DNA from: a virus | Direction: 5' to 3' (one strand) | IMG/VR virus record: IMGVR_UViG_3300025133_000033 | DNA: 64,000 nucleotides | Shown: piece after piece, positions 1-64,000 of the stretch | How positions within the stretch are numbered: position 1 is the stretch's first letter | Layout of the letters: the number at the start of each line of letters is the position of its first letter | Notes under the pieces: generated by a model | The model's input: only the letters and a program-made list of their open reading frames with translations | Databases searched by the model: none | What the model was told of the DNA's origin: nothing | Translations under genes and position numbers: made by a program

Positions 1-324
1 TTTCTTGTACCTTTCCTTAATTGTACTCTGGCTTTCCCCTTTTGGCCTCTCACCCCTAGAAGATTCTGCTTCGGTCATAATGCTGACACCTGTGCTATTT
101 TTCATCATAGTTTTACGAACAAAGAGTCCCTTGTTTTTACCTTTCGGCTTTTCTTTTTCAGTCTCTTCTACCTCCGCCTCGGCCAGACTACGTAGATGCT
201 TCTCAATAGTAGCTTCCTTGCGACCTGTCTCTTCTTCTATTTCTGCGAAGCTATATCCGTCCTCAAACATACCCTCTATCACATACTTCTCTGACTTTCC
301 TAGTCTACCTTTTGCTGTCATCAT
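1..324 (-). CDS. Partial hypothetical protein with possible N-terminal HTH (runs off window)
   Basis: Manual translation MMTAKGRLGKSEKYVIEGMFEDGYSFAEIEEETGRKEATIEKHL; start overlaps the stop of the upstream ORF. Confidence 0.6.
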   Translation of the reverse strand, partial: MMTAKGRLGKSEKYVIEGMFEDGYSFAEIEEETGRKEATIEKHLRSLAEAEVEETEKEKPKGKNKGLFVRKTMMKNSTGVSIMTEAESSRGERPKGESQSTIKERYKK

Positions 325-731
325 ACTTCCCTTTCTGCGTTGTTAAGCCATGCTGCATTTCTACTACGGAGAAACTTGATATAGTAGGTAAAAACCTTTT
401 GGGTCGCTTCTTTAAACTCCCATGCTGGCTTACCCGCATGACGGTGTTGTTTACGTTGAGTCCCCTCGCTGTATAGTCCGATGGGATTAAATAGCTTTCC
501 GTACTTTCCTCTTTTCACATAATAGCGAATTCGAGTTCCTGTATCTACCCTTATTGCATAGGCATCAGGAAGGGCGAAGATATCTGTCCCTTCGTCAAGG
601 GCATTTATATCAACCATAGGATATTCTTCAGCATTTAAATAGTCTTCTGTGCCTTTAAATGTGAATACTTCTGTGGCCTGATCCCTGACTGTATCATTAG
701 CATCATCATTTTTGATTTGAAAATAACTCAT
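321..731 (-). CDS. Hypothetical phage protein
   Basis: 136 aa ORF, translationally coupled on both sides. Confidence 0.75.
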   Translation of the reverse strand: MSYFQIKNDDANDTVRDQATEVFTFKGTEDYLNAEEYPMVDINALDEGTDIFALPDAYAIRVDTGTRIRYYVKRGKYGKLFNPIGLYSEGTQRKQHRHAGKPAWEFKEATQKVFTYYIKFLRSRNAAWLNNAEREV

Positions 732-1129
732 TTCTTTTTCTTTCTCTTCTTTATAGCCTGTTTCTTAGTAATAGGAGAAGGCATACTGCCGTCCTCGGTC
801 ATTCGGGTCATACCAGTAGGCAATTCTTCCATCCCTCCGCTGCGATTTTCCCTTTTATCAAACTTATTAAAGTCCTGGCTCATTTCTTCGCATTTATCTT
901 TGCCGTATTTTTTAGTTTGTTTGTCCGCATATTCACCAAGTGTCGCACACTCGTGGAGACCCTTGATATAATTAGTGACCATAGTATCCGAAGAGTAATC
1001 CCTATAGACCTTACTACTAGAACACTCAGGGCACTCAGCATCATTAAGCTTCTTTTCATAGTCGTTAAAGCTCCATAATTCGCTCCAGGGTTGATCGCAA
1101 TCCTCGCATCTTAAACTATACTCAGGCAT
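728..1129 (-). CDS. FmdB-family zinc-ribbon protein
   Basis: MPEYSLRCEDC...CPECSS pattern; start reassigned to MPEY. Confidence 0.75.
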   Translation of the reverse strand: MPEYSLRCEDCDQPWSELWSFNDYEKKLNDAECPECSSSKVYRDYSSDTMVTNYIKGLHECATLGEYADKQTKKYGKDKCEEMSQDFNKFDKRENRSGGMEELPTGMTRMTEDGSMPSPITKKQAIKKRKKKK

Positions 1130-1772
1130 TTTTTGCTCCTTTAGCAAGGATATCTGCCGCACGAGCCATTACATCCCATCGAGCATCCTTGCAATACATT
1201 AGCTGGAAATCAATAGCAGAGCTAACAGGCTTCTCTTCTTTTGGTTCTGTCCAAGACTTGGTATTCCCAACCATTGTTATTTCTTCTGTAAAGTCATCAT
1301 CAACAGGAAAGATTAGATGCCTACGGTAAGGGCCTCTGCGACCTAATTCATGAATCTCTTCCCTGTCTAAGTCTTTACATACACCAATTGAGCTTCCATG
1401 CATATGAGCTATTTCCGAAGAGTTACTTAATATTTCTTTTCGTGTTTCTTCGTCTATTTGATCGACACTCCAGTTTTTAATGTCCTCCATAGCCTCTGGA
1501 GATATATATAAATCGGAAAGATTACCTTTATCCCAGTAGTAAGAAGGATTTGCTTTCTGCTTTTTCATGACCTCTTTCATTCTTTTAGTGAAACCTTCTC
1601 CATAATCGAATTCCACTAGATTTTCGTCTACCCCTAATGATGCAGGCTCGACCCCCTTTGTGTGGTCTACTAGGTCTTTAGCTTGTCCCGAACGGGAAAG
1701 AGGGCTCGCTCCAACAGCAGCCGCCAAGCCTATAGCACACGTTCTAAAGAAGCTTCTTCTGTTTATATTCAT
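1122..1772 (-). CDS. Tat-signal protein containing capsid-like and tail-tube-like segments
   Basis: NRRSFF, hydrophobic stretch and GQA cleavage site; DLYISPEAMEDIKNW, REEIHELGRRGPY and DARWDVMARA resemble recalled structural-protein motifs. Confidence 0.65.
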   Translation of the reverse strand: MNINRRSFFRTCAIGLAAAVGASPLSRSGQAKDLVDHTKGVEPASLGVDENLVEFDYGEGFTKRMKEVMKKQKANPSYYWDKGNLSDLYISPEAMEDIKNWSVDQIDEETRKEILSNSSEIAHMHGSSIGVCKDLDREEIHELGRRGPYRRHLIFPVDDDFTEEITMVGNTKSWTEPKEEKPVSSAIDFQLMYCKDARWDVMARAADILAKGAKNA

Positions 1773-1974
1773 TTACTACATCCTCGTAAGAAATTCTTGC
1801 TCGTCCTCTTTTAGTTTTCATAACTTTTAGAAAACGCTTTCGTTGCCATTCAATAAAGTATAGCACAGATTCAGTCAATTCGTGGCCATCCAGAAAATAA
1901 TGTTCTGCCAGAATGGGGTCATCAATTAGGTTGTCTGTAAAATGACGGAGAACATCATCTATTTCAATAGCCAT
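1744..1974 (-). CDS. Hypothetical protein
   Basis: 76 aa ORF within the operon. Confidence 0.6.
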   Translation of the reverse strand: MAIEIDDVLRHFTDNLIDDPILAEHYFLDGHELTESVLYFIEWQRKRFLKVMKTKRGRARISYEDVVNEYKQKKLL

Positions 1975-2559
1975 TTAGATAGTAGCCTTTGCTAGTTCTT
2001 TAGGAGGGATAGGAGACCATTGTAAACAGCATAATTTTAGATCAGAGATGGTGCATCTCCTATAGGTATTCCCTCCTTCACTGTTTATTCCACCGTCTTT
2101 TATTATCATAATCAGCTCATACTTCTCACCATAAGGAGTGGCAGGATGGTCTTCCAGAAGATCATATATAGGCTTTCCGTCACGTCGAAGAATATGATAA
2201 GGTTCATCTCGATTATGGAAGGACTTTTGAGCAGGAGACTCGTCCCATCTCATATTTTGATCTCCTAGTGCCTGTAATGTCATGATCGTGACAATACCCT
2301 TGTACTCTATCTCTATCTCAACATCAATTGTACGAAAACGGTCAGGGTTTTCATATAAAGCTATTTGACCAAGCTCAAAGACTTGCTCTAGATCATAAGA
2401 GATAGTAATATTCACGCTTTTAATATTATCTGATGAGATATATTTGGGACCACGACCCTTGACTAGAGGCTCTGCTTTAGCAGCCTTCTCGCCTAAAAAA
2501 GGCAACGCCCCCAGAAAAGGAAGCGTTGCCATAGACTTAAGTAGATTTCTTCTCTTCAT
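1975..2559 (-). CDS. Tat-signal protein with tail-tube-like segment
   Basis: KRRNLLK, h-region and AKA site; SVNITISYDLEQVFELGQIALYEN motif. Confidence 0.65.
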   Translation of the reverse strand: MKRRNLLKSMATLPFLGALPFLGEKAAKAEPLVKGRGPKYISSDNIKSVNITISYDLEQVFELGQIALYENPDRFRTIDVEIEIEYKGIVTIMTLQALGDQNMRWDESPAQKSFHNRDEPYHILRRDGKPIYDLLEDHPATPYGEKYELIMIIKDGGINSEGGNTYRRCTISDLKLCCLQWSPIPPKELAKATI

Positions 2560-2779
2560 CCTCTTGTTCCTCCAGAATATATCCTGAGTAGTTTAAACAT
2601 TTCTTACAGTACAGCTTAGCCGCTCTTAGTTCAACGGCGTCAGGAGACATTTTGAGGCGAACAGATGCGTCAGATTTATTATATCTGTTCGTAACTTTAA
2701 CATTTGGGATGAGTACCGTTACATTATCACCATCGTCGAACATGCGATTACAGCCATCACAACGATTTTCGTGCGTCAT
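2537..2779 (-). CDS. Small zinc-finger protein
   Basis: CDGC...CKKC. Confidence 0.6.
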   Translation of the reverse strand: MTHENRCDGCNRMFDDGDNVTVLIPNVKVTNRYNKSDASVRLKMSPDAVELRAAKLYCKKCLNYSGYILEEQEDEEKKST

Positions 2780-3330
2780 ACTTTAACGAAATCCTTCCAT
2801 TCTTCTGGCATGGACTGCCAAGGGGATAGCCCCACATAGAACGAACCACTCTCAGGTTCTTTAGGCACGGCCAATAGACGCATATTGGCCTGCTTTGGAG
2901 TTCTGTTTCCTTTTGAAGAGTTGCAACGCCAGCAAGCAATAACTGTGTTGTTCCAAGTATGAGCCTCTACAGGGTCATCAAAGTGAGACTTTGGTACAAC
3001 ATGGTCAATAGTAGATTTCCCCGGCTGTACTCCCTCTCCACAGTATTGACAAGAGCGATTATCGCGAATCAATAGGTTCCGCTTTTTCAATGCAATCTTA
3101 CGACGACGCTTAACGTATCGGTTAGATACAGCTACGGCAGGCAGAGGGAACGGATCTCCTCCTGCGGAGATAACATAGTCGTCATCGTAGTATGAGATAA
3201 CACGGATGCCTTCTCCTGGCATTTCTTTACCGATAATGTCCAAGCATAGTGCTCTCTTCCAACTAACAACCAGCAAGGGTCGATAGTCTTGGTTTAAGAT
3301 TAAACATGGTTGGTGCTTTATTTCAAGCAT
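2776..3330 (-). CDS. HNH endonuclease (McrA/HNH_5-like)
   Basis: RDNRSCQYCG...TIDHVVPKS...CWRCNSSKGNRTP. Confidence 0.92.
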   Translation of the reverse strand: MLEIKHQPCLILNQDYRPLLVVSWKRALCLDIIGKEMPGEGIRVISYYDDDYVISAGGDPFPLPAVAVSNRYVKRRRKIALKKRNLLIRDNRSCQYCGEGVQPGKSTIDHVVPKSHFDDPVEAHTWNNTVIACWRCNSSKGNRTPKQANMRLLAVPKEPESGSFYVGLSPWQSMPEEWKDFVKV

Positions 3331-3424
3331 TTTAAAACTCCGGCGAAAGGATTATAAAAACAGCCCTACAAAGATAATTATAGCGGCTTATCACACCTCA
3401 AGGGCATTTTCTAGGGATTCATGT

Positions 3425-3454
3425 AAAAAAAGGGGCCGTGTTTCCACAACCCCT
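3425..3454 (-). terminator. Probable intrinsic terminator
   Basis: AGGGGTTG..CGGCCCC hairpin followed by a U7 tract on the minus strand. Confidence 0.6.
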
Positions 3455-3620
3455 AAGTCACTAATCTGTGTCTATTTTTACTTGGATATTTTTTAACTTA
3501 ATATTAATTTCAACCCCATCAGGAGTCTCTTTAACATCAACTTTATCCCATAGTTTGGTCGCCTTTGCAACATGCTCGCGAGTAATTCCAAGTTCAAGCA
3601 AGAACTTGTCTATCATCCAA

Positions 3621-3950
3621 CTACGTAGTGACCCCGCTCTCTCTTCTCTCTTTTTCGACATCGTTTTCTTCTTCCTCTTTGTGTGCGTCAACTAACATAG
3701 GGAAGACTTCTTTAAGCTTAACGCAAGCCTCGTCTAAGCCGTGCTCACGACAACCATCAGCAAGACATTCCCATTTACATACTAGATCGGCCAACTCAGA
3801 TTCATTATGCACGACAGGCTTTTTCTCTGAGTCATCCCAGAAGTCACCTAAGTACCCTTGGATGGTAGGCCATAGTAAAAACGCACCCGCCGCAAGAAGA
3901 ATAAGTTGAAAGGTATCAAGGTTTTTTACAAATCCTAAAATATTATCCAT
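3621..3950 (-). CDS. Single-pass membrane protein
   Basis: TM segment FQLILLAAGAFLLW. Confidence 0.65.
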   Translation of the reverse strand: MDNILGFVKNLDTFQLILLAAGAFLLWPTIQGYLGDFWDDSEKKPVVHNESELADLVCKWECLADGCREHGLDEACVKLKEVFPMLVDAHKEEEENDVEKERRESGVTT

Positions 3951-3965
3951 TACTCGCCCCTTCTC

Positions 3966-4145
3966 TTATTTGGTTTCACGAACAGCATCACCGATGATCC
4001 ATGCCACAACTATAGTAGAGATAGCAACCAGTTGCTCGGTATCTAATTCCACACCAAACACATCTTGACCAACTACAGCCACCAAACCTGCTGCTGCTGC
4101 CCAGAATCTACGGGATTTTAAAAGCGTTGATAGTTTATTTTTCAT
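3966..4145 (-). CDS. Holin-like two-TM small protein (59 aa, not in ORF track)
   Basis: MKNKLSTLLKSRRFWAAAAGLVAVVG...EQLVAISTIVVAWIIGDAVRETK; KSRRFW motif is typical of small phage holins; preceded by AAGGGG RBS. Confidence 0.7.
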   Translation of the reverse strand: MKNKLSTLLKSRRFWAAAAGLVAVVGQDVFGVELDTEQLVAISTIVVAWIIGDAVRETK

Positions 4146-4163
4146 TATGTTCCCCTTTCAGGA

Positions 4164-4541
4164 TTAATACGATTTAAACCAAAGTTTACGTTCATCGTCA
4201 GTAAACTTATACACCATACCCACAACACCGTCATACAAATAGGCTCTTTCTTTTCTCGGAACCTTGCGTGCTACGACAGTCCATAGGATAAATCTTTGAA
4301 AAATTGAAAGCTTACAGCTTTTTCTAATAGCCAGCTCTTTATCTCGATGATACCAGTTCCAGATTATCATTCCAATCCGGTATAATAGATTCACTAACAT
4401 GATTATAGTGACTATATCAAAGGTATAATTGTCTTCTTTTGCATCTTCACTAGCTAGATCATAGACCTTTGCTGCTAATGGAAGTAGCTCAGGATGATCA
4501 ACTTCTGACCCAAACCGAGCCTGTATTTCTTCTAATTTCAT
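4164..4541 (-). CDS. Hypothetical membrane-associated protein
   Basis: 125 aa with a hydrophobic segment. Confidence 0.65.
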   Translation of the reverse strand: MKLEEIQARFGSEVDHPELLPLAAKVYDLASEDAKEDNYTFDIVTIIMLVNLLYRIGMIIWNWYHRDKELAIRKSCKLSIFQRFILWTVVARKVPRKERAYLYDGVVGMVYKFTDDERKLWFKSY

Positions 4542-5359
4542 CGTCTAAATAGACCTCCGAAAATACCCCTACGTCTATATCTTCTATTAGACGAGGGTGG
4601 TGAAACTTTAGGTGGAGATGCCTTCTTACAAGAGACACACTCTTTCTTCTTTGGAACCTCTACAGGAGGAGCCTCAGTACCACACTTAGGGTTATGGGTG
4701 CATTTCTTACCAGATTCTATGCATGGGCATGGAGTACGGTGCCCATCTCCATGAATAATATATCCCAGCCCCTCGCACGGACAGTCTTCGTCTTCGTCTT
4801 CGTCTGGAGGGTCGGGCTCTACATTAGCATATTCCTTAATCGCTGACAATGCCTTCGCTTTATACGACTCGTATTCTTTATCTTGTTCAGACTTATATAG
4901 TTTCCATGACAAGCCATAGAAGAGTCGAGCTAATCTTCTTTTTTTATCTCCAGTTATAGGGTCCGTATCAGTCTGTGGCCCTAAAACTTTAGTCATAGCT
5001 TTCGCAACGGATGGAGAGAACTTTGGATATTTAGGAGACCCGTTGTCCATAAGCTCCGAACCAAATGTTTTCTTGCCAATAAAATCCATAAGGTATTGGA
5101 CTTGGAGATTCGTGTTAAGCGTAACCTTATCGAGCTTCTCTGATAAAGCATTGAACAGTCCTGCCAGCTTACTAGAGCCAGCATCATCTGAAACACTAAT
5201 ACCGTCAACAAGTGCAACGATATCTGCTTCTGGCTTCTCCAGCTTTGCATCACCTAGAGGTAATATTCCTCCAGACTTATACAAAAACGCTATAGCGATA
5301 AGCAAAATTCCTAGCAGCCCCCTAAAATTTAACCTACTCTCTTTTTCCATTATACCCAA
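4538..5359 (-). CDS. Membrane-anchored protein with Cys-rich C-terminus
   Basis: N-terminal TM; CPCEGLGYIIHGDGHRTPCPC. Confidence 0.7.
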   Translation of the reverse strand: MGIMEKESRLNFRGLLGILLIAIAFLYKSGGILPLGDAKLEKPEADIVALVDGISVSDDAGSSKLAGLFNALSEKLDKVTLNTNLQVQYLMDFIGKKTFGSELMDNGSPKYPKFSPSVAKAMTKVLGPQTDTDPITGDKKRRLARLFYGLSWKLYKSEQDKEYESYKAKALSAIKEYANVEPDPPDEDEDEDCPCEGLGYIIHGDGHRTPCPCIESGKKCTHNPKCGTEAPPVEVPKKKECVSCKKASPPKVSPPSSNRRYRRRGIFGGLFRR

Positions 5360-6276
5360 CCTCCTAAGCCATAATTTGGTAACTGACGTGCAGGAAATCC
5401 TTTTACATCGCTGAACGCAAAGGAACCGCGAGCATTCAAAATGGATCGAGCATCACGCTCACGCACCCAAAAGCTTCCATCAGGTTGACCGTGACGCTTG
5501 GGACCACCATTCCATTTTCCCCAGCTATTCTGAATTAAAAACAACATCTCATCAAAAAGTTCGCGAGTATCATCACAGGCTATCCAGGCCATCGCATGAT
5601 TCCAAGAGCCAGAGCGTCTTGCAATGCCCTGAGCATCACGAGTAGACGAAAAGCCCAGACTACTACAGCATGACAAGGCGTATCCATTACCTAATGCGTC
5701 TCTAGCCTCTTCAACAGTTGACACTAAAGAGATAGTATTAACAGGATGCTTACGTGCCTCTGTTCTATATACTGAATCTGGTATCCGATGCTTAGCACCA
5801 CTAGATGAATCATAAACAGACAAGTCGAAATCAGGATATGCTTTACGAAGCAATACTCCTCCTGTTTGATTTACATATCGTGCCGCACCAGAACAAGACA
5901 TTCCTTGTCCTCTGTGGTCTCTTGACTGGTAAATCCCCTCAGTAGCACCTCGTGCTTCCCAAGATTCAGCCTCTCCTTTAATATCTATTTCTACAGCCCG
6001 AGTAATATCAACGGCACCTCTAGTAGCATGGCTTACACAGTCGCCCGTAGTTTGACGCTCCGAAGGACCATACCCAGGATCAAATTTTATTAAAGATTTA
6101 AACGGCAGACTGAGCTTTCCAGCCCCGCTCTCAGATAGTTCCCACGCTGCCGCACCAAACATAGGCATAGGCAGCTCTCCCAAAAGAGCCTTTAGGTCTT
6201 CTGGATCACACTCTGCTCCCGCAAAGCCCTGTGTATAGGCTTCAACGAGTTCTTCTGGAGAATTATAGTCATCCAT
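5350..6276 (-). CDS. Papain-like (C1) cysteine peptidase
   Basis: Q..GDCVSH catalytic Cys, WNHAM His, QNSWG Asn. Confidence 0.85.
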   Translation of the reverse strand: MDDYNSPEELVEAYTQGFAGAECDPEDLKALLGELPMPMFGAAAWELSESGAGKLSLPFKSLIKFDPGYGPSERQTTGDCVSHATRGAVDITRAVEIDIKGEAESWEARGATEGIYQSRDHRGQGMSCSGAARYVNQTGGVLLRKAYPDFDLSVYDSSSGAKHRIPDSVYRTEARKHPVNTISLVSTVEEARDALGNGYALSCCSSLGFSSTRDAQGIARRSGSWNHAMAWIACDDTRELFDEMLFLIQNSWGKWNGGPKRHGQPDGSFWVRERDARSILNARGSFAFSDVKGFPARQLPNYGLGGWV

Positions 6277-6346
6277 TAAATCTTTCCCTTTTTATTTTAT
6301 TATAAAAATTAGATAGGCAAAGCAAGCCATACCTAATATAAATACA

Positions 6347-8899
6347 CTAAGCACACTTCGAAAAGCCACATTGAGTACAGGTAATACATCCTTCTTGACG
6401 GATCAGACTCTCTTTTCCCTCGCATTCAGGACAAGCACAGTTTTCTTTAGCACCATCAGGGATGTATTTTTTAATGGCTCTAGCCATACTTTTCGCAAAG
6501 CATGTCATATCGCCCTTTACCTTCTCAAGCTGCTGTACAATCAGATGTATATCTGCACCATGTCGTAGACCTAGTGAGGTCATACGGGTCAAGGCATCTT
6601 CTTCAGCGGAACACGTTTGGTTTATTGGGGAAAGTTCTAAGCCGTCTTCTAAAATGGCCTTGTACACCCCTTTAGGTCTACCCAACTTTATTATAGTTCC
6701 ATTTAATACCTTTTTGTCTATGAATCCATTCTTACCCGCAAATACTTCATAAGGATCACCATTATATAATCCAACTAAAACGAAGTATGACTCGCCCTTT
6801 ACCTTAATGTGGTAGACATCACACGGTAATTCGCGGGGACGGTCGGGTGAAACGGTAGGTTTGATTTTGTCCTCGTTATCATCCAAAGATGATTCCGCAG
6901 CGAGAACAAAGGTCATGGTGCCTGCTCTATAGGTAGTAAAACCCTTGATACCATTTTTCCACGCCTTGGTATACACCATTTTAAAGTCATCATATGGGTA
7001 TTCTTTGGTCAGGTTAATGGTTTTAGAGATGGCAGAGTCTACCCATTTTGCGAAGATTGACATTGTATTAACATGGGCATCTACATCTAGCTCCATAGAA
7101 CATGATGCCCACTGAGCTTCAGGATTCCACTTGTCGAGCCCCTTCAGAATAGACACTCCATAGTCTTCGACCCACTCCTCTTTAGTTAGACCTCTATTAC
7201 GGTCAAACTTCCAGGTCTTATCTTCAAATGAAGTAGCTAAGAGATTTTCATCTCCTTCTTTTATCCATTTCCAATCAGTATGAGGGCTTCCGTTATAACT
7301 GTCTATATCAAACTTCTTGTTTTCCCAGCTCACATTTTTTGGAACAGCTAACCCTTCTGGAGGAACAGGCTGTATGGAAGTTCTGACATAACCATGCATA
7401 AATAAGGGCTCAAGACCACCGCTAACAAGGTTCGCGAAACACGAACTATTGCCGGTAGGTTGAATTGAGGTGACATGAGAATTTCTCATTCCATGCTTCT
7501 TAATCAATGCTATAGTTGATGGGTCAAGCTTCTCAATAAACTCTCCCCTTAAGTACTGTTCTTCATCATATAGGTCAAAAGACCCCTTCTCTTTTGCTAA
7601 TAAAGCAGATGCCTTGTACGCCTCATTGGTAAAGAATTCCATTAGTTCTTCTGTCATCTTCAACGCTTTTGGACTACCATATTTAACACGAGCCATGAGC
7701 ATAGCAGAGCCATAGCCCAAGACACCGAGACCAATACGTCGTTTGTCTTTCAGGTTTTTCTTTTGAGAAGACAATGGAACGTTTGTAATATCATTTACAT
7801 TATCCATAAACCTTACGGCTGTATGTATATTTTCCTTTAGCTCTTTCCACTTCCATTCTTTTGTTAACGGATCAATGAAGTGAACTAAATTAATAGAACC
7901 AAGTAGACAAACAGCACCTATAGGAAGAACTTGTTCTCCACAGGGATTGGTCGCATTTATCCATTCCAACCAGTGCAAATTATTCATGCGATTCATAGTA
8001 TCAACAAACAATACTCCCGGTTCGTTCCGGTTATATGTATTGCTCATGATAAGATCCCATAGCTCACGAGCCGAATCAAATTTATGGTGAACAACCAAAG
8101 GGTCTTTTGGTTCCTCTAGGCGTATGATAGAGTTGAATGACTCCGCTTTCTCTACGTTATCAACCCACCTCTCTATGCTCCCATCCCAGCCCTCTTTGTA
8201 TAGCTTTGGATATGCCTCATAGTTAGGAAAGACTAGCTCCCAAGGCTGATCGTTTTCTACAGCATTCATAAATTCATCAGTACATAGCACCGACATATTG
8301 AACTTAGTCAGACGACCAGGGGTTTTCTTGGCCTCTATAAACTCTAGAACATCGGGGTGCCAGCATGACATTGTTACCATCTGGGCACCTTTACGAATGA
8401 AGTTCTTTTCATTCTTATTTGACTTTTTATTTGAGCCAGCAGTAATAATTTCAGAAGACTTGTCCCATAGCTCTAAGAACTTAACTGAGCCAGGAGATTG
8501 GTTGGCTATGCCGTGAATATGAGACCCGCAAGGACGCATAATATCAGCACAGAAGCCATAGCCACCCTCTGACTTAAGGATTTGGGCTTGCTTTGTAAGA
8601 GTGCCGTAGATACCCTCTATGGAGTCTTTGTCTCGGCCTTCGAACCCATCAACGAAGCAGTTGATATAGGTCGTTCCTTTGATTCCGGTCCCAGCATTTG
8701 AGGTAATGCGACCGCCAGGAACAAATTTGAAATTTTCTAGAGCTTGATAGAATTTCTTAGTCCACTTTTCTTTATCTTTTTCTACCCCTGCTAGGTTGAC
8801 TGCTACTCTCTTCCATGTGTCCTCTACACAAGTATCATCCTTGAACTTATACTTCTGAAACCACGTCTCTTCCGAGAACGAATTGGTAAACGCACTCAT
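6347..8899 (-). CDS. nrdJ: Adenosylcobalamin-dependent ribonucleotide reductase (class II)
   Basis: PGGRI, NCFV, TNPCGEQ, CLLGSINL, QPTG; C-terminal TSCPD-like domain and Zn ribbon; no beta subunit nearby. Confidence 0.92.
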   Translation of the reverse strand: MSAFTNSFSEETWFQKYKFKDDTCVEDTWKRVAVNLAGVEKDKEKWTKKFYQALENFKFVPGGRITSNAGTGIKGTTYINCFVDGFEGRDKDSIEGIYGTLTKQAQILKSEGGYGFCADIMRPCGSHIHGIANQSPGSVKFLELWDKSSEIITAGSNKKSNKNEKNFIRKGAQMVTMSCWHPDVLEFIEAKKTPGRLTKFNMSVLCTDEFMNAVENDQPWELVFPNYEAYPKLYKEGWDGSIERWVDNVEKAESFNSIIRLEEPKDPLVVHHKFDSARELWDLIMSNTYNRNEPGVLFVDTMNRMNNLHWLEWINATNPCGEQVLPIGAVCLLGSINLVHFIDPLTKEWKWKELKENIHTAVRFMDNVNDITNVPLSSQKKNLKDKRRIGLGVLGYGSAMLMARVKYGSPKALKMTEELMEFFTNEAYKASALLAKEKGSFDLYDEEQYLRGEFIEKLDPSTIALIKKHGMRNSHVTSIQPTGNSSCFANLVSGGLEPLFMHGYVRTSIQPVPPEGLAVPKNVSWENKKFDIDSYNGSPHTDWKWIKEGDENLLATSFEDKTWKFDRNRGLTKEEWVEDYGVSILKGLDKWNPEAQWASCSMELDVDAHVNTMSIFAKWVDSAISKTINLTKEYPYDDFKMVYTKAWKNGIKGFTTYRAGTMTFVLAAESSLDDNEDKIKPTVSPDRPRELPCDVYHIKVKGESYFVLVGLYNGDPYEVFAGKNGFIDKKVLNGTIIKLGRPKGVYKAILEDGLELSPINQTCSAEEDALTRMTSLGLRHGADIHLIVQQLEKVKGDMTCFAKSMARAIKKYIPDGAKENCACPECEGKESLIRQEGCITCTQCGFSKCA

Positions 8900-8912
8900 T
8901 TATTTCCTCCAT

Positions 8913-8955
8913 AAAAAAAGACCCACTCCGTATGCGTGTACAGACAGAGTGGGTC
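8913..8955 (-). terminator. Intrinsic terminator immediately upstream of the nrdJ RBS
   Basis: GACCCACTCTGT...ACGGAGTGGGTC followed by U7. Confidence 0.8.
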
Positions 8956-8965
8956 GTAATTTTTA

Positions 8966-9105
8966 AAAGCGACACGTATGATGGCTGAAGTCAGACTACT
9001 AGGGGTTAATTGTAAGTTTGTTGTTCATTAAAAGTAATCATCCAACCTGACGCTTATCATGGTAGCCTTACAACCATTCTAGAAATGATCGGGATGTGTC
9101 GCTTT
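8966..9105 (-). ncRNA. Candidate rod-shaped RNA or structured nrdJ leader
   Basis: AAAGCGACAC/GTGTCGCTTT closing stem and inner GGTTGTAAG/CTTACAATT stem, between a promoter motif and the terminator. Confidence 0.45.
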
Positions 9106-9145
9106 AACGGTGAGAATTTGACTCGCTCGTTTCTTCCCGACCTCT

Positions 9146-9157
9146 ATAATATACACC
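9146..9157 (-). promoter_or_regulatory. GGTGTAWWWTA putative phage promoter
   Basis: GGTGTATATTAT; related copies at 11029-11040, 20251-20262, 61591-61602 and 61737-61748. Confidence 0.55.
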
Positions 9158-9195
9158 GTTACTCTACCAAAAAAAGTTACGCTCAACTTTTAAAA

Positions 9196-9693
9196 TTAAG
9201 ATTTGTACAAGTTTCTAATATCATACTCAGAAGAAACTGGAACTATGGTTCTTTTGATGCCCGCATGAACCAACATTTCTTTTGCAATAGCTAAGTTGTC
9301 ATCCCACTGCTTTCCCTTTCCGGTAAACTTAAAGTCTGTTCCTCGAACCTCGACAATCCCCGCCTGAATCACACCCCTAGTACAATCGGTGCATGGAGTA
9401 GGCTCAAACGGCAAGTACATAATGGAGCCCTCTAGACGAACACCTTTGCGGGCCGCGTTATAGATAGCATTACGCTCCGCATGTTCTGTAATGCTGTATT
9501 TCATAGGGCGAAGGTGATATTCTTTGATCTCGTCATCAAGACCACGCGGAAATCCATTAAAACCAATAGACAATACGGTGTTGTCTGGAGAAACTATAAC
9601 TGCTCCCAGCTTAGTACTCTTATCCTTTGATTTTTTAGAAGCATGTAGGCACATTCCAATAAAAAATTCATCCCATGACAGTTCTTTATTCAT
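9196..9693 (-). CDS. dCMP deaminase
   Basis: HAERNAI and PCTDC zinc motifs; SKDKSTKLGAVIV. Confidence 0.92.
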   Translation of the reverse strand: MNKELSWDEFFIGMCLHASKKSKDKSTKLGAVIVSPDNTVLSIGFNGFPRGLDDEIKEYHLRPMKYSITEHAERNAIYNAARKGVRLEGSIMYLPFEPTPCTDCTRGVIQAGIVEVRGTDFKFTGKGKQWDDNLAIAKEMLVHAGIKRTIVPVSSEYDIRNLYKS

Positions 9694-9932
9694 CCATATT
9701 TCCTTTGATTCTTTCTGACGCACTGACAGTAATTAATAGACTGAATTACAGAGCCTCCACGTCTAATAGTCCCTCCTCCAGTCCCCTGTTGTGAGCGAAC
9801 TACTCCCTTGCCAAAGCACTCCTTGCAGTTGCTCTTAGCATACATTTCTGCTACTTCTTCATCTACTTTAAATCTATAGCGAAAACTCTTTGATTCCTTG
9901 TCATCCATATCTTCCCCAATAAAAAAAGGCAA
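9690..9932 (-). CDS. Small zinc-binding protein
   Basis: CKECFGKG...CQC. Confidence 0.6.
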   Translation of the reverse strand: MPFFIGEDMDDKESKSFRYRFKVDEEVAEMYAKSNCKECFGKGVVRSQQGTGGGTIRRGGSVIQSINYCQCVRKNQRKYG

Positions 9933-9967
9933 AGTACAAAACCCGTTAAGGAATTGTACTCTGCCTT
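9921..9967 (-). terminator. Intrinsic terminator
   Basis: AAGGCAGAGTACAA...TTGTACTTTGCCTT followed by a U-tract. Confidence 0.75.
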
Positions 9968-9986
9968 ATGCAGTTTCTCGATAGGA

Positions 9987-10337
9987 TTATTCGCGACCGT
10001 TTCGACGATCAATCCGGTCAAGGATCTCAACGCATCTTTCCATTGTGTTGGCTAGTAAGGCTTGGGTATGAGCCACTTCGCTAACAGTTTGTAAGATTTC
10101 TTTTTGAGTCTTTGTCCATGATCTAGGAACGTACCAAATAGGAGTCCCATCGCCGTCTACCTTGTCATGCATTTCATACAACCTATTCAAATACGATAAA
10201 GCCCTGTCTTTCTCTTCTTCTTGCCACCCATCACTAGGGAATAGCTTTTTAATGAAAGAGCTAACTACAAGGTCTAGTATCTTAACCAGGGCTATTGAAA
10301 TAGCAACTATCCCTCCAATTATTGCAGGATCACTCAT
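9987..10337 (-). CDS. Membrane protein with N-terminal TM
   Basis: AIIGGIVAISIALVKIL. Confidence 0.7.
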   Translation of the reverse strand: MSDPAIIGGIVAISIALVKILDLVVSSFIKKLFPSDGWQEEEKDRALSYLNRLYEMHDKVDGDGTPIWYVPRSWTKTQKEILQTVSEVAHTQALLANTMERCVEILDRIDRRNGRE

Positions 10338-10369
10338 GATGATTTCCTCAAAGGAGTTAAAGGGCTAGC

Positions 10370-10963
10370 TTAAAATAGGGTCTTGGCTGCGTAGTCATCC
10401 TGTACTGGAGTTGGACTACCATCACGATAAACGAATTCACCAGGAATAGCAGCAGTTGGGTGAGCTGCATCATCAGTGGTGTTGGTTCTGGCATCATCAC
10501 CTTGATCGGCATCAGTTGCTTGATCCCAAATACCAGAGTTCGCAGTTTCAGGAAAGCCAGCTTCCCATACTCCAGAGAAATGATTCCAGTGATTTTCACG
10601 GATACCTCTCTTGTAGTATACGACAGCATTCTTGAATACAGTATGGATAGATTGACCATTCGCAGAGTTAGAAGCACCGGCCAAGAGAACATTGTTCGCA
10701 ACATTAGCGATATCGGTTGTCACCCGACGGATAACTTGGTCACCACCATTGAAAGGACCAGCACTCAAAATGCCACTTAATCCATCAACACCAGATACGA
10801 GGGTTGTTACGCGGTTTGGCCCACCCAATGCTGTTGCATTGAAGAAGGTTGAGTCTGCAACATTGCCACCATATCGAATGGTTCCAATGTCGTTGTCTCC
10901 AGATGTAGGCAGACCATTGGTTATTCCGTGGTCTATACCTAGCGAGATATTAAAATCAGTCAT
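10370..10963 (-). CDS. Probable virion structural protein
   Basis: G/A/T/D-rich 197 aa; ends PGEFVYRDGSPTPVQDDY; downstream of a GGTGTA motif. Confidence 0.55.
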   Translation of the reverse strand: MTDFNISLGIDHGITNGLPTSGDNDIGTIRYGGNVADSTFFNATALGGPNRVTTLVSGVDGLSGILSAGPFNGGDQVIRRVTTDIANVANNVLLAGASNSANGQSIHTVFKNAVVYYKRGIRENHWNHFSGVWEAGFPETANSGIWDQATDADQGDDARTNTTDDAAHPTAAIPGEFVYRDGSPTPVQDDYAAKTLF

Positions 10964-11008
10964 AATATTACTCCGACTTTTAGTCGTAGTGTCCCTTTAA
11001 TTCCAACA

Positions 11009-11653
11009 TTACAAGTCCTGTTCCTGCTTATATTTACACCAAAGGGATAGATTATACAGTCTAGCACCAAATAACTTAGATTTTTTAATTATTTCCATGT
11101 GTTCGGGGGTCCACATATACCCATTAAAGATGACGGAAAGGCTAGTTTGTTTCTCTACCATCTTTGCATTAAGTAGGTTATCAAAAAAATCGTCATGATG
11201 ATATCCAAGAGTAGGAAAGACTATCTCTACCCCTAGTTTCTCCAATTGACGAGAGAATGTGATGATATTACTGATATGATGATAGTCTAAAAATACCCTT
11301 AGAGTGGCCCCATAGTCCTTGCACATTGCCAGAGCAGTCTTAACCTCTTCGCTTACCTCAGTGAACTTATTGCGAACGAAATATTGGTTGGGTACGTAGT
11401 CAATGGCTGTGACGTTCGATTTAAGAGCAGTGAGCACAGCATGACTACGGGTCTTGGGGGAGCTATAGCCAGAAGGATAGTCTATGGCCGTAGCTAGGAC
11501 CGTTCCTGCTGGCATATATTCTTTCACTTCGCGAATCAGATGGATAGGTAGGGCTAAGCCCCCTAACCCTTTATCAACGGCCCCAAAGATATGGGTAAGC
11601 TCTTTGCCGTAATCATCTATATATTTATTGTAGTTGCAGTATTCAAAGTACAT
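11009..11653 (-). CDS. Divergent DeoC-like TIM-barrel protein
   Basis: ATAIDYPSG and AIDYV resemble DeoC VIGFPLG and EIDMV; no KTSTG motif. Confidence 0.55.
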   Translation of the reverse strand: MYFEYCNYNKYIDDYGKELTHIFGAVDKGLGGLALPIHLIREVKEYMPAGTVLATAIDYPSGYSSPKTRSHAVLTALKSNVTAIDYVPNQYFVRNKFTEVSEEVKTALAMCKDYGATLRVFLDYHHISNIITFSRQLEKLGVEIVFPTLGYHHDDFFDNLLNAKMVEKQTSLSVIFNGYMWTPEHMEIIKKSKLFGARLYNLSLWCKYKQEQDL

Positions 11654-12326
11654 GGCTTTTGATTGCTTCTAAGGACTCGTAGTTTTCTGTGCCCCATATG
11701 GCATCAGCAAAACCGTGACTTACAGCGTCCCCGGACGATAGCCACCAATCCTGTTTCTTCTCAAGCTTCTTAGCGATGTGGTTTTTGATTTGTCTTTCGC
11801 TCATTTCCTTATAGACAGCCCCATTTGCACATGCTCCCGCATATATGTTCATCATCTCTTTGCCTGTGATATCTTCCCAGTTTGCCCATGCCTTTGCCAT
11901 TCTGATAGAGAAGTCGGATTGAACATCTGTTGTCCCATCATGGATTAGCCACCAACAATTAGGCATATTTATGCGAAGGTCTGCTGCCTGGGGGATTATG
12001 CTGCCCATAGAAGCAGCTATACCATGCATAATTATAACTACTGGACAAGTGCATGTAGCAATAGCATCAAAGATCATCATACCCTCTGTCCACTCACCAC
12101 CAGTCGAATGCTGATGTACAATGATAGGTTTTTGATCGTCTATACGATCTAGCAAGGTCATATTTTTAACAAAGTTATTAGACATGCGATAATCGACACC
12201 AGGGTCACCATCATTGTCAAAACACGCATGTAAAAAAACTTCTCTTGACTCTAACAGGATATTAAAGCGATGCATCTCATCAACAATATATCCCTTTGAT
12301 ACCCTATCACGATTTTTTAGACTCAT
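11643..12326 (-). CDS. clpP: ClpP-like protease
   Basis: STGG...GMMIFDAI...GIAASMGSIIPQA...LIHD...WLSSGDAVSHGFADAI. Confidence 0.85.
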   Translation of the reverse strand: MSLKNRDRVSKGYIVDEMHRFNILLESREVFLHACFDNDGDPGVDYRMSNNFVKNMTLLDRIDDQKPIIVHQHSTGGEWTEGMMIFDAIATCTCPVVIIMHGIAASMGSIIPQAADLRINMPNCWWLIHDGTTDVQSDFSIRMAKAWANWEDITGKEMMNIYAGACANGAVYKEMSERQIKNHIAKKLEKKQDWWLSSGDAVSHGFADAIWGTENYESLEAIKSHVL

Positions 12327-12810
12327 TTTTTAACGCCTCAAGAAGTGCCTCTTTTACTTTTTCCTTAACCTCATTATCCTGAAACATCTTTCCTACCGCT
12401 ATCCTAAAACGAAGCGGAGTTAGTATATCAACGGATTCTACGCCTAGAACATTTCCAATAACTTCGTAGTAGTGCTCCCATAATTTAAAGTTGGTATGTC
12501 CTACCCAAAACTTAAAGTGCTTGCTTGCAAAAGAATCTTCTGTTAGAGGCAGCACTCCAAAGGGGGTCATCATTGTTTTTATTTGAGGATTAAAAAAAGG
12601 TATATCCTCTTCATCGAAGTCGTCATTATAAGCAACAGGTTCTCCTGCCAGCATTGCATCTGTCTCTTCTTCAATCTCTTGAATCATTTTTTTTGTGTTG
12701 TCAATACCTTCATTGTTATAGGCATCAACCCAATGCTCCCAATAAACATCATTCCCTGATGGGTATGGTACAAGTTCACCATTAACAGTTAACTCATTGT
12801 GCTCGCTCAT
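12307..12810 (-). CDS. Hypothetical phage protein
   Basis: 167 aa ORF within the operon. Confidence 0.7.
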   Translation of the reverse strand: MSEHNELTVNGELVPYPSGNDVYWEHWVDAYNNEGIDNTKKMIQEIEEETDAMLAGEPVAYNDDFDEEDIPFFNPQIKTMMTPFGVLPLTEDSFASKHFKFWVGHTNFKLWEHYYEVIGNVLGVESVDILTPLRFRIAVGKMFQDNEVKEKVKEALLEALKNESKKS

Positions 12811-12819
12811 CTGCTCACC

Positions 12820-13773
12820 TCATACTGCGACTTTGCCAAAGTCTATTTTTGGATGGGGGTCGTAATTATTTAAACTATAATCCTCATGCGTCCAATTAAA
12901 GATATCAAAGCCACCATATGGGATCGTGATAGTCGGTAATCGTCTGGGGTCACGCTCAAGCTGCTGGACTGCACCTTTCATTTTGTCTTCATAGATATGA
13001 CAATCCTCTAAAATACCTACCAACTCTCCCGGTATTAAGCCACTTTCTTTACAAATCAACTCTAAAAGCAGTGCATAGCTGGCAATATTAAACGGTACTC
13101 CTAGCATAAGATCGCAGGATCTTTGCTTCCAACATAAATTTAATACACCATTGATATGAACTAAAGTAAAGGCGTAATGGCAGGGAGGAAGTGCCATCAA
13201 GTGTATTTGGTTAGGATTCCAGGCAGATATGACCATCCTGCGGTCGTCTGGATTAGTTTTTAATGTATTAATTACATTTTTTAGTTGGTCACACCCCTTC
13301 TCTATTCCGTTTACCGGCCAATCTAGAGAAGCTCTATCCCCAAAGTCTTCTGGTCCTGCGTCCCATTGTACAGGATAATGCTCATCAAAATTACGCCATT
13401 GATAGCCATATATAGGACCGAGATCATTGGCTATCTCCTGTACCATCTCTGTTGAGTAGTCTTCCTTAGTAGGATGAGCCTCCTTTAACTCTGCCTTCAT
13501 ACTCTCTACCGACTTAGGGTTTGCCCACTCGTTCCATATCTTACATCTCCGCTCCTGATACCATCCCTTACTTGTTATACCGTTGAGAAAGCCTTCTAGT
13601 TCGACAGCAATCCCATGCATATATGTTTTTTTGGTTGTTAAAAGTGGAAAACCGTCAGCCATATTATGTCTGAATACTTCACAAAAAGTGGTCTTTGCTC
13701 GCACTCCGGTACGATTCCCTTTCAAGTGTCCGTTCTCCATAACGTTCCGCACTATGTCAAGATACTGCTTCAT
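12820..13773 (-). CDS. thyA: Thymidylate synthase
   Basis: LGPIYGYQWR, MALPPCH, QRSCDLMLGVPFNIASY, DCHIY. Confidence 0.97.
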   Translation of the reverse strand: MKQYLDIVRNVMENGHLKGNRTGVRAKTTFCEVFRHNMADGFPLLTTKKTYMHGIAVELEGFLNGITSKGWYQERRCKIWNEWANPKSVESMKAELKEAHPTKEDYSTEMVQEIANDLGPIYGYQWRNFDEHYPVQWDAGPEDFGDRASLDWPVNGIEKGCDQLKNVINTLKTNPDDRRMVISAWNPNQIHLMALPPCHYAFTLVHINGVLNLCWKQRSCDLMLGVPFNIASYALLLELICKESGLIPGELVGILEDCHIYEDKMKGAVQQLERDPRRLPTITIPYGGFDIFNWTHEDYSLNNYDPHPKIDFGKVAV

Positions 13774-14243
13774 TCTTTTATGTTCCTAAAATCAAAAACT
13801 TGTGAGGGGTCAACTGCCAGCTTCTTTTTACCTTTCTCTGTACCACGAAGCTCCATTAGTCGTATCGCTACCTTCTCCATAAATTGCAATCTATGAATAT
13901 CTTCCTGTGCCCATACACTGAGAGCCTGATATACAAACTCTGCTATCTCTCCAGTCTCTATTCGAAGACAAGTACGAGCCAGTAGATCAGCAGATGTTTC
14001 GGAAGCATCCTCTACCGCTGCTGAGACATATAGCTGCCCATCCTTACAGCTATACTCAATACCTATCTTGCCATCGCACTCCTCGTCTTCTCCCATACGA
14101 GCATTATGACAATCAGTACATCGTGCTGAGGTTCCAGCCCAGTAGACAGGGTCGCAGGACTTACCACAGTCGGCACAATCTACGGAGGCAGGGGGCTTGG
14201 CATTATAATCAAAGATTAGTGATACTAACTTTCGCAAAACCAT
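13770..14243 (-). CDS. Hypothetical zinc-binding protein
   Basis: CADC...CTDC. Confidence 0.6.
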   Translation of the reverse strand: MVLRKLVSLIFDYNAKPPASVDCADCGKSCDPVYWAGTSARCTDCHNARMGEDEECDGKIGIEYSCKDGQLYVSAAVEDASETSADLLARTCLRIETGEIAEFVYQALSVWAQEDIHRLQFMEKVAIRLMELRGTEKGKKKLAVDPSQVFDFRNIKE

Positions 14244-15060
14244 CTTGATCCTTTCCGCTTAAAAATGTCCCAATCTTACGTGCCACCCCTAATCGAAACT
14301 CTTGAGGTACTGAGCTATCGCTATAGTCGGTTGTTATATAAGAGCCATTAGCATAGGCGTTGGCTCCTGGGGTAGGTTCTCCCAAAGGTCTCGTAATGAT
14401 TGTGCCTTTTCGCAACACCTGAACCTTACCGCCCTTCATAACATCTGAGGCAAGAGGGTAGTGAGAATTGGTTAAATCAATGTTTACTACATCGTTTAGA
14501 AGAATACCTGCAACAGGCTCGTCTCCTTGTTGTAGTCTAACGCATTCTACTGGGCACTCAGGATGACTTATCCCATCGTAGGTTACTACAGAGCCTTTCT
14601 CTGCCACCTGATCCATAAAAAAGGATGAGTCCACCTCTCGAATATCTCTCTGTGCCCTTAAGCCTTTCGCCGTACCAGTGTCCCATAGATCAAGAGTTCC
14701 CGAAAGAGGAGAAACTCCATAGTTGTGGGTCGTCATAGGAGAGGGGCTGTCAGGACTATGTATCTCATGGATACAATCATCAAGGCTTTCATAATACTCA
14801 ATTTTAAAATCTTCGCCAAGAGGAAGAAGATTTCCCGACCCACCGTTTATGACCTTATTCTCTAGCCACTTTGGCCACTCTGTTCTAACTCCGTTAACGG
14901 AAGTTGTTTCGTCTGGAAACGTAGTCTTAGTATAGGTGACTGCGGCATCCTTTTCAATCGTCGCCTGCTCTATCGCTTCTACTTTTTTTACTAAAGGTGC
15001 TGCTGCTAGAGCACCAATGCCAAGTCCTAATTTTTTAAAAAAATCTCTGCGTCCTGTCAT
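14209..15060 (-). CDS. Tat-signal protein fused to a head-decoration-like domain
   Basis: GRRDFFKK, h-region and VEA site; C-terminal half has SFFMDQVAEKG, GILLNDVVNIDLT, KGGKVQVLRKG, GTFLSGKDQDGFAKV. Confidence 0.7.
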   Translation of the reverse strand: MTGRRDFFKKLGLGIGALAAAPLVKKVEAIEQATIEKDAAVTYTKTTFPDETTSVNGVRTEWPKWLENKVINGGSGNLLPLGEDFKIEYYESLDDCIHEIHSPDSPSPMTTHNYGVSPLSGTLDLWDTGTAKGLRAQRDIREVDSSFFMDQVAEKGSVVTYDGISHPECPVECVRLQQGDEPVAGILLNDVVNIDLTNSHYPLASDVMKGGKVQVLRKGTIITRPLGEPTPGANAYANGSYITTDYSDSSVPQEFRLGVARKIGTFLSGKDQDGFAKVSITNL

Positions 15061-16142
15061 TTCATAATCCCCATTTTATTTACTGTTGAATTGAATAGAT
15101 CTATATCTACATCTGCATATGTTAGTGGTCTACGCTGACTAACATCAGACGATAATGCCGCAGCAATAAACCCTGCGGCTGTAGCCTTTTGCATAGCACT
15201 ATACCCATCTGTTTCAAAGTCAGCATGGATAGCGTGAGAGACGCGATACTCGAAACGATCTGAGTATCCCCATACATCTAAAATAACAATATCTTTTTCT
15301 CTATGAGGGGCAAACAATTCTGATAATCCCTTTGGAGAGAATCCTTTGGTATGAATAAAGTAGTGGACAAGATCTCTATGTCCTTGGTATCTTAGTGTCT
15401 TGTATGAGCAATGCTTAACCCCTCTGTCTTTCATTAACTGGAGAGTATGCGATGCTCCACCGCTAGTAAAAAAGGCTTCAAGCGGGGTATGACACCCCTG
15501 CCAATTGAGAACCCCCTGAGTTTTTACATCCTCTAGCCCCAACATTCCCGGCACTGTAGTAATCTTTCCGCCCTCTAGCACTTCACAGTCGTCTGCATAC
15601 TCGTTGTACAATCCATCAGCAGACCATGTTTTTGCATACCCGAACGGATCTTCGTGCTTTGGTAGCTGCTGTGCTGAAAGACCTCCGCAACGCATTCTTA
15701 TTTCTTCTACTGCACCTGTACGAGACAGCTCTCTATAGGCTTCCTCTGCCATTATATTTACCCATCCCGGTGCAAGCCCTAGATCAGTGAATACTGTAGC
15801 ATTTTTATATCTCTCGTTGATTTTGCGGCTGATAGGTACTGACCCACCAAGATCAAAATACGGAACGTCTGCCGCTACCGCTAGGCTTGCAACCTTGGGA
15901 TTATAGAAGTAGGGCAGGGCCGAGAATACAAGGTCAAAATCTTTTCCATATATAGGACTTGTCTCATGACTATATGATTGATTAACATCAATACTATGAT
16001 ATTCATCACACTGTAAACCTCTAGGGCATTCCTCTTCTCTATCAAACGCTACTATAGAAATAGGTTCTGAGAAGTAGACCGTTTTCAGTAGGTGGATGAT
16101 GGCCTTTCCCATTCCACCTGTTCCGAATATAGCTATCTTCAT
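15057..16142 (-). CDS. Saccharopine dehydrogenase / lysine 6-dehydrogenase family protein
   Basis: GTGGMG Rossmann motif, SALPY, YFDLGG, GLAPG, WSADGLYNEY, KTLRY. Confidence 0.85.
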   Translation of the reverse strand: MKIAIFGTGGMGKAIIHLLKTVYFSEPISIVAFDREEECPRGLQCDEYHSIDVNQSYSHETSPIYGKDFDLVFSALPYFYNPKVASLAVAADVPYFDLGGSVPISRKINERYKNATVFTDLGLAPGWVNIMAEEAYRELSRTGAVEEIRMRCGGLSAQQLPKHEDPFGYAKTWSADGLYNEYADDCEVLEGGKITTVPGMLGLEDVKTQGVLNWQGCHTPLEAFFTSGGASHTLQLMKDRGVKHCSYKTLRYQGHRDLVHYFIHTKGFSPKGLSELFAPHREKDIVILDVWGYSDRFEYRVSHAIHADFETDGYSAMQKATAAGFIAAALSSDVSQRRPLTYADVDIDLFNSTVNKMGIMK

Positions 16143-16172
16143 AACTCGCGTGCCTCCAAATGAGCCTGACTA

Positions 16173-17342
16173 CTAGATTGTTTGATCATAATGTGTTCGT
16201 GCTACGCGAACGAAATCTGCACACTTGCTCATATCTTTAATTGATGTTGAACCAATATACGAACAGCAGCTACGTATACCTCCTACTATATCTCTTAATA
16301 CGTGTTCTGCTGATCCCTTATAATCAATATATTTTACTCGACCTTCGCTGGTCTTATAGTTTTTCATTTCACCACAGTGTTTGTCTTGTGCGTGCTCTGA
16401 TGACATTCCATAGAATTCAAGCTGTGCTTTTACTAGACTTTCCGAGCTTATGATACTCTCCCTCTCTAGTTCTTCTAGAAGAGAAAGGTCTTTTAGGGTG
16501 TTTTTGGGGAAGGTAGGATCACGATATAACCATTTACCCTCACACTCGTCTGTACCAGCCAACATGCCCCCAAGCATCACAAAATCTGCGTTCGCCGCGA
16601 AAGCCTTACAAACATCTCCAGGCGTGCGACAACCACCGTCAGCACAGATCAGTCCTAGCCGTTTCTCGTAGCTCTTGAGGCCGTGGGCAGCATGAGAACA
16701 CTCTGCTATGGCCGAGAGCTGAGGATAGCCCACTCCTGTCTTGAGGCGTGTCGTACAGGCTGAGCCAGGACCGATGCCAACCTTGACAATATCCACTCCT
16801 CCATGCAAGATTAGCTCTTGAACCATCTCAGGAGTACAGACGTTGCCAGCCATAATAATAGGGTACTCATCATTGGTGGCATAGTGTTCTCTAATCTTAG
16901 AGCAATGCTTAACAAAATCGTCTGTGTATCCATTAGCTACATCAATACATATATTAGGAACGCCTTCTATCTCAGTGACTAGTGCGTCCAGTCTATCAAA
17001 ATCATGGTCTTTGATGCCTATACTAACCCAGGCGTGAGCCATTAGCCAGCTCTTTTCTGCTTCGTGAACATCGTTAAAGAACTCTGCTAATTCGGGATAG
17101 GTATAATGCTTATGAAGACACGTAATCATGTCATGAGCCCATAAACGATCAGCCATATCTATAGTTCCTGTAGTATCCATGTTAGCAGCCATGATAGGCG
17201 TGCCACTCCAGGTTCTATTCGAGTGATAAAACTGAAAGTCTCTCTCGACAGATACGCTCTTGCGAGATGCTGCCCTAGTACGCTTAGGGACCAAGAGAAC
17301 ATCATCAAAGTCAAGCTTCAGATCATTCTTTATTAGCGACAT
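16173..17342 (-). CDS. guaC: GMP reductase
   Basis: [44 protein letters not shown]. Confidence 0.95.
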
Positions 17343-17556
17343 TACTAGCAAATCCTATCTTGTGTTTTTCAGAACGGGCGTGATCACGAACTTCATACTC
17401 AGCCAACCATTTATCATGTCTAGCATCACCATTCCACCAAACGACATTGTATATAACCCCCGATTCACGAATAGTTATAGCATGAACATGCCCCTTGATG
17501 CTCTTTCCATCAGATTGCCATATCTCTACTTCGGTTCCGATTTTGTATAGAGTCAT
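17323..17556 (-). CDS. Small hypothetical protein
   Basis: 77 aa coupled ORF. Confidence 0.6.
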   Translation of the reverse strand: MTLYKIGTEVEIWQSDGKSIKGHVHAITIRESGVIYNVVWWNGDARHDKWLAEYEVRDHARSEKHKIGFASNVANKE

Positions 17557-18005
17557 TTTCCACTGCTCCCAAACCCAGAGCCTCCACGTTCAGAGGTTGT
17601 TAGTTCTGATACTGCGTGCATTTTAAACTGATAAGTCTCATGGAATAGTATTTGTGCTATTCTATCTCCCTTCTTAATCCTCACTTGAACATTCTCATCT
17701 TGAGGGGTTTCAAAAAGAGGAAGAGGTATAGTAGAGTTGAACAGGCACACCATGATCTCTCCACGGTAGCCCTGATCTATTACTCCTGCCAGTACATCTA
17801 TTCCTTTTTTAACAGCAAGTCCTGATCGAGGCCAGATAAGACCGGCATAGCCCTCTGGTATCTCAATAGAAATTCCTGTCTTAACCGTCTTCCTTTCCCC
17901 TCCATTTATTGTAACGTCTTCGATGGCATACAGATCCCAGCCTGCATCAGATTTATTGGCTTTTGTTGGAACCTTTGCGTCTTCATGTAGAAGTTTGACT
18001 TTCAT
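17553..18005 (-). CDS. dut: Trimeric dUTPase
   Basis: AGWDL, PRSGLA, GVIDQGYRGEI, RIAQ, RGGSGFGSSG. Confidence 0.97.
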   Translation of the reverse strand: MKVKLLHEDAKVPTKANKSDAGWDLYAIEDVTINGGERKTVKTGISIEIPEGYAGLIWPRSGLAVKKGIDVLAGVIDQGYRGEIMVCLFNSTIPLPLFETPQDENVQVRIKKGDRIAQILFHETYQFKMHAVSELTTSERGGSGFGSSGK

Positions 18006-19093
18006 GCAGTAGTTATCTCCAATAATGAGGCGGCTGTTTTTTCCCAAGAGAGTTCTTTTGCTGTTTCGATACCTGCCTCGTTAGGCATCTCACGATCACT
18101 CTGCCATCGCTTATATACTTCTCGTAGACGGTTGATTAACTCATCATAAGCGTCACCTTCTAGTGATGCCCATGTACCATTATCTCCCGTGAACCAGTAC
18201 CCATCAAACATAGGTTCTTCTTCTGTTATTTTAACTAGGTTGCAATTGTCCTTATTGCAGAACTCAGTATGTGCTGAGTAGTCCGTAGCAATAACTTGCT
18301 TGCCCATACTCATAAGCTCTAATATCTCAAGGTTCCAGCCCTCAGCACGAGCAGGGAAGACCCCGCAGTTAATTCTAGCCATAATTCTTGCTAGTTCGTC
18401 CTGGTATTGAACCTTCTCTATCAGCTTGATTCGATAGTCTCCCTTATAAGAAGACTCCCATTGACTCTTCTGATTCTCATTGAGGAATGGATTGTCTGCC
18501 ATCATCCATAATTCTACGTCATGAACGTTCGGAAACGCATCTTTGAAAGCTTTATGTAGAATATCATGGCCCTTACGAACCTCCCACTTGCCGCAATTAA
18601 AAAAGATACACTTATGGGGATCAGTGTTATTAAACGTCTCGTTAAAGATGGTGCGGTCCACGCCCATAGGTACGATATGAGGCTTCTCGTCAGCAGGTTT
18701 GATCTTTAGCTGGTCAATAACAATGGCAGCGGCCCAGAGAGAGGGGACTGCTATTCGATCTGCCGACTTAAGATGAGACTTGCGGCGAGCATCAAACTTA
18801 TTTACTTCAAAGAAAGAAAGATTTGTTAAAGGACCAACCCCAATACGTTCCCCTAGATGGTTCTCATGCCAAATCTTCAAGCATGGAGCAGTAGGATCAA
18901 ACTCATTTTGCTTCATGATATCAATCTGAAACTGATGAGTCTGCTCCTCGTTCATTTTAATAGGAGTGCTTATCTGATTACTGACAGGCCAGAGAGTCAC
19001 ATCATCAGTCTTGTTTAGCTCCTTCCATACATTATAACTTACTACTCCATATCCCAGAGAATTGATGGGGCAAAACAGATTTACTTTCTTCAT
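18002..19093 (-). CDS. Glycosyltransferase (GT4, GT-B fold)
   Basis: GKWEVRKG, EGWNLEILELMSMGK. Confidence 0.88.
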   Translation of the reverse strand: MKKVNLFCPINSLGYGVVSYNVWKELNKTDDVTLWPVSNQISTPIKMNEEQTHQFQIDIMKQNEFDPTAPCLKIWHENHLGERIGVGPLTNLSFFEVNKFDARRKSHLKSADRIAVPSLWAAAIVIDQLKIKPADEKPHIVPMGVDRTIFNETFNNTDPHKCIFFNCGKWEVRKGHDILHKAFKDAFPNVHDVELWMMADNPFLNENQKSQWESSYKGDYRIKLIEKVQYQDELARIMARINCGVFPARAEGWNLEILELMSMGKQVIATDYSAHTEFCNKDNCNLVKITEEEPMFDGYWFTGDNGTWASLEGDAYDELINRLREVYKRWQSDREMPNEAGIETAKELSWEKTAASLLEITTA

Positions 19094-19128
19094 ATTAGAT
19101 CCTTATATATTAGATGGTTACTGCAACT

Positions 19129-19416
19129 CTACTCTTCCTTTTTGCCAGCCTCGTACAGATGATCGAAGAACATCTTAGCACAAGTATTATCAGTCAATAT
19201 TAATCCCATCAAGTCTCCTGTCTTGGCTGCATCATACAGTCGGGGAACATAGAGTGCGGGAAATTTCTGAACTAATCGAAAATTCCAAATATCATCGGCT
19301 GTTAAGAATATAATATCTTTAGCACCGCGACCCTTTGCTGCCTCCTGCTCCCGATTCCAGTCTTGTGCGACAGCTTCGCACATTTCTCTATATGTTATCT
19401 GTTCAGTAGAACCCAT
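19129..19416 (-). CDS. Hypothetical protein
   Basis: 95 aa ORF with RBS. Confidence 0.6.
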   Translation of the reverse strand: MGSTEQITYREMCEAVAQDWNREQEAAKGRGAKDIIFLTADDIWNFRLVQKFPALYVPRLYDAAKTGDLMGLILTDNTCAKMFFDHLYEAGKKEE

Positions 19417-19420
19417 ACCT

Positions 19421-19642
19421 CTATCCTCCCCACGGTAAATGAACAGCAGTCAATACAACCTTTGTCTTTCCCAGGTACTCCAATGTCTGTTCCTGTGAGG
19501 GAAGGGGACTGTCTGCTTTATGCGGATAGTCGTCCACAACCTCCACCTCTCCGCCAGCGTCCTCGATCAACTTCTTAATCGAATCCATCTGTGGCCAGAT
19601 AGTCCCGCCAGGACCACGAACCTCAATATGTATAGGATACAT
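19421..19642 (-). CDS. Hypothetical protein
   Basis: 73 aa ORF with AGGAG RBS. Confidence 0.6.
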   Translation of the reverse strand: MYPIHIEVRGPGGTIWPQMDSIKKLIEDAGGEVEVVDDYPHKADSPLPSQEQTLEYLGKTKVVLTAVHLPWGG

Positions 19643-19662
19643 TAGTCTCTCCTATATGTAAT

Positions 19663-19695
19663 AAAAAACCGCAAGAGGAAAAGCCTCTCACGGTT
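19663..19695 (-). terminator. Intrinsic terminator
   Basis: AACCGTGAGAGG..CCTCTTGCGGTT followed by a U-tract. Confidence 0.6.
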
Positions 19696-19713
19696 AATTG
19701 TACTCTGCTAGGT

Positions 19714-20232
19714 TTATAGTGACCGCCTCACCGCTTCACAAAACCCTATAACTTCTTCGTCAGAAAATTTATTTCGTGCTAGATTAAACATCACAGAGAC
19801 AAATCTAACATTGCCCTTTACGTATCCCCTTCCATTGTCGATACGGTCAAGCGATGCATGTTCTGGCCTAAGAGCTTCAGTCTTATAAGACTGATGGTTT
19901 CTGAGGATTAAATTCCACCCAGTAAAAGGACAACTTCCTGCCTGATCTTCCCAAAGACACTTCAAGTATTTTGCATCAAGGTCAAAACTTTTATTTCTTT
20001 GTTTGCATAGCTTGATGTAATATCTGAAGTTTGAAAATTCGTCACGTCTATTTTCTGGTATTAAGTTGTCAGAGTTATTGTGTTGTTTAAGATGATCGCA
20101 GTGCTTCGATCCCGAACACTTGAGGCTACAAAAAAAGGCCGTTCTGCCCCTCTTACGCTGACGGACAATCTCGGCCTTTCTTTTTTCGCATTTTTGACCA
20201 CAGTGATCGCAAACAATTTCAATATATTTCAT
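19714..20232 (-). CDS. HNH-type homing endonuclease with N-terminal zinc finger
   Basis: CDHC..FCSLKC; CPFTG...ASLDRIDNGRGYVKGNVRFVS..N; lies right after tmRNA. Confidence 0.8.
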   Translation of the reverse strand: MKYIEIVCDHCGQKCEKRKAEIVRQRKRGRTAFFCSLKCSGSKHCDHLKQHNNSDNLIPENRRDEFSNFRYYIKLCKQRNKSFDLDAKYLKCLWEDQAGSCPFTGWNLILRNHQSYKTEALRPEHASLDRIDNGRGYVKGNVRFVSVMFNLARNKFSDEEVIGFCEAVRRSL

Positions 20233-20286
20233 ATCAGCATCCTCCTTGGCTAATTATACACCAATAGTGGAGATACTGTGAATTTT

Positions 20287-20591
20287 TGGTGGAGCCGGGG
20301 GGGATTCGAACCCCCCGTCCCTAATTGTTTTCAATAAAGCGTCTACGTGTTTGTGTCGAGCTAAGCCCTGCACGACCAAGGGGCAGGATAGTTTAATGAC
20401 CTCTTACAGTCCAGCTTCAAAACAGGTATCTAGCTTTGGTTAACAGGGTGCTAGATAACCCCTACTGCTTACGCAGCTAAAGCAAAGTTTTCGTTTGCAA
20501 TTAAATGTTAGTCAATTTTTTAGGTAGCCCTTTGACCAACTACCACACGCAACTTTACATCCGTCCAATAGGTCGAAACCAAGTCGGCCCC
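20287..20591 (-). ncRNA. ssrA: tmRNA with tag (A)ANENFALAA
   Basis: 5' GGGGCCGACTTGGTTTCGAC; 3' GTTCGAATCCCCCCCGGCTCCACCA; tag ORF at 20469-20498. Confidence 0.96.
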
Positions 20592-20597
20592 AAACAG

Positions 20598-20669
20598 AGA
20601 GCGAAGAGGGATTCGAACCCCCGTAGATCTGAGTTGCAGTCAGACGCCTTGCCTCTCGGCCACTCGCTC
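20598..20669 (-). tRNA. tRNA-Cys(GCA)
   Basis: Cloverleaf; anticodon loop CTGCAAC. Confidence 0.9.
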
Positions 20670-20675
20670 TAAAAG

Positions 20676-20747
20676 TGCAGCTACGGAGAATCGAACTCCG
20701 ATCTCAACGTTGGCAACGTTATATACTAGCCTTTGTACGATAGCTGC
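20676..20747 (-). tRNA. tRNA-Gly(GCC)
   Basis: Anticodon loop TTGCCAA. Confidence 0.9.
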
Positions 20748-21107
20748 CTATTCTTCCTCAATTGCTTCTCTAACAATTCCTACCCACATATCATCAAGTT
20801 CGTGATCGGTAAAGTCGCCAGGAAACATCTTGCGAATCTGATTCCTAACAGCCATACCCTCTCGAAAATGAACAGGGTGAGGGACTGCCCCGTTAAAGAT
20901 TACAGGATCAACTCTGCCATACTCTCTATAGTAGTCACGGAAAAGTTCGATACCTTCAGGCTTTAACCAGCCCCTAACTCTCTCAACAATATCTTGTCGT
21001 TGAGTTTTCCTGTTGTTTTTAATGACTATGATCCTTGACTTGCTTGCTCCAATGACAAACCTCTCGTCTTTGATACCAGTGTACCATTTTATGACCGTGT
21101 TCATCAT
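20748..21107 (-). CDS. Hypothetical protein
   Basis: 119 aa ORF. Confidence 0.55.
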   Translation of the reverse strand: MMNTVIKWYTGIKDERFVIGASKSRIIVIKNNRKTQRQDIVERVRGWLKPEGIELFRDYYREYGRVDPVIFNGAVPHPVHFREGMAVRNQIRKMFPGDFTDHELDDMWVGIVREAIEEE

Positions 21108-21214
21108 GCTCTACGATCACCAACCAAAACGGAAGGGAAAGTAGGCGTCTGCGTGCATTCTTATGTTCGAATGTCTTACCGCACTTAAGTGCAACATTAA
21201 TAGTATTCATAATA

Positions 21215-21544
21215 CTACCTCCGATAGTACCGTGTTTTTCCAGCTCTAAAATCGAACGTACTATATCCCCGGTACTGAGAAAAATTAACATTAACGCCAA
21301 ATCTTACATACCTCTGTGGCGAGATGTAAGTTGGCCCGATACTCATGTATGTCCCGGTTGGATACCAAGTAACAACTGGGCGATAGGCGATCACAGGCCC
21401 ATGCCTGTGTAGCCCTGCGTGGGGATGTGCGTGCCAGTGTCCGTTGTGATGGTGCTGACCAAAGGCATCGCTTGCAAAGAAGCCAAGGGAAAAGAACATC
21501 AATTGGACAAAGAAAAAGAACAAGATTAAAAGTAGCTTCTTCAT
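21215..21544 (-). CDS. Secreted His-rich small protein
   Basis: MKKLLLILFFFF signal; HHHNGHWHAHPH; start reassigned because the longer ORF overlaps a tRNA. Confidence 0.65.
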   Translation of the reverse strand: MKKLLLILFFFFVQLMFFSLGFFASDAFGQHHHNGHWHAHPHAGLHRHGPVIAYRPVVTWYPTGTYMSIGPTYISPQRYVRFGVNVNFSQYRGYSTFDFRAGKTRYYRR

Positions 21545-21562
21545 TACATCACCTTTATAGAG

Positions 21563-21633
21563 TGCAAGATATCGGAATCGAACCGATGACCTTTGAGTGG
21601 AAGTCAAATGTTTTACCACTAAACTAATCTTGC
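21563..21633 (-). tRNA. tRNA-Gly(TCC)
   Basis: Anticodon loop CTTCCAC. Confidence 0.85.
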
Positions 21634-21705
21634 CAATGTTCCTTTGCGTGACAGTTGGCACATAGAACTACACATTTTTCAATTTCTTTGAAGATTTTGG
21701 AAACG
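21633..21705 (-). pseudogene. HNH endonuclease C-terminal relic
   Basis: Reads SKIFKEIEKCVVLCANCHAKEHW with no upstream gene body. Confidence 0.7.
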
Positions 21706-21788
21706 CCCCCAACGTCTTGAGGTAGGCCCGTCAGCCTATGATCTGCGTGGGAATCGAACCCACCTATGTCCGTTTATCAACGTTTCAG

Positions 21789-21861
21789 TGAGAGCGGTGG
21801 GAATCGAACCCACATTATCTTGGTTAAGAGCCAAGTGCATTACCTTATCTGCCACACTCCC
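21789..21861 (-). tRNA. tRNA-Lys(CTT)
   Basis: Anticodon loop CTCTTAA. Confidence 0.9.
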
Positions 21862-22144
21862 GTTAAAGCCCGCCTCGGCTGGTGGTACTAACGGACCCTC
21901 ATAAAGTCCTCCCACATTCTTATTTAAACGTCGGCTACAACGTACCGAATTTCGCATCCTTCTAGAACAGATGCCGAGCCTTATCATCACTCTTAGTCAT
22001 CCTGACTTAACGAAAACTTTTCAGCGTCCGAATAAGCCATACAACCGCTCACAGCGTCCATAGACGCCCCCGCTACCACAGCACTTCTTCAAGTTCACCA
22101 AAAGTTAAGGTATTCATCAAATTCTCCTTATCACGTTAGTGAAG

Positions 22145-22217
22145 TAGGCAATAAGGGAGTCGAACCCCTTCTTCTAGTTCCGTAGACTAGCGTGCTATTC
22201 CGTCACACTCATCGCCC
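22145..22217 (-). tRNA. tRNA-Arg(ACG)
   Basis: Anticodon loop CTACGGA. Confidence 0.85.
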
Positions 22218-22222
22218 AAATA

Positions 22223-22540
22223 TTATTCTCTAATCTCTATGTTTTCTAGTCCAGACTCAAATATCTCATCTAGCTTTTGCATCAAGAAAAAGCCAGCCAT
22301 ATAAGACTTCATACTTTCTTTATCTTGACTTAGAATTAAGAGGACAGGCCCCTCGGCATTATCAATAGATCCTGAATCTGCGAAGATAGTAAAGACCTTG
22401 CCCGACTGATTAAATTTCTCAATAAATTCCAGCGGAACCTCGTTCGTATAAACGTCATCGTCCATACTGTATTCATCGGAACCTACCTCTTTCCAAATGC
22501 GAAAGCGGTATAGTTGAGTAGTTTCTAGTGTATCTGTCAT
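22223..22540 (-). CDS. Hypothetical protein
   Basis: 105 aa ORF. Confidence 0.6.
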   Translation of the reverse strand: MTDTLETTQLYRFRIWKEVGSDEYSMDDDVYTNEVPLEFIEKFNQSGKVFTIFADSGSIDNAEGPVLLILSQDKESMKSYMAGFFLMQKLDEIFESGLENIEIRE

Positions 22541-22546
22541 AATAAA

Positions 22547-22735
22547 TTATCCTGTTGCTGAAATTGCTTGTCTTTTTCCAGATAGATACTGAGTGTATTC
22601 TATACTCCCTAGCTCGTAAGGAGGTTCTTCTTCGTTAGGAATATTAGGCTCGTCGTCTCGTCTCCCATATAAGTATACCACGTAACCACGGTCAAAAGGC
22701 TCTAAAGCTTCAAAATATTCCTGTGAGATAGTCAT
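22547..22735 (-). CDS. Hypothetical protein
   Basis: 62 aa coupled ORF. Confidence 0.5.
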   Translation of the reverse strand: MTISQEYFEALEPFDRGYVVYLYGRRDDEPNIPNEEEPPYELGSIEYTQYLSGKRQAISATG

Positions 22736-23067
22736 CTTTTCAAGCCCATTTGAGAACGTTCTAAGTCCTCCAATGCAATTTCACACAGGTTTTTAATGTC
22801 ATCTAAGTCTCCATTATCAACTATGCATTTATCCTCATACGGGTCCAAGAGCCTACGTCTGATCTCAGTTTCGGCAGAAGAGATATGACCTAACGCATTA
22901 CTTAGTTCGGTATATCCACGAGGGTCTAAAATCCCCAACGTCAATCGACAGATGATATAGTTCAGAGCACCTCCTCTTTTTTCCTTTGGGACGTGAAGAG
23001 AATCTTCTATTAATACATCAATACTATCGTCTATTAAGTTTCTATGTTCCTGTGGGATGTAAGGCAT
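22732..23067 (-). CDS. Conserved phage hypothetical protein
   Basis: MPYI..GALNYII..EIRRR..PYEDKC..NGD pattern, recognised as a common phage family. Confidence 0.75.
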   Translation of the reverse strand: MPYIPQEHRNLIDDSIDVLIEDSLHVPKEKRGGALNYIICRLTLGILDPRGYTELSNALGHISSAETEIRRRLLDPYEDKCIVDNGDLDDIKNLCEIALEDLERSQMGLKR

Positions 23068-23098
23068 GTCCTGTCCTTTCGAGTTCCAAGTAAGTAAG

Positions 23099-23184
23099 CG
23101 GAGGGTGAGGGAATCGAACCCGCCAACCCGTCTTAGGGGCTACTGCTTAGCAAGCAGCTTCCGTAGCCAATTTGGTTACCCTCC
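23099..23184 (-). tRNA. tRNA-Ser(GCT)
   Basis: Loop TTGCTAA; long variable arm; G73. Confidence 0.9.
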
Positions 23185-23189
23185 ATTAG

Positions 23190-23263
23190 TAGTACGGGAG
23201 GGAGTCGAACCCTCAAACACTAGTTCCTAAAACTAGTCGCTCTGCCAGTTGGCGTACCGTACC
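23190..23263 (-). tRNA. tRNA-Leu(TAG), short variable loop
   Basis: Loop TTTAGGA. Confidence 0.85.
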
Positions 23264-23268
23264 ATGAG

Positions 23269-23342
23269 TGGTGTGGGAGGGGGTCGAACCCTCAACTACT
23301 AAGGTTTGAGCTTAGCTCCTCTACCTGTTGGGATACCACACC
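23269..23342 (-). tRNA. tRNA-Leu(CAA), short variable loop
   Basis: Loop CTCAAAC. Confidence 0.85.
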
Positions 23343-23441
23343 TAACGAATACCTAGTCCCCTAAGTATTAAGTCTATCCAACAAATTAAAATATCACAAG
23401 TCCAGATTGCCAATCCTCGCCAATCAGGGTATCTCATTTAG

Positions 23442-23516
23442 TGATGCCGGTGGGGGTCGAACCCACAAACTACAAGATTTTAAGTCTTGTTCCTCTACCA
23501 GTTGGGATACGGCACC
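23442..23516 (-). tRNA. tRNA-Leu(TAA), short variable loop
   Basis: Loop CTTAAAA. Confidence 0.85.
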
Positions 23517-23530
23517 GTGTTATTAGCTAT

Positions 23531-23685
23531 ACCAGTGTGCTACTACGCCAAAGACCATGCTGCATGTTCGCATGACGCCCCCGCACATGCTTTCCGCGAG
23601 AGTTGGTTGTTACCATACGCCCCCTTCTTTCTACGGAAGGGAATCACTCTTTAAATGATGGCTGCTTCTAAGCCCACATCCTAGT
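23531..23685 (-). ncRNA. 23S rRNA GTPase-associated-centre (H43-H44, uL11-binding) mimic with internal insertion
   Basis: ACTAGGATGTGGGCTTAGAAGCAGCCATCATTTAAAGAGTG-[~96 nt]-GCGTAGTAGCACACTGGT, compared with 23S 1051-1108. Confidence 0.85.
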
Positions 23686-23704
23686 AGTCTTCGCTAATAA
23701 ATTG

Positions 23705-23784
23705 TCCCCTGCCCAGAACGTACACGGTCGCGACCCGTCCTAGAGGTTCACCAAGGTCACGGTCGAATTGAACGGCCTTCGGGG
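23705..23784 (-). ncRNA. Candidate small RNA with a 5'-proximal T-arm
   Basis: CCCC/GGGG termini; GGCCG-TTCAATT-CGACC T-loop hairpin. Confidence 0.4.
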
Positions 23785-23787
23785 TAG

Positions 23788-23860
23788 TGGGCAATGAGGG
23801 ATTCGAACCCCCGACCATTTGGATGTAAGCCAAACACTCTAGCCGCTGAGTTAATCGCCC
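23788..23860 (-). tRNA. tRNA-Val(TAC)
   Basis: Loop CTTACAT. Confidence 0.9.
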
Positions 23861-23862
23861 GC

Positions 23863-23925
23863 TTTATGTTCTTTTCTATGACAATTAGCACATAGAACTT
23901 CACACTTTTTTATCTCTTCTAGTAT
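23863..23925 (-). pseudogene. HNH endonuclease C-terminal relic
   Basis: Reads ILEEIKKCEVLCANCHRKEHK. Confidence 0.7.
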
Positions 23926-23926
23926 T

Positions 23927-24325
23927 CTACTTCTTCTTTATTTCCCTAAGTTTTCTTAGTCCTTTTCTATATTCTTTTGGTAAGAGTAGCCTCTCTTGTA
24001 TTTCAGGATCTTCCTGGGTCCAAGACTCGCGTACTATCTTACATTTTATTCTTCTAAGTAATTTCCCATCCATCCATATACACTCGTAAAGTCCCGTCTG
24101 ATAATTGTACGTTGGAATTTGGGATCTATCTTTCAAAAGTCTCCAGGCTTTAACTTGATAACGGTTGGAATAACAGGACCAGTCATAGAAGATAGCTTGG
24201 TCAAAGACCAGTCTAGCCTCATCATCATAAAAGTGATTGACCTCTATTAGATCTACTGTCTCTTCAAGGGCAACTTCTTCGTTGGGTTGTAATGCAAAAC
24301 AAAACAATAGGAGCAGTGCCGCCAT
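23927..24325 (-). CDS. Secreted hypothetical protein (Planctomycete-like)
   Basis: Signal-like N-terminus; ETVDLIEVNHFYDD..LVFDQ. Confidence 0.7.
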   Translation of the reverse strand: MAALLLLFCFALQPNEEVALEETVDLIEVNHFYDDEARLVFDQAIFYDWSCYSNRYQVKAWRLLKDRSQIPTYNYQTGLYECIWMDGKLLRRIKCKIVRESWTQEDPEIQERLLLPKEYRKGLRKLREIKKK

Positions 24326-24342
24326 TGAGCCAGCCTCCTTAA

Positions 24343-24711
24343 TTAATGTAGAAGATCAATCCTACCTTTCTCTAGCACTTCTTTCAAAGGAGCTGTCTTG
24401 CCGTTAGTATGGTTCGTGACAATTCCCTTTTTGAAATCGTATGTGCGAATCCTTGGAGTGTTTTTAATCTTATCGTCGCGTCTCGCCTTCTTCTCTGCTG
24501 CCTGCTGCTCGTCTTGTTGTTCTTTTATTTTTTCCTCGATACGCTTAAGAGCTATGCGATGATTCTGCTTGCGGGTACGCTGTTCGTCTATCTCCACCTT
24601 TAGTCCTGTGGGGATATGAACAATCCTACATCCTGTCTCTACCTTATTCTTATTCTGACCACCAGGGCCTTTCCCTTTGTAGTAAGAAATCTTTAGGTCT
24701 TTCTTATTCAT
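24343..24711 (-). CDS. RF-1 domain (GGQ) peptidyl-tRNA hydrolase, ArfB/PrfH-like
   Basis: GPGGQNKNKVETGCRIVHIPTG, RIRTY; no stop-codon recognition domain. Confidence 0.9.
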   Translation of the reverse strand: MNKKDLKISYYKGKGPGGQNKNKVETGCRIVHIPTGLKVEIDEQRTRKQNHRIALKRIEEKIKEQQDEQQAAEKKARRDDKIKNTPRIRTYDFKKGIVTNHTNGKTAPLKEVLEKGRIDLLH

Positions 24712-24735
24712 CTCTTCTTCCTTTTGTTAAGTAAG

Positions 24736-24808
24736 TCGTACTCCTGTGAGTCGAACACAGTACGTCTTCCTTATCAGGGAAAACCGCATAACCGATGCAG
24801 CGAGTACG
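24736..24808 (-). tRNA. tRNA-Ile(GAT), atypical D arm
   Basis: CGTACTC/GAGTACG acceptor stem; loop CTGATAA; T arm CTGTG-TTCGACT-CACAG. Confidence 0.75.
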
Positions 24809-24810
24809 GT

Positions 24811-24977
24811 GTGCAGGCTCACGAGTTCCTGCGTGCCCCTTGAACTGAACCTTGGCTGGCCAATTTAACTCTGTAAAGAGGACCAAGGTAGGGTAATGTT
24901 CCGACCTACATTCAAAGGCCGTATTGGTTGCGGACGACTACCCCCATGAAGAGTAGCCACTGATCAGGTTATCCGCA
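24811..24977 (-). ncRNA. Candidate structured RNA
   Basis: Multiple nested stems between two tRNAs; no credible ORF. Confidence 0.45.
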
Positions 24978-24978
24978 G

Positions 24979-25050
24979 TGGACAGTACGGGACTCGAACC
25001 CGTAAAACCAGCTTGCAAGGCTAGGATGATCCCAATTTCATCAACCGCCC
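24979..25050 (-). tRNA. tRNA-Ala(TGC)
   Basis: Loop CTTGCAA; G3:U70. Confidence 0.9.
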
Positions 25051-25061
25051 ATGATTGACAG

Positions 25062-25134
25062 TGGGGCCGGTGGGAATCGAGCCCACATTGCCTTGATTAA
25101 AAGTCAAGTACATTACCTTATCTGTCACAGCCCC
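25062..25134 (-). tRNA. tRNA-Lys(TTT)
   Basis: Loop CTTTTAA. Confidence 0.9.
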
Positions 25135-25327
25135 GTAATAAATGCCTGAATCCTACCGCTTAGGTCTGGCATTCCATCGTTTGCAGCCTCGTCTCTGAGT
25201 TCGACGAGCAAGTCCTTTAGTTCAGATAGCTCGTTGCGTCCTAGCTGAGCTAGATGACAATTCTGCGGATCATCACCATTAAAACCACCTCTTATAATTG
25301 CTTCAAGTACCCAGATAGCATGTTCCA

Positions 25328-25726
25328 TTAATAAACCTCGTGATGACATTCATCGTCTTCTTTATTATACACTTTACAGTAGTATTCTTCGTCGATTATT
25401 TGATGCTCAGACCATGCCCCGTCTTCACAAATCTCATAACCGCACTTGGCACAGTTAATTCTTATGTAGTCGAGCGGATTAGAACCAGAAATATCTGTTG
25501 TCCCCATCAGCCCTACTAGCCATTCTATCTTCTTTTGATCATCAGATAAAACTTCTAGGTCGTCCCAATCAAGCTCGCCACGGATCTCGGGGTGCTTGCC
25601 TAAAGCCTCTCCAAAATAAACTATTTCTCCTACGGCCCGCTCTACATCCTCTTCTTCGGCAACAAACAACCCATGTATATCACCGTGTCTTCCGCAGTCC
25701 CAATGAAACTTGTACAGTTTCTTCAT
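25328..25726 (-). CDS. Conserved phage hypothetical protein
   Basis: YKFHWDCGRHGDIHGLFVA..YFGEALGKH pattern. Confidence 0.7.
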   Translation of the reverse strand: MKKLYKFHWDCGRHGDIHGLFVAEEEDVERAVGEIVYFGEALGKHPEIRGELDWDDLEVLSDDQKKIEWLVGLMGTTDISGSNPLDYIRINCAKCGYEICEDGAWSEHQIIDEEYYCKVYNKEDDECHHEVY

Positions 25727-25760
25727 GCTTAAGATCCTTTCATAATAATGCCCTTTAAAG

Positions 25761-25845
25761 CGGAAGGTGAGGGACTCGAACCCATCAACCCGTCTTAGGG
25801 GCGGCTGTTTTCAAAACAGTCTGCTTTCCAATTCGCATACCTTCC
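25761..25845 (-). tRNA. tRNA-Ser(TGA)
   Basis: Loop TTTGAAA; long variable arm. Confidence 0.9.
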
Positions 25846-26177
25846 ATTTTTAAAGGTAGAACTTAACAACAATCACAACCATCGTAGCAAGGACAGCAAG
25901 GACTACTGAAGAATATATAGCCCAGTTTGCCGTAGCTATCTGATGATCTATCTTAGCCATACGCTCCTTAATCAATCTCTCTTGTTCCAGTATTTCTTTT
26001 TGCCAATCAGTCATTACCGACCCTCTCTATAAGTGTTAGTGCCACTACAACTCTTGCAAAGAAAAAACGTTCTAAACTCTGAAGTAGGTGAAACATCCAT
26101 CATATTAAAGGAACGACAGTCGTTACAGACTGGAAAAAACTTATTCAGTATCCAGTGAATCATATTCTCTCCTTGTA

Positions 26178-26235
26178 TGGTGGACTGATCGGGGAATCGA
26201 ACCCCGCAGCAACTAGTATAGATCCAACCCAGCCC
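26178..26235 (-). ncRNA. 58-nt alanine-identity minihelix (acceptor stem plus T arm, encoded CCA)
   Basis: GGGCTGG...CGGGG-TTCGATT-CCCCG-A-TCAGTCC-ACCA; G3:U70 and A73. Confidence 0.6.
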
Positions 26236-26240
26236 ATAAG

Positions 26241-26315
26241 AGGTTCCGATGGGACTCGAACCCACATATTCTTGATTACAAATCAAGACCGATTGCCATT
26301 TCCGGTCACGGAACC
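26241..26315 (-). tRNA. tRNA-Thr(TGT)
   Basis: Loop TTTGTAA. Confidence 0.85.
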
Positions 26316-26492
26316 ATACGGCGGTTTTAATTATCCTGGTATTGAGATAGTTACTTTTTTTGATCTAGGATGATCCCATCTGTCTTTGATCTTTTTTAGC
26401 CTGCCGTTAGGCATCTCTTGAAAAACGATATGACTTGACCATAGCAGCACTTCTTCTTGAGGCTCTAAGGAGTCTTCTTTTTCTAAAAGCAA

Positions 26493-26548
26493 AACCTACC
26501 ACAACGTGATTAACAGTCACGCTCCCCGACCTACGGCGATTCTCTGGA
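26493..26548 (-). pseudogene. Truncated tRNA-Asn(GTT)
   Basis: CGTGA-CTGTTAA-TCACG arm intact; sequence breaks off in the T loop. Confidence 0.6.
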
Positions 26549-26618
26549 ATAAGGCGGGCTACAGACAGTCTTACGCGATTTAACGCACTGTAGCTGGATT
26601 TTCAGCAACCCGCACAAG

Positions 26619-26704
26619 TGGGCCATTCGGGATTCGAACCCTCTTTCACCTAGCACTGCCGCATGTTACCGGAACAATGTGATCTAGGCTAACGCCAGTG
26701 ACCC
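26619..26704 (-). ncRNA. tRNA-like element with non-canonical centre
   Basis: GGGTCA/TGGCCC terminal stem and GGG-TTCGAAT-CCC; no standard anticodon arm. Confidence 0.45.
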
Positions 26705-26731
26705 AAAAAAAATGAGGTGCTTTCACACCCC

Positions 26732-26759
26732 ATTATAACATCTATTAGAGGTGAGTCAA
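26732..26759 (-). promoter_or_regulatory. Sigma70-type promoter driving the tRNA cluster
   Basis: TTGACT-16 bp-TATAAT. Confidence 0.7.
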
Positions 26760-26763
26760 TCCT

Positions 26764-27165
26764 TTAAAACGGAATTTCTTCGTCCGCTGGAACGTTCGTA
26801 TTTGCAGCAGGGGCGGAACCACTACTGGTTTTTGGGGAGGTCGAACGAGGGGCCAAGTGGATTCGATCTGCGACCACACGCAGCTTCGAACGCTTATTCC
26901 CATCGGTCTCCCAAGTGTCTAGCTTGAGCCTACCTTCTACCATAATGTATTGCCCCTTCTTTAAATACTCTGCAATTGCTTCTCCCTGCTTCCCCCAGAC
27001 GGTAACGTCTACAAAGCAGGCTTCCTCTTGTTTCTCACCATCCTTCGACCAGACACGATTACTGCATACCGAAACATCGGTAACAGCCGTACCTGCGGGG
27101 GTAAATCGTAGTTCAGCGTCTCGCGTTAATCTACCTGAACCCATCCATTTGTTAAGATCACTCAT
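26764..27165 (-). CDS. ssb: Single-stranded DNA-binding protein
   Basis: GRLTRDAELRFTPAG, VEGRL, acidic DEEIPF tail. Confidence 0.96.
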   Translation of the reverse strand: MSDLNKWMGSGRLTRDAELRFTPAGTAVTDVSVCSNRVWSKDGEKQEEACFVDVTVWGKQGEAIAEYLKKGQYIMVEGRLKLDTWETDGNKRSKLRVVADRIHLAPRSTSPKTSSGSAPAANTNVPADEEIPF

Positions 27166-27196
27166 TCTTTATCTCTCCTAGTACACCAACAAAAAA

Positions 27197-27430
27197 TTAA
27201 AGGGTCGAAAGGCCACGGTACTTCAAGGCTTTCCGAGCTAAACGACGACCATAAGTAGTGCCATTTTCACGCACTAGGTGCCTGAATTCACCAGCAAAGG
27301 TCGTATGTGCGAGTTGGCTAGATGCCTCTCGGGTTGTTAATTGGCCAGAACTCCAACGTCCAATGACCTTTTTTGCGTCATTGTCAGTCTCTAAAAGTAG
27401 TCGCCAGTCCACAGAATTCACTGTTTTCAT
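27197..27430 (-). CDS. Hypothetical protein
   Basis: 77 aa ORF with AGGA RBS. Confidence 0.6.
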   Translation of the reverse strand: MKTVNSVDWRLLLETDNDAKKVIGRWSSGQLTTREASSQLAHTTFAGEFRHLVRENGTTYGRRLARKALKYRGLSTL

Positions 27431-27492
27431 GTCCTAAAATCCTCTCTTTTTAAAAAGTGTTATGTCTTCACCCTATATTATACTCTGGAATC

Positions 27493-27774
27493 TCATTTTT
27501 TCTTGATCATCTCAAAAGGATTTGGTAATTTTATGCTTTCGGTCCTATCTTTAGGGTCAACGTGATGTTCGCTCAGCGGTCTCTCATCTTTACTATCAGA
27601 GAAGGTAGGGATCTCCGTTTGATTTCGGATCTCCTCAAGACACTCCTCTAGGTGTACTTCTAGATCCGCCAAACGCTTCCGGTGCTCGTCAGCAGTAAGC
27701 TTATGTCTATCTATCTCCAGACGTACACTAGCGATATATGCTTGAGCCATTTGTGTTACATTAGGTGCAACCAT
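27493..27774 (-). CDS. Coiled-coil hypothetical protein
   Basis: 93 aa. Confidence 0.55.
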   Translation of the reverse strand: MVAPNVTQMAQAYIASVRLEIDRHKLTADEHRKRLADLEVHLEECLEEIRNQTEIPTFSDSKDERPLSEHHVDPKDRTESIKLPNPFEMIKKK

Positions 27775-27783
27775 TTTTTCTCC

Positions 27784-28125
27784 TTACTGTATATAAGTTC
27801 GTACTTGTTTAATTTTACCCCAACTATCGAATAAAATAAGGCTTACTATAGGGGTTTCTGTTTCAATGTCTCCCTTTTTTTCTGTAAAAATAGAAGATTC
27901 AACACAAACAAGCTTGTCTCGATAACAGGTATTTTTGATTTGGATACTTATTGTATCGAACTCTTCCCAAACCCCACGATGATCCTCCATTAAATCAGCT
28001 TTCCCAACGAAGTGGGCTTCTGGATCAATGAATTCTACTTCGCTAGAGTACATTTCCTGAAGACCTTTTTCATCTTTTGCCGCAAAAGCTGCCAAATACC
28101 TCTTAGCTGCTTCATCCCATATCAT
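27784..28125 (-). CDS. SnoaL/NTF2-like protein
   Basis: RYLAAFAAKD...MYSSEVEFIDP...GK. Confidence 0.75.
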   Translation of the reverse strand: MIWDEAAKRYLAAFAAKDEKGLQEMYSSEVEFIDPEAHFVGKADLMEDHRGVWEEFDTISIQIKNTCYRDKLVCVESSIFTEKKGDIETETPIVSLILFDSWGKIKQVRTYIQ

Positions 28126-28795
28126 AACAACATCCTCCTACTGAGCCAATACCACGAGTTTCAGGGTCTATCTCTAGATCAGATAATATAGATCGTAGGG
28201 GCTTCCCGTTAAAATCCAAATAAGTATCACTCCATAACGAACCAGTAATAATATCAGAGACCGCATTATAAATCCCGCATCTCCAATAGGTTATCTTCAT
28301 GCTTGGCTGGTCTGATGCCCGATGAAAGAAGGCTCCGTCTATTTTTCCTACTTCTAATGATTCCCAATACAACATATTCTTGTCACGACTAGAGTTAATC
28401 CACTCATGAAATTCAGAGGTCTTCCAAATATGAGGAGTTAAGAAAAAACTTCCTCCTGCATCAGGACACAGGTTATCTGACCCCTCTATCTTTGTAAAGG
28501 AAGATCGACCTATCTTACGTAGTCGAACGTAAGATAAGTTTCTACTAATCATCTCTCCAGCTACTACCTCAAGAGCCTTAAAGTTAGGGGCTTCTAGCAA
28601 TACTGTCCAGGGAGGATTAAAAATAAGGCACTCTCCTAGATCCACGTCCTGTAGTGCTTGAAGAGTCTCTTTGTGGCTCTTGTTTATATCTGGGGCTAAG
28701 AACACCAAGTCTTTCTCATCAATAAATTTAAGAGCCTGAGACTTGATCACATCTTGTATGTCTTGGTCTACGGGAATAATAAATACGTGTTTCAT
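28112..28795 (-). CDS. Hypothetical protein of the glycan cluster
   Basis: 227 aa coupled ORF. Confidence 0.6.
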   Translation of the reverse strand: MKHVFIIPVDQDIQDVIKSQALKFIDEKDLVFLAPDINKSHKETLQALQDVDLGECLIFNPPWTVLLEAPNFKALEVVAGEMISRNLSYVRLRKIGRSSFTKIEGSDNLCPDAGGSFFLTPHIWKTSEFHEWINSSRDKNMLYWESLEVGKIDGAFFHRASDQPSMKITYWRCGIYNAVSDIITGSLWSDTYLDFNGKPLRSILSDLEIDPETRGIGSVGGCCYDMG

Positions 28796-29595
28796 TTTTT
28801 AATTCCTAATATATGATTAAGGGCTGGTCTGCCATGATAACCAAAGCTTAGTCTTTGGTCAATGCATTCACCTATTGGTAGGTGCTGCATCATAAAGCCT
28901 TCCTTGCGTGCTGTATATCTAGTAGCCTCTTCACTAACAGCTTCCAAAGAAAATCTAGAAGCCACGTCTACAGGAGCAAAATTAATTCCTCTTATATCAA
29001 AGTATGATCTTGCTCCGACACAGAAAAAGAAATCATCAAACTTCGGAGCAGTAGTAAAATGGTTAAAGTGTACAGGACAAACATGCAAAGGGTAAGTTGA
29101 TTTAGAGCTGACCTCTAAGAACTTTCTACTCCTTAAGCAGAACCCGCTATTGCCAACTAGATATCTATTGGGTACTGTTTCTAAGTCTATTTCATCGTCG
29201 CCCACGTTATAGTAATTATCTAAGTGAGCTTTTAAATTTACCGGGCTCCACGGAGCACCTATGTAATCATACTCTAGGAATTCCTCTTTCCAGTTTTCTG
29301 GATACAGAGGAAAACCATCCAACTGACAGGATACGACAAAATCCTCGGTGAACATATCATATAACTTAAAGACAGAAAGAAGCTGGTACTCCTCATAAGA
29401 CAACTGGGGCATAGGCATATAAGCTATACCTTTAACGCGATAGTCTCTATCAATTTTAGTATGGGTGGCAAAATAAATCTTATCGAAGCAGCTAAAATCT
29501 TGCAGATGCTCCCCAAGAAACCCACAGAAGCTATTAAAGTTCTCTAACGCAAGATCTTCATGAACAGCACAGTCAATTAAAACGCACGATATCAT
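28792..29595 (-). CDS. DUF5672-like putative glycosyltransferase
   Basis: QLDG, WKEEFLEYDYIGAPW, VGNSGFCLRS, FGYHG. Confidence 0.8.
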   Translation of the reverse strand: MISCVLIDCAVHEDLALENFNSFCGFLGEHLQDFSCFDKIYFATHTKIDRDYRVKGIAYMPMPQLSYEEYQLLSVFKLYDMFTEDFVVSCQLDGFPLYPENWKEEFLEYDYIGAPWSPVNLKAHLDNYYNVGDDEIDLETVPNRYLVGNSGFCLRSRKFLEVSSKSTYPLHVCPVHFNHFTTAPKFDDFFFCVGARSYFDIRGINFAPVDVASRFSLEAVSEEATRYTARKEGFMMQHLPIGECIDQRLSFGYHGRPALNHILGIKK

Positions 29596-30314
29596 GAGAA
29601 TCTCTTTGTGTAAGTGGCAGTATCTAAGTCTTTGTTAGGAGTCTCTTGAAGAATCGAAACACCGTAAGGTTTTCTAATGAGCTTAATATTCTGAGCTACT
29701 AGATGCCATAGTAAAATATTTTCAACTTGAAGATAACAGCCTTGCTCAAGATAGCTATATAGATTATCTAATATTCCACAATGATACTTCTTCATCTGTA
29801 GTTCAGATCCTACAGCAAAAACATCGCATAGACCACCCTTCCAGTTTCCAAATTGAGGAATAAGAATTCCACGTCCATATTCTCCTACTGGAGGCAAGGC
29901 ATGATCTAGCTGATGAGATAGTAATATCCTATCTCTATACCTAACCACATAGTCATAGTTGTATAATGAATGTTTCTCGAATGTTTTATATACACGGTCT
30001 AGCTTATAGAGCGTTGAAACCGTACTGATAGGATTTGACTCTGGCCACTTATCATAGTGTGTCTTTTGAAGATCTAGCATAGCCTCTTGTGATTTGGCGG
30101 TGACTTTCTCTAGGCTCTCTACATCTATATGAACAGGCTGATAAAGTTCAGTAAATTCTTCCACATCTTCGGACTCATAGGTGCTAACATATAGATCTAC
30201 CTCAAGATCGTTGTCTCCATGCCTACAAGATTGCAGGATAGCCCCCCTATAATTTGACCATGTGCGTCTGAAGTCACGAATGCCTCCAGCCCACAAGACT
30301 GCTACCTTTGTCAT
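29592..30314 (-). CDS. Putative glycan-modifying protein
   Basis: KVAVLWAGGIR, YDYVVRYR, DVFAVG..M..Y pattern. Confidence 0.55.
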   Translation of the reverse strand: MTKVAVLWAGGIRDFRRTWSNYRGAILQSCRHGDNDLEVDLYVSTYESEDVEEFTELYQPVHIDVESLEKVTAKSQEAMLDLQKTHYDKWPESNPISTVSTLYKLDRVYKTFEKHSLYNYDYVVRYRDRILLSHQLDHALPPVGEYGRGILIPQFGNWKGGLCDVFAVGSELQMKKYHCGILDNLYSYLEQGCYLQVENILLWHLVAQNIKLIRKPYGVSILQETPNKDLDTATYTKRFS

Positions 30315-31042
30315 AAGTTTGTGTTCCGTTGAAAATACTGAAGATCTTCCGGTGTACCAAGCCCCCACATCTTAGCCGCTTCAGAAGTACGTATGATCTT
30401 CCCATCAGAGATAGCCTCATTAAATACGGGACATACATAGAACTCTCCGTTCACCGTAAGATTCTTCTCTATCATTTGTTGAGCATATTTAATATAATCC
30501 CATGCTCTTTTCCAGTAGTAGATACCTGCTGTAGCATTGGTACTGATAGGTCTTTTCTCTGCTACCTCAACCACCCTTCCCTTGCTATCCAGTCTGGCAT
30601 AGCTCCATTTAGGATGAACTGATTGAAAAGTTAGCATTCCCCCATCAGCATTCTCTTCCTCCATCTCTTCAATAAAGTAGGCTAAGCCTCTCCATTCTAC
30701 AAGCTGATCAGTATTAGCAATAACAAGAGGTTGCTTCTCTACTAGATGTGGCTTTGCGAGCAGAGTAGTACATGCTGCTCCAGCAGTGAGACCATTAACT
30801 AATACTACCTGCATTGTAGTGTTGATAGGGATAATACGCTTTAGCATTTCTTTTATATGATATTTTTTTTCATGCTCTGCCCGAACAAGAAAGATGTAGT
30901 TCGCATAGGGATAAGTGAGATTGTTTACCACTGCCTGGATCATAGGCACTCCATGACCGACCTCGATTAAAGGTTTGGGGAATGTGTATCCCGCAGATTT
31001 AAAACGGCTTCCCTCACCAGCCATAGGGATCACAATATTCAT
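30311..31042 (-). CDS. Sugar-phosphate nucleotidyltransferase-like protein
   Basis: IVIPMAGEGSRF..GYTFPKPLI, AEKRPIS, LGTPEDL. Confidence 0.88.
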   Translation of the reverse strand: MNIVIPMAGEGSRFKSAGYTFPKPLIEVGHGVPMIQAVVNNLTYPYANYIFLVRAEHEKKYHIKEMLKRIIPINTTMQVVLVNGLTAGAACTTLLAKPHLVEKQPLVIANTDQLVEWRGLAYFIEEMEEENADGGMLTFQSVHPKWSYARLDSKGRVVEVAEKRPISTNATAGIYYWKRAWDYIKYAQQMIEKNLTVNGEFYVCPVFNEAISDGKIIRTSEAAKMWGLGTPEDLQYFQRNTNL

Positions 31043-31662
31043 TGCATTTTTCCTACTAAATCTAAAAGACCTTGGTTGATATCTTGAGGACCATTAACAC
31101 GATACATATAAGCACCGCTTCTATATCCCGCTAATATGCCTGTATTAGAATCTTCAACGACAATGCACTCATCGGGAGCTACTCCTAGTCTTACCATTGA
31201 TAAGTTATACATCAGAGGGTCAGGCTTTGTTTTAGCTATAGAATAGCTACCAATAACAGAATCAAAAAACAAGGAAATCTCTTTGCGTTTCAATACCTCG
31301 TGGACAAACTCGTCCGATGCATTGGATGCTACGGCATACTTGAGATTATATTTATCTTTACCCTGATGAAGCAAGTCTATAAGGTTATCGTCTCGGCCCA
31401 TTTCAGATATTAGATGCTGAGTATTTCTCTTCTTAGCATCATGTAGTGCAGCTACTTTCTCTTTATCATATAAGATATAGTCCTTATCACACAAGAACTC
31501 TGTGCGTCCTCTGGTAGGAATGTTTCCCATAGACTCATACAACTCTGACGAGACAACAAGGTTGTATACCTTTTTTACTGCGGCTATATATGCCTCATAG
31601 TGGAGAAGATGAGTATCGCTAATGACCCCATCCAGATCAAACAGAATAGCTTTTATTGACAT
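31039..31662 (-). CDS. HAD-family phosphatase
   Basis: FDLDGV, KPDP, EDS..G. Confidence 0.9.
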   Translation of the reverse strand: MSIKAILFDLDGVISDTHLLHYEAYIAAVKKVYNLVVSSELYESMGNIPTRGRTEFLCDKDYILYDKEKVAALHDAKKRNTQHLISEMGRDDNLIDLLHQGKDKYNLKYAVASNASDEFVHEVLKRKEISLFFDSVIGSYSIAKTKPDPLMYNLSMVRLGVAPDECIVVEDSNTGILAGYRSGAYMYRVNGPQDINQGLLDLVGKMQ

Positions 31663-32786
31663 GGCTTATAGCTCCTCAATACATCTATAATGTATTCGAT
31701 GGATTCATCTGCCAGCTTTGGATAAAGGGGAACGTAGAATCCTCTTGATGCCAACTCTTCTGAATGAGGATAGGTCCATGCTCCTACGAACTCTTTTAGA
31801 AAGACTTGTTCGCTCATTGGCTGGAAATATGTGCGAGAATCAATGCCATGACTAGCAATATGCTGCCTAATATTATCACGCTCCTCTAAGCTGTCTGCCA
31901 GTAGAGGCATGACCCAATAAGCAGAGTGCTCTGTGGTGACGGGGATAGTTAGATGCGGAACATCTCCCAGTCCTTCCTCATACTTTATTCTAATCTCAGC
32001 ACGCCTCTTCATAAAATCAGGAGCCCTCTTTAGTTGCTCTAGACCAATTGCTGCCTGCATATCAGTCATTCTATAGCCAAATGCTCTCTCGGTATGACAG
32101 AAGTGTTGCCCTGGAGTAAAGGCGTGCATACGTACACGGTCTAGACGAGCCTTTGTGTCTGGACAATCAGTTGTTACCATTCCCCCTTCACCAGTTGTAA
32201 TATTTTTATTAGAATAAAAAGAGAAGATAGAAACATCTCCAAATGATCCTAACGGCCTATCCTTATACTGCCCAAAATGACACTCGGCACAATCTTCAAT
32301 AACATCAATGTTATTTCTATGGCAGTAGTCCGTTATCTTTTCTATCTCTTCTACTGGCTCACCGTATGTATGGACAAGAATTACAGCCTTAGTTCTTTTT
32401 GTTATCTGCTCATAGACAGATAGAAAGTCTAGGTTTCCCACCTCACTATAAGCAGAAGAGTCTGCAAATACCGGAGTAGCACCAGTCAATAGGACAGCAT
32501 TAGCAAGAGCTATCATTGTCAAGTTTGGTATGATGACCTCATCACCAGGACCAACATCGCATACATGCAGAGCGAGATGGAGAGCGGTAGTACCTGAGTT
32601 ACAGGCAGAACCATAAGTCTTTCCTGTCTGGTTCGCAACCTTTTGCTCAAACTCCTTAACTCTTGGGCCTTGAGAAATCCAGTTGTCAGTCACAGCATTA
32701 GCTACAGCGGCAGCTTCCTCTAAGCCTAGCCACGGTTCAGCGATCCAGATTAATTTCTTAGCCTCTAGATTTAATACGGGGTCCAT
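31653..32786 (-). CDS. DegT/DnrJ sugar aminotransferase (perosamine synthase-like)
   Basis: SGTTALHLAL, EDCAE, SFYSNKNITTGEGG. Confidence 0.92.
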   Translation of the reverse strand: MDPVLNLEAKKLIWIAEPWLGLEEAAAVANAVTDNWISQGPRVKEFEQKVANQTGKTYGSACNSGTTALHLALHVCDVGPGDEVIIPNLTMIALANAVLLTGATPVFADSSAYSEVGNLDFLSVYEQITKRTKAVILVHTYGEPVEEIEKITDYCHRNNIDVIEDCAECHFGQYKDRPLGSFGDVSIFSFYSNKNITTGEGGMVTTDCPDTKARLDRVRMHAFTPGQHFCHTERAFGYRMTDMQAAIGLEQLKRAPDFMKRRAEIRIKYEEGLGDVPHLTIPVTTEHSAYWVMPLLADSLEERDNIRQHIASHGIDSRTYFQPMSEQVFLKEFVGAWTYPHSEELASRGFYVPLYPKLADESIEYIIDVLRSYKPCQ

Positions 32787-33385
32787 TACGTCTCCAATTT
32801 TATGTATTGTTTGTTACCATTGTTATCATAGTAATAGCAGGATTCTTTGCCAGTAAAAGTAAAAGCTCTTATAATATGAGTTATATCCTTTGCTTCCTCT
32901 AAATCTTTACGAAAATATAGATGCCCTCCTTCGTTCGGACGAAGAGAGTAAGTTCCATAAATAATGTTATAGAAATGATCACGAAACATAACATATAATA
33001 GCATCATGCAGCGTGTGAATAACGATTCAGCAGTGTCTCCTGGGTAGATTATAGTTTTGCGGACCTCTATGATAGCTCCGCTGTCTATACCGCAGTCCAT
33101 CTCATGAACAGTGACCCCCGTTTCTTTCTCTTTATTAATCAACGCCCAACTATAAGCCCCTGAGCCACGATAGTCTGGTAGAACTCCTGGGTGGAAGTTG
33201 ATACATCTTTTCTTACTGCTAATAAAGTCTTGGCTTACAAGAGAATCATATAGAATAGAGATAAAAATATCACAGTCGTCAGGATCTTCTACTAGAGAAA
33301 ACTTTGGGGGTATAGCACTGCGTGCATATTCCTTGCACAAAGCCCCTATCTCTTCGTCTCGTGATGATGCTATATGAATCTTCAT
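32786..33385 (-). CDS. Sugar N-formyltransferase
   Basis: INFHPGVLPDYRG, GVTVHEM..GIDSG. Confidence 0.88.
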   Translation of the reverse strand: MKIHIASSRDEEIGALCKEYARSAIPPKFSLVEDPDDCDIFISILYDSLVSQDFISSKKRCINFHPGVLPDYRGSGAYSWALINKEKETGVTVHEMDCGIDSGAIIEVRKTIIYPGDTAESLFTRCMMLLYVMFRDHFYNIIYGTYSLRPNEGGHLYFRKDLEEAKDITHIIRAFTFTGKESCYYYDNNGNKQYIKLET

Positions 33386-34248
33386 GCTTTATTTAATTCC
33401 AAAAACTTATCGTGAAGTCTTTTGGCAAACGACTCTAATGCAAATTCTATACAGAACTCTTTCCTGTCCGACAAAGGATATGGAGAGTCCTTCTTGCGAT
33501 TATCCCACATTAATTGTAGGTTTTCCTTAAGGGATTCGTAGGTAGGATCAAAGTAATGAGCCCTATCTCCAAAGTAATCCGCTGCTCCTTGATAAGGTGT
33601 ACGGCAGATTAGAACTTCCTTCCCTAAATGATACCCCTCAAGTAACGACATTCCTCCAGTAGAAGCCTCGTACCAAGGACAAACAATGAAGCTGGCACCA
33701 GCAATGAAGTCTTTATACTCTTCCCATGTTGTACCTCTCTGTCCTCTTTTTCTACCACCATGTTTATAGGGAATATTTAATTCAGCACATGCCTTTGCTA
33801 TCCATCCTCTATGCCTATCAGGTATTTCTCTTAGCGGGTCACATACATACCCCCCATCATGAACATTAGAATGATTAAAAAATTGAGCATAGCACTTGAC
33901 CACATCATATTTTTCAATACCCCAGTGCTGCTTTAAACGTAGAACTTGACCATGAGAGGGCACCCATACCTCATCGCTAACCTTACACAGGTCTCCATAA
34001 CCCTTCCAATCATAGTGACGCTCATGCTCCCAAATCCATTCATAACAATCCCAAGCATACGTAATAAACTTGACATGGGGAAATGTTCTTCGAATCCTAA
34101 TCAGCTCAGCATGATCTCCCATCTGCAAGGAGAAGAAAAAATCACAATCACTGTCTGGTTTGGTGGCAATTTCTACATGCTCTCCAAGAGCCCTTACTAT
34201 TTTCTTTACAAACTCTGTATGTCCTGAGTGGTAAATAAAAATTTTCAT
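33382..34248 (-). CDS. Putative GT-B glycosyltransferase
   Basis: EASTGGMSLLEG motif shared with 39739-40608. Confidence 0.65.
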   Translation of the reverse strand: MKIFIYHSGHTEFVKKIVRALGEHVEIATKPDSDCDFFFSLQMGDHAELIRIRRTFPHVKFITYAWDCYEWIWEHERHYDWKGYGDLCKVSDEVWVPSHGQVLRLKQHWGIEKYDVVKCYAQFFNHSNVHDGGYVCDPLREIPDRHRGWIAKACAELNIPYKHGGRKRGQRGTTWEEYKDFIAGASFIVCPWYEASTGGMSLLEGYHLGKEVLICRTPYQGAADYFGDRAHYFDPTYESLKENLQLMWDNRKKDSPYPLSDRKEFCIEFALESFAKRLHDKFLELNKA

Positions 34249-35480
34249 ATAATCTCCAGCTTAGGACAAGGGACAATAAACCGACCCCCTTCACGCAGGA
34301 AGGAGCTTTCTCGGGAAGTAAATTCGTGGACAAAATGCCAAGGAAGCATTAGCAGGTAGTCAGGCTTAGCCTTACGCATTTCTGCTTCAGAGTAAATAGG
34401 AATCTCTGTTCCAACTGTACGTAGTCCATATTTAATCTTTTGGCGTTCAGCAATACCGTCAATCTTAGTATGATCTAGACCAAAGAATTGTAGAAGAGTA
34501 TTTCCTTTTGTTGAAGCTCCATAGCCCCACACGGTCTTACCCGCTGCTCTTACTTCATCTATCATAGAGGTCACATCTTCTCGTAGGCGTAGCAAGTCAT
34601 AATAGAACATATCATATGTCTGCTTTGTGTCTAGATTTAACCAAGTCTCTAGCTCTAGTATAGAATCTATTCGGAAATTAGCTACGTCTCGGAAAGGGGC
34701 GGTATGAAATGACTTGAGGCTTGCTGATGTTTTTTGAGCGAACACACGAAAGCTGCCGCCATTAGTATCGTTTATTTCACAGTCCCTAATAGTTAGCCCT
34801 GCTTCTTCAAAGAGAGGCCTTAATATCTCTAGGGAATAATATGTCAAATGCTCATGGCAAATATTATCGAAGGCGAGCTGTCGTATCATAAGAGGAAGGT
34901 AGCTCATTTGAACTACGAAGAGTCCCTCGTCATCAAGAGCTTTATGAATGTCTTGTAGAAATTCCAAGGGCTTATCTAAGTCATAGAACATAGCAATCGC
35001 TGTGATGAATTTAAATTTACCCTCGTCCTTAACCGCCTCATAATTAAAGTAGTCTGGAATAAGGCGGTCCGCTACATACTTTGCCTTCAGAGCACTACTA
35101 GAAGGATCTATCCCCACTGTTCTCATTGAGATTGGAACAGAGTTCAATAAGGTTCCATCGTTGCATCCTATATCAAGCCACTGATCCCCTTCCTTCCAGT
35201 CAATATGATTTAGGCATGTCTCGACTATATTGTTTAGCTCATTAGTCATAGAGGTATTAGTCCCTGAATTATACCAATACTTTCGATACATAACATCAAG
35301 GTCTACGCTCTTGGCTAGTTGAACGAGCTTACTCTTCTTCCCAATAGTCAGAGTTAGATCTCCTCGCTGGAAATCTTCAGACTTTTCGTCTGGACGCATA
35401 AAGTTGGAGACATACATCTCACCTAAAGAAAATAGCTCATCAACCTCGCCGCCATCTATCCTGCACTTGGGATCAGTCAT
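34245..35480 (-). CDS. NDP-sugar C-methyltransferase
   Basis: LDIGCNDG, ICHEH, YGASTKGNTLL, LPWHF, FIVPCP. Confidence 0.9.
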   Translation of the reverse strand: MTDPKCRIDGGEVDELFSLGEMYVSNFMRPDEKSEDFQRGDLTLTIGKKSKLVQLAKSVDLDVMYRKYWYNSGTNTSMTNELNNIVETCLNHIDWKEGDQWLDIGCNDGTLLNSVPISMRTVGIDPSSSALKAKYVADRLIPDYFNYEAVKDEGKFKFITAIAMFYDLDKPLEFLQDIHKALDDEGLFVVQMSYLPLMIRQLAFDNICHEHLTYYSLEILRPLFEEAGLTIRDCEINDTNGGSFRVFAQKTSASLKSFHTAPFRDVANFRIDSILELETWLNLDTKQTYDMFYYDLLRLREDVTSMIDEVRAAGKTVWGYGASTKGNTLLQFFGLDHTKIDGIAERQKIKYGLRTVGTEIPIYSEAEMRKAKPDYLLMLPWHFVHEFTSRESSFLREGGRFIVPCPKLEII

Positions 35481-36105
35481 CTAAGTGTTCCTCGCGTACA
35501 TAAAAATCATTAACAAAAAATCTTTTTACCTTGACCCAACCGAAATCTTTAAGATAGTTTTCAATATGGGGTTCGTCATGATTATTTTCTATTACTAATA
35601 AACCAATATCATAATACCTTCCAGTTAGCTCTAGTCCTTGAAGTACATCTATCTCTGTGCCCTCTGTATCAATAGAGATGAAGTCTATAGACTCTAGCTC
35701 TAGCTCCCGAATTATAGCATGAAGAGGACGGACGGGCACCTTAATTGTGCGACAGCCATTAATTAGATGGGCATGAGATGTTATTAGTTTTGGATCGGGC
35801 TTCAGACCGCTTAGAGTGGACATGATATTTCTTTCACCAATATCGAATACATAGAAGTCTCGACTCCTACTATAATTCGATCCACAAGCAACCTCCATCA
35901 CCTCTTTTCGTATCTTCTTTGCCGCCTCAACATGCTCTGGGATAGGGTCAATGCATATTGCTCTCCACCCTCTTTCTTCAAAGTGTAGAGTATTAGATCC
36001 TCTTTGACCATCAGATACTCCTACCTCAATACACACCCCATTTGCTACGCCTTTGAAGTAGTCCGCTATATGTTTGTCTGTTTCTTTTTGTCCATGCCAA
36101 GTCAT
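35473..36105 (-). CDS. FkbM-family methyltransferase
   Basis: EVGVSDG..SNT, IDFISIDTEGTE. Confidence 0.88.
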   Translation of the reverse strand: MTWHGQKETDKHIADYFKGVANGVCIEVGVSDGQRGSNTLHFEERGWRAICIDPIPEHVEAAKKIRKEVMEVACGSNYSRSRDFYVFDIGERNIMSTLSGLKPDPKLITSHAHLINGCRTIKVPVRPLHAIIRELELESIDFISIDTEGTEIDVLQGLELTGRYYDIGLLVIENNHDEPHIENYLKDFGWVKVKRFFVNDFYVREEHLDD

Positions 36106-36332
36106 TTCTTTTTCCCATATATTTTAGTGTTCAGTCCAGAAGATTTCCCATCTATCTTCTCGTCAATTGCCGCGATAAGCTGGTTCCTCTGAGGGTTTAA
36201 CGAGTTAGTCTTACGGCAGGCTTCGGCAATCTCTGCGTCGTCTTCACTATCTCTTTTTATATCTTCCAGCATCCATATCTTGAGATTAACAATAGTCAGT
36301 TGATCAATAAGGTTTCCAATTGTGATTTCCAT
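36102..36332 (-). CDS. Small helical hypothetical protein
   Basis: IGNLIDQLTIVNLKIW..ED..N..RN.LI..ID pattern. Confidence 0.65.
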   Translation of the reverse strand: MEITIGNLIDQLTIVNLKIWMLEDIKRDSEDDAEIAEACRKTNSLNPQRNQLIAAIDEKIDGKSSGLNTKIYGKKK

Positions 36333-37022
36333 CTACTTAAATACCTCTGCTGTGGCTTGTTCAAATACTTCTCGGTCTTCAGGACAGGTTACACGCTTGT
36401 CCCAGAACTCTTTATTAGGTCTTCTGCGACGGACAACATCTGCTACAGGCCAAGGCTCTGGGCTCTCCCTGTAGATACATCTCCAATTCTTCGCAAGCGA
36501 GGAGTCATTATTGGAGGTCTCGAAAGCCCAAGCGTCAAGGTTCTTTCCTGCGTGTAGAAGCTCTACGAACAGATTGGTACGCCAAATACTGGGCTGTAAT
36601 GACGACACGAGGTTACACTCAGGGGTCATTGAGTAATAGCGAGAGTCATGCTCAAAGGGCTTATAGCCAGACCTTTTTCCTATCTGGAATCCCATCTTAT
36701 CAATCAATCTCTCCTCCATATACCTTATACCATCCCAAACGGCACTCTGGTCTACATAATCATAAAGAAAATGGTCTTCCATACAGGCGAAGAAGTATTC
36801 TTCTTTAAATTGTTCAAAAAAAGGCTTCAGATCATTACACCACGATAAACTATACCCTGGTAATTGAAACCCTGTGAAGTTGTCTGGCAACCCTTTAGGC
36901 AGAGGTCTTGGGCTAAGCACAACCACTTCATCAAAATCGCTGGCATATTTATTGTATTGATGAGCGAAGTATGGTAATAGCTTATTATACTTACAGCTAA
37001 ACACTATAGTTTTCATTATCAA
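36333..37022 (-). CDS. Putative GT-A-like protein
   Basis: MEDHF, SLQPSIW, AWAFE. Confidence 0.55.
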   Translation of the reverse strand: MIMKTIVFSCKYNKLLPYFAHQYNKYASDFDEVVVLSPRPLPKGLPDNFTGFQLPGYSLSWCNDLKPFFEQFKEEYFFACMEDHFLYDYVDQSAVWDGIRYMEERLIDKMGFQIGKRSGYKPFEHDSRYYSMTPECNLVSSLQPSIWRTNLFVELLHAGKNLDAWAFETSNNDSSLAKNWRCIYRESPEPWPVADVVRRRRPNKEFWDKRVTCPEDREVFEQATAEVFK

Positions 37023-37734
37023 TTATCTCCTGTAGGTCTAAGGTATAACCATACCTCTCAAAGTCCTCCTTGTGTTTTTCAGCTATCATGTCTACACAGG
37101 CTTGAGTAATATTCTTATGGATAATCTTACGCTCAGAACGCCACTTATTTGTGGCACAAATAGTACGAACGTCTAAGCCCCACTGGTATAGGTTATTATA
37201 TACGGAGAGGTCATCATACAGTGTTTCCAGCTTCATTATATTAGCATCTCTTGGCACATAGTCTGACTGTGATGTAAAATGACCGTCTTCTAGGTCAATA
37301 AAGTTATTAAGAAAATAGTAGAAGGTGGAATCCTTCTTTATTTCTGCGTCTTTAAGTCGTTGCTCCCACTGCTCCCTACCCCCTGATCCTAGCAAGGTTT
37401 TGTACATCGAAAACAATTTTAGCACAGGATGCCTAACGCAGGCAAAGCATGTATATGTTGCTAATTGCTCCTTTAATATTCTATTAGGGACATGCTGAGG
37501 GTTTCTACTTTCATAATAGCCTCCTCTTATATTATATATAACGGAGGGAAAGTGGTCACGAAGATTCCTGTTCGCCGCTCTCGGCACTAAAATCAATAAC
37601 ATCTTTTTATCACGCATAAGACATGCACTGCACGAGGAGTGCTCCGTTTTGACAGGAGTAAAAAGATGAGTACCTTTAGGAGGACGATATAACATAGTAT
37701 GTACTAGACTCCGTATCTGTGTCTGCCGTACCAT
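36997..37734 (-). CDS. Sulfotransferase family 2-like protein
   Basis: VPRAA, FACVRHP..S.Y, HFTSQ, EDFERYGY; start uncertain. Confidence 0.7.
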   Translation of the reverse strand: MVRQTQIRSLVHTMLYRPPKGTHLFTPVKTEHSSCSACLMRDKKMLLILVPRAANRNLRDHFPSVIYNIRGGYYESRNPQHVPNRILKEQLATYTCFACVRHPVLKLFSMYKTLLGSGGREQWEQRLKDAEIKKDSTFYYFLNNFIDLEDGHFTSQSDYVPRDANIMKLETLYDDLSVYNNLYQWGLDVRTICATNKWRSERKIIHKNITQACVDMIAEKHKEDFERYGYTLDLQEIIDNENYSV

Positions 37735-38227
37735 ATTCTAAACATAAAACATTCTTAGAGACACGCAGCAATTCGTTTTGAATAGCCTCCCACTTTGACC
37801 AGCCAAGATTCTGAACCACCATAATCATAACGCTGATACAAAAGGCCCAATCAAAAGTATTGTCTTCAAAGGGTAGATTTGTCAAGTCTTCTACTCTAAA
37901 GTCTTTGCCGGGATACATTTGCTGAGCAATAGAGATGAAGTCTGGGGACTGATCAACCCCTACATACCCTCCTCCTGCATCGGGATTTATATTTATCAGC
38001 TCTGAGGCACGACCATAACCACAGCCAGCATCAAGGACCATACAGTCTGGATCTATAAGGTCAGAGAGGATCTTTTTATGATGCTCCGTCACCTCCTGCC
38101 ACATATGTTCTGGTACTCGGAATACAGAGTGTCTTATATTGCCGACCCCTATTGCCTCCTTGATACGTTTGTTCCAAAACTCAGGAGTATCTACAGGCTT
38201 TTGCCTTTCAATTATCTCGTCATTCAT
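37676..38227 (-). CDS. Class I SAM methyltransferase
   Basis: VLDAGCGYG, LPFEDNTFD. Confidence 0.9.
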   Translation of the reverse strand: MNDEIIERQKPVDTPEFWNKRIKEAIGVGNIRHSVFRVPEHMWQEVTEHHKKILSDLIDPDCMVLDAGCGYGRASELININPDAGGGYVGVDQSPDFISIAQQMYPGKDFRVEDLTNLPFEDNTFDWAFCISVMIMVVQNLGWSKWEAIQNELLRVSKNVLCLEYGTADTDTESSTYYVISSS

Positions 38228-39123
38228 ATTTGCTCCAACATTTTTTCGACTCGATGAATATAACAGTGTCTATCTAAAACAACGGCCTGAGTTCTCTGTG
38301 CTTTTCCCTTACAATGCTCTGGACTAGCTAGTGAGTCACGAATTAAAGAAACCAAATGATCATAGTTATGAAACATAGTTAATTCTGTGGGAGAGAACTG
38401 CTTTGCTAGATCAGCAGAGTAGGGGTGTAATATATAGGCTCCATAACCACCAAGGATATAGACTCTGTTTGACCAGTAGCTATCACTGACAGGAGGCAAG
38501 GCCAACATTATCTGTGTATTTTCAATAGTATATTTAAGTTCGTGCTGGAATATAGTATACTGAAGATGAGCCATAGGCCCAAAGTCGCTGGATAGCCTCA
38601 TGATTATTTCTGCCCGCTCACGATAGCCATTGCCTGGAGTCTGCCCAATAAATAATAGCTTTCTCCAAGTAGTCTCTCCTCTATGAGCAGTATATTTGTC
38701 ATGTATATGGTCTGTAGTAATTCCTATCATGCGGCTATCAAAGCCTTGTTTTAAGTCAATGACATTGGGTCTATTTTTAATTCTTACGTAATCACCATCA
38801 GTATAGAATCCTCTATAGACATGCTCATCTATGGCCTCAATATATTTATCGTTCCACGGGAATCCTTTATAGAGAGGATCAAAGAACCAGACTATACCTT
38901 TCCACTTATTGCAGACCCATCGAGCATAGTCTACGGGCAGCTTATGGAACAGGACAAAATCGAACTCTTCATTATCAAAGCTGTCTAACGTAGGCTGGTC
39001 CTGAGCAAGAGTGCGGAAGTCCATAGTATGAACCTCGTGACCAAGCTGTCTGAAGGACCATGTAATTGCTCCTTCGTCGTCATTATTTTGCTGGCCATGT
39101 CTGCCTAGATATAAGATTTTCAT
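38224..39123 (-). CDS. CgeB-like glycosyltransferase
   Basis: YWSNRVY..G, HCYIHRV. Confidence 0.75.
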   Translation of the reverse strand: MKILYLGRHGQQNNDDEGAITWSFRQLGHEVHTMDFRTLAQDQPTLDSFDNEEFDFVLFHKLPVDYARWVCNKWKGIVWFFDPLYKGFPWNDKYIEAIDEHVYRGFYTDGDYVRIKNRPNVIDLKQGFDSRMIGITTDHIHDKYTAHRGETTWRKLLFIGQTPGNGYRERAEIIMRLSSDFGPMAHLQYTIFQHELKYTIENTQIMLALPPVSDSYWSNRVYILGGYGAYILHPYSADLAKQFSPTELTMFHNYDHLVSLIRDSLASPEHCKGKAQRTQAVVLDRHCYIHRVEKMLEQI

Positions 39124-39680
39124 TGCTCTCTAACCTTAAATAAACCTATTTGCTTAACACGTTCTACTGGCTCTAACCAACCCATCACTACATCATAGTA
39201 GGTGCGATGAGATAGGTGTGGATGGTATGCCTCTGGCCCAAAGTCATGGATTAGTACTCGGCTATTAGAGTCTCGCAATAAAGCCTTAGCTAAGGAAGCA
39301 CATGCTACCCTCGCCCTTCCATCTATATACATTAGGTCGAAAGGTTTATTTAGAGACAAGAGAGGTGCGGTGACATAAGATGCGAAGTCCATAAAATCGC
39401 CGTCATCTCCTGCGGGAGTCTTTCTTCCCGATCCATCAAACTGATCTTCCCATAGCATATTGTCAGGGGGGACAAATAAATATTCTACATTGTCATTAAG
39501 CTTTGACTTTATCTTGTTGTACCACTTGGCAGTATGCTCTACAGAGGTTAGGTGCTCTGCCTTATTCTGTAATACTGTGGTTGAATGCCCTGATCCATAC
39601 TCAAGTATGCTTTTCGGATTATTCTTTTCTATCCAATCAAGTATAAACTTCTGTTCGTCTGGATCAGTCCAAAATTCCAT
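39120..39680 (-). CDS. SAM-dependent methyltransferase
   Basis: ILEYGSGHST, SVEH, IDGRAR, IHD. Confidence 0.85.
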   Translation of the reverse strand: MEFWTDPDEQKFILDWIEKNNPKSILEYGSGHSTTVLQNKAEHLTSVEHTAKWYNKIKSKLNDNVEYLFVPPDNMLWEDQFDGSGRKTPAGDDGDFMDFASYVTAPLLSLNKPFDLMYIDGRARVACASLAKALLRDSNSRVLIHDFGPEAYHPHLSHRTYYDVVMGWLEPVERVKQIGLFKVREQ

Positions 39681-39738
39681 TATTATCTCCTGTTTCTGCT
39701 ACGCATTTGTCCTAGTAAGGCTATTCTTCGTATGCCCT

Positions 39739-40608
39739 TCATTTTATAATATCTTTTAACTGCCCTGCAAAGGCTGGGCCACTAAAGTGGCTACAGTAGG
39801 CTTGCTGGTCTAATAAATCCGTGTCTGGAGGATTCATCCATAATTGACTTATCTCATAGCAAAGATCGTCATAAGAATCAAATTGATACCTGTATCCACG
39901 ATCCTGAAAGATATCATTAGCTCCTTGAGTGACTGAATTGGGGAATAGTACAGGCTTTCCTAAATTATACGCTTCTAATAAAGACATTCCTCCAGTCGAA
40001 GCCTCGTTGTTTGTTGTTGCAATAAAGGAACAGCCAGAGAGAATGTCTTTGTATTGTTCAAAGGTCCACCTCTTATCTCTATTGCACATATAAGGGATAT
40101 TTAGCTCCGTACACGCCCTAATCCCCCATTCTGCCGTCATATCCCAAGGATATTGTCTTTGAGCAAAACATACATAATGACGATTGCAAACACTACGTCC
40201 TTCAAAGTATTGTGCAAAAGTCCTAACACAATGAACGTTGGTAAACCCAAAGCTTTCTAGGCATAGTTTACTACCAGCATTAGGACACATGATAGTGATA
40301 TAATCTTTGTATGGCTTTAATAATCTTGCTACTAGGCTGTCGTCCTGTTGTCTATTCTCAAAGTAAAAATCCCAAATAAAAATGAATGTTGGCTTAGGCC
40401 GTGTTTCTAGTAAATATACTAGCTGGTCTAGTTCTCCTTCGGTAAATAGAGACAGGTATATATCAGCATCCTCCTGCCGAGACAACTGTAAGTAAGAAGG
40501 CAGGGCTTGAAAGACGGGGGATAAAAAAGAGCTGGTATTAGTTACGTCTGCTCGTTTCTGGGGGCCTACCTGCGTTACTAAGTATACTTTTTTGCAATTC
40601 CCTGACAT
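39739..40608 (-). CDS. Putative GT-B glycosyltransferase (paralog of 33382-34248)
   Basis: EASTGGMSLLEA, ACTELNIPY. Confidence 0.65.
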   Translation of the reverse strand: MSGNCKKVYLVTQVGPQKRADVTNTSSFLSPVFQALPSYLQLSRQEDADIYLSLFTEGELDQLVYLLETRPKPTFIFIWDFYFENRQQDDSLVARLLKPYKDYITIMCPNAGSKLCLESFGFTNVHCVRTFAQYFEGRSVCNRHYVCFAQRQYPWDMTAEWGIRACTELNIPYMCNRDKRWTFEQYKDILSGCSFIATTNNEASTGGMSLLEAYNLGKPVLFPNSVTQGANDIFQDRGYRYQFDSYDDLCYEISQLWMNPPDTDLLDQQAYCSHFSGPAFAGQLKDIIK

Positions 40609-40756
40609 ATGTTTCCTCTAGTCTTATCAATTCTTTTCTATACTCAAGCATCTCCTTCTCTTTATCTTCTATAAGCGAACGCATACCTAAAATATGCCTA
40701 AATGCCAAAGATTTAGATAGAGCTATTTTATTATTATCGGCGTCAAAACCAAACAT
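40538..40756 (-). CDS. Hypothetical protein
   Basis: 72 aa. Confidence 0.45.
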   Translation of the reverse strand: MFGFDADNNKIALSKSLAFRHILGMRSLIEDKEKEMLEYRKELIRLEETYVRELQKSILSNAGRPPETSRRN

Positions 40757-40765
40757 ATTATTTTT

Positions 40766-41761
40766 TTATCTTAGCACCTCATCATATCTTGGCTTTAGCT
40801 TATCCCCCTGGTTAGCCTTAGCCCACAGAGCACCCTCTTTCGACTGCTTGCTAATGTCCTGACCAGCCCATTTGTCTATCGTCTCAGCTATAGATTGTGG
40901 TCGTATCATCGCGTTTTTAATCTCAACCCCTGTCCACGGCTGAACTGTTTTAAAATAGCCGCTTACGGGGATCAGGGGCTCTCGTGGAAGCCATTCGTTG
41001 ATGGGGAACCTATCTCCTGCCATCACACACATACCGGCAGCAGAAGCCTCCTGAAGAGGTAGTGATAGCCCGTTAAATTTCTCTGGAAATAGAAATACAT
41101 CCCCAGTCTTCCATAGCTCTTGGAAGGGGATCTGCTCTTTGACTATCTCGACTCTATCATCTTTAATTTCATCAACAAGACTTAGCAGCTCAGGCTTAGC
41201 GTCTGGTTGTATTCGTATGATCAGTTTTATATCTGATTTAATCATTGGAAGAGCCTGCACTACCTCTACGGTCCCATTACGTGAGAAGATTCCCCCATGA
41301 CCCACATTATGTACGAAGACGTTAGCCTTCTCACGAAGGTTCCACTCCACATCATTAGGTGCAGGCACAGGAATATAGCAGGCATTAAAGTCCTGGTAAT
41401 ACTCTAGATCGAGAGGAGAGGGACAAATGAACTCGTCCACAAGAGCCAAGGACTGCGTTGGAGTAGACTCATACATAGGCATAAGAACAACCTTCTTACT
41501 CTTGTATTTTGCACGCTGAACAAGAGACCAATCAAATGGATTGGGCATAGGTGCCTCTAATAACAGAAGAGTATCAATGGAGTCTAAGAACTCATCTGCG
41601 GCAAGGATGATATCCTCAGTAGGATACCATTCTAAATGTGATTCAAATTTTGGATGCTGTACTACTAGAACCTTGTCTATTATCTTTGACTCATAAAGAA
41701 GCTTCGCTAAGATACCTAGACCAGATTTAGTAGCATAGACTATAGAGCCTACAACTGACAT
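40766..41761 (-). CDS. Glycosyltransferase (GT4)
   Basis: DVFLFP..NGLSLPLQEASAAG. Confidence 0.8.
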   Translation of the reverse strand: MSVVGSIVYATKSGLGILAKLLYESKIIDKVLVVQHPKFESHLEWYPTEDIILAADEFLDSIDTLLLLEAPMPNPFDWSLVQRAKYKSKKVVLMPMYESTPTQSLALVDEFICPSPLDLEYYQDFNACYIPVPAPNDVEWNLREKANVFVHNVGHGGIFSRNGTVEVVQALPMIKSDIKLIIRIQPDAKPELLSLVDEIKDDRVEIVKEQIPFQELWKTGDVFLFPEKFNGLSLPLQEASAAGMCVMAGDRFPINEWLPREPLIPVSGYFKTVQPWTGVEIKNAMIRPQSIAETIDKWAGQDISKQSKEGALWAKANQGDKLKPRYDEVLR

Positions 41762-42654
41762 TCCTTTTCCTCGCTAACATTTTTTTTCATAGCAACTACA
41801 GCACGCCCCACTAGATCTTCCCAATCCTTCTCGGGCCTGACCTTATTATTATACTCTCGGGCTGTTTCTAACAATGCTGCATCTACCCCGTTATCTTTAA
41901 ACAAGGTAATCATTCCGCTTAAGTCTTTTGGAAAACAGCTTCCCCCAAAGCCCAGCTTACCATCTGGTCCTGGCACCTCCCAATGAGTAGGTTCGATACG
42001 ACGGTCTGCGATGACTGCCGACTTAATAAACTTAGAGTAGTCAACTCCTAGCTCCTGACAAAGCTGATACATATGATTAGCAAATGTTACCTTGACAGAG
42101 AAGTATGAATTCGTAATGTATTTAATAAGCTCCGCTTCTATAGGCGACACAAAGATACACTCTGCCTGCGTCCATAGATTTTTATGATAGTCCTTAAGCA
42201 CTGTTCTAACTTGAGGATTGTTATGCGGATTAGCAATTCCTAGAACATGACGATCAGAGTTCTTAAAATCTTCGTAGGCATTACGCTCAGTCAAGAATTC
42301 TGGGTTCGTAACTAAAATCAGACTATTAAATAAAGACTGTAGCCTTTCGCTTGTCCCAGGCACCATAGTAGATTTGATTAGGACAAGAGGCATCTTGTTG
42401 GCGGCAGAAGCACAGTTGTTGAGAAGCCTCAAGGCATCTGTCACAATATCTAGGTGGCATCTACCCTCCTTATCCATAGGGGTAGGCAGGCAGAGATAAA
42501 TCATCTCACTGTTCCTAACTACATTATGATACCCTATATCAAAAGGAATATCGTCTTTGATATCATAAGTAGTAATAGAATGATCACACCACTCTTCAAG
42601 AAAGGTTCTGATTGCTGTCCCTACAAATCCTTGGCCTATAATTCCTATCTTCAT
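41749..42654 (-). CDS. UDP-glucose/GDP-mannose dehydrogenase family protein, C-terminally short
   Basis: GQGFVG, CLPTP, KST, NPEFL, GFGGSCFPKD. Confidence 0.9.
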   Translation of the reverse strand: MKIGIIGQGFVGTAIRTFLEEWCDHSITTYDIKDDIPFDIGYHNVVRNSEMIYLCLPTPMDKEGRCHLDIVTDALRLLNNCASAANKMPLVLIKSTMVPGTSERLQSLFNSLILVTNPEFLTERNAYEDFKNSDRHVLGIANPHNNPQVRTVLKDYHKNLWTQAECIFVSPIEAELIKYITNSYFSVKVTFANHMYQLCQELGVDYSKFIKSAVIADRRIEPTHWEVPGPDGKLGFGGSCFPKDLSGMITLFKDNGVDAALLETAREYNNKVRPEKDWEDLVGRAVVAMKKNVSEEKECQL

Positions 42655-43508
42655 GCCTTTATCTCCACTAAATCCCAGAATTTATTTTTAGACTCATCGC
42701 ACCGCTTACGGAACTCTTGAAGCCCGTAACTATTATAGTCATGCACTGCCCCTATATTATCTCCAACCTCTAGGTCAATACCACAGAGGACAGCCTCTCC
42801 AACCGCACGACAGAACGCTTCAAAGCCAATGGGGTGATAGTATAAGGTCTTGTACTTGTTATATAATACAGGCATGTAGTCGTAGCTTACAGTACCTAGA
42901 AATTCTACATTAGGAAATCTCCTAACAGTATTCTCCATGTTCGGGTCACCCCAAGCGGCAACAACAAATTGCTTATCAGGATTATGGAGGACATGAGAGA
43001 AAAAGTTCTGAGTCCCTTTAAGAAAATGCATGAACCCAATATATAAGGTCTTGTCTTGTCTTTCTTCTGGACTCTTGGTTACCTTAAACTTTTTAGTATT
43101 AATAGGAGGAGTTATGATGCTGACATTATGAAAGATGGGTCCAAATCTTTCAACAAACATCCGGTGATGATAATCGGATAGAAAAAAAGACTGCTTAGCA
43201 CTACCGTATAATAGCTTACGGTCTTCTACAGAGAGATATGAGCAAGAGTCATGCTCTAGTCGCACATGATTAGGGAACTGGCATATGAACTGAAACACCT
43301 CGGGACGACGTAATCTCAGGTGCTCTAGGTTGTTACTGACTAGTAGATCAAAGGTATTGGCCTGTATTAGTTCATCTCTATCATTTAGATTAAAGCAAGT
43401 GATCTCATGACCCCTCTTCCTTCCCTCTTTAATGATCTCGTCATCTGTCCTTTGCGACCCACCAGGATTATTATTGATGTTGAAGTCGCTTATCCATAAT
43501 ACTTTCAT
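42651..43508 (-). CDS. Glycosyltransferase (GT4)
   Basis: KGT, EAFCRAVGEA. Confidence 0.8.
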   Translation of the reverse strand: MKVLWISDFNINNNPGGSQRTDDEIIKEGRKRGHEITCFNLNDRDELIQANTFDLLVSNNLEHLRLRRPEVFQFICQFPNHVRLEHDSCSYLSVEDRKLLYGSAKQSFFLSDYHHRMFVERFGPIFHNVSIITPPINTKKFKVTKSPEERQDKTLYIGFMHFLKGTQNFFSHVLHNPDKQFVVAAWGDPNMENTVRRFPNVEFLGTVSYDYMPVLYNKYKTLYYHPIGFEAFCRAVGEAVLCGIDLEVGDNIGAVHDYNSYGLQEFRKRCDESKNKFWDLVEIKA

Positions 43509-43516
43509 ATTGGTCC

Positions 43517-44137
43517 TTATCTTAATGGTGCTGGCAGGTATGGGCTTGGTTCACTTTTCGTAGCCATACGACCAAAGATCTTATCGTAATCAAAAAATCG
43601 CCAGCGATTTTGGTGATCAAAATTAGGGGCGTAACAAGCCTCAGTTATATACTTATGAGTATCTATCCAATTATCGAAAAACATATCATGCTTGCAAATT
43701 CCAAACATCCAGTGAGGTATTTCTTTCTTTCCTTGAGGACAGCAGATAATAACGGGCTTGCGTTGGTAGGAAGATAGGCATGACTCATGGTAGCTACCAC
43801 ACATATGAGCTGTCTTGTCTATATAAAGAAGAACCGCATCGGCCTTATCAACCATGCGGTAATCGTCTGCTACGACAGTCTTAATGATCTCGTGCATCTC
43901 ATCGTAGCGTCCTTCCTCTTTCATATCGAGGATCATTTGATAGTATCCATCGTCCTCATCTAGTCCGTAGGTTGCCTTATTGTATGGGCAAAGTACTCCT
44001 ATGCCATGAGAATGGAGGAATTTAGTCTCTTCCTGTCTCCATGTAGCACCACGATCAGCTACATCATCCATAGGACCAGCCAAGTAAAACATGGCCCCAT
44101 CTAATCTATGTCTCATTAAATTATCCTGTAGTACCAA
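43517..44137 (-). CDS. Nucleoside 2'-deoxyribosyltransferase-like protein
   Basis: YLAGPM..WR, D...VDKAD, GSYHE. Confidence 0.8.
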   Translation of the reverse strand: MVLQDNLMRHRLDGAMFYLAGPMDDVADRGATWRQEETKFLHSHGIGVLCPYNKATYGLDEDDGYYQMILDMKEEGRYDEMHEIIKTVVADDYRMVDKADAVLLYIDKTAHMCGSYHESCLSSYQRKPVIICCPQGKKEIPHWMFGICKHDMFFDNWIDTHKYITEACYAPNFDHQNRWRFFDYDKIFGRMATKSEPSPYLPAPLR

Positions 44138-44636
44138 CCACTACCAGCGTAAATGCTGCTCCTGAACCAACTGCCCCATCCCCCAAGATGACTTCTCGAT
44201 TGGTCCCATCTACCACTAGTCCAGCCGTAGGATCGGAATAAATATAGCAGGACTTAGGCTTTATCAGCACATTTCCAGTTCCGCCATTAAACAAAGTGTC
44301 TAAAGCCAATGTTCCTGTAGAGTATACATGAATATCTACTCCAGACAATGTTTGTCTGTTCTCAAAAATTATACTCTTGACTTGATTGAATTGAACAGAT
44401 GTGACTAAATCAAAAACTTCTTTTTCTAGTGCCCTAAGATCGAAGTACTGCTTACCCCCTGAAGGAAGGTTCCCGCTCGCAATTACACCGTAGTTAATTT
44501 CCTCAGAGCCAGTGCCATTAGTAAGAGCCTGACTATAGGCTAGACCAGCGGACTCATTCTGTAGATTTGATCCTGCTTTAATTAAAGTAAAATTAATATC
44601 ACTTTCTAGAGTGGCTGTTGCCGTTACGTTTGACAT
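44121..44636 (-). CDS. Probable virion structural protein
   Basis: S/G/T-rich beta-type sequence. Confidence 0.5.
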   Translation of the reverse strand: MSNVTATATLESDINFTLIKAGSNLQNESAGLAYSQALTNGTGSEEINYGVIASGNLPSGGKQYFDLRALEKEVFDLVTSVQFNQVKSIIFENRQTLSGVDIHVYSTGTLALDTLFNGGTGNVLIKPKSCYIYSDPTAGLVVDGTNREVILGDGAVGSGAAFTLVVVGTTG

Positions 44637-45075
44637 TTTTATCCCTTATCTTTCTCTTTCTTACTTGTTTGATTCGATGAGGCTCTAAGTTCATGCCTGT
44701 ATGTGGTGACACGCACGTTGGTCCCATATAGATGAATGCAAAACCTGCATTTTTATGAGAGGCCCCATAGGTATGTAGTCCCTTATTGTCCATTCCTACT
44801 ACCTTAAATACACCAGTATGACCCATTCTAATCCGTTCTCCAGCTCTCCCGTCCTCTGAGTCATATTGGGCTAAGAAGTATGGTCCTGTACCTTGTACAA
44901 CCTTAATATAAGTATCTATTTCGAGATTTTTCCAATCCATTATCTCATTTTTAATAGGAGTTTTCTTAGCAACAAACTCATGGCGACAATATTTGCAGAT
45001 AAAGCTGCGTGAAGCACTTACTCCTCCGCACTCAGGGCATAGCTTTTGTCCACGTTTTAGCTTTAGATTAGTCAT
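44599..45075 (-). CDS. Zinc-finger hypothetical protein
   Basis: CPEC..CKYC. Confidence 0.65.
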   Translation of the reverse strand: MTNLKLKRGQKLCPECGGVSASRSFICKYCRHEFVAKKTPIKNEIMDWKNLEIDTYIKVVQGTGPYFLAQYDSEDGRAGERIRMGHTGVFKVVGMDNKGLHTYGASHKNAGFAFIYMGPTCVSPHTGMNLEPHRIKQVRKRKIRDKNVKRNGNSHSRK

Positions 45076-45104
45076 TAAAAGTGTCCTATTAAATTAGTAT
45101 TGTA

Positions 45105-45410
45105 TCATCCGTTCACGCTATCGTCAAGATCCTTCTCCCTAAGAAAAGCACCGATCCCTGCCAGCAGGACCGATTCAGTGCCCCACAGCTCGTCACGACT
45201 TCTCTTGCTCATTTTTGCCGCCACCTCGTCCTTTGACCAGCGAACGAGCGTAGAGTCCCCCTTCTTGGCGACAAAGGCCCACTTGGATTCTTCGTCCTCT
45301 TCGGGTTTCTCGGGTATGGTTTCTTCGTAGCCAAAATAAAAGTAATATTGACCAGCAGTTAATATTGCATAATCATCACTGGTAGCCAGTGTGGTTTTCT
45401 TTGTTTTCAT
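45105..45410 (-). CDS. Hypothetical protein
   Basis: 101 aa. Confidence 0.6.
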   Translation of the reverse strand: MKTKKTTLATSDDYAILTAGQYYFYFGYEETIPEKPEEDEESKWAFVAKKGDSTLVRWSKDEVAAKMSKRSRDELWGTESVLLAGIGAFLREKDLDDSVNG

Positions 45411-45411
45411 T

Positions 45412-45969
45412 TTACCCTCTATGGTAAGTTAATTCTTCAGATTCAAAATAATTTTCATACTCTTTATCGTAAATTCGTAAGCAGATTTTCCCGCCGAATT
45501 TAAATTCGCTGTAATACTCCTCTTTTTTATCTTCAAGCATCTTAGCAATAGACTCTGGAGATATAATGGCCCAACGAGCACTATCATAATTCATATTGCT
45601 TAGATCATAGTTAATATTTCCAGTATCGTAGAATAACAGGATAGAAGCACCCGCCTCGACATACTTTTGTAAATTATACACCTTGAACGTACACTTGTGT
45701 CCTACATAGGAATTCTTAACCTCTAGCTCTACATCATCTCCGTCAATAGTCGCCGCATAGTCAGCATCACAACTAGCCTTACCCTTTACAACCTTACCGG
45801 AGTTATCCACCCCATTATCACGCACGTCAATTTTGTGACCACGATGTTTCATTTCCCTTTTAAATGTTTGAATAAGAAACTTCTCCTTCTTAGTCCTCGA
45901 ACTAATGTCTCGTTTAAATTCAGCATCAGTCCTAACATCTCGTCTCTGGTTGTAACTTCGTTTGCTCAT
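45412..45969 (-). CDS. PD-(D/E)XK nuclease-like protein
   Basis: DADY...LEVK. Confidence 0.6.
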   Translation of the reverse strand: MSKRSYNQRRDVRTDAEFKRDISSRTKKEKFLIQTFKREMKHRGHKIDVRDNGVDNSGKVVKGKASCDADYAATIDGDDVELEVKNSYVGHKCTFKVYNLQKYVEAGASILLFYDTGNINYDLSNMNYDSARWAIISPESIAKMLEDKKEEYYSEFKFGGKICLRIYDKEYENYFESEELTYHRG

Positions 45970-46067
45970 ATTCTCTTTTCCAAAAAATTTTTATGAATAG
46001 CTAATTAAAAGACCACTTTTAGGATTCAACAAAAAAATTTTATGCTGACCTGACTAAATGGCAACTT

Positions 46068-46607
46068 TTAGTCCAAATACCTCAAAACATTTTTTACAGC
46101 AGCATTATCATCATTGTCTCGCGGCCCGCTCATGAAGGCTATCTTTATATCGTTTTTTACAAGCAGATCTGCTAGATTAGCATCTAGTTCAAGTGCCTCT
46201 TTTGCCGTTTGAACTCGTCCTATGGAATTATAGGTTTTTCGCCGTCTGAGGAAAAAGTTCAGATTATCGAATTCATTGAATTGGTCGATTACGTACTTAG
46301 AAAACGATTTTGGGAACATTCCCGGCTTTTCATAAAGTAGCGAAAGCAAGATTGGAGAGTCTGTTACGACAACATCCACTTTTCCCTTTAATCGCCATAA
46401 ATTCCGCATTTGCTTCGAAAAGATGTAGGGTTGGCACTCTAGCGTTTTTGCTCGTTCTTCCCAAACCAGTTCTTTCGCCTCCTCATGGACATATTCGACT
46501 TTCACCCCTTTCTTCTTCAAGAAATAAGATACACCATATGCCAGAGTAGACTTTCCTGCTCCTGGTCCCGCAAAAAGGTTAATTACCTTCATTCTATTGA
46601 CTCCCAA
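46068..46607 (-). CDS. NadR/AAA_28-like P-loop kinase
   Basis: GPGAGKST, TDSP, GRVQ. Confidence 0.8.
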   Translation of the reverse strand: MGVNRMKVINLFAGPGAGKSTLAYGVSYFLKKKGVKVEYVHEEAKELVWEERAKTLECQPYIFSKQMRNLWRLKGKVDVVVTDSPILLSLLYEKPGMFPKSFSKYVIDQFNEFDNLNFFLRRRKTYNSIGRVQTAKEALELDANLADLLVKNDIKIAFMSGPRDNDDNAAVKNVLRYLD

Positions 46608-46780
46608 ACAAGTATCACCTCTCCCTTTTTATAGGGAGTGGCAACTTGCATAAAAAGGGTTTCGCCCTTATTCACTCCTTCAAGCAATTTGACCTTTGCT
46701 CTACCACAGTGAATACCGTGAAAAAACATTTCATACTCTAGAACCTTAGCCTTAACTTGTTTACGCATCCTACTTTCTCC

Positions 46781-48142
46781 TTAAAAGGGAACGGGGGGGC
46801 ACCAATCTGTTCCCGTAAGTGCCCTTTTGATAACAACCTTGGCTGTTCTACAAGCCCCATTTTGCTGGTTTTGAGGACCATGAACCTGGATAATGACACC
46901 TTTGTTATTCATTTCTATGGTAGCCTTATTTCCTGATTTCTCATAATGATAGATGAAGCTTTGGCCTTGAGCTGCTTTATATGCATAAGAGCCAACACAA
47001 TGACTCATCTTTTTGCCTTCTCCACGAACTTCTCCCACAGTTTTCAAAAGGGTAAGTCCAGAGATATCTAGTTCTCCCCAAGGAGGATCAGGAAGAGCAT
47101 AACTATCTTTATAACGAGACTCATACATAGTGGTCATGGGTCCATTCAATCTTACCTGGCCTTCATGCCACCTAAAACTTCGCATAAATAAACCCTTCAG
47201 ATCTCCATGATAAGTTTCAGGATAGTCATTCAAGTATCTTTTAAAGTCCTCTATCCTAGACATTCTGTTCATTTTATAATCCAGACCTCGATAACGAGCC
47301 ATACGTGCTACACGCAAAATGTCTTCATTTGTACTACGACGAAATACGGAAAGATGCCTATCAGAATGTATAAAGTCTCCGCGATCTGTAAGCATGAATA
47401 AGATCTTTACCTTACCATACCAAGGCGTATCTAAGCGATGACGCCGTACATCCTCAACTATACCACCGTACATACATCTTGGAAAGCTCATTAGAGTTTT
47501 ATTCAAAGACCTATAAGGCTTTCCTGTATCAGAATACATCTCCATCCAATTAACATCGTCTGGTACAACCTTACTATGCACGCGAAGACTTCTCAGTGCG
47601 TATGCTGCCGCAGGATACTTAAGAAGATCGCTAAGCCAATATTTCGATTGAAATGCCGATTCTAAAAAGGAACTAGAAAAGGCTCCAAGGGCACCAGGAC
47701 CAAAGGCGGAACAAAGAGCCCTAGAAAGAGTCCGGCGAGCGGGATCTTGGTATTTCTCCATCATTTCGTTCCAATGAGTAGCAAACCTCTTGCGGATATT
47801 ATAAACCGCTTTACCATGCCACCACTTCTTTAGCTTGCGAGGCAAATCCTTTCCTGTATTCTTTTCTTTCCAAAAATCAGGCTGATAACTGGGCTGAGTA
47901 AAACGATTAGTATGATCATAGGGCCAATTAAGCAATATCTCCATACATTGTTTTTGTAGCTCGCGATACTGAGCCGCGAAAAAGAATTGCGATACCCCGT
48001 ATGTACAGCCCTGCTCGTATTTTGCAACATCAACCATCACAACGCCAAAGTCGCGTGCTAGGATACTCACCTGACTGCCCGTTACTTTATTAGTAACGGT
48101 GAACCCGCCATCAGTTTTTTCAAAAAGAAATTTAAATAACAT
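46781..48142 (-). CDS. PcfJ-like domain protein
   Basis: EGKKMSHCVGSY...TIE..Q.HGPQN. Confidence 0.8.
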   Translation of the reverse strand: MLFKFLFEKTDGGFTVTNKVTGSQVSILARDFGVVMVDVAKYEQGCTYGVSQFFFAAQYRELQKQCMEILLNWPYDHTNRFTQPSYQPDFWKEKNTGKDLPRKLKKWWHGKAVYNIRKRFATHWNEMMEKYQDPARRTLSRALCSAFGPGALGAFSSSFLESAFQSKYWLSDLLKYPAAAYALRSLRVHSKVVPDDVNWMEMYSDTGKPYRSLNKTLMSFPRCMYGGIVEDVRRHRLDTPWYGKVKILFMLTDRGDFIHSDRHLSVFRRSTNEDILRVARMARYRGLDYKMNRMSRIEDFKRYLNDYPETYHGDLKGLFMRSFRWHEGQVRLNGPMTTMYESRYKDSYALPDPPWGELDISGLTLLKTVGEVRGEGKKMSHCVGSYAYKAAQGQSFIYHYEKSGNKATIEMNNKGVIIQVHGPQNQQNGACRTAKVVIKRALTGTDWCPPVPF

Positions 48143-48150
48143 AGTTTATC

Positions 48151-48315
48151 TTAAGTAAGAATACCTATTGTTGTTGCGATAATACCTAATATAGTAGCAA
48201 GATACAGGAAGCAGAAATACTCTGTCTGCGTTCTGGACCCATGCATAACTACGAACATTGCCACAGAGAGCCCCATAAACAGGAGTCCTGATATTTGGAG
48301 TGGTGTAAGAATCAT
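48151..48315 (-). CDS. Small two-TM protein (54 aa, not in ORF track)
   Basis: MILTPLQISGLLFMGLSVAMFVVM...FLYLATILGIIATTIGILT. Confidence 0.5.
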   Translation of the reverse strand: MILTPLQISGLLFMGLSVAMFVVMHGSRTQTEYFCFLYLATILGIIATTIGILT

Positions 48316-48686
48316 CATTTTATTACGCCTGCTTTCTTATAAAAGGAACGACGGTAATTTTCGCTATATACGTTAAACTCTTTTTCTTTTTTACATCTCG
48401 CCTTAGCTTTATGAATAAGACTGGTCCCAATCCCTCGTCTACGATATTTCGATTTTACATAGACCATAAGGTTGCAATCCCATACATGGGACTCTGTAAT
48501 AATAGCCACTCCTATAGGAGTCTCCCCATCAAAAGCCATAGCCATAGAGTAGACTGGATAACCAGGAATTGCACATGCTACTTTGATCCCGCTAGAGCCC
48601 CACTGAAAGTGTAGTCGGTGGGCGATGACTAGACCTTTCCACTCTTTTATTTTTCGGCTACTTTTAGTTGTCTTATACTTTATCAA
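48315..48686 (-). CDS. GNAT acetyltransferase
   Basis: VYVKSKYRRRGIGTSL, FYKKAG. Confidence 0.8.
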   Translation of the reverse strand: MIKYKTTKSSRKIKEWKGLVIAHRLHFQWGSSGIKVACAIPGYPVYSMAMAFDGETPIGVAIITESHVWDCNLMVYVKSKYRRRGIGTSLIHKAKARCKKEKEFNVYSENYRRSFYKKAGVIK

Positions 48687-49624
48687 ATCAATTTCCTCCC
48701 ACCTTTGGTCTTAATGATCTTATGATGTTGGATCAGCCACGGCTCAATTGTACTCTTCACTGTCTCTATGTCAACATTAATTCCAGAACAAATTGAATCT
48801 ACTCCAACCGGACCTCCTCCATTTTTCAACAAAAAATCAAGATAGAGACGGTCGTTCTCGGTCGATCCATCTAGGCCAATTCCACGAAGTGCCAATGCAC
48901 GCTCTACGTGGCTCGCTGAGAGCCTTGAGACCCTTTTGGCGATACCGTAGTCGCGAATCCACTCCAGTAGCCCATTGGCGATCCTGGGGGTTCCTCGGCT
49001 GGATTTGGCAATTGTCGTCAAACCCTCCTGTCCGATGGGAACTTCTAGCTTTTTGGCGTTATTTATCAACAAAATAACCAATTCCTCTGGATCATAGAGA
49101 CGCAGAGGGAACTTCAGCTTGAATCGGTCGCGGAATGGAGCAGCAAGACTTCCCATTTCAGTCGTTGCACCCACTAAAGTGAATTCTGGCAGTTGCTCGC
49201 TGATTACTTCACCCACTTGTCCCTTTTTTCCTTCCACAGAGATATCTAAGCGGAAATCTTCCATTACAGGATACAGGAACTCTTCAACTAGATTGGTGAT
49301 TCGGTGAATTTCATCAATAAAAAGAATCGAGCGTCGATAGCGAGCAGGATTAGCCACCATCTTCCATAGGAGAGGTAGCAGCTTACTTACAGTTCGGAGA
49401 TTTGCCCCATTAGCCACCTGAATGTCAACATTTAGCTCATTGGCCAGTGCATTAGCCAGAGTGGTCTTGCCAAGTCCTGGTGGACCGTGGAATAAGCAGT
49501 GATTGAGAGCAGCATCTCGCTGATTAGACGATACTACAGCGATCTTTAGCGACTCAAGAAGTTCTTCCTGGCCAACTAGGTCATTAAACCGTTCGGGTCG
49601 TAGTATATTCATCGGAACTTTCAT
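48683..49624 (-). CDS. ruvB: Holliday junction branch-migration ATPase
   Basis: LRP..F..VGQ, GPPGLGKTT, FIDEIHR, GATT, RGTPRIAN. Confidence 0.95.
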   Translation of the reverse strand: MKVPMNILRPERFNDLVGQEELLESLKIAVVSSNQRDAALNHCLFHGPPGLGKTTLANALANELNVDIQVANGANLRTVSKLLPLLWKMVANPARYRRSILFIDEIHRITNLVEEFLYPVMEDFRLDISVEGKKGQVGEVISEQLPEFTLVGATTEMGSLAAPFRDRFKLKFPLRLYDPEELVILLINNAKKLEVPIGQEGLTTIAKSSRGTPRIANGLLEWIRDYGIAKRVSRLSASHVERALALRGIGLDGSTENDRLYLDFLLKNGGGPVGVDSICSGINVDIETVKSTIEPWLIQHHKIIKTKGGRKLI

Positions 49625-49982
49625 GTGCCAAAGCTAGTTTAACTAAGACAGAAGCTTTGGTGTTTTTAGGTAGAGATTTTTTTGTTAAAGCCGCAAGCAG
49701 AAGAGAATACGCCTCTTTAGCATCATAGCCCAGACCTACCAACGTCCATTTTGCTGCCGATAAAGAAGTATGAGGATAAGTGTCCTTGGCAGGAGCCCTC
49801 TTTTCCCTTTCTTCAACCATAACAACAACAGGCTCTATATCAATCGACTCCCAGCAATTAACACACTCGTGTTTGATCTTACGAGCTGTTGGGATCTGAT
49901 CATTACGAAACTTGAAGGCTAACCTGCAATTAGGACATTGATAGTTAATGTCTACTTCGTAGTTGATTATTTTTGCTTTCAT
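49584..49982 (-). CDS. Zinc ribbon fused to a RuvA C-terminal-like domain
   Basis: CPNC..CVNC; A..TLVGLGYDAKEA...LVKLAL; directly upstream of ruvB. Confidence 0.65.
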   Translation of the reverse strand: MKAKIINYEVDINYQCPNCRLAFKFRNDQIPTARKIKHECVNCWESIDIEPVVVMVEEREKRAPAKDTYPHTSLSAAKWTLVGLGYDAKEAYSLLLAALTKKSLPKNTKASVLVKLALAHESSDEYTTTRTV

Positions 49983-50050
49983 TTTAAAAGAGGGGCTAGT
50001 TTCCTAACCCCTCCCCCTAATGAGATGCTCGCGATAGAAAGAGCATACTC

Positions 50051-50416
50051 TTATTCTGTGTCTGTTTCCGGCGATGGATCAAGAACCTCAATCTCATCAC
50101 GCTCAGGCATCACGAAGCCCTCTGGATCAGGAACAGGAGGAACCGTTGACACTTCTTTTTCTAAAAGAATAGAGTAATTCTCAAAGTCTTTGCCGCTATT
50201 TCCCGCTCTAAACACGGTAGACTGATTAGCTTCATTCTCATGCTTATAGTCTACCCTTACCTCCTGACCTTCCTGAACGGGTATAGTATACACGTACTCG
50301 TTTTCATCAAGATCGTATTCGAACCTGGGATCTGCTTTCACTGAAACCTTTACACGTCGAGTAAAGCTTTCATCTTCAGGAACGTTGACCTTCTTCACAA
50401 TTAAAACATATTGCAT
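50051..50416 (-). CDS. Hypothetical protein
   Basis: 121 aa with GAGGAG RBS. Confidence 0.65.
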   Translation of the reverse strand: MQYVLIVKKVNVPEDESFTRRVKVSVKADPRFEYDLDENEYVYTIPVQEGQEVRVDYKHENEANQSTVFRAGNSGKDFENYSILLEKEVSTVPPVPDPEGFVMPERDEIEVLDPSPETDTE

Positions 50417-50437
50417 CTGTTTCTCCTCGCTTTTTAT

Positions 50438-51313
50438 TTAATAACCAAACTCGTCGTAGCTATCATCATCATCATAGCTATCGTCGTAATCATCATCATC
50501 ATCGTCATCATACTCGTCACCTTCATCGGTGGCAAGAGTATAGGCTAGTTCGCCTTCGTAATCCTTAACTACATAGTACTCTTCAGTCCTTAGTTTCTGA
50601 CAGTCAGAACATAGAGGAACCGAAACAACATGCATCGGATTAATCTTGACGATGATACATTTATCAGAAGTCTCGGTAAAGCTGAGATCTCCTTCGTCGT
50701 CCTTTTGAAAACTTCCAAAAGATTCAACATACGATAGAGTACCGGCATGAAGACCTCTGGAGCATCCGTTCTCACGATTGTCGTCAATCTTACGACGAGC
50801 CTCATTCACTGTCGAACCTACGCTATTGTCCTTGGTGCCAGTCCTCTTGTCTCTATAGTCACAAGTAACTGCCTTATACGCAAGGAAGTCGCCGTCTTCA
50901 CAGATGGGCAGACTACGATGGTCTAGAAAGTCGTACAGTTCCTTGGCCGACTGATAGCTAGGGTTCTGCATTATCTTCTTGATAAAATTAACCAGACCTT
51001 GCACAGGAAGATCCTCCTTAACAAAATCTAGCAGACGATCAATCATAGTTCCATGAATGGGCTCTTCGTCGCCATCTTCGTCAGTATAGACAACTTCGCC
51101 GTTCTCTACACGAAGACTTTCATCTTGAATAGACAGATAGCTCTGCACTCGTGCAGACCGATCAATGATATCCACAAGATCGTCTTCTGTAGCACCTTCT
51201 CGTAGTGCGTCCAAGGCTTTAGGATGAGCCTCGTCAGTTACACTAACGTAATACTGGCGATGGTTCAATACCAAGCTAAGATTACCACTTCCATCTTTTG
51301 TCCACGCAACCAT
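50438..51313 (-). CDS. rIIB: rIIB-like protein
   Basis: NPS..ELYDFL, DGDFLAYK, CSRGLH, VKINP..VVSVP; acidic tail. Confidence 0.88.
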   Translation of the reverse strand: MVAWTKDGSGNLSLVLNHRQYYVSVTDEAHPKALDALREGATEDDLVDIIDRSARVQSYLSIQDESLRVENGEVVYTDEDGDEEPIHGTMIDRLLDFVKEDLPVQGLVNFIKKIMQNPSYQSAKELYDFLDHRSLPICEDGDFLAYKAVTCDYRDKRTGTKDNSVGSTVNEARRKIDDNRENGCSRGLHAGTLSYVESFGSFQKDDEGDLSFTETSDKCIIVKINPMHVVSVPLCSDCQKLRTEEYYVVKDYEGELAYTLATDEGDEYDDDDDDDYDDSYDDDDSYDEFGY

Positions 51314-51315
51314 GA

Positions 51316-53355
51316 TTATTCTCCAGAGTGTAAAGTTGCCAAATCTAACATATTAATAGTATCCACCAACATTGATGAATGCGAAGAAAGTTGCCAGTCT
51401 CCAATCTCGTCAAGGAAAGAGATTAAGATAGGGTATCTTTCTCTTACTGCGTCTTCCAACTCTTCAACTTTAATCGAGTCTTTCTTGTATTCAAAATTAT
51501 ACCCCGCTAGACTCGCAAGAGATACAAAAGAGCTGACAAAATTATCAGTTTTTACATTTTTTAAATCCTTCGTATAGTCAGCCAAGAGCTTAGCAGGGCT
51601 GTTTGGGTCGATGAACTCCCCTCCGCCAGCAATAGTGCATAGCCGTTTTCCTAGACCCATGATGCCCAATGCGTACATATTGGAGGCACGCTCTTGAAGG
51701 TTGTCTCCATCCAACTCTGCCAGTTCCGCCTTAATCCAGTCTCGGAAATGAATAAAGTTCGACTTGTTAGACAGCTTACTTGTTTGGTTATTAAGCCCGA
51801 TAATATCTGGAACATCCAAGCCTAAAGAAACGCATTCGTTTCTAGCACTATGAACGTTAAAGTCCATATCATATCTGTCCAGGTTAATATACACCTGATC
51901 CTCAGACACATCAATTTCGCACTCAGTATCCCAGTATCGAGACTCATAGACGTTACTACGAGTTGAACTGTTCCCTTTAGGACAATACCCTTTTACTGTT
52001 CTAGTGGTCTTTCTAACACGAGACCCACGAGCCGCTGGTGCAGGCTTAGGTAGCTCACTAGACAGGAAGACAACATTGTCGGGCTCTGTAGCACCAACCG
52101 CTGTCAGGGCCTCAGCCTTTGTTATTCCTTTTACTAGATAAACAAAAAGGTCCGAATCAGTGCTTGCCAAAAGACGACAGGCTTTATCAAACCCACGCTC
52201 CTCGTCTTGAATTACAATCTTAGAGTAGGGAGATACTGGACAACTATTCTTATATTCCAGAGTATTCCTTTTAACCTTGGTTCCAGTACCAACGCCGCTA
52301 TACTTGAATCTCCAGGTAGCCTCAAGCTCTATGCTCTTAACAATGTCCCACTTCGAAGAAGAGAAGTCAAGGTTAAGATTAGTAAGCTTAGTTCTCCACC
52401 TTTTAGCAAGTAGAGAGGCATCCCACTGGCTTTCGCATTCGTCTAACTGCTTAGTTACTTGTATTCCTACTTCACTAGCAATCTCTTCACAACGACGCTT
52501 AATTGTCGCAATTGTTTCGTCGTTGTATTCTAATTGCTCACGAGAGGGAGTCATATGAACCTCTCCCATGTCAACAGTGAAGTGAACACCTTTATCTAAG
52601 ATCTTCTCTGCAACGCTGCCATATGGCATCTGACTTGAATTAACAGGATAAGCAATGTTACCCATAACCACATACGATCTCTCATAACTCCCAGTCATAT
52701 ACCAAGAGTCACCTTCAAGAGTTTTTTCGTATGTCTTAAGAGCAAATTCATCGCTCCCATTAACTACAGGTGAAGTAGAGAAGAACGAATAGACATGCTC
52801 TGCCGACTTGCGGAAGCGGGTATGGTCATCTTCTTTTACAGCAAAAGAAATCTCAACCCCATTAGGTTCGTCCGTTGGATGTTCACCGTACACATTGAGT
52901 TCTGGAATACCAGACTCATTGTAGCACATAGTGTACATTCGTAGGCAACCATCAATGTAGGTTGTCACATTGAAGCTGTCGCTGTATGCGAGAGGAGTCT
53001 TAGACCCGATACCAAAGTATCCAGTTTCATCATTGGTATGCTGCTTGTCAGACTTCATGTACTCTGCGTACACGTTTCTCATAGTGTCTGGAGACATACT
53101 CACACCAAAGTCACGAATCCGCAAATGAGGATCGAGCTGAGTGGGTAACTGGACACGAAACGGAGTATCGTTAATCTCCGCCCGATAATGGGAATCCATC
53201 GCATTGGCACCCAACTCTTGCAGGATCGCTTTAATAGGATCAGAGTATTGGCGTGCCAACATTTTAAAAGAATGGGCAGTTGGTGCCAGACCGCAAGTAA
53301 TGCGTTCTACGATACCATGTCGTTCAATATCGTTCGGCGTGTTTTGAACTTTCAT
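51316..53355 (-). CDS. rIIA: rIIA-like protein (GHKL ATPase N-terminus)
   Basis: YSDPIKAILQELGANAMDS, IRDFGVSM, GYFGIGSK, PSREQL. Confidence 0.88.
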   Translation of the reverse strand: MKVQNTPNDIERHGIVERITCGLAPTAHSFKMLARQYSDPIKAILQELGANAMDSHYRAEINDTPFRVQLPTQLDPHLRIRDFGVSMSPDTMRNVYAEYMKSDKQHTNDETGYFGIGSKTPLAYSDSFNVTTYIDGCLRMYTMCYNESGIPELNVYGEHPTDEPNGVEISFAVKEDDHTRFRKSAEHVYSFFSTSPVVNGSDEFALKTYEKTLEGDSWYMTGSYERSYVVMGNIAYPVNSSQMPYGSVAEKILDKGVHFTVDMGEVHMTPSREQLEYNDETIATIKRRCEEIASEVGIQVTKQLDECESQWDASLLAKRWRTKLTNLNLDFSSSKWDIVKSIELEATWRFKYSGVGTGTKVKRNTLEYKNSCPVSPYSKIVIQDEERGFDKACRLLASTDSDLFVYLVKGITKAEALTAVGATEPDNVVFLSSELPKPAPAARGSRVRKTTRTVKGYCPKGNSSTRSNVYESRYWDTECEIDVSEDQVYINLDRYDMDFNVHSARNECVSLGLDVPDIIGLNNQTSKLSNKSNFIHFRDWIKAELAELDGDNLQERASNMYALGIMGLGKRLCTIAGGGEFIDPNSPAKLLADYTKDLKNVKTDNFVSSFVSLASLAGYNFEYKKDSIKVEELEDAVRERYPILISFLDEIGDWQLSSHSSMLVDTINMLDLATLHSGE

Positions 53356-53397
53356 CTTGTGTCTCCGGTTTTCGTTAAGTGTTTCACTGATGCATTC

Positions 53398-53425
53398 ATT
53401 TTAGCATAGGAATCAGTGAAGTCAA
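53398..53425 (-). promoter_or_regulatory. Sigma70-type promoter for rIIA
   Basis: TTGACT-16 bp-TAAAAT. Confidence 0.65.
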
Positions 53426-53649
53426 CCCGTACTGGGAAAAATTTTTACGTATTCTTCATTTACTTCGTCTGAGTCAATTTTTTGGGTATCGGGATGCACA
53501 CCAAAACCCTGCTCTGATACCCAGTAGTGCCCGCCAACCATAATCGTTGAAAAACGAAATAGATGTAAAGCTTTAGCACAGGCAACAACTGGATTATCAG
53601 CCTCTACGATAGTAGTCTCTTTACCGTCTCGGATATAATACTTAGGCAT
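53422..53649 (-). CDS. Hypothetical protein
   Basis: MPKYYIRDG..VSEQGF. Confidence 0.6.
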   Translation of the reverse strand: MPKYYIRDGKETTIVEADNPVVACAKALHLFRFSTIMVGGHYWVSEQGFGVHPDTQKIDSDEVNEEYVKIFPSTG

Positions 53650-54424
53650 GAGACAATTCCTTCCTTGCCTGAGCCGCTTCCTTAACAGCCTTCTTAGTTT
53701 TACGAATAGTCTTTCCAACTTCCTGAACAGAACTATCTAAGTCCTCAGCAGTTAATCGGGTCTTGTTATTCTTATGGATATAACGCAACCAGTGGAAGAA
53801 GGTCTCCTTCTCGCTTTCGTCCTCAACTGTTTCTTCTACTAACTCAATCAACTCTGCTAAGCAACCATCTATATTAGTTCTGGTATCAGACTCCAACGCC
53901 TCCTGGTTATGAAGCCTCATATTCAGTACTGTATAGTCGATTCTCTTTGAAGACATGATACGCATCAATAGCTTGATACGCTTTACAGTCAACCCTGTAC
54001 TCTTGCGGATAGTCTCAATATCCTCACTGCCAGAGTCTCTGATTTTCTTCATGTCGTCGCAGGACTGACGACTCATTTCAAACTTATTTTTAATTGAATA
54101 CTTACTTTCTTTGATCATATCAATCAAAGAGTTACGAACATACCAAGTCGCTACTGTACTCAACTTTGCTCGACTAATATCCCATCCATCAACTGCACGA
54201 ATCAAAGCAATGTTTCCATGCTGAATCATATCTTCCAGGTCGATGTGTCGGTTATTCTTTCGAAACTTTTGAGCAAGGTCGTAAACCAGCGGCAAGCAGC
54301 TCGCAATCAATTGATCTCGGGCTACTTGATCTCCTTCCTTCATCTTGTCATACAATATGCGGTGGTCTGAACTTTTCACTTGGCTATATGCGGTGGTAAG
54401 GTCGATTTTGTATTGATCTGTCAT
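53642..54424 (-). CDS. Sigma70-family sigma factor
   Basis: GDQVARDQLI..LPLV, EDMIQHGNIALIRAVD.WD, STVATWYVR. Confidence 0.85.
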   Translation of the reverse strand: MTDQYKIDLTTAYSQVKSSDHRILYDKMKEGDQVARDQLIASCLPLVYDLAQKFRKNNRHIDLEDMIQHGNIALIRAVDGWDISRAKLSTVATWYVRNSLIDMIKESKYSIKNKFEMSRQSCDDMKKIRDSGSEDIETIRKSTGLTVKRIKLLMRIMSSKRIDYTVLNMRLHNQEALESDTRTNIDGCLAELIELVEETVEDESEKETFFHWLRYIHKNNKTRLTAEDLDSSVQEVGKTIRKTKKAVKEAAQARKELSHA

Positions 54425-54476
54425 GACGATCTCCTTTAGTTTTGTGAGCAAAAATCTACGAGTACACTGTTCTTTT

Positions 54477-54504
54477 ATTATAGCATCGGCAGGCTATATT
54501 TCAA
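54477..54504 (-). promoter_or_regulatory. Sigma70-type promoter for the sigma factor gene
   Basis: TTGAAA-16 bp-TATAAT. Confidence 0.65.
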
Positions 54505-54546
54505 GCCCCCGATTCATTTTTTTTGTATTATTGTCGCTTTCGTTTA

Positions 54547-54987
54547 TTACTCAAATTTTTCTAGGTCATGTAGGGGGTATGCAATCACATTTGTCTGTGG
54601 GCATTCAAGGTCGTAGTATACTTTGATTGCATCTTCTGTAATACTCTCATCCCAATCGCGAGAGTCACGAAATTCTTTAAACGACAGGGTTCTCTGCATA
54701 GTCTCAAACTTAACATAACAGATAGGAGACAGGAACCATTCAGGATAGAGGTCGTCCCAGAGGGTGTACGGGTTTTCACCGTTCCGGTTGACACATTTAA
54801 GAAGTTCTTCACCATCAGCATCTTCTTTGCCCATGATGACGTACTTATGTTGGGCTACAAATAAAGGCCCAGAGAGAATACCTACAACCTTACCCATTCC
54901 AGGCAGGCCAGTTCTTCGGGTTACAACAGTATCCCCAAGAGTTAGTCCGGTATCATAACTAATCTTATCTTCGTTTAATTCAGGCAT
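54547..54987 (-). CDS. Hypothetical protein
   Basis: 146 aa. Confidence 0.6.
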   Translation of the reverse strand: MPELNEDKISYDTGLTLGDTVVTRRTGLPGMGKVVGILSGPLFVAQHKYVIMGKEDADGEELLKCVNRNGENPYTLWDDLYPEWFLSPICYVKFETMQRTLSFKEFRDSRDWDESITEDAIKVYYDLECPQTNVIAYPLHDLEKFE

Positions 54988-55330
54988 CTTCGTCTACCTC
55001 ATTACATGATGAACAAATCCAAGCCACAGGAATATCACTATTCATTTTTGTTAAATAAAACCATCCTTTAGCAGGAGGCTGGCGATCATCCTCCGGTTTG
55101 AATCCTGGCATCCTTTCTCCGCAATCCACGCAGAGACCATTCTTTAACGAGTAGTCATGGAATACCTCAATCTCTTTAATTATATCTAGATGTTCCTCTG
55201 TAACTTCCTCGTCAGGTAGATCACCGAGAAAGACGATCTTCTTATCAGGGAACATCTTCTGCAACTTTGCTACCATATCCATGTCCATGTCATCGCGGTG
55301 AGGAAGTCCTTGATTATTGTCTTGGATCAT
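54980..55330 (-). CDS. Zinc-binding hypothetical protein
   Basis: CVDC..CSSC. Confidence 0.6.
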   Translation of the reverse strand: MIQDNNQGLPHRDDMDMDMVAKLQKMFPDKKIVFLGDLPDEEVTEEHLDIIKEIEVFHDYSLKNGLCVDCGERMPGFKPEDDRQPPAKGWFYLTKMNSDIPVAWICSSCNEVDEDA

Positions 55331-55354
55331 AGCTTTTCTCTATTAAAAGTAAAG

Positions 55355-55436
55355 TGTGCCGAGAGGGATTCGAACCCCCAACGTTTCTTTGTAACTGATT
55401 TACAGTCAGCGTGCTTCACCATTTGCATATCGACAC
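55355..55436 (-). tRNA. tRNA-Tyr(GTA)
   Basis: Loop CTGTAAA; long variable arm. Confidence 0.9.
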
Positions 55437-55444
55437 ATACTAAG

Positions 55445-55516
55445 TAGGACTGGAAGGAATTGAACCTTCAAGGCCAGCCTTATAAGAGCTAGTGGAGTAC
55501 CATCTCGCTCAGTCCC
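55445..55516 (-). tRNA. tRNA-Ile(TAT)
   Basis: Loop CTTATAA; GGGACTG/CAGTCCT acceptor stem; A73. Confidence 0.75.
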
Positions 55517-55521
55517 ATAAG

Positions 55522-55593
55522 CTGACCCCCTGCGATTTGAACGCAGAATACGAGGACCAAAACCTCGTGTGTTACCTGTTACACCAAGGGCCA
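55522..55593 (-). tRNA. tRNA-Gln(TTG)
   Basis: Loop TTTTGGT; U1:A72, G73. Confidence 0.88.
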
Positions 55594-55606
55594 ATAAAAA
55601 GCCTAG

Positions 55607-55679
55607 TATCGCGGACGGGAATTGAACCCGCATAGCCCAGCTTGAAAGGCTGAGTGCCTAACCAATACAGCACCGCGAC
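55607..55679 (-). tRNA. tRNA-Glu(TTC)
   Basis: Loop CTTTCAA. Confidence 0.85.
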
Positions 55680-55688
55680 ATATATAAG

Positions 55689-55802
55689 TCTACCCTGCGG
55701 GAATCGAACCCGCTTGCGTTTCACACTCTTACGCCTTATGTTTCGAACCACTCAACTTATCGAGCCTAGCTAGTTACGCACGCCACCACGGTTCAAGAGC
55801 AG
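55689..55802 (-). ncRNA. tRNA-like RNA with expanded anticodon region
   Basis: CTGCTCT/AGGGTAG acceptor stem and perfect T arm; TGCGT/ACGCA stem encloses ~55 nt. Confidence 0.5.
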
Positions 55803-55871
55803 ATAAAAAGTGACTCGTAAAAGAATCAGTGGGAGAAGCAAGAGGGGCTTTGTACCCTCTCCGGTCTACCA

Positions 55872-56060
55872 ATGATACTTCCTCATTCAAGTTCTTCTCA
55901 TTCTAATACTAACGATCCTTGTCTCGCCAGCATTGATCGTATCAATCCTAATAAAGGGTATATAACTGATAACATTCAATGGGTTTGCTTAATAGGTCAG
56001 TATTGTAAAAATATATACTCTATGGAAGATGTAATTAAATTTTGCAATGCTGTAAGCAAA
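55872..56060 (+). pseudogene. Inverted HNH endonuclease relic
   Basis: ASIDRINPNKGYITDNIQWVC..KN..EDVIKFCNAV, homologous to the C-terminal half of 19714-20232. Confidence 0.75.
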
Positions 56061-56061
56061 G

Positions 56062-56135
56062 GGGCTGGAGGAGGATTTGAACCTCCAAACACTTGATTTA
56101 ATACAAGCCGCTTTGATCTATTAGCGTACCCAGCC
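56062..56135 (-). tRNA. Degenerate tRNA with 8-nt anticodon loop, identity undetermined
   Basis: Acceptor and T arms intact; loop TATTAAAT. Confidence 0.5.
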
Positions 56136-56145
56136 AAAATAAAAG

Positions 56146-56214
56146 CAGCGAGCGATGGACTTGAACCACCATATCCTGTGCCCAGGCAGCATTAGACTTA
56201 TGCCGAACTCGCTG
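56146..56214 (-). pseudogene. Degenerate tRNA-like element
   Basis: CAGCGAG/CTCGCTG stem and T arm; shortened anticodon arm. Confidence 0.5.
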
Positions 56215-56276
56215 TAAATTAAGATAAGTGTTTATGGGTTTTCCACTATAGTTGACCCTTTATTTTTTTTTCTGAG

Positions 56277-56351
56277 TGGTACGAGGAGGATTTGAACCCC
56301 CGACAACCGAACGCTTCAAGATCGTGCTCTACCAAGCTGAGCTATCGTACC
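56277..56351 (-). tRNA. tRNA-Phe(GAA)
   Basis: Loop TTGAAGC; canonical D arm. Confidence 0.85.
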
Positions 56352-56357
56352 ATATCG

Positions 56358-56590
56358 TGGATAAGCCCTGAATCATAGCTATTCGCTCCTCAAGTACCCC
56401 ATAGGACTTATTGTTGTGCCTATCGAGCTTGCCCCTGTTAGTGGGTCTCTTACTGGGACGCCACGACGCCCCCGGTATCCGCCGAACCGACCTCTTTACC
56501 TTATGGCTTTCACGTTACGGGCTAATAACTCATAAAGCTGGGGCAATCACCCCCCTTCCATCATCTAGCTCAGGAGCTAGACTAGCTACT
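56358..56590 (-). ncRNA. Candidate structured RNA with partial RNase P-like motifs
   Basis: GTAAGAG, GGGGCAAG, CTTGAG and terminal GGCTTAT in RNase P order; 5' P4 strand not found. Confidence 0.3.
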
Positions 56591-56592
56591 AA

Positions 56593-57432
56593 TTAAGTAG
56601 CGTGGATTTCATCGCAGTCATAAATTCTATACTCACATACCCCAATACCTGAAGGATTAGGGGAATCGTCGTCCCACCTATTGTTTGTGATTTGTAAGTT
56701 TTTCTCGTGACTGACCTTCTTGTCTTTTTCTTTATAATGCTCAGTTCTTAAGCTTTCGTGATGATTCATTTGAAGAATAAGGGGATGCCCTTGGGTTTCC
56801 TGGAACGTATATAGTTGATTCAATCTATCATACATATCGTTGTCTTCCCAGCCCCACCCCTCCATTAGCTCGTCGTACCCTCTTACCGCTAAAAAGGCAG
56901 TCATAGTCATACTCATAGTGCCTTTGCCCGGAATCGGAACTCTTAGCACCGGAGCCCGCAGAGCACGGCGACTCTTAGCATCCCACAATCGGGTTCTTCG
57001 TTGTGCCGCACCCCCAGGTCCATATTCGGAGCGATACCAAGCCCCTGGTTCAGTTAAATGTGCTCCGCCTCGCAATATAGGAAGAGAGGCATTGATTAAC
57101 CAAAGAGGCTCAACTAATACATCAGAATCTAAAAAGTTAATGATATTAGCATCTGCCAACATAGCCCCACAATTCCTTGCCCTAGACAAGTTAAAGTAAT
57201 CGGTTTTATCCTCTACTTTTATTACTCGTAAATTGGGCAGGGGATTGCGATGGAAATATTCAAATGTACCGTCAGGACAGCCATAGTCTACAAGCACCAC
57301 TCTATAGGTAAACGTATCCCTGGTATCTTGGCTGCACATCTTAGGCAGCGTATCTTTAAGGAAGTCCAGCCTACCTTTACACGTAACAACAATAGCTACG
57401 TCTTTAGTAGTCTCGGGCGTATCTGACCCCAT
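56593..57432 (-). CDS. GT2/GT7C glycosyltransferase, copy 2
   Basis: VLVDYG, SRARNCG, DSD, GYDELMEGWGWEDND. Confidence 0.88.
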   Translation of the reverse strand: MGSDTPETTKDVAIVVTCKGRLDFLKDTLPKMCSQDTRDTFTYRVVLVDYGCPDGTFEYFHRNPLPNLRVIKVEDKTDYFNLSRARNCGAMLADANIINFLDSDVLVEPLWLINASLPILRGGAHLTEPGAWYRSEYGPGGAAQRRTRLWDAKSRRALRAPVLRVPIPGKGTMSMTMTAFLAVRGYDELMEGWGWEDNDMYDRLNQLYTFQETQGHPLILQMNHHESLRTEHYKEKDKKVSHEKNLQITNNRWDDDSPNPSGIGVCEYRIYDCDEIHAT

Positions 57433-57533
57433 TAAGCCACCTCCAATTCAGGTTGAGCCTCGAATAGCTTGGTAAAGGTATCCTTTTTCAATTTATCCAG
57501 CCACCTACCTCCGCAATCTTGACAGTAAAACAT
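57432..57533 (-). CDS. 33 aa chimeric leader ORF
   Basis: MFYCQDCGGRWLDKLKKDTFTKLFEAQPELEVA, with GGAGG RBS and TAATG overlap. Confidence 0.5.
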   Translation of the reverse strand: MFYCQDCGGRWLDKLKKDTFTKLFEAQPELEVA

Positions 57534-57674
57534 TACCTACCTCCAATGAATAAAGTATCCCAATCCGCTCCGACCTCGTTGCCTTATACTTTCCCGATTA
57601 AAAATCTTCCAGTATAAAGCTGGGGCAATCACCCCCCTTCCATCATCTAGCTCAGGAGCTAGACTAGCTACTAA

Positions 57675-58520
57675 TTAAGTAGCGTGGATTTCATCGCAGT
57701 CATAAATTCTATACTCACATACCCCAATACCTGAAGGATTAGGAAATCCTCTTCTATTGTTTGCGATTTGCATATTTATCTCATGACTGCGATGCCTATT
57801 CTTTTCTTTATAATGTTCAGTCCTTAACTCTTCATGATGATTCATTGACGAAATCAAGGGATGCCCCTCGATTTGATGGATAATATACAACTGATTCAAT
57901 CTCACGTACATATCGTTGTCTTCCCATCCCCATCCCTCCATTAGCTCGTCATACCCTCTTACCGCTAAAAAGGCAGTCATGGTCATAGCCATAGCACATT
58001 TACCCGACATTAAAACATCTTTGATATGATTAATGGCAGATATATCTGTAGCTCTCTCTCCCTCGCTATAAATAGCTTCTCCTGCCGCATACATAGTGCC
58101 TCCAAGACCATACTTAGAGCAATACCAGTCTACAGGATTAACTACGTGTGCTCTATCGTATCGTATAGGCTTAGTAATATTATACAGCCAAAGAGGTTCT
58201 ACTAATGTATCGGCATCTGAAAAGTTAATGATATTAGCATCTGCCAACATAACCCCACAATTCCTTGCCCTAGACAAGTTAAAGTAATCGGTTTTATCCT
58301 CTACTTTTATTACTCGTAAATTGGGCAAGGGATTGCGATGGAAATATTCAAATGTACCGTCAGGACAACCATAATCTACAAGCACCACTCTATAGGTAAA
58401 TGTATCCCTAGTGTCTTGGCTGCACATTTTCGGCAGCGTATCTTTAAGGTAGTCCAGTCTACCTTTACACGTAACAACAATAGCTACATCTTTAGTAGGC
58501 TCGGGCGTATTTGACTCCAT
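57675..58520 (-). CDS. GT2/GT7C glycosyltransferase, copy 1
   Basis: Same motifs as copy 2; DAD. Confidence 0.88.
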   Translation of the reverse strand: MESNTPEPTKDVAIVVTCKGRLDYLKDTLPKMCSQDTRDTFTYRVVLVDYGCPDGTFEYFHRNPLPNLRVIKVEDKTDYFNLSRARNCGVMLADANIINFSDADTLVEPLWLYNITKPIRYDRAHVVNPVDWYCSKYGLGGTMYAAGEAIYSEGERATDISAINHIKDVLMSGKCAMAMTMTAFLAVRGYDELMEGWGWEDNDMYVRLNQLYIIHQIEGHPLISSMNHHEELRTEHYKEKNRHRSHEINMQIANNRRGFPNPSGIGVCEYRIYDCDEIHAT

Positions 58521-60304
58521 TAAGCTACCGCCAATTCAGGTTGAGCCTCAAATAGCTTGGTAAAGGTATCCTTTTCCAATTTATCCAGAGACAGATCAAC
58601 ATCTGCTTCATCAGCTTCGTCAACAAACTGAACACCCAGATCCAACAGTAGCTCGTTAAAGCTAAGAGGATTAGACCATTGCTGGTATAGTGCATTGATA
58701 GCTTGCTGTGGGTTACGACCAGACACTCTCGCGTGACCTGCACCAAAATTCAATAGCACAAAGGCATGTTGCTTTACACCTCCAAGCTTAGGAGGCAGTA
58801 ACATTCCAACTACAGTTTGTTTTTGTACAGAATTACACTTAACTTCCATAAACAGGTTGTTAGGGTTCATCATGTACTTCATATTAATACGATCTCCACG
58901 ACCGACAATGATCTTGTAGCCCGCATCAGGATTACCGCTATACACGTTATTCATGATCAGGTATGCCTGAGACAAACCCTCCGATGAATATAGGTATTCT
59001 ACCGCACCATCTGGAGCATTAGTAATATCTCCAGAATACGCTAGAACATCATCGCTATAGCTAGAGTTCCATCCAATCTTACCTCCCTGAACATCCAATG
59101 CCGACAGGTCATGATCGTTAGCACCCCAATCATTACGCCAGTATACTCCGCAGGCCAATCTCTCACCATAGAACTTAGTTCCAGTTGGGACATTTCCCAC
59201 GAACATCTTTTCAGATGTAGGTATAGCATACTCTACGTCACGAGGCAATAAGACCTTAGTACCAGTCAAATCGAATCTCAGCTTAAGGTAATCGTACAGA
59301 ATACCAAAGTTAGTCACAGGAATAACAACCGAACTAGTTGCTTTGTCTGCAATCCAACTCTTACCATTTCTAATTCTGTAAACAAAATCAGTCTGGCGAC
59401 CCATACGATTATAGCACGCAGTAAGTGCCTTGAACAACGCAAACGGAGTCGCATTGTCCAACCAGTGTCTATCTGCATCTGTCAGCTTACGCTGAGTTAC
59501 CAAGTTCAGAGGGTTAGTCACAAGAGGCTTATGGTTGCTCTTGGACAGCTTACTGATCTTGTTAATTACTTTAGGACATTGACCCTTGAACGCTAGGAAT
59601 AAAGGCTTAAATCTATTGAAGATTTCCGCCAGCTTACCAAGACCAAAGCTTTTTAGTTGAGCCGCAGGATTAAAGTTAGTATCTTTAATCTTAGCGATCA
59701 TCTCTGGACTCTTAATCAGCAGGGACTCTCCAGTCGCTCTGAAGAGAATGTAACGAAAAAACTCCATTGTATCTGTAGGTAAGATACCATACATATCGGC
59801 AATCTTAATGATAGCCTCCTTGTTCTTGATACCTTCCTTGCCAGTAAACGAGTAGTCTAGCTCGTCAACAAGCACCGACAGTACGTCGTTAATTGTTTCT
59901 TCTGTTAAAGCAATACCGCTTTGCAACATACCAAGACACTTCTTAGTCATCGCAGTCTTGCAGTACGATTTAATAACCGTATACTTTAACTCCAGACCAG
60001 GAACCTCAAGTTCCTCGTCAGGGATGTATATTTCTCCCTTAAGGTCAGTACCATAGGTAGACAGATAGTGTCTGATCTGCTCGACCAACAACTCGTAACG
60101 AGACGAGCTGATCACCTTCTCCCATGACTTATGGAAGGTTTTGTTCAGATCATTACCGCTCAGCTTTTGCTCAGCATAAAATGCTACAATATTATCCTTA
60201 GCCCACATAGCATCAGACTGGATAACATACCCTTCGTCAGATACGAATACTTCTGCCTTAGATGGCTTAGCAATAACAGCATTAAACAACTTCAGTGTCT
60301 TCAT
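58520..60304 (-). CDS. Large helical protein with C-terminal TerD-like domain (594 aa)
   Basis: GVYW..DHDLSAL..IGWNS..YSGDITNAPDGAVEYL; start reassigned to MKTLKLF. Confidence 0.65.
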   Translation of the reverse strand: MKTLKLFNAVIAKPSKAEVFVSDEGYVIQSDAMWAKDNIVAFYAEQKLSGNDLNKTFHKSWEKVISSSRYELLVEQIRHYLSTYGTDLKGEIYIPDEELEVPGLELKYTVIKSYCKTAMTKKCLGMLQSGIALTEETINDVLSVLVDELDYSFTGKEGIKNKEAIIKIADMYGILPTDTMEFFRYILFRATGESLLIKSPEMIAKIKDTNFNPAAQLKSFGLGKLAEIFNRFKPLFLAFKGQCPKVINKISKLSKSNHKPLVTNPLNLVTQRKLTDADRHWLDNATPFALFKALTACYNRMGRQTDFVYRIRNGKSWIADKATSSVVIPVTNFGILYDYLKLRFDLTGTKVLLPRDVEYAIPTSEKMFVGNVPTGTKFYGERLACGVYWRNDWGANDHDLSALDVQGGKIGWNSSYSDDVLAYSGDITNAPDGAVEYLYSSEGLSQAYLIMNNVYSGNPDAGYKIIVGRGDRINMKYMMNPNNLFMEVKCNSVQKQTVVGMLLPPKLGGVKQHAFVLLNFGAGHARVSGRNPQQAINALYQQWSNPLSFNELLLDLGVQFVDEADEADVDLSLDKLEKDTFTKLFEAQPELAVA

Positions 60305-60326
60305 GATCCTGGTCCTCGATAAAAAA

Positions 60327-60713
60327 GGTGGAGAGTAAAGTTTGGCAGGCCCGTTCCCCGAGGGGTGGGCCAATCAGTGAAAATAGGAACTCTCGTTACC
60401 CGTTCGTTTCCTTGTTTTATTAAAGTGATGGAGAGTAAATTAAGGCGGGGTTACCGCCAGTTTTCATAGATAGGAACTCTCTTTACCACTCCTTCAATTG
60501 TACTATTTGTTTCGTATAAAGCAACCCCTAAAAATAAAAAGATGGAGAGTAAAATCTGACATATATATAGGAACTCTCTTTATCTTTTGTTGTTTTAGAA
60601 AGGCGGGAAGTAAGGATTCGCCATTGAAAAGAATAGGAACTTCCGGTGCCCATTGGTTAAAAAGGCGGGGGATAAGGTACTTACAATAGTTATATATAGG
60701 AATCCCCGTTGCC
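60327..60713 (-). repeat. Array of five covarying RNA hairpin units
   Basis: Units at 60327-60400, 60425-60489, 60541-60584, 60602-60650 and 60664-60713; invariant TAA...ATAGGAA on the + strand. Confidence 0.85.
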
Positions 60714-60884
60714 GTTATACTCTACGACTCGTTGGTTGGTTGTGATTCTCTTAACTCTTCCAACCATTGCATAAGCTTTTCTACCTTTTCTTCTGTAGTC
60801 TCTTCTTTTTTAGTTGACATTAGCCTTCACTTTTGCCTCCACCTTGATTTCAGTGATGCATGTAAAACTTATCCAAAAAATGAG

Positions 60885-60959
60885 CGACCCCAACCGGAAT
60901 CGAACCGGCAACCTCTAGATCGACAGTCTAGTGCTCTAACCTGATTGAGCTATGAGGCC
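60885..60959 (-). tRNA. tRNA-Asp(GTC)
   Basis: Loop CTGTCGA. Confidence 0.9.
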
Positions 60960-61115
60960 AAATTATTAGTGGAAGTAAAAATCGCTTACAACTTCTTCTT
61001 CTACATACTTCTTTATATATATACGCTAGGATGAACCAACTTGTTAGGTATCTCATACATAAGACAAAAAGCCCTATGCCTAGCGTAAGTCTCAAAATAT
61101 AACTCCAATATTTCT

Positions 61116-61388
61116 TTAGTCAACATAAGGCTCTGCCACTGTAATACACTTTGATGTATCTTCGTAACTTGAACCAGCAGTCATCGCACCAGGACTCTCA
61201 ACGCCACTATAGTAGTAACTTTGATTGATGCTACTAATACCCTGTGACACATTCTCAAACTCATTAATGACAGCAGTACGAACACTGTTCAAACCAGTCA
61301 CCAAACCTGCGACTAGAATACCACTCACCATAATATATTCAGCGGATATGATGCCGCCAATTTCATCAGCCCATAGTTTTCTCAACAT
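61116..61388 (-). CDS. Flp (type IVb) pilin-like protein
   Basis: LWADEIGGIISAEY followed by a hydrophobic helix; INQSY. Confidence 0.75.
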   Translation of the reverse strand: MLRKLWADEIGGIISAEYIMVSGILVAGLVTGLNSVRTAVINEFENVSQGISSINQSYYYSGVESPGAMTAGSSYEDTSKCITVAEPYVD

Positions 61389-61427
61389 AATTGATCTCCT
61401 ATTTTCATAAAATTTACCCTTTATAAG

Positions 61428-61501
61428 TCTGGATGAAAGGAGTTGAACCTTCGACCCCTTGGTCCCAAACCAAGTGCTCTACCAAGCTGAGCTACATCCA
61501 G
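61428..61501 (-). tRNA. tRNA-Pro(TGG)
   Basis: Loop TTTGGGA. Confidence 0.92.
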
Positions 61502-61506
61502 TCAAG

Positions 61507-61580
61507 CATGTGCGGCAGGAATCGAACCTGCAACCGGCAGTTTTGGAGACTACTGCTCTCCCTAATTGAGCTACGCACAT
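61507..61580 (-). tRNA. tRNA-Trp(CCA)
   Basis: Loop CTCCAAA. Confidence 0.9.
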
Positions 61581-61652
61581 ATACAACAGCTTATTCTACA
61601 CCAACTGTACCATCCGATGTACCGTTTGTCAGCATTTAAATTCCAAAAAAAG

Positions 61653-61724
61653 TAGGGACAGAAGGATTCGAACCCTCAATGTCTGGTTAGAAGCCAGAAG
61701 TGATTTCCATTTCACCATGTCCCC
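61653..61724 (-). tRNA. tRNA-Arg(TCT)
   Basis: Loop CTTCTAA. Confidence 0.9.
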
Positions 61725-61803
61725 TCAGTATGTCCTTAATTATACACCATGTTTTCCAAAAAGAGATAGAAAAGAATAGGGGCCGAAACCCCCATCCTAG
61801 TGG

Positions 61804-62046
61804 CTACTTCAAGGCACTCTCCATGTCTCTTTTCACCTTTTCTCCACAAGCCTTAATATCATCCATCTCGGTCTTAAGACCAGCGACCTCTTTCTCCACT
61901 TCCTTCATTCCAGCCTTAAAACTAGGCAGAACTTTACCGGCGTTACGGGCCAGTTTAGGAAGGGCACTTGCTCCGAACAGCAGAACCACAATTCCACCTA
62001 TGATCAAGAGTTCAGTTACTCCAGGCATAGCGAATGCAAACATCAC
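61804..62046 (-). CDS. tatA: Twin-arginine translocase subunit TatA
   Basis: PGVTELLIIGGIVVLLFG..LPKLAR..GK....FK.GM. Confidence 0.9.
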   Translation of the reverse strand: MMFAFAMPGVTELLIIGGIVVLLFGASALPKLARNAGKVLPSFKAGMKEVEKEVAGLKTEMDDIKACGEKVKRDMESALK

Positions 62047-62594
62047 TTGTCCTCCACATTAATTACCATTGCTGGCGGGGTTGAAAGTTTAAGTGGCTTA
62101 TCGCAGAGCATATATGTGCCTGCCCACTCAACGTAAGTTCCATCAGTTGTAAAGAAGAAAATAGCATCCCCATTCGATCCGTATGAACCATCTAAGTCAG
62201 GAGATGCCACTACCTGCGTATGAAGTCCTCTTTCAAAATTACTCGTTTCAATAATCTGCTCGGGAGTGGTCAATAAGGAGTTTACCGAACTCACCTTGCC
62301 TTTAACAGTATAAAATGCCATTACCTTTCCATAGTCAACCAGATAGATATAGGACACTTTTGAATCTACATTAAATCGCCTAAGTCTCTCAATCAGGTTC
62401 TTTCGTTCCTGCGATGCTTTTAACAACGGAGGAGGAGTCGTCTTTAAGTGGACTGTCTGTTGAGCCTCAGTCTTTTGCTGTTCGGCCAACTGGGTCTGTG
62501 CTTTTCTTTCATTAGAGCATCCTGAGCTAAGAGTAAAAGCAACCGCAAAGCCAAAAGCAAACACTATCACCCACACAATGTGTAATTTCTTCAT
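62043..62594 (-). CDS. Lipoprotein
   Basis: Signal peptide with LSSGC lipobox. Confidence 0.75.
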   Translation of the reverse strand: MKKLHIVWVIVFAFGFAVAFTLSSGCSNERKAQTQLAEQQKTEAQQTVHLKTTPPPLLKASQERKNLIERLRRFNVDSKVSYIYLVDYGKVMAFYTVKGKVSSVNSLLTTPEQIIETSNFERGLHTQVVASPDLDGSYGSNGDAIFFFTTDGTYVEWAGTYMLCDKPLKLSTPPAMVINVEDK

Positions 62595-62603
62595 TACTTT
62601 TCC

Positions 62604-63068
62604 TTATTCAGTAGGGATTGATTCGGGCAGTGTTACATCTCCTGCCTTAAATATTGATCTGTTGACCATACGAGACCTAGCATTGTACTCAGCCGCCAGA
62701 TCTGCCTTCTGCTGCTTTAGACCCATCGCCACGCTCGATAGTCGAGCAGACTCCTCACGGTCCTCACGGTGCCAATCAGGGCGAGGTCCAGCGTCCTCTT
62801 TAAATTGTTCAACAACTTTATCTGCCTGGACGATCTTGGTATCAATAGCACCAATATCTTCATGGCGTTGCTTGAACCATTCATAATTGTAGATTACATT
62901 ATCGGCATCAATTGTCTTGTTGATAATATTAGCCCCTTGCCTAAAGGGATTAGCAACAAATCCAATACCTCCAATAACAATAGAGAAGAACACTACAAAG
63001 CCAATAACCTTCCACATTAACGCTCCAGGTCCACGTTCCGCAGCACTTTCCCATTTATTCCAACTCAT
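62604..63068 (-). CDS. Membrane-anchored coiled-coil protein
   Basis: TM segment; NYEWF..AEYNARS. Confidence 0.7.
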   Translation of the reverse strand: MSWNKWESAAERGPGALMWKVIGFVVFFSIVIGGIGFVANPFRQGANIINKTIDADNVIYNYEWFKQRHEDIGAIDTKIVQADKVVEQFKEDAGPRPDWHREDREESARLSSVAMGLKQQKADLAAEYNARSRMVNRSIFKAGDVTLPESIPTE

Positions 63069-63141
63069 ACTTTCTCCTTCTTTTGTTTTGTTTAACCTAC
63101 TCTTTGCTAAATTGTACTTTACAAACGCAGAAAAATTGTCG

Positions 63142-63546
63142 CTACCATGATACCTTCATATCAATCCAGCTACGCACCCCTATCCCATCGTGACCGTATG
63201 CTAGCTGACACTCTAACTCTGTCTCTTGACAGGCATCCCAAACTAAGGCAGCTACCCCTCTCAACTCAGTAGGATGCGAGATAACATAGTAAAGGTCTGC
63301 TACCTCATAGTCTCTTTCGGGACGAAGACGCATAACCCTGGTAGAGCATCTGCCTATCCTCGCTTCCATTAAGCATTGATTAGGAAGATTATCAATAATT
63401 CCTTGGGCTAAAATCCTATGCTTAGCCTCAGTTAGCCTTCTTTCCTTCTCCTTACGCTGAACAACCAGCTCCTTGATATGCTTATCGTTCTCAACTGCCT
63501 CTTGAGTTGTTGCTTGTAGATGTTCTAGATTGATTTCAACTTTCAT
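63142..63546 (-). CDS. Hypothetical protein
   Basis: 134 aa. Confidence 0.6.
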   Translation of the reverse strand: MKVEINLEHLQATTQEAVENDKHIKELVVQRKEKERRLTEAKHRILAQGIIDNLPNQCLMEARIGRCSTRVMRLRPERDYEVADLYYVISHPTELRGVAALVWDACQETELECQLAYGHDGIGVRSWIDMKVSW

Positions 63547-63728
63547 TTAATCTCAACCTCCACTGCGGGTCGAGCATTTCTTCCTATTCGTCGTTTCAGA
63601 ATAGCTTTCACTTTGTCCTTCGTTAGTCGCTCGCCCACGTTCCATTCCACAGTATTAAGAATCTTCAGAATCTTATAGGGAGCGGAAGCATGACTGTCTT
63701 CTTTAAGAAAGAGCTTTTGAGTTTTCAT
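63543..63728 (-). CDS. Hypothetical protein
   Basis: 61 aa coupled ORF. Confidence 0.5.
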   Translation of the reverse strand: MKTQKLFLKEDSHASAPYKILKILNTVEWNVGERLTKDKVKAILKRRIGRNARPAVEVEIK

Positions 63729-63937
63729 GCTAATAGCTCCATTGCTGCGTCCGTGAACTCCAATTCGCCATCAACTCGCTTGGTATAACGATTGAGCAGA
63801 CTACTCTTATTCTCACTAACCCAATGCTTAAAGTGCTGAGATAAGAGCAATACCTTTGCCTCATCACCATTAGGGGGAAAGGCTTGCTTTTGTAAAAAAC
63901 GAAACCTACGTCTTAATGTGCCCTTGCTGATCTTCAT
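63725..63937 (-). CDS. Hypothetical protein
   Basis: 70 aa with GGAGG RBS. Confidence 0.55.
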   Translation of the reverse strand: MKISKGTLRRRFRFLQKQAFPPNGDEAKVLLLSQHFKHWVSENKSSLLNRYTKRVDGELEFTDAAMELLA

Positions 63938-64000
63938 GCTTTATGCCTCCATTTCAATTTTGTACATAACAAAGTTAGAAGTCTTTTTAACGATAGGATA

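Follow-up and report, generated by a model that had tools for sequence, protein, structure and literature searches.

Phage genomes are known to encode tRNAs, tmRNA, and a small number of ribosomal proteins, and the large structured noncoding RNAs GOLLD and ROOL occur near tRNA genes in phages and prophages. Other RNAs act by imitation. For example, 6S RNA, an abundant and stable molecule, sequesters a host protein by imitating an open promoter. The rplJ/L10 leader (Rfam RF00557) imitates part of the H42 region of the bacterial GTPase-associated center, which comprises H42–H44 of 23S rRNA. This domain is known to bind uL11, uL10–bL12, thiopeptides, and translational GTPases including EF-G. For EF-G, the title of a 1997 paper by Munishkin and Wool reports binding to isolated oligoribonucleotides of the thiostrepton domain.

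The 58-nt rRNA domain adopts a compact fold that by itself binds L11 with high affinity, and NMR docking places the interface with the uL11 C-terminal domain at nucleotides 1058–1060, 1062–1065, 1075–1083, and 1088 (PMC1802607). The site for L10 lies in H42, and binding of L10 and L11 is cooperative (PMC1635324). Kt-42, the kink-turn of this helix, contains an A-minor pair between C1043 and A1048 (PMC1919483). A further ligand of the domain is the elbow of A/T or A/R tRNA; in the RelA complex, the A/R tRNA elbow is the stacking partner of A1067 (PMC5829649). Finally, the toxin Tre23 ADP-ribosylates H44 at 1095–1098 and blocks the GTPase activity of EF-G (PMC8661411).

The window analyzed here, a stretch of 64,000 nucleotides from the IMG/VR virus record IMGVR_UViG_3300025133_000033, holds on its minus strand a 181-nt noncoding RNA element (23700..23520) located between two tRNA genes. 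Judged by its sequence and that of its relatives, this element is a member of a large and widespread phage RNA family with the fold of the 23S stalk base.

Results

A sequence-only reading of the window had described this region as a free-standing element that mimics the GTPase-associated center. The minus-strand sequence quoted in that reading is present letter for letter, and 23685..23531 aligns with E. coli 23S 1051–1108 (reference rrlH). The Rfam model LSU_rRNA_bacteria matches 23700..23520 at model positions 1077–1160 of 2925, corresponding to H42–H44 only, with a score of 34.9 bits (E 4.7e-9) for the region alone and 40.6 bits (E 7.9e-9) when the whole window is searched. These scores lie below the gathering score of the LSU family because the element represents a small part of the model. 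An Rfam search of the 64-kb window revealed no second piece of rRNA, and neither here nor at any other viral locus giving a match is the element part of a full-length LSU rRNA. Rfam families other than LSU do not match the element, and leader models gave no match at E values up to 10. As scored by Rfam, the match to rRNA is far beyond chance and isolated, and the description as a free-standing mimic holds.

The boundaries proposed in the same reading, 23531–23685, proved too narrow. The Rfam alignment continues without gaps past the 6-bp closing helix, crosses an asymmetric loop, and reaches an 8-bp stem that is perfectly paired, and the whole element corresponds to E. coli 23S 1036–1119, the complete H42–H44 module, plus an inserted arm. 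We could confirm that both halves, the A1067 and A1095 loops, and the closing helix are kept: all 25 of the 25 rRNA-equivalent base pairs are able to form, so that H42 closes off two hairpins, H43 bearing the 1067 loop and H44 bearing the 1095 loop. No open reading frame of more than 55 aa overlaps the element, and its G+C content is 0.53 compared to approximately 0.43 in the surrounding DNA.

From its 5' end, the element begins with the lower H42 strand UUAUUAGC (23693..23700, minus strand as for all parts; equivalent to 1036–1043), which Rfam aligns to the C-stem of H42 and which forms eight perfect pairs with 23520–23527. The bulged strand of a kink-turn-42-like asymmetric loop follows (23686..23692: GAA bulge, G1047 A1048, and C U, in the register of rRNA Kt-42). 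The 5' strand of upper H42 (1051–1056; 23680..23685) covaries with the corresponding 3' strand (1103–1108; 23531..23536). Between these strands lie the H43 hairpin with the A1067 loop (1057–1081; 23655..23679), which contains the exact GGCUUAGAAGCAGCC core, the junction triloop and the 5' strand of H44 (1082–1090, UUAAA GAGU; 23646..23654), in which 1082 and 1086 covary, the inserted arm (23553..23645), the family-specific UUUG linker (23549..23552), and the upper part of H44, comprising the A1095 loop and the 3' strand (1091–1102; 23537..23548), in which A1101 replaces the U of rRNA. The element ends with the nonbulged strand of the kink-turn-like loop, AUA (1109–1111), and the lower H42 3' strand GCUAAUAA (1112–1119), together 23520..23530; A1111 is kept, and 1110 is U and not G.

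The inserted arm requires another correction. It had been placed in the three-way junction as a unit of approximately 96 nt, and it actually interrupts the 5' strand of H44 between 1090 and 1091; the unit consists of a 93-nt helix, with four covarying pairs in its base stem, and the conserved UUUG linker. The complementary segments CCCUUC/GAAGGG that had been noticed in the insert plausibly form the first hairpin of this arm.

Lower H42 distinguishes the window element from its relatives. Among the 75 members with enough flanking sequence in the matches listed, it is the only one with an rRNA-like lower H42, consisting of an 8-bp C-stem, a 3-nt GAA bulge, G1047 and A1048 opposite A1111, and arms of the same length as in rRNA. 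The register of the loop matches C1043/A1048 of Kt-42. The G1047–A1111 pair is present, and in this one sequence the second sheared pair is A–U, compared to A–G in rRNA. A directed scan of 11 further loci identified no other member with a convincing kink-turn, and locus L131 is only partly rRNA-like. We treat the kink-turn-like extension as a lead, since it rests on a single sequence beyond the reach of covariation. With this extension, the window member may also bind the uL10–bL12 stalk complex.

To what extent the element is shared by other phages was examined in IMG/VR. One scan, with the 18-nt H43 core as the pattern, returned at least 116 loci; another, with the 3' half of the family (UUUG, the H44 loop, and ACAC, a combination absent from rRNA), returned at least 119 loci, 92 of which were new. 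Together these scans yielded at least 208 loci with at least 184 elements, at least 145 of them nonredundant. Among the matches listed, no member lies inside a 23S gene. Comparison of the loci from the first scan with E. coli 23S by blastn found homology confined to about 1046–1100 among the matches listed, and therefore none of these loci is an rRNA gene. By shared proteins, this first set comprises at least 87 phage lineages.

Among the matches listed, the family follows a common plan: a variable stem, GGA-N-GU-N, the H43 core, UAARGAGU, and the insert make up the 5' part, followed by YUUUG, GCGUARNAGCACAC, and the second strand of the stem in the 3' part. The window element bears this signature, with GAGU, the inserted helix, UUUG, and GCGUARNAGC followed by ACAC with A1101. 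We also built a covariance model of this phage GAC-mimic family (R1). This model scores phage copies at 81–101 bits versus 48–61 bits for real 23S, and the window element at 101.2 bits over 23525–23688, in the upper part of the family range.

The core also occurs, unannotated, in a collection of cultured phages. We found it in Cronobacter phage GAP32, Pectobacterium phage CBB, and Yersinia phage fHe-Yen9-04, in Xanthomonas phages XacN1 and XaC1, in Pseudomonas phages pf16, Milchi, Astolliot, and UNO-G1W1, and in Aeromonas phage 4_4572. Of these, GAP32, CBB, XacN1, and pf16 are jumbo phages. The copies of GAP32 and XacN1 are full members, one per genome, and are located in unannotated gaps. The GAP32 copy reads GAGU...UUUG...GCACAC, compared to GAAAGC...GCUCAC in E. 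coli 23S, which we used as a stand-in for the enterobacterial host. Since the GAP32 copy has the family form and not the form of E. coli 23S, the element was not recently taken from the host. One viral contig carries two tandem copies of the element with a tRNA-Pro gene between them (L042:5138–5700, plus strand). Paenibacillus phage Pd_22F (MZ092003.1; L329:2300–2720, near position 83.9 kb of the record) was considered as a member and rejected, as it contains a continuous genuine 23S fragment instead. This fragment sits in a 1.7-kb unannotated gap and is probably host DNA.

The relatives allow a test of the structure. Among the matches listed, the H42 pairs 1051–1055/1104–1108 are 88–96% paired and include all four Watson–Crick types, and the base pairs 1057–1081 and 1058–1080 of H43 covary across the family. 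In a MAFFT alignment of 29 members, examined with a 22-pair structure against 500 shuffles and slid controls, 92.5% of the cells were paired (68.0% in shuffles), 164 cells showed double changes (53.5 in shuffles), and the covariation score was 0.607 (0.142 in shuffles). None of the 500 shuffles reached this score, and the slid controls did not exceed 0.19. A second test used 83 distinct sequences aligned by R1, mostly ascertained via the 3' half; this alignment, which is fitted to the model and leans toward the structure, gave 90.3% versus 68.3% paired cells and a score of 0.441 versus 0.123, again reached by 0 of 500 shuffles. The first four pairs of the inserted arm covary in both alignments, and hence the insert forms a helix that branches off H44 immediately 3' of U1090. 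At the level of aligned sequences, there is support from covariation for H42, the base of H43, the 1082–1086 pair, and the base of the arm.

These observations bear on the possibility that the element is a neutral relic, that is, a captured piece of host 23S, which is now decaying and which may have flanked a mobile intron or an intervening sequence as its exons. This reading could draw on HNH endonuclease genes as the commonest neighbors, but these occur in only 8 of 87 lineages among the matches listed, and on the Pd_22F record, a phage record that does hold a true 23S fragment. It is contradicted by the compensatory changes in the helices and by the invariant core, by A1101 and UUUG, which are absent from rRNA and common to phages of unrelated hosts, and by the inserts, which share no common intron core and have no intron match in Rfam. 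In addition, a search of 185,579 bacterial and archaeal genomes found the 3' half of the family in just 20 stretches; most of these stretches are MAG contigs, and several are tRNA-dense. We consider a decaying relic extremely improbable, and we rejected neutral capture of host rRNA on the basis of covariation together with the family-specific features. The sequence-only reading had preferred selection to random capture and had pointed to neutral decay of the rRNA-like halves as the opposing outcome. The homologues display the reverse of decay, with at least 145 nonredundant relatives, compensatory changes in every variable helix, and an invariant tertiary core. In these comparisons, the view that the fold is kept by selection, and is not left over from random capture, is strongly supported.

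We then turned to the question as to which nucleotides are conserved. For the 5' half, conservation was read in 60 sequences that had been ascertained only via the 3' half. In these 60 sequences G1055, G1059, U1060, G1071, C1072, and C1079 are invariant, A1084, A1085, G1087, A1088, G1089, and U1090 are present in 60 of 60, and 1082/1086 covary as U–A, C–G, and A–U. Conservation in the same set is lower at the tip of the 1067 loop (A1067 85%, G1068 80%, A1070 71%). For the 3' half we used 75 members in which this half is partly fixed by the search pattern; here G1091–C1100 and C1092–G1099 are invariant, A1095 is present in 73 of 75, 1096 is occupied by A or G, and 1097 is free to vary. Two family features were part of no search pattern of that set: A1101, a U in rRNA, is found in 75 of 75 members, and the positions of the UUUG linker are conserved in 67–73 of 75 (U 71, U 73, U 68, G 67).

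The window element contains the complete tertiary core of the domain, consisting of U1060/A1088, G1071 and C1072 with G1091–C1100 and C1092–G1099, and 1082–1086, and these nucleotides are invariant or covarying in the 60–75 relatives. The nucleotides of the interface with the uL11 C-terminal domain are invariant, near-invariant, or covarying as well, with C1076 and U1078 somewhat looser. In the window element this interface is uninterrupted, and the insertion point 1090/1091 lies outside the list of interface nucleotides. A1067, a contact for factors and antibiotics, is kept in most members and not in all. This pattern of conservation points to the fold and the uL11 site as the objects of selection, more than to the contact for factors and antibiotics.

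The inserted arm behaves differently from the conserved parts. Across the at least 145 nonredundant elements, the inserts measure 24–365 nt with a median of 136, and their interior varies in length and sequence. The folding energy of the 93-nt arm in the window is unremarkable (z = −1.0). Its 3' hairpin resembles those of L054 and L019, with one compensatory change relative to these two. The hairpin CCGUAGAAAGAAGG was considered as a bulged-G motif and rejected, as the likeness is loose and the relative L054 lacks it. An IMG/VR scan with TGCGGGGNCGTNATGC for relatives of the window insert type gave chance matches only. Likeness to rRNA within 145 inserts, searched by blastn-short against E. 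coli 16S, 23S, and 5S, amounted to scattered weak matches with no hot spot. Roughly one in five inserts among the matches listed contains the motif CACCCCGUAACUGGUAAGG. About 20 of 119 dereplicated members (e.g., L111, L017, and L008) contain CACCCCGUAAC(U)GGUAAGG near the 3' end of the insert; the window insert has only the AUGGUAA part of this motif. A stem-flanked, sarcin-ricin-like AGUACGNRAGGA hairpin is present in 2 of 145 inserts, compared to a shuffle mean of 0.39. These two are the long inserts of L034 (offset 223) and L063/L094 (offset 245), in which the hairpin reads AGUACGGGAGGA or AGUACGAAAGGA. Neither the window insert nor the 64-kb window contains a copy of the sarcin-ricin loop.

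According to ARAGORN and Rfam, the window holds 25 tRNA genes and a tmRNA gene, all on the minus strand. The upstream neighbor of the element, tRNA-Val(UAC) (23787..23860, minus strand; ARAGORN and Rfam), ends 86 nt before it, and the 5' end of the downstream neighbor, tRNA-Leu(UAA) (23441..23516, minus strand), lies 3 nt after it. The 86-nt spacer following tRNA-Val (23701–23786, minus strand) is not notably structured (z = +0.9), and the sequence next to the element matches neither a promoter nor a terminator consensus. Another unassigned spacer, of 98 nt (23343–23440, minus strand), is found inside the tRNA array. As the natural reading of this arrangement, we infer cotranscription with the tRNA array and release by RNase P and 3'-processing enzymes; RNase P cleavage at the 5' end of tRNA-Leu would set the 3' end of the element.

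The family as a whole shows the same preference. Among the matches listed, genes for tRNA or tmRNA are found at 105 of 145 loci, and 40 loci are without any tRNA gene. The nearest flanking tRNAs are encoded on the strand of the element in 173 of 173 cases, the upstream tRNA ends at most 15 nt from the element in 32 of 86 cases, and the downstream tRNA starts at most 15 nt from it in 30 of 87 (all among the matches listed). No protein gene is a constant neighbor in the 87 lineages, and the commonest neighbors, coding for HNH endonuclease, PNKP, RNA ligase, and metallophosphatase, are each found in at most 8 of the 87 (again among the matches listed).

A stable fold that serves the tRNA array itself, as a spacer or cap aiding RNase P/Z processing or tRNA stability, with an rRNA likeness that reflects origin only, would account for the strict link to such arrays, for the ends that often abut tRNAs, and for the lack of a constant protein partner. 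Any stable hairpin would serve this purpose, however, and yet the full tertiary core and both functional loops are kept across at least 145 lineages. Moreover, 40 of 145 loci among the matches listed have no tRNA gene to serve, and most phage tRNA arrays, including those of the nearest huge-phage relatives, do without the element. We judge such a role unlikely as the explanation of the family.

The same arrangement argues against a cis-regulatory leader, to which uL11 or uL10 would bind and so control the translation or stability of adjacent phage genes. The downstream neighbor in the window is a tRNA 3 nt away and not a coding sequence, tRNAs occur on both sides across the family with no conserved downstream gene, no leader model of Rfam matches, and the element does not lie in a ribosomal-protein 5' UTR. 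Despite the classical precedent of ribosomal-protein regulation through rRNA mimicry by mRNA leaders, and despite the small same-strand ORFs that lie downstream of the window element, we regard regulation in cis as very unlikely.

The protein genes in the neighborhood of the element include those for an ArfB-like RF-1-domain protein, SSB, and a DUF6899 protein. The tRNA island that contains the element also encodes a tmRNA with the tag ANENFALAA (20287–20591, minus strand), and the ArfB-like protein of this island is a stand-alone RF-1/GGQ protein of 122 aa (24343–24711, minus strand; Pfam E 1.6e-24). Together they make up a ribosome-rescue set adjoining the rRNA mimic. In a second tRNA cluster, ARAGORN predicts a tRNA-Ile(UAU, tat) gene (55444–55516, minus strand), in addition to the tRNA-Ile(GAU) at 24735–24808. 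Between 28000 and 43500 (minus strand) lies a run of sugar-modification genes coding for a DegT-type aminotransferase, a C-methyltransferase, and several glycosyltransferases.

The closest relatives of the class II ribonucleotide reductase encoded at 6347–8899 (minus strand) are those of LR756502, LR756501, and LR756503 (51–54% identity), which are uncultured huge phages of 642–735 kb. From this relationship, the window is probably of huge-phage lineage. R1 gave no match in LR756502 and LR756501, and a search of IMG/VR with the ArfB-like protein identified no relatives of the window phage.

Discussion

A lone domain that carries an additional arm cannot join a ribosome, and the element must therefore act in trans, by binding something. 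In the mechanism that we propose, the RNA would be transcribed as a unit of the tRNA array and excised by tRNA-processing enzymes. The free RNA would then bind host uL11, using the surface that it preserves for the C-terminal domain of this protein, as a case of molecular mimicry, and the window member would perhaps also bind the uL10–bL12 stalk complex through its kink-turn-like H42 extension. Two outcomes can be envisaged: these proteins would be withdrawn from the host, resulting in uL11-poor ribosomes and a weakened RelA response, or the RNA would present a decoy copy of the site at the GTPase-associated center. Our preferred proposal, that the element is a trans-acting decoy capturing uL11, has in our estimate an even chance of being correct. 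The sequence-only reading had suggested titration of uL11, which RelA activation needs, or absorption of toxins or factors, and both suggestions fit the literature and the conservation pattern, in which the contacts of the uL11 C-terminal domain rank highest.

Several arguments can be raised against the capture of uL11. Titration of free uL11 would leave the uL11 of existing ribosomes in place, and it would also slow the translation of the phage's own proteins. No co-occurring protein gene points to a pathway. The proposal assigns no role to the arm, which is always present, or to the conserved UUUG linker. Furthermore, a pure sponge for the uL11 C-terminal domain would not need A1067 and A1095, which are still 85–97% conserved.

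The main alternative is that the surface of the RNA itself is the bait and, alone or with uL11, would absorb a defense effector or competitor toxin that modifies or cuts H43/H44, a translational GTPase, or a stringent-factor complex. The 85–97% conservation of the 1067 and 1095 loops fits this idea. Binding of EF-G by the isolated domain, as announced in the title of Munishkin and Wool (1997), would be in line with it. A toxin that targets this loop exists in the form of Tre23 (PMC8661411), and the stacking of A1067 on the A/R tRNA elbow in the RelA complex (PMC5829649) also speaks for it. The neighborhood of the elements has the character of translation repair, with tRNAs, tmRNA, and the ArfB-like protein in the window and PNKP and RNA ligase elsewhere, and phage tRNAs that replace or shield tRNAs targeted by host nucleases offer a parallel by analogy. 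The sarcin-ricin-like hairpin in 2 of 145 inserts would complete the factor-binding site in those members, but the window insert has no such copy. Nor does any known defense system aim at the GTPase-associated center; Tre23 is a secreted interbacterial toxin, and a substrate decoy is a poor means to stop a catalytic enzyme. Finally, A1067 is altered in approximately 15% of the members, and 1097, within the stretch modified by Tre23, varies freely. An RNA-surface decoy of this kind is conceivable, and we entertain it only tentatively.

A variant of these ideas combines RNA and protein. Given the binding sites that the sequence appears to preserve, uL11 and uL10–bL12 might assemble on the RNA to form a free "stalk-base particle" that would act as an anti-defense decoy, for instance for a Tre23-like effector, or as a sink for GTPases or RelA. 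We find the formation of such a particle doubtful.

Whichever ligand is involved, the family appears to be undescribed. It is absent from Rfam 15, and we could not find a description of it in the searchable full-text literature, which includes the 2023 catalogue of phage structured RNAs and largely leaves out subscription journals. A free-standing copy of a functional rRNA domain, kept by selection, would represent a new class of viral tool for takeover or counter-defense. Its target would be the most factor-rich site of the ribosome, at which uL11-dependent RelA activation, thiopeptides, and Tre23 act. With a large family, unrelated hosts, and cultured jumbo phages as carriers, the question is directly testable. 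The natural variants provide a mutational map of the nucleotides of the center with respect to fold and uL11 binding, and the window member is a natural construct of the whole Kt-42 plus GTPase-associated-center module.

The closest described system is the bacterial 23S GTPase-associated center itself (H42–H44), with which the element shares the same helices, the sequences of the A1067 and A1095 loops, and the nucleotides of the tertiary core. When the comparison is extended to the center with Kt-42 (1036–1119), the arm lengths around the kink-turn-like loop of the window member match as well. In contrast to the ribosomal domain, the family element stands alone among tRNA genes with no rRNA nearby, it carries an arm of 24–365 nt and UUUG between 1090 and 1091, and it has A1101 instead of U. 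The family H42 consists of unrelated, covarying sequence, and A1067 is not strictly conserved. The autoregulatory leaders of ribosomal proteins offer an analogy, in that an RNA outside the ribosome imitates the site of a ribosomal protein. These leaders act in cis, are part of cellular mRNA, and copy a local motif, whereas the element is a gene of a phage tRNA array and reproduces a whole folded domain.

With phage tRNAs and tmRNA the element has in common the genomic niche, the strand, and the probable route of processing, and like them it is a copy of a part of the host translation apparatus. Unlike these RNAs, which are able to substitute for their host counterparts, an isolated rRNA domain cannot enter the ribosome. 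The proposed sequestration by structural mimicry recalls 6S RNA as an analogy only, as the two RNAs are not related in sequence or structure. GOLLD and ROOL resemble the element as structured RNAs adjoining phage tRNA genes. The element has no Rfam match to either of them and, unlike them, has an obvious cellular model.

What the first reader, a model, noticed from the sequence alone, without database searches (positions are those of the whole stretch)
58520..60713. Five-unit covarying RNA array feeding a large TerD-like protein: candidate RNP system
Seen: five units whose sense-strand form is GRY-A-NN-[stem]-UCCUAU-[variable ~10-45 nt]-UU-[stem']-C-RYC-U-tract. Stems covary (GAGAGU/ACUCUC three times, GGAAGU/ACUUCC, GGGGAU/AUCCCC) while the loop flanks are invariant, so structure rather than DNA sequence is conserved. 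The last unit ends ~22 nt before a 594 aa gene with a long helical region and a TerD-like C-terminus, which is coupled to the duplicated glycosyltransferases. It is not a CRISPR array (unequal inserts, no cas genes). Established: Ter-domain genes co-occur with RNA-binding and repair modules such as Ro/TROVE. Inference: small RNAs that bind this protein, either as Y-RNA-like or guide-like partners, or as tandem autoregulatory sites.
Basis: partly seen in the sequence, partly recalled or inferred. Interest (0 to 1): 0.85.

Follow-up and report, generated by a model that had tools for sequence, protein, structure and literature searches.

The report
Y-RNA-like array with TerD-fold partner
Five small folded RNAs that share one conserved stem ("handle") sit directly in front of an uncharacterised phage protein, and because the same RNA-protein pair recurs in most related phage loci and all sampled Bacteroidota loci, next to tRNA genes or the RNA ligase RtcB, it looks like an undescribed counterpart of the Ro60/Y-RNA particle.

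Summary
Five units lie at 60327-60713 on the minus strand. Each has a 3-bp outer stem, a 3-nt bulge, a 6-bp covarying stem, UCCUAU, a 14-44-nt variable insert and WU, then the stem partners with a single bulged C. A covariance model finds exactly these five in 64 kb. The array ends 22 nt before a 594-aa gene.

The same motif flanks homologues of this gene, on the gene's strand, in 33 of 38 phage loci and 20 of 20 sampled Bacteroidota loci. Across 141 copies, 98.9% of cells pair and 8 of 9 pairs show compensatory changes. G-U pairs fit only the sense strand. In the reverse test, 25 of 29 motif-bearing phage stretches carry the gene.

In relatives the insert is sometimes a complete tRNA-like module. 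One such unit matches Rfam YrlA below threshold. Units also sit inside tRNA arrays, 3-6 nt from tRNAs. In bacteria RtcB and a WYL regulator usually lie directly upstream.

The protein has an N-terminal helical domain with no detectable relative and a C-terminal TerD fold. No TROVE homology was detected.

Best reading: an RNA-protein particle analogous to Ro60/Y RNA, built from unrelated parts. Binding and function are inferred, not shown. No paper or Rfam family describing it was found. This scan has flagged the same pair before on other genomes.

The parts
60664..60713 (-). Unit 1: handle GGC/AAC/GGGGAU ... AUCCCC/C/GCC with a 20-nt insert
   Evidence: covariance model 47.4 bits, E 9e-11
60602..60650 (-). 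Unit 2: handle GGC/ACC/GGAAGU ... ACUUCC/C/GCC; the 19-nt insert contains AAUGGCGAA
   Evidence: 40.9 bits, E 6e-9
60541..60584 (-). Unit 3: handle GAU/AAA/GAGAGU ... ACUCUC/C/AUC; shortest insert (14 nt)
   Evidence: 47.5 bits, E 8.5e-11
60427..60487 (-). Unit 4: handle GGU/AAA/GAGAGU ... ACUCUC/C/AUC, where the outer stem has a G-U pair possible only on this strand; the insert holds a GC hairpin (GGCGG/CCGCC)
   Evidence: not in the model's training set, found at 31.1 bits, E 4e-6
60327..60400 (-). Unit 5, gene-proximal: handle GGU/AAC/GAGAGU ... ACUCUC/C/ACC followed by U6; the 44-nt insert holds a GC-rich hairpin. It ends 22 nt before the ATG, so there is no room for a separate promoter
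   Evidence: not in the training set, 33.8 bits, E 7e-7. The GGU...ACY + U-tract subtype is conserved as the last unit in relatives
58520..60304 (-). Gene for the 594-aa partner protein (P0001)
   Evidence: more than 1300 cluster representatives; AF2 model pLDDT 92.3
59270..60304 (-). N-terminal, mostly helical domain (about residues 1-345). Invariant N161, E163, N248, H258, R312, plus conserved basic motifs FNRFKP and SKLSK..HKP. No detectable relative of known fold
   Evidence: best Z 5.4 over 74 residues
58688..59170 (-). C-terminal TerD-fold beta-sandwich (about residues 379-539) with invariant D397, D399, G425, D426, E436
   Evidence: VIA Z 9.8 to 2qz7_B (143 aligned, rmsd 3.1) and Z 8.6 to 2kxt; Foldseek probability 1.00 to 2qng, 3ibz, 2qz7; invariant columns
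60884..60959 (-). tRNA-Asp(GUC) just upstream on the same strand. The array lies between two tRNA clusters (55354-56351 and 60884-61724)
60722..60820 (-). 32-codon ORF between tRNA-Asp and unit 1; status unknown
   Evidence: Read; called as a gene in two near-identical contigs; no family match
57675..58520 (-). GT2 glycosyltransferase, translationally coupled (TAATG) to the partner gene. Lineage-specific neighbour, not part of the conserved module
   Evidence: absent next to homologues in L008 and L009

Best explanation
The array encodes five small RNAs, or one precursor that is cut into them. All share a protein-binding handle: a 3-bp stem, a 3-nt bulge opposite one bulged C, a 6-bp stem, and a junction of UUCCUAU on the 5' side and WU on the 3' side. 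Each carries a different cargo loop. The 594-aa helical + TerD-fold protein encoded 22 nt downstream is their partner. Together they would form an RNA-protein particle that works like Ro60 with its Y RNAs, as a scaffold acting on tRNAs or damaged RNA. In this phage that would mean during infection, alongside its 25 tRNAs and tmRNA, possibly to blunt host attacks on tRNA.

Shown here: the RNA structure (by covariation), the strand, the linkage to the gene in both directions, the tRNA-mimic inserts in relatives, and the tRNA-array and RtcB contexts.

Inferred: transcription and processing, physical binding, and the biological role. Because the last handle always sits 15-35 nt before the start codon, the mRNA probably carries handles in its leader. 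Feedback control of the protein's own synthesis is therefore a likely second role.
For: (1) Structure. In 141 distinct model hits, 98.9% of cells pair, 8 of 9 pairs show changes on both sides (348 cells), and 0 of 500 shuffles reach the observed value; slid controls pair at 36-53%. There are 31 G-U pairs at the first outer pair, and U4's outer extension has three more. These would be mismatches on the other strand.
(2) Linkage. There are 94 hits in 33 of 38 phage loci, all on the gene's strand, and 57 hits in 20 of 20 sampled bacterial loci, where the last unit ends 15-22 nt before the start. In the reverse test, 22 of 29 motif-bearing IMG/VR stretches have the gene adjacent on the same strand, and 3 more have it elsewhere on the contig. 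The pairing holds down to 28-35% protein identity: S-CRM01, S-CBWM1 and Phass-1.
(3) Independent RNA genes. In L072 the units sit inside a tRNA array, 3-6 nt from the flanking tRNAs. Some units lie downstream of the gene.
(4) tRNA mimicry. Inserts of 86-92 nt in L001, L030 and L010 hold a T-arm, a closed acceptor-like stem and a D-arm. L001 4619-4733 aligns to the whole Rfam YrlA model (35.9 bits, E 9e-7). In L085 and L090 the circular permutation occurs: a tRNA whose anticodon arm is replaced by the handle.
(5) Context. RtcB lies directly upstream and co-oriented in 57 of 80 bacterial loci, with a WYL regulator in 53. Among phage loci, 23 of 43 have tRNAs within the flanks.
(6) The handle is specific to this protein. 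A true Ro60 gene in the same Chryseobacterium genome has no handle RNA nearby.
Against: No experiment or structure prediction shows that the protein binds RNA. The N-terminal domain has no recognisable RNA-binding fold. Two phage loci (L019, L024) have the gene with its own promoter-like sequence and no array within 3 kb. One 37-kb contig rated 99% complete (L052) has a single bona fide handle RNA but no such protein. None of the five inserts in this window is tRNA-like. The bacterial counts are dominated by Chryseobacterium species and are not independent. The RNA-repair role rests on gene neighbourhood alone.
Confidence: 0.6

Rival explanations
1. The units are purely cis-acting leader elements: tandem operator or attenuator sites in the 5' untranslated region that control translation or read-through into the 594-aa gene. 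They would have no life as separate RNAs.
For: The last unit always ends 15-35 nt before the start codon, and in this clade it is followed by a U-tract. There is no room for a promoter between the array and the gene.
Against: Units occur inside tRNA arrays 3-6 nt from tRNAs with no such gene in the 7-kb stretch held or found on that partial contig (L072). They also occur downstream of the gene (L001, L010, L034, L040, L042), 1.3 kb away in Phass-1, and in a phage without the gene (L052). Inserts can be whole tRNA mimics, which a simple operator does not need.
Confidence: 0.12
2. The protein is an enzyme and the RNAs are its substrates. For example, it could be an endoribonuclease that recognises the handle and cuts the array into units (as Cas6 does for CRISPR repeats), or a modifying or repair enzyme acting on the UUCCUAU junction.
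For: The N-terminal domain has invariant polar residues (N161, E163, N248, H258, R312, K366). Tandem units need some means of separation. The linkage evidence is the same as for the main explanation.
Against: There is no similarity to any nuclease or nucleotidyltransferase fold. Units embedded between tRNAs would already be released by RNase P and the tRNA 3'-end processing enzymes (the processing step is inferred).
Confidence: 0.13
3. The variable inserts act as guides. The protein-RNA complex would then find nucleic-acid targets by base pairing, like a CRISPR or other RNA-guided system.
For: The design is a constant handle plus a variable loop, in an array format.
Against: The inserts are short, AU-rich or self-folded. 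None is complementary to anything else in the window beyond chance: one 11-mer was found against 0.6 expected. Some inserts are tRNA mimics. The protein matches no PADLOC or Cas family. The variable part lies inside the hairpin, not between repeats.
Confidence: 0.04
4. The units are generic transcript-processing or terminator signals of tRNA operons, or DNA-level repeats (miniature mobile elements or recombinase sites), and are unrelated to the neighbouring protein.
For: They lie in tRNA-rich regions. U-tracts follow four of the five units here. Unit 2 contains the 13-mer GAAGTTCCTATTC, which from memory equals one arm of the yeast FRT site.
Against: The two-way linkage with one protein family spans very different phages and bacteria. 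All copies are on the gene's strand. G-U pairs and compensatory changes point to RNA. The terminator scan picks up only the small hairpin inside U4, not the units themselves. U-tracts are not conserved. There is no inverted second FRT arm, no terminal inverted repeats, no cassettes and no integrase.
Confidence: 0.05

Closest known systems
Ro60 (Rsr) with bacterial Y RNAs YrlA/YrlB, e.g. the Salmonella rsr-yrlBA-rtcBA operon and phage-encoded Ro60 (Chen et al. 2014, PMC4201824; PMC7790460; PMC12135203)
   Same: A roughly 500-600-aa protein is encoded next to one or several small RNAs. Each RNA has a basal bulged stem (the presumed protein-binding site) carrying a variable module that can be a tRNA mimic with T-arm, closed acceptor-like stem and D-arm. 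The system is found next to RtcB in bacteria and among tRNA genes in phages. One relative's unit aligns to the full Rfam YrlA model at E 9e-7.
   Different: No TROVE relation was detected for the protein by Pfam or hhalign, and the fold searches returned no Ro60 chain. It also ends in a TerD-fold beta-sandwich instead of a vWA domain. The handle differs in sequence from the GNCGAAN0-1G Rsr-binding motif. Copies come in tandem arrays of up to five or six, most with tiny non-tRNA inserts. The regulator upstream is WYL rather than RtcR. A genuine Ro60 in one of the same genomes has no handle RNA beside it.
TerD family (PF02342; e.g. Klebsiella TerD 2kxt, Streptomyces SCO6318 2qz7)
   Same: The C-terminal domain (residues about 379-539) has the TerD beta-sandwich fold (Z 9.8 and 8.6). 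It keeps invariant acidic residues in DLDLS and SGD...E motifs, which resemble TerD's calcium-binding loops (that comparison is from my own knowledge).
   Different: There is no Pfam TerD match even at E 10. The domain is fused to a 345-residue helical domain of unknown fold. The context is RNA genes, not a ter operon with TerC, TerB or TelA.
CRISPR repeat-spacer arrays processed by Cas6
   Same: A tandem array mixes constant structured elements with variable segments, next to a dedicated protein gene.
   Different: The variable segment lies inside each hairpin. The stems differ in sequence between units and covary. Unit lengths are unequal. There are no cas genes and no spacer-like matches.
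Stable non-tRNA small RNAs embedded in phage tRNA clusters (T4 species 1 and 2 RNAs; recalled from memory, not checked here)
   Same: Small structured RNAs are encoded among phage tRNA genes and are presumably released by tRNA-processing enzymes.
   Different: No sequence or structural relation was tested, and no dedicated protein partner is known for the T4 RNAs.

Membership tests
Ro60/Rsr (TROVE + vWA) | TROVE domain detectable by the Pfam model PF05731 | tested here: not met
   No Pfam hit for the window protein or any of 64 homologues at E up to 1. PF05731 searched over five genomes carrying the gene did not hit it, while it did find a true Ro60 in one of them.
Ro60/Rsr (TROVE + vWA) | Profile-level homology to a bona fide TROVE protein | tested here: not met
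   hhalign of the 64-sequence profile against the Chryseobacterium 505-aa TROVE protein gave probability 0.4%, E 0.16.
Ro60/Rsr (TROVE + vWA) | Ring of HEAT-like repeats (fold level) | tested here: inconclusive
   The N-terminal domain, folded alone (pLDDT 88), gave a best Z of 5.4 over 74 residues and no Ro60 chain among the top rows. Absence from such a list does not exclude a fold.
Ro60/Rsr (TROVE + vWA) | C-terminal vWA domain with a MIDAS site | tested here: not met
   The C-terminal domain is a TerD-type beta-sandwich (Z 9.8, 143 residues aligned).
YrlA (Rfam RF02553) | Score at or above Rfam's gathering threshold (69 bits) | tested here: not met
   No YrlA hit in window 60200-60900 even at E 10. 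The best relative (S-CRM01 unit, L001 4619-4733) scores 35.9 bits.
YrlA (Rfam RF02553) | tRNA-like module (T-arm, closed acceptor-like stem, D-arm) carried on a basal stem | tested here: inconclusive
   Met in relatives (L001 4616-4731, L030 2689-2802 and 2812-2927, L010 5555-5674), and in permuted form in L085 and L090. Not met by any of the five window units, whose inserts are 14-44 nt.
YrlA (Rfam RF02553) | 5' Rsr-binding motif GNCGAAN0-1G (PMC4201824) | tested here: not met
   The handle's 5' strand reads G-R-Y-A-H-M followed by the stem (e.g. GGCAAAG). This is similar in outline but is not the motif.
TerD (PF02342) | Match to the Pfam TerD model | tested here: not met
   No hit for the C-terminal domains of six family members at E up to 10.
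TerD (PF02342) | TerD beta-sandwich fold | tested here: met
   2qz7_B Z 9.8, rmsd 3.1, 143 aligned; 2kxt Z 8.6. Foldseek probability 1.00 to 2qng, 3ibz, 2qz7. An ESM Atlas neighbour cluster is partly annotated TerD.
CRISPR array | Near-identical direct repeats separated by unique spacers of near-constant length, with cas genes nearby | tested here: not met
   Repeat copies are 61-91% alike, spacing is 61-129 nt, and the variable part lies inside the hairpins. The adjacent protein matches no PADLOC or Pfam Cas family.
Intrinsic terminators | Short GC-rich stem, 3-8-nt loop, then a U-tract | tested here: not met
   The terminator scan reports only the small GGCGG/CCGCC hairpin inside U4. The units have loops of 22-52 nt. 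U-tracts are not conserved in relatives.

The most novel reading that the evidence does not exclude
This would be a second, independently evolved Ro/Y-type particle. A helical + TerD-fold protein would read a universal RNA handle, and phages and Bacteroidota would use that handle to display interchangeable cargo: tRNA mimics in either circular permutation, T-arm hairpins, or UUGG loops. A phage array would then be a small library of decoys or adaptors that capture tRNA-targeting host nucleases, or that recruit repair enzymes such as RtcB to damaged tRNAs. Lone handle RNAs in phages lacking the protein (L052) could hijack the host's copy of the protein.
Probability: 0.3. Interest if true: 0.9.

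Novelty: new variant of a known kind. Interest (0 to 1): 0.8.

Why it matters
Ro60 with Y RNAs is, as far as I know, the only described particle of this design, and its bacterial role is still poorly understood. Here a protein with no detectable relation to Ro60 and a new RNA family show the same logic: a bulged-stem handle, swappable modules including tRNA mimics, and placement next to RtcB or tRNA genes. The protein family has more than 1300 cluster representatives, and relatives were found in 217 of the species genomes scanned and in very different phages. That points to convergent evolution of an RNA-scaffolded tRNA or RNA surveillance device. It also gives a function lead for one of the larger uncharacterised phage protein families and for the TerD fold. 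The many natural handle variants provide ready-made compensatory mutants for binding tests. For phage biology, it adds a candidate component to the tRNA-array islands now linked to evasion of tRNA-cleaving defences.

Tried and rejected
- Rfam: no family matches the window array at gathering scores, or at E up to 10 over 60200-60900. In L085, only tRNA matched.
- Protein family searches all gave nothing: Pfam, PHROGs, NCBIfam, PADLOC, and a PDB sequence profile.
- The fold of the N-terminal domain has no convincing match, whether searched as the whole model or alone.
- TROVE homology was rejected at sequence and profile level.
- The search for related loci with the diverse alignment failed for lack of a conserved stretch, and a single protein gave one locus. 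An alignment of closer sequences worked.
- No whole genome is held for the window.
- Guide-like complementarity of the inserts: none beyond chance.
- Readings considered from the sequence and dropped:
  - Kink-turn: there are no tandem G-A pairs next to the 3-nt bulge.
  - Integron attC site: the AAC is unpaired, and there are no cassettes or integrase.
  - FRT or Flp site: only one arm is present, in one unit.
  - Sigma-70 promoter inside the unit: the spacing between TTCCTA and TTTACT varies from 14 to 44 nt.
  - Anticodon stem-loop of a tRNA-Arg(CCU) with an intron at position 37/38: short units have no D or T arms, and the base at the '37' position is not a conserved purine.
- RtcB and TROVE genes were sought in the window by tblastn and none was found.
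- The original S-CRM01 genome paper is not held.
- Five full-text searches found no paper describing this protein-RNA pair.
- Complex prediction was not used. It takes no RNA, and two copies of the protein exceed its size limit.
Full report
**What is there.**
The window is part of a large phage genome. Identical contigs of 135-145 kb are on record. The window holds 25 tRNA genes, a tmRNA, rIIB and a sigma factor. On the minus strand, between tRNA-Asp (60884-60959) and an ATG at 60304, lie five units: 60713-60664, 60650-60602, 60584-60541, 60487-60427 and 60400-60327.

Each unit has the same layout:
- a 3-bp outer stem
- a 3-nt bulge (AAC, ACC or AAA)
- a 6-bp inner stem
- UCCUAU
- a 14-44-nt insert
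- UU
- the inner-stem partner, one bulged C, and the outer-stem partner

Single-sequence folding returns this structure for all five units. The inner stems are GGGGAU, GGAAGU and GAGAGU (three times), each with an exact partner. The outer stems also covary. Unit 4's extended outer helix has three G-U pairs, which are possible only on this strand.

RRRRTTCCTAT occurs 7 times in the window against 1.04 expected, and five of those are here. A covariance model built from 52 units, not including U4 or U5, finds exactly these five in 64 kb at E 9e-11 to 4e-6. The next hit has E 2.8. No Rfam family matches. Five contigs carrying the identical protein have an identical array, so they add no information on variation.

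**The gene.**
The ORF at 58520-60304 (minus strand) encodes 594 aa. It starts 22 nt after unit 5. Its stop codon overlaps the start of a GT2 glycosyltransferase as TAATG.

The protein has no Pfam, PHROG, NCBIfam, PADLOC or PDB-sequence match. The family is nevertheless very large: 1341 representatives at 50% clustering and more than 2000 clusters at 90%.

An AlphaFold2 model is confident (pLDDT 92.3). Residues about 379-539 adopt the TerD beta-sandwich: Z 9.8 to 2qz7 and 8.6 to 2kxt, with Foldseek probability 1.00. D397, D399, G425, D426 and E436 are invariant. The Pfam TerD model does not match, so the relation is at fold level only.

The first 345 residues are mostly helical and have no convincing structural neighbour, whether searched as the whole model or alone (best Z 5.4 over 74 residues). 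A TROVE relation was tested directly and nothing was found. There is no Pfam match, and hhalign against a real Chryseobacterium Ro60 gives probability 0.4%.

**The RNA and the gene travel together.**
- Homologues at about 70% identity (L008, L009) carry five and four units in the same place, with new stem pairs such as GGGAAU/AUUCCC, GAAAGU/ACUUUC, GAGGGU/ACCCUC and AGACAU/AUGUCU.
- The T4-like cyanophage S-CRM01 (35% identity) has five units upstream and one downstream. S-CBWM1 has one just upstream of the gene and one within its tRNA array. The gut phage Phass-1 has six units about 1.3 kb downstream.
- Across IMG/VR relatives, the model gives 94 hits in 33 of 38 loci, all on the gene's strand. 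Five of the empty loci have little or no upstream sequence. Two (L019, L024) truly have the gene without an array.
- In Bacteroidota chromosomes (217 species matched), 20 of 20 sampled loci have 2-5 units. The last unit ends 15-22 nt before the start codon.
- In the reverse direction, an exact-pattern scan of IMG/VR for one common handle subtype returned 29 stretches. In 22 the gene is adjacent on the same strand, and in 3 more it lies elsewhere on the contig. Four lack it; three of those are fragments and one is a 37-kb contig rated 99% complete.
- On an alignment of 141 distinct hits, 98.9% of cells pair, 8 of 9 pairs show compensatory change (348 cells), no shuffle reaches the observed values, and slid registers pair at only 36-53%. 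That alignment is fitted to the model, so it leans towards the structure. The variety of pair types and the strand-specific G-U pairs do not depend on the fitting.

**What kind of RNA.**
Three observations argue that the units are RNA genes and not only leader elements.
1. In L072 two units sit inside a 23-tRNA array, 3-6 nt from the neighbouring tRNAs. They would be released by ordinary tRNA end processing; that step is inferred.
2. The insert is modular. Most inserts are 10-30 nt, with UUGG enriched tenfold (53 of 238 loops against 5 expected). Twenty-five of 301 distinct units carry a T-loop hairpin. Several lineages carry an 86-92-nt module with a T-arm, a closed acceptor-like stem and a D-arm (L001, L030 twice, L010). 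The S-CRM01 example aligns to the entire Rfam YrlA model at 35.9 bits, E 9e-7. That is below the 69-bit gathering score.
3. In Chryseobacterium and Pontimicrobium, a 111-114-nt RNA scored as tRNA by Rfam lies just before the array. Its anticodon arm is replaced by the handle closed with a small loop. This is the circular permutation of the previous form.

Both topologies give a tRNA-like body carrying the handle helix where the anticodon arm would be.

**Context.**
In 57 of 80 bacterial loci an RtcB RNA ligase lies directly upstream and co-oriented. In 53 a divergent WYL/WCX regulator precedes it. These loci are mostly Chryseobacterium, so the counts are not independent. Other bacterial loci, and 23 of 43 phage loci, have tRNA genes in the flanks, and 16 of the phage loci have five or more.

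The window itself has no RtcB or TROVE gene. A true Ro60 elsewhere in one Chryseobacterium genome has no handle RNA nearby. On this one example the handle goes with the TerD-fold protein and not with Ro60.

**Interpretation.**
The best-supported reading is an RNA-protein particle analogous to Ro60 with Y RNAs. In that known system a protein binds a bulged basal stem of small RNAs whose distal modules, including tRNA mimics, engage other factors, and the genes sit with RtcB or with tRNA genes (PMC4201824, PMC7790460). Here the protein is unrelated as far as tested, the handle is different, and the RNAs come in arrays.

Binding, processing and function are all inferred. The fixed short distance between the last handle and the start codon means the mRNA very likely carries handles. 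Autoregulation is therefore a plausible additional role.

Rivals:
- A cis-only leader is disfavoured by the units found in tRNA arrays, downstream of the gene, or without it.
- An enzyme-substrate relation (a processing nuclease or modifier) is not excluded.
- Guide RNAs have no support.
- Generic terminators or DNA repeats are contradicted by the two-way linkage, the strand bias and the covariation.

**Novelty.**
I found no Rfam family and no paper describing this pair in five full-text searches. The jumbo-phage survey PMC7824862 mentions TerD and TROVE only in separate contexts.

Earlier notes of this scan report the same RNA-protein pair on several other genomes with the same Ro60/Y-RNA comparison. 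I had reached that reading before consulting them. From them I took only the RtcB/WYL lead, which I then verified, and the words 'handle' and 'cargo'.

Noticed in passing
L052:7629-7674 (-), IMG/VR contig 3300032030_000211: A 37-kb phage contig rated 99% complete carries one bona fide handle RNA 23 nt upstream of an unrelated 435-aa ORF in a tail-fibre-like region (the next gene has a Peptidase_S74 chaperone domain). It has no homologue of the TerD-fold protein. The RNA might use the host's copy of the protein.
   Followed up: partly
L085:5703-5813 and L090:5642-5755: These are tRNA-scoring RNAs (Rfam RF00005, 47 and 42 bits) whose anticodon arm is replaced by the handle helix closed by a 3-4-nt loop. 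That is the circular permutation of the handle-plus-tRNA-like-insert units seen in phages.
   Followed up: partly
Short inserts of units in many loci; in the window U2 (AAUGGCGAA), U4 (ACUGGCGG), U5 (AUUGGCCC): UUGG/UGG is enriched about tenfold in short cargo loops (53 of 238 against 5 expected). UUGGA is nearly complementary to the invariant UCCUA. UGGN also resembles the tRNA 3'-end (NCCA) binding element of T-box leaders (that comparison is from memory). Its meaning is unknown.
   Followed up: partly
window 20287-20591 (-): A phage-encoded tmRNA (116.9 bits) with tag peptide ANENFALAA lies at the end of a 16-tRNA cluster. A related contig (L064) has a permuted tmRNA with tag ANESFALAA near a handle RNA.
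   Followed up: no
window 55680-55810 (-) and 56062-56135 (-): The first is a roughly 115-nt RNA-like stretch with a canonical T-arm (GCGGG UUCGAUU CCCGC) and a long closing helix, but no handle. The second is a tRNA found by Rfam (41.9 bits) but missed by ARAGORN. Both lie in the tRNA cluster downstream of the glycosyltransferases.
   Followed up: partly
L019:2900-3000 and L024: Two phage contigs have the TerD-fold gene without any handle RNA within 3 kb. L019 instead shows a Bacteroidota-type promoter-like TTG...TATATTTG just upstream of the gene.
   Followed up: partly
window 60633-60645 (-), unit 2: The 13-mer GAAGTTCCTATTC is, from memory, identical to one Flp-binding arm of the yeast FRT site. 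There is no inverted second arm, so this is taken as coincidence.
   Followed up: yes
window 60722-60820 (-): A 32-codon acidic, helix-prone ORF (MSTKKEETTEEK...) lies between tRNA-Asp and unit 1. It was called as a gene in two near-identical contigs and matches no family.
   Followed up: no
L079-L158 (genome contigs): The closest chromosomal relatives of the phage protein (about 62% identity) are in Cytophagales and Flavobacteriales (Roseivirga, Marivirga, Cyclobacteriaceae). This hints at a Bacteroidota host, or at gene exchange with that phylum.
   Followed up: no
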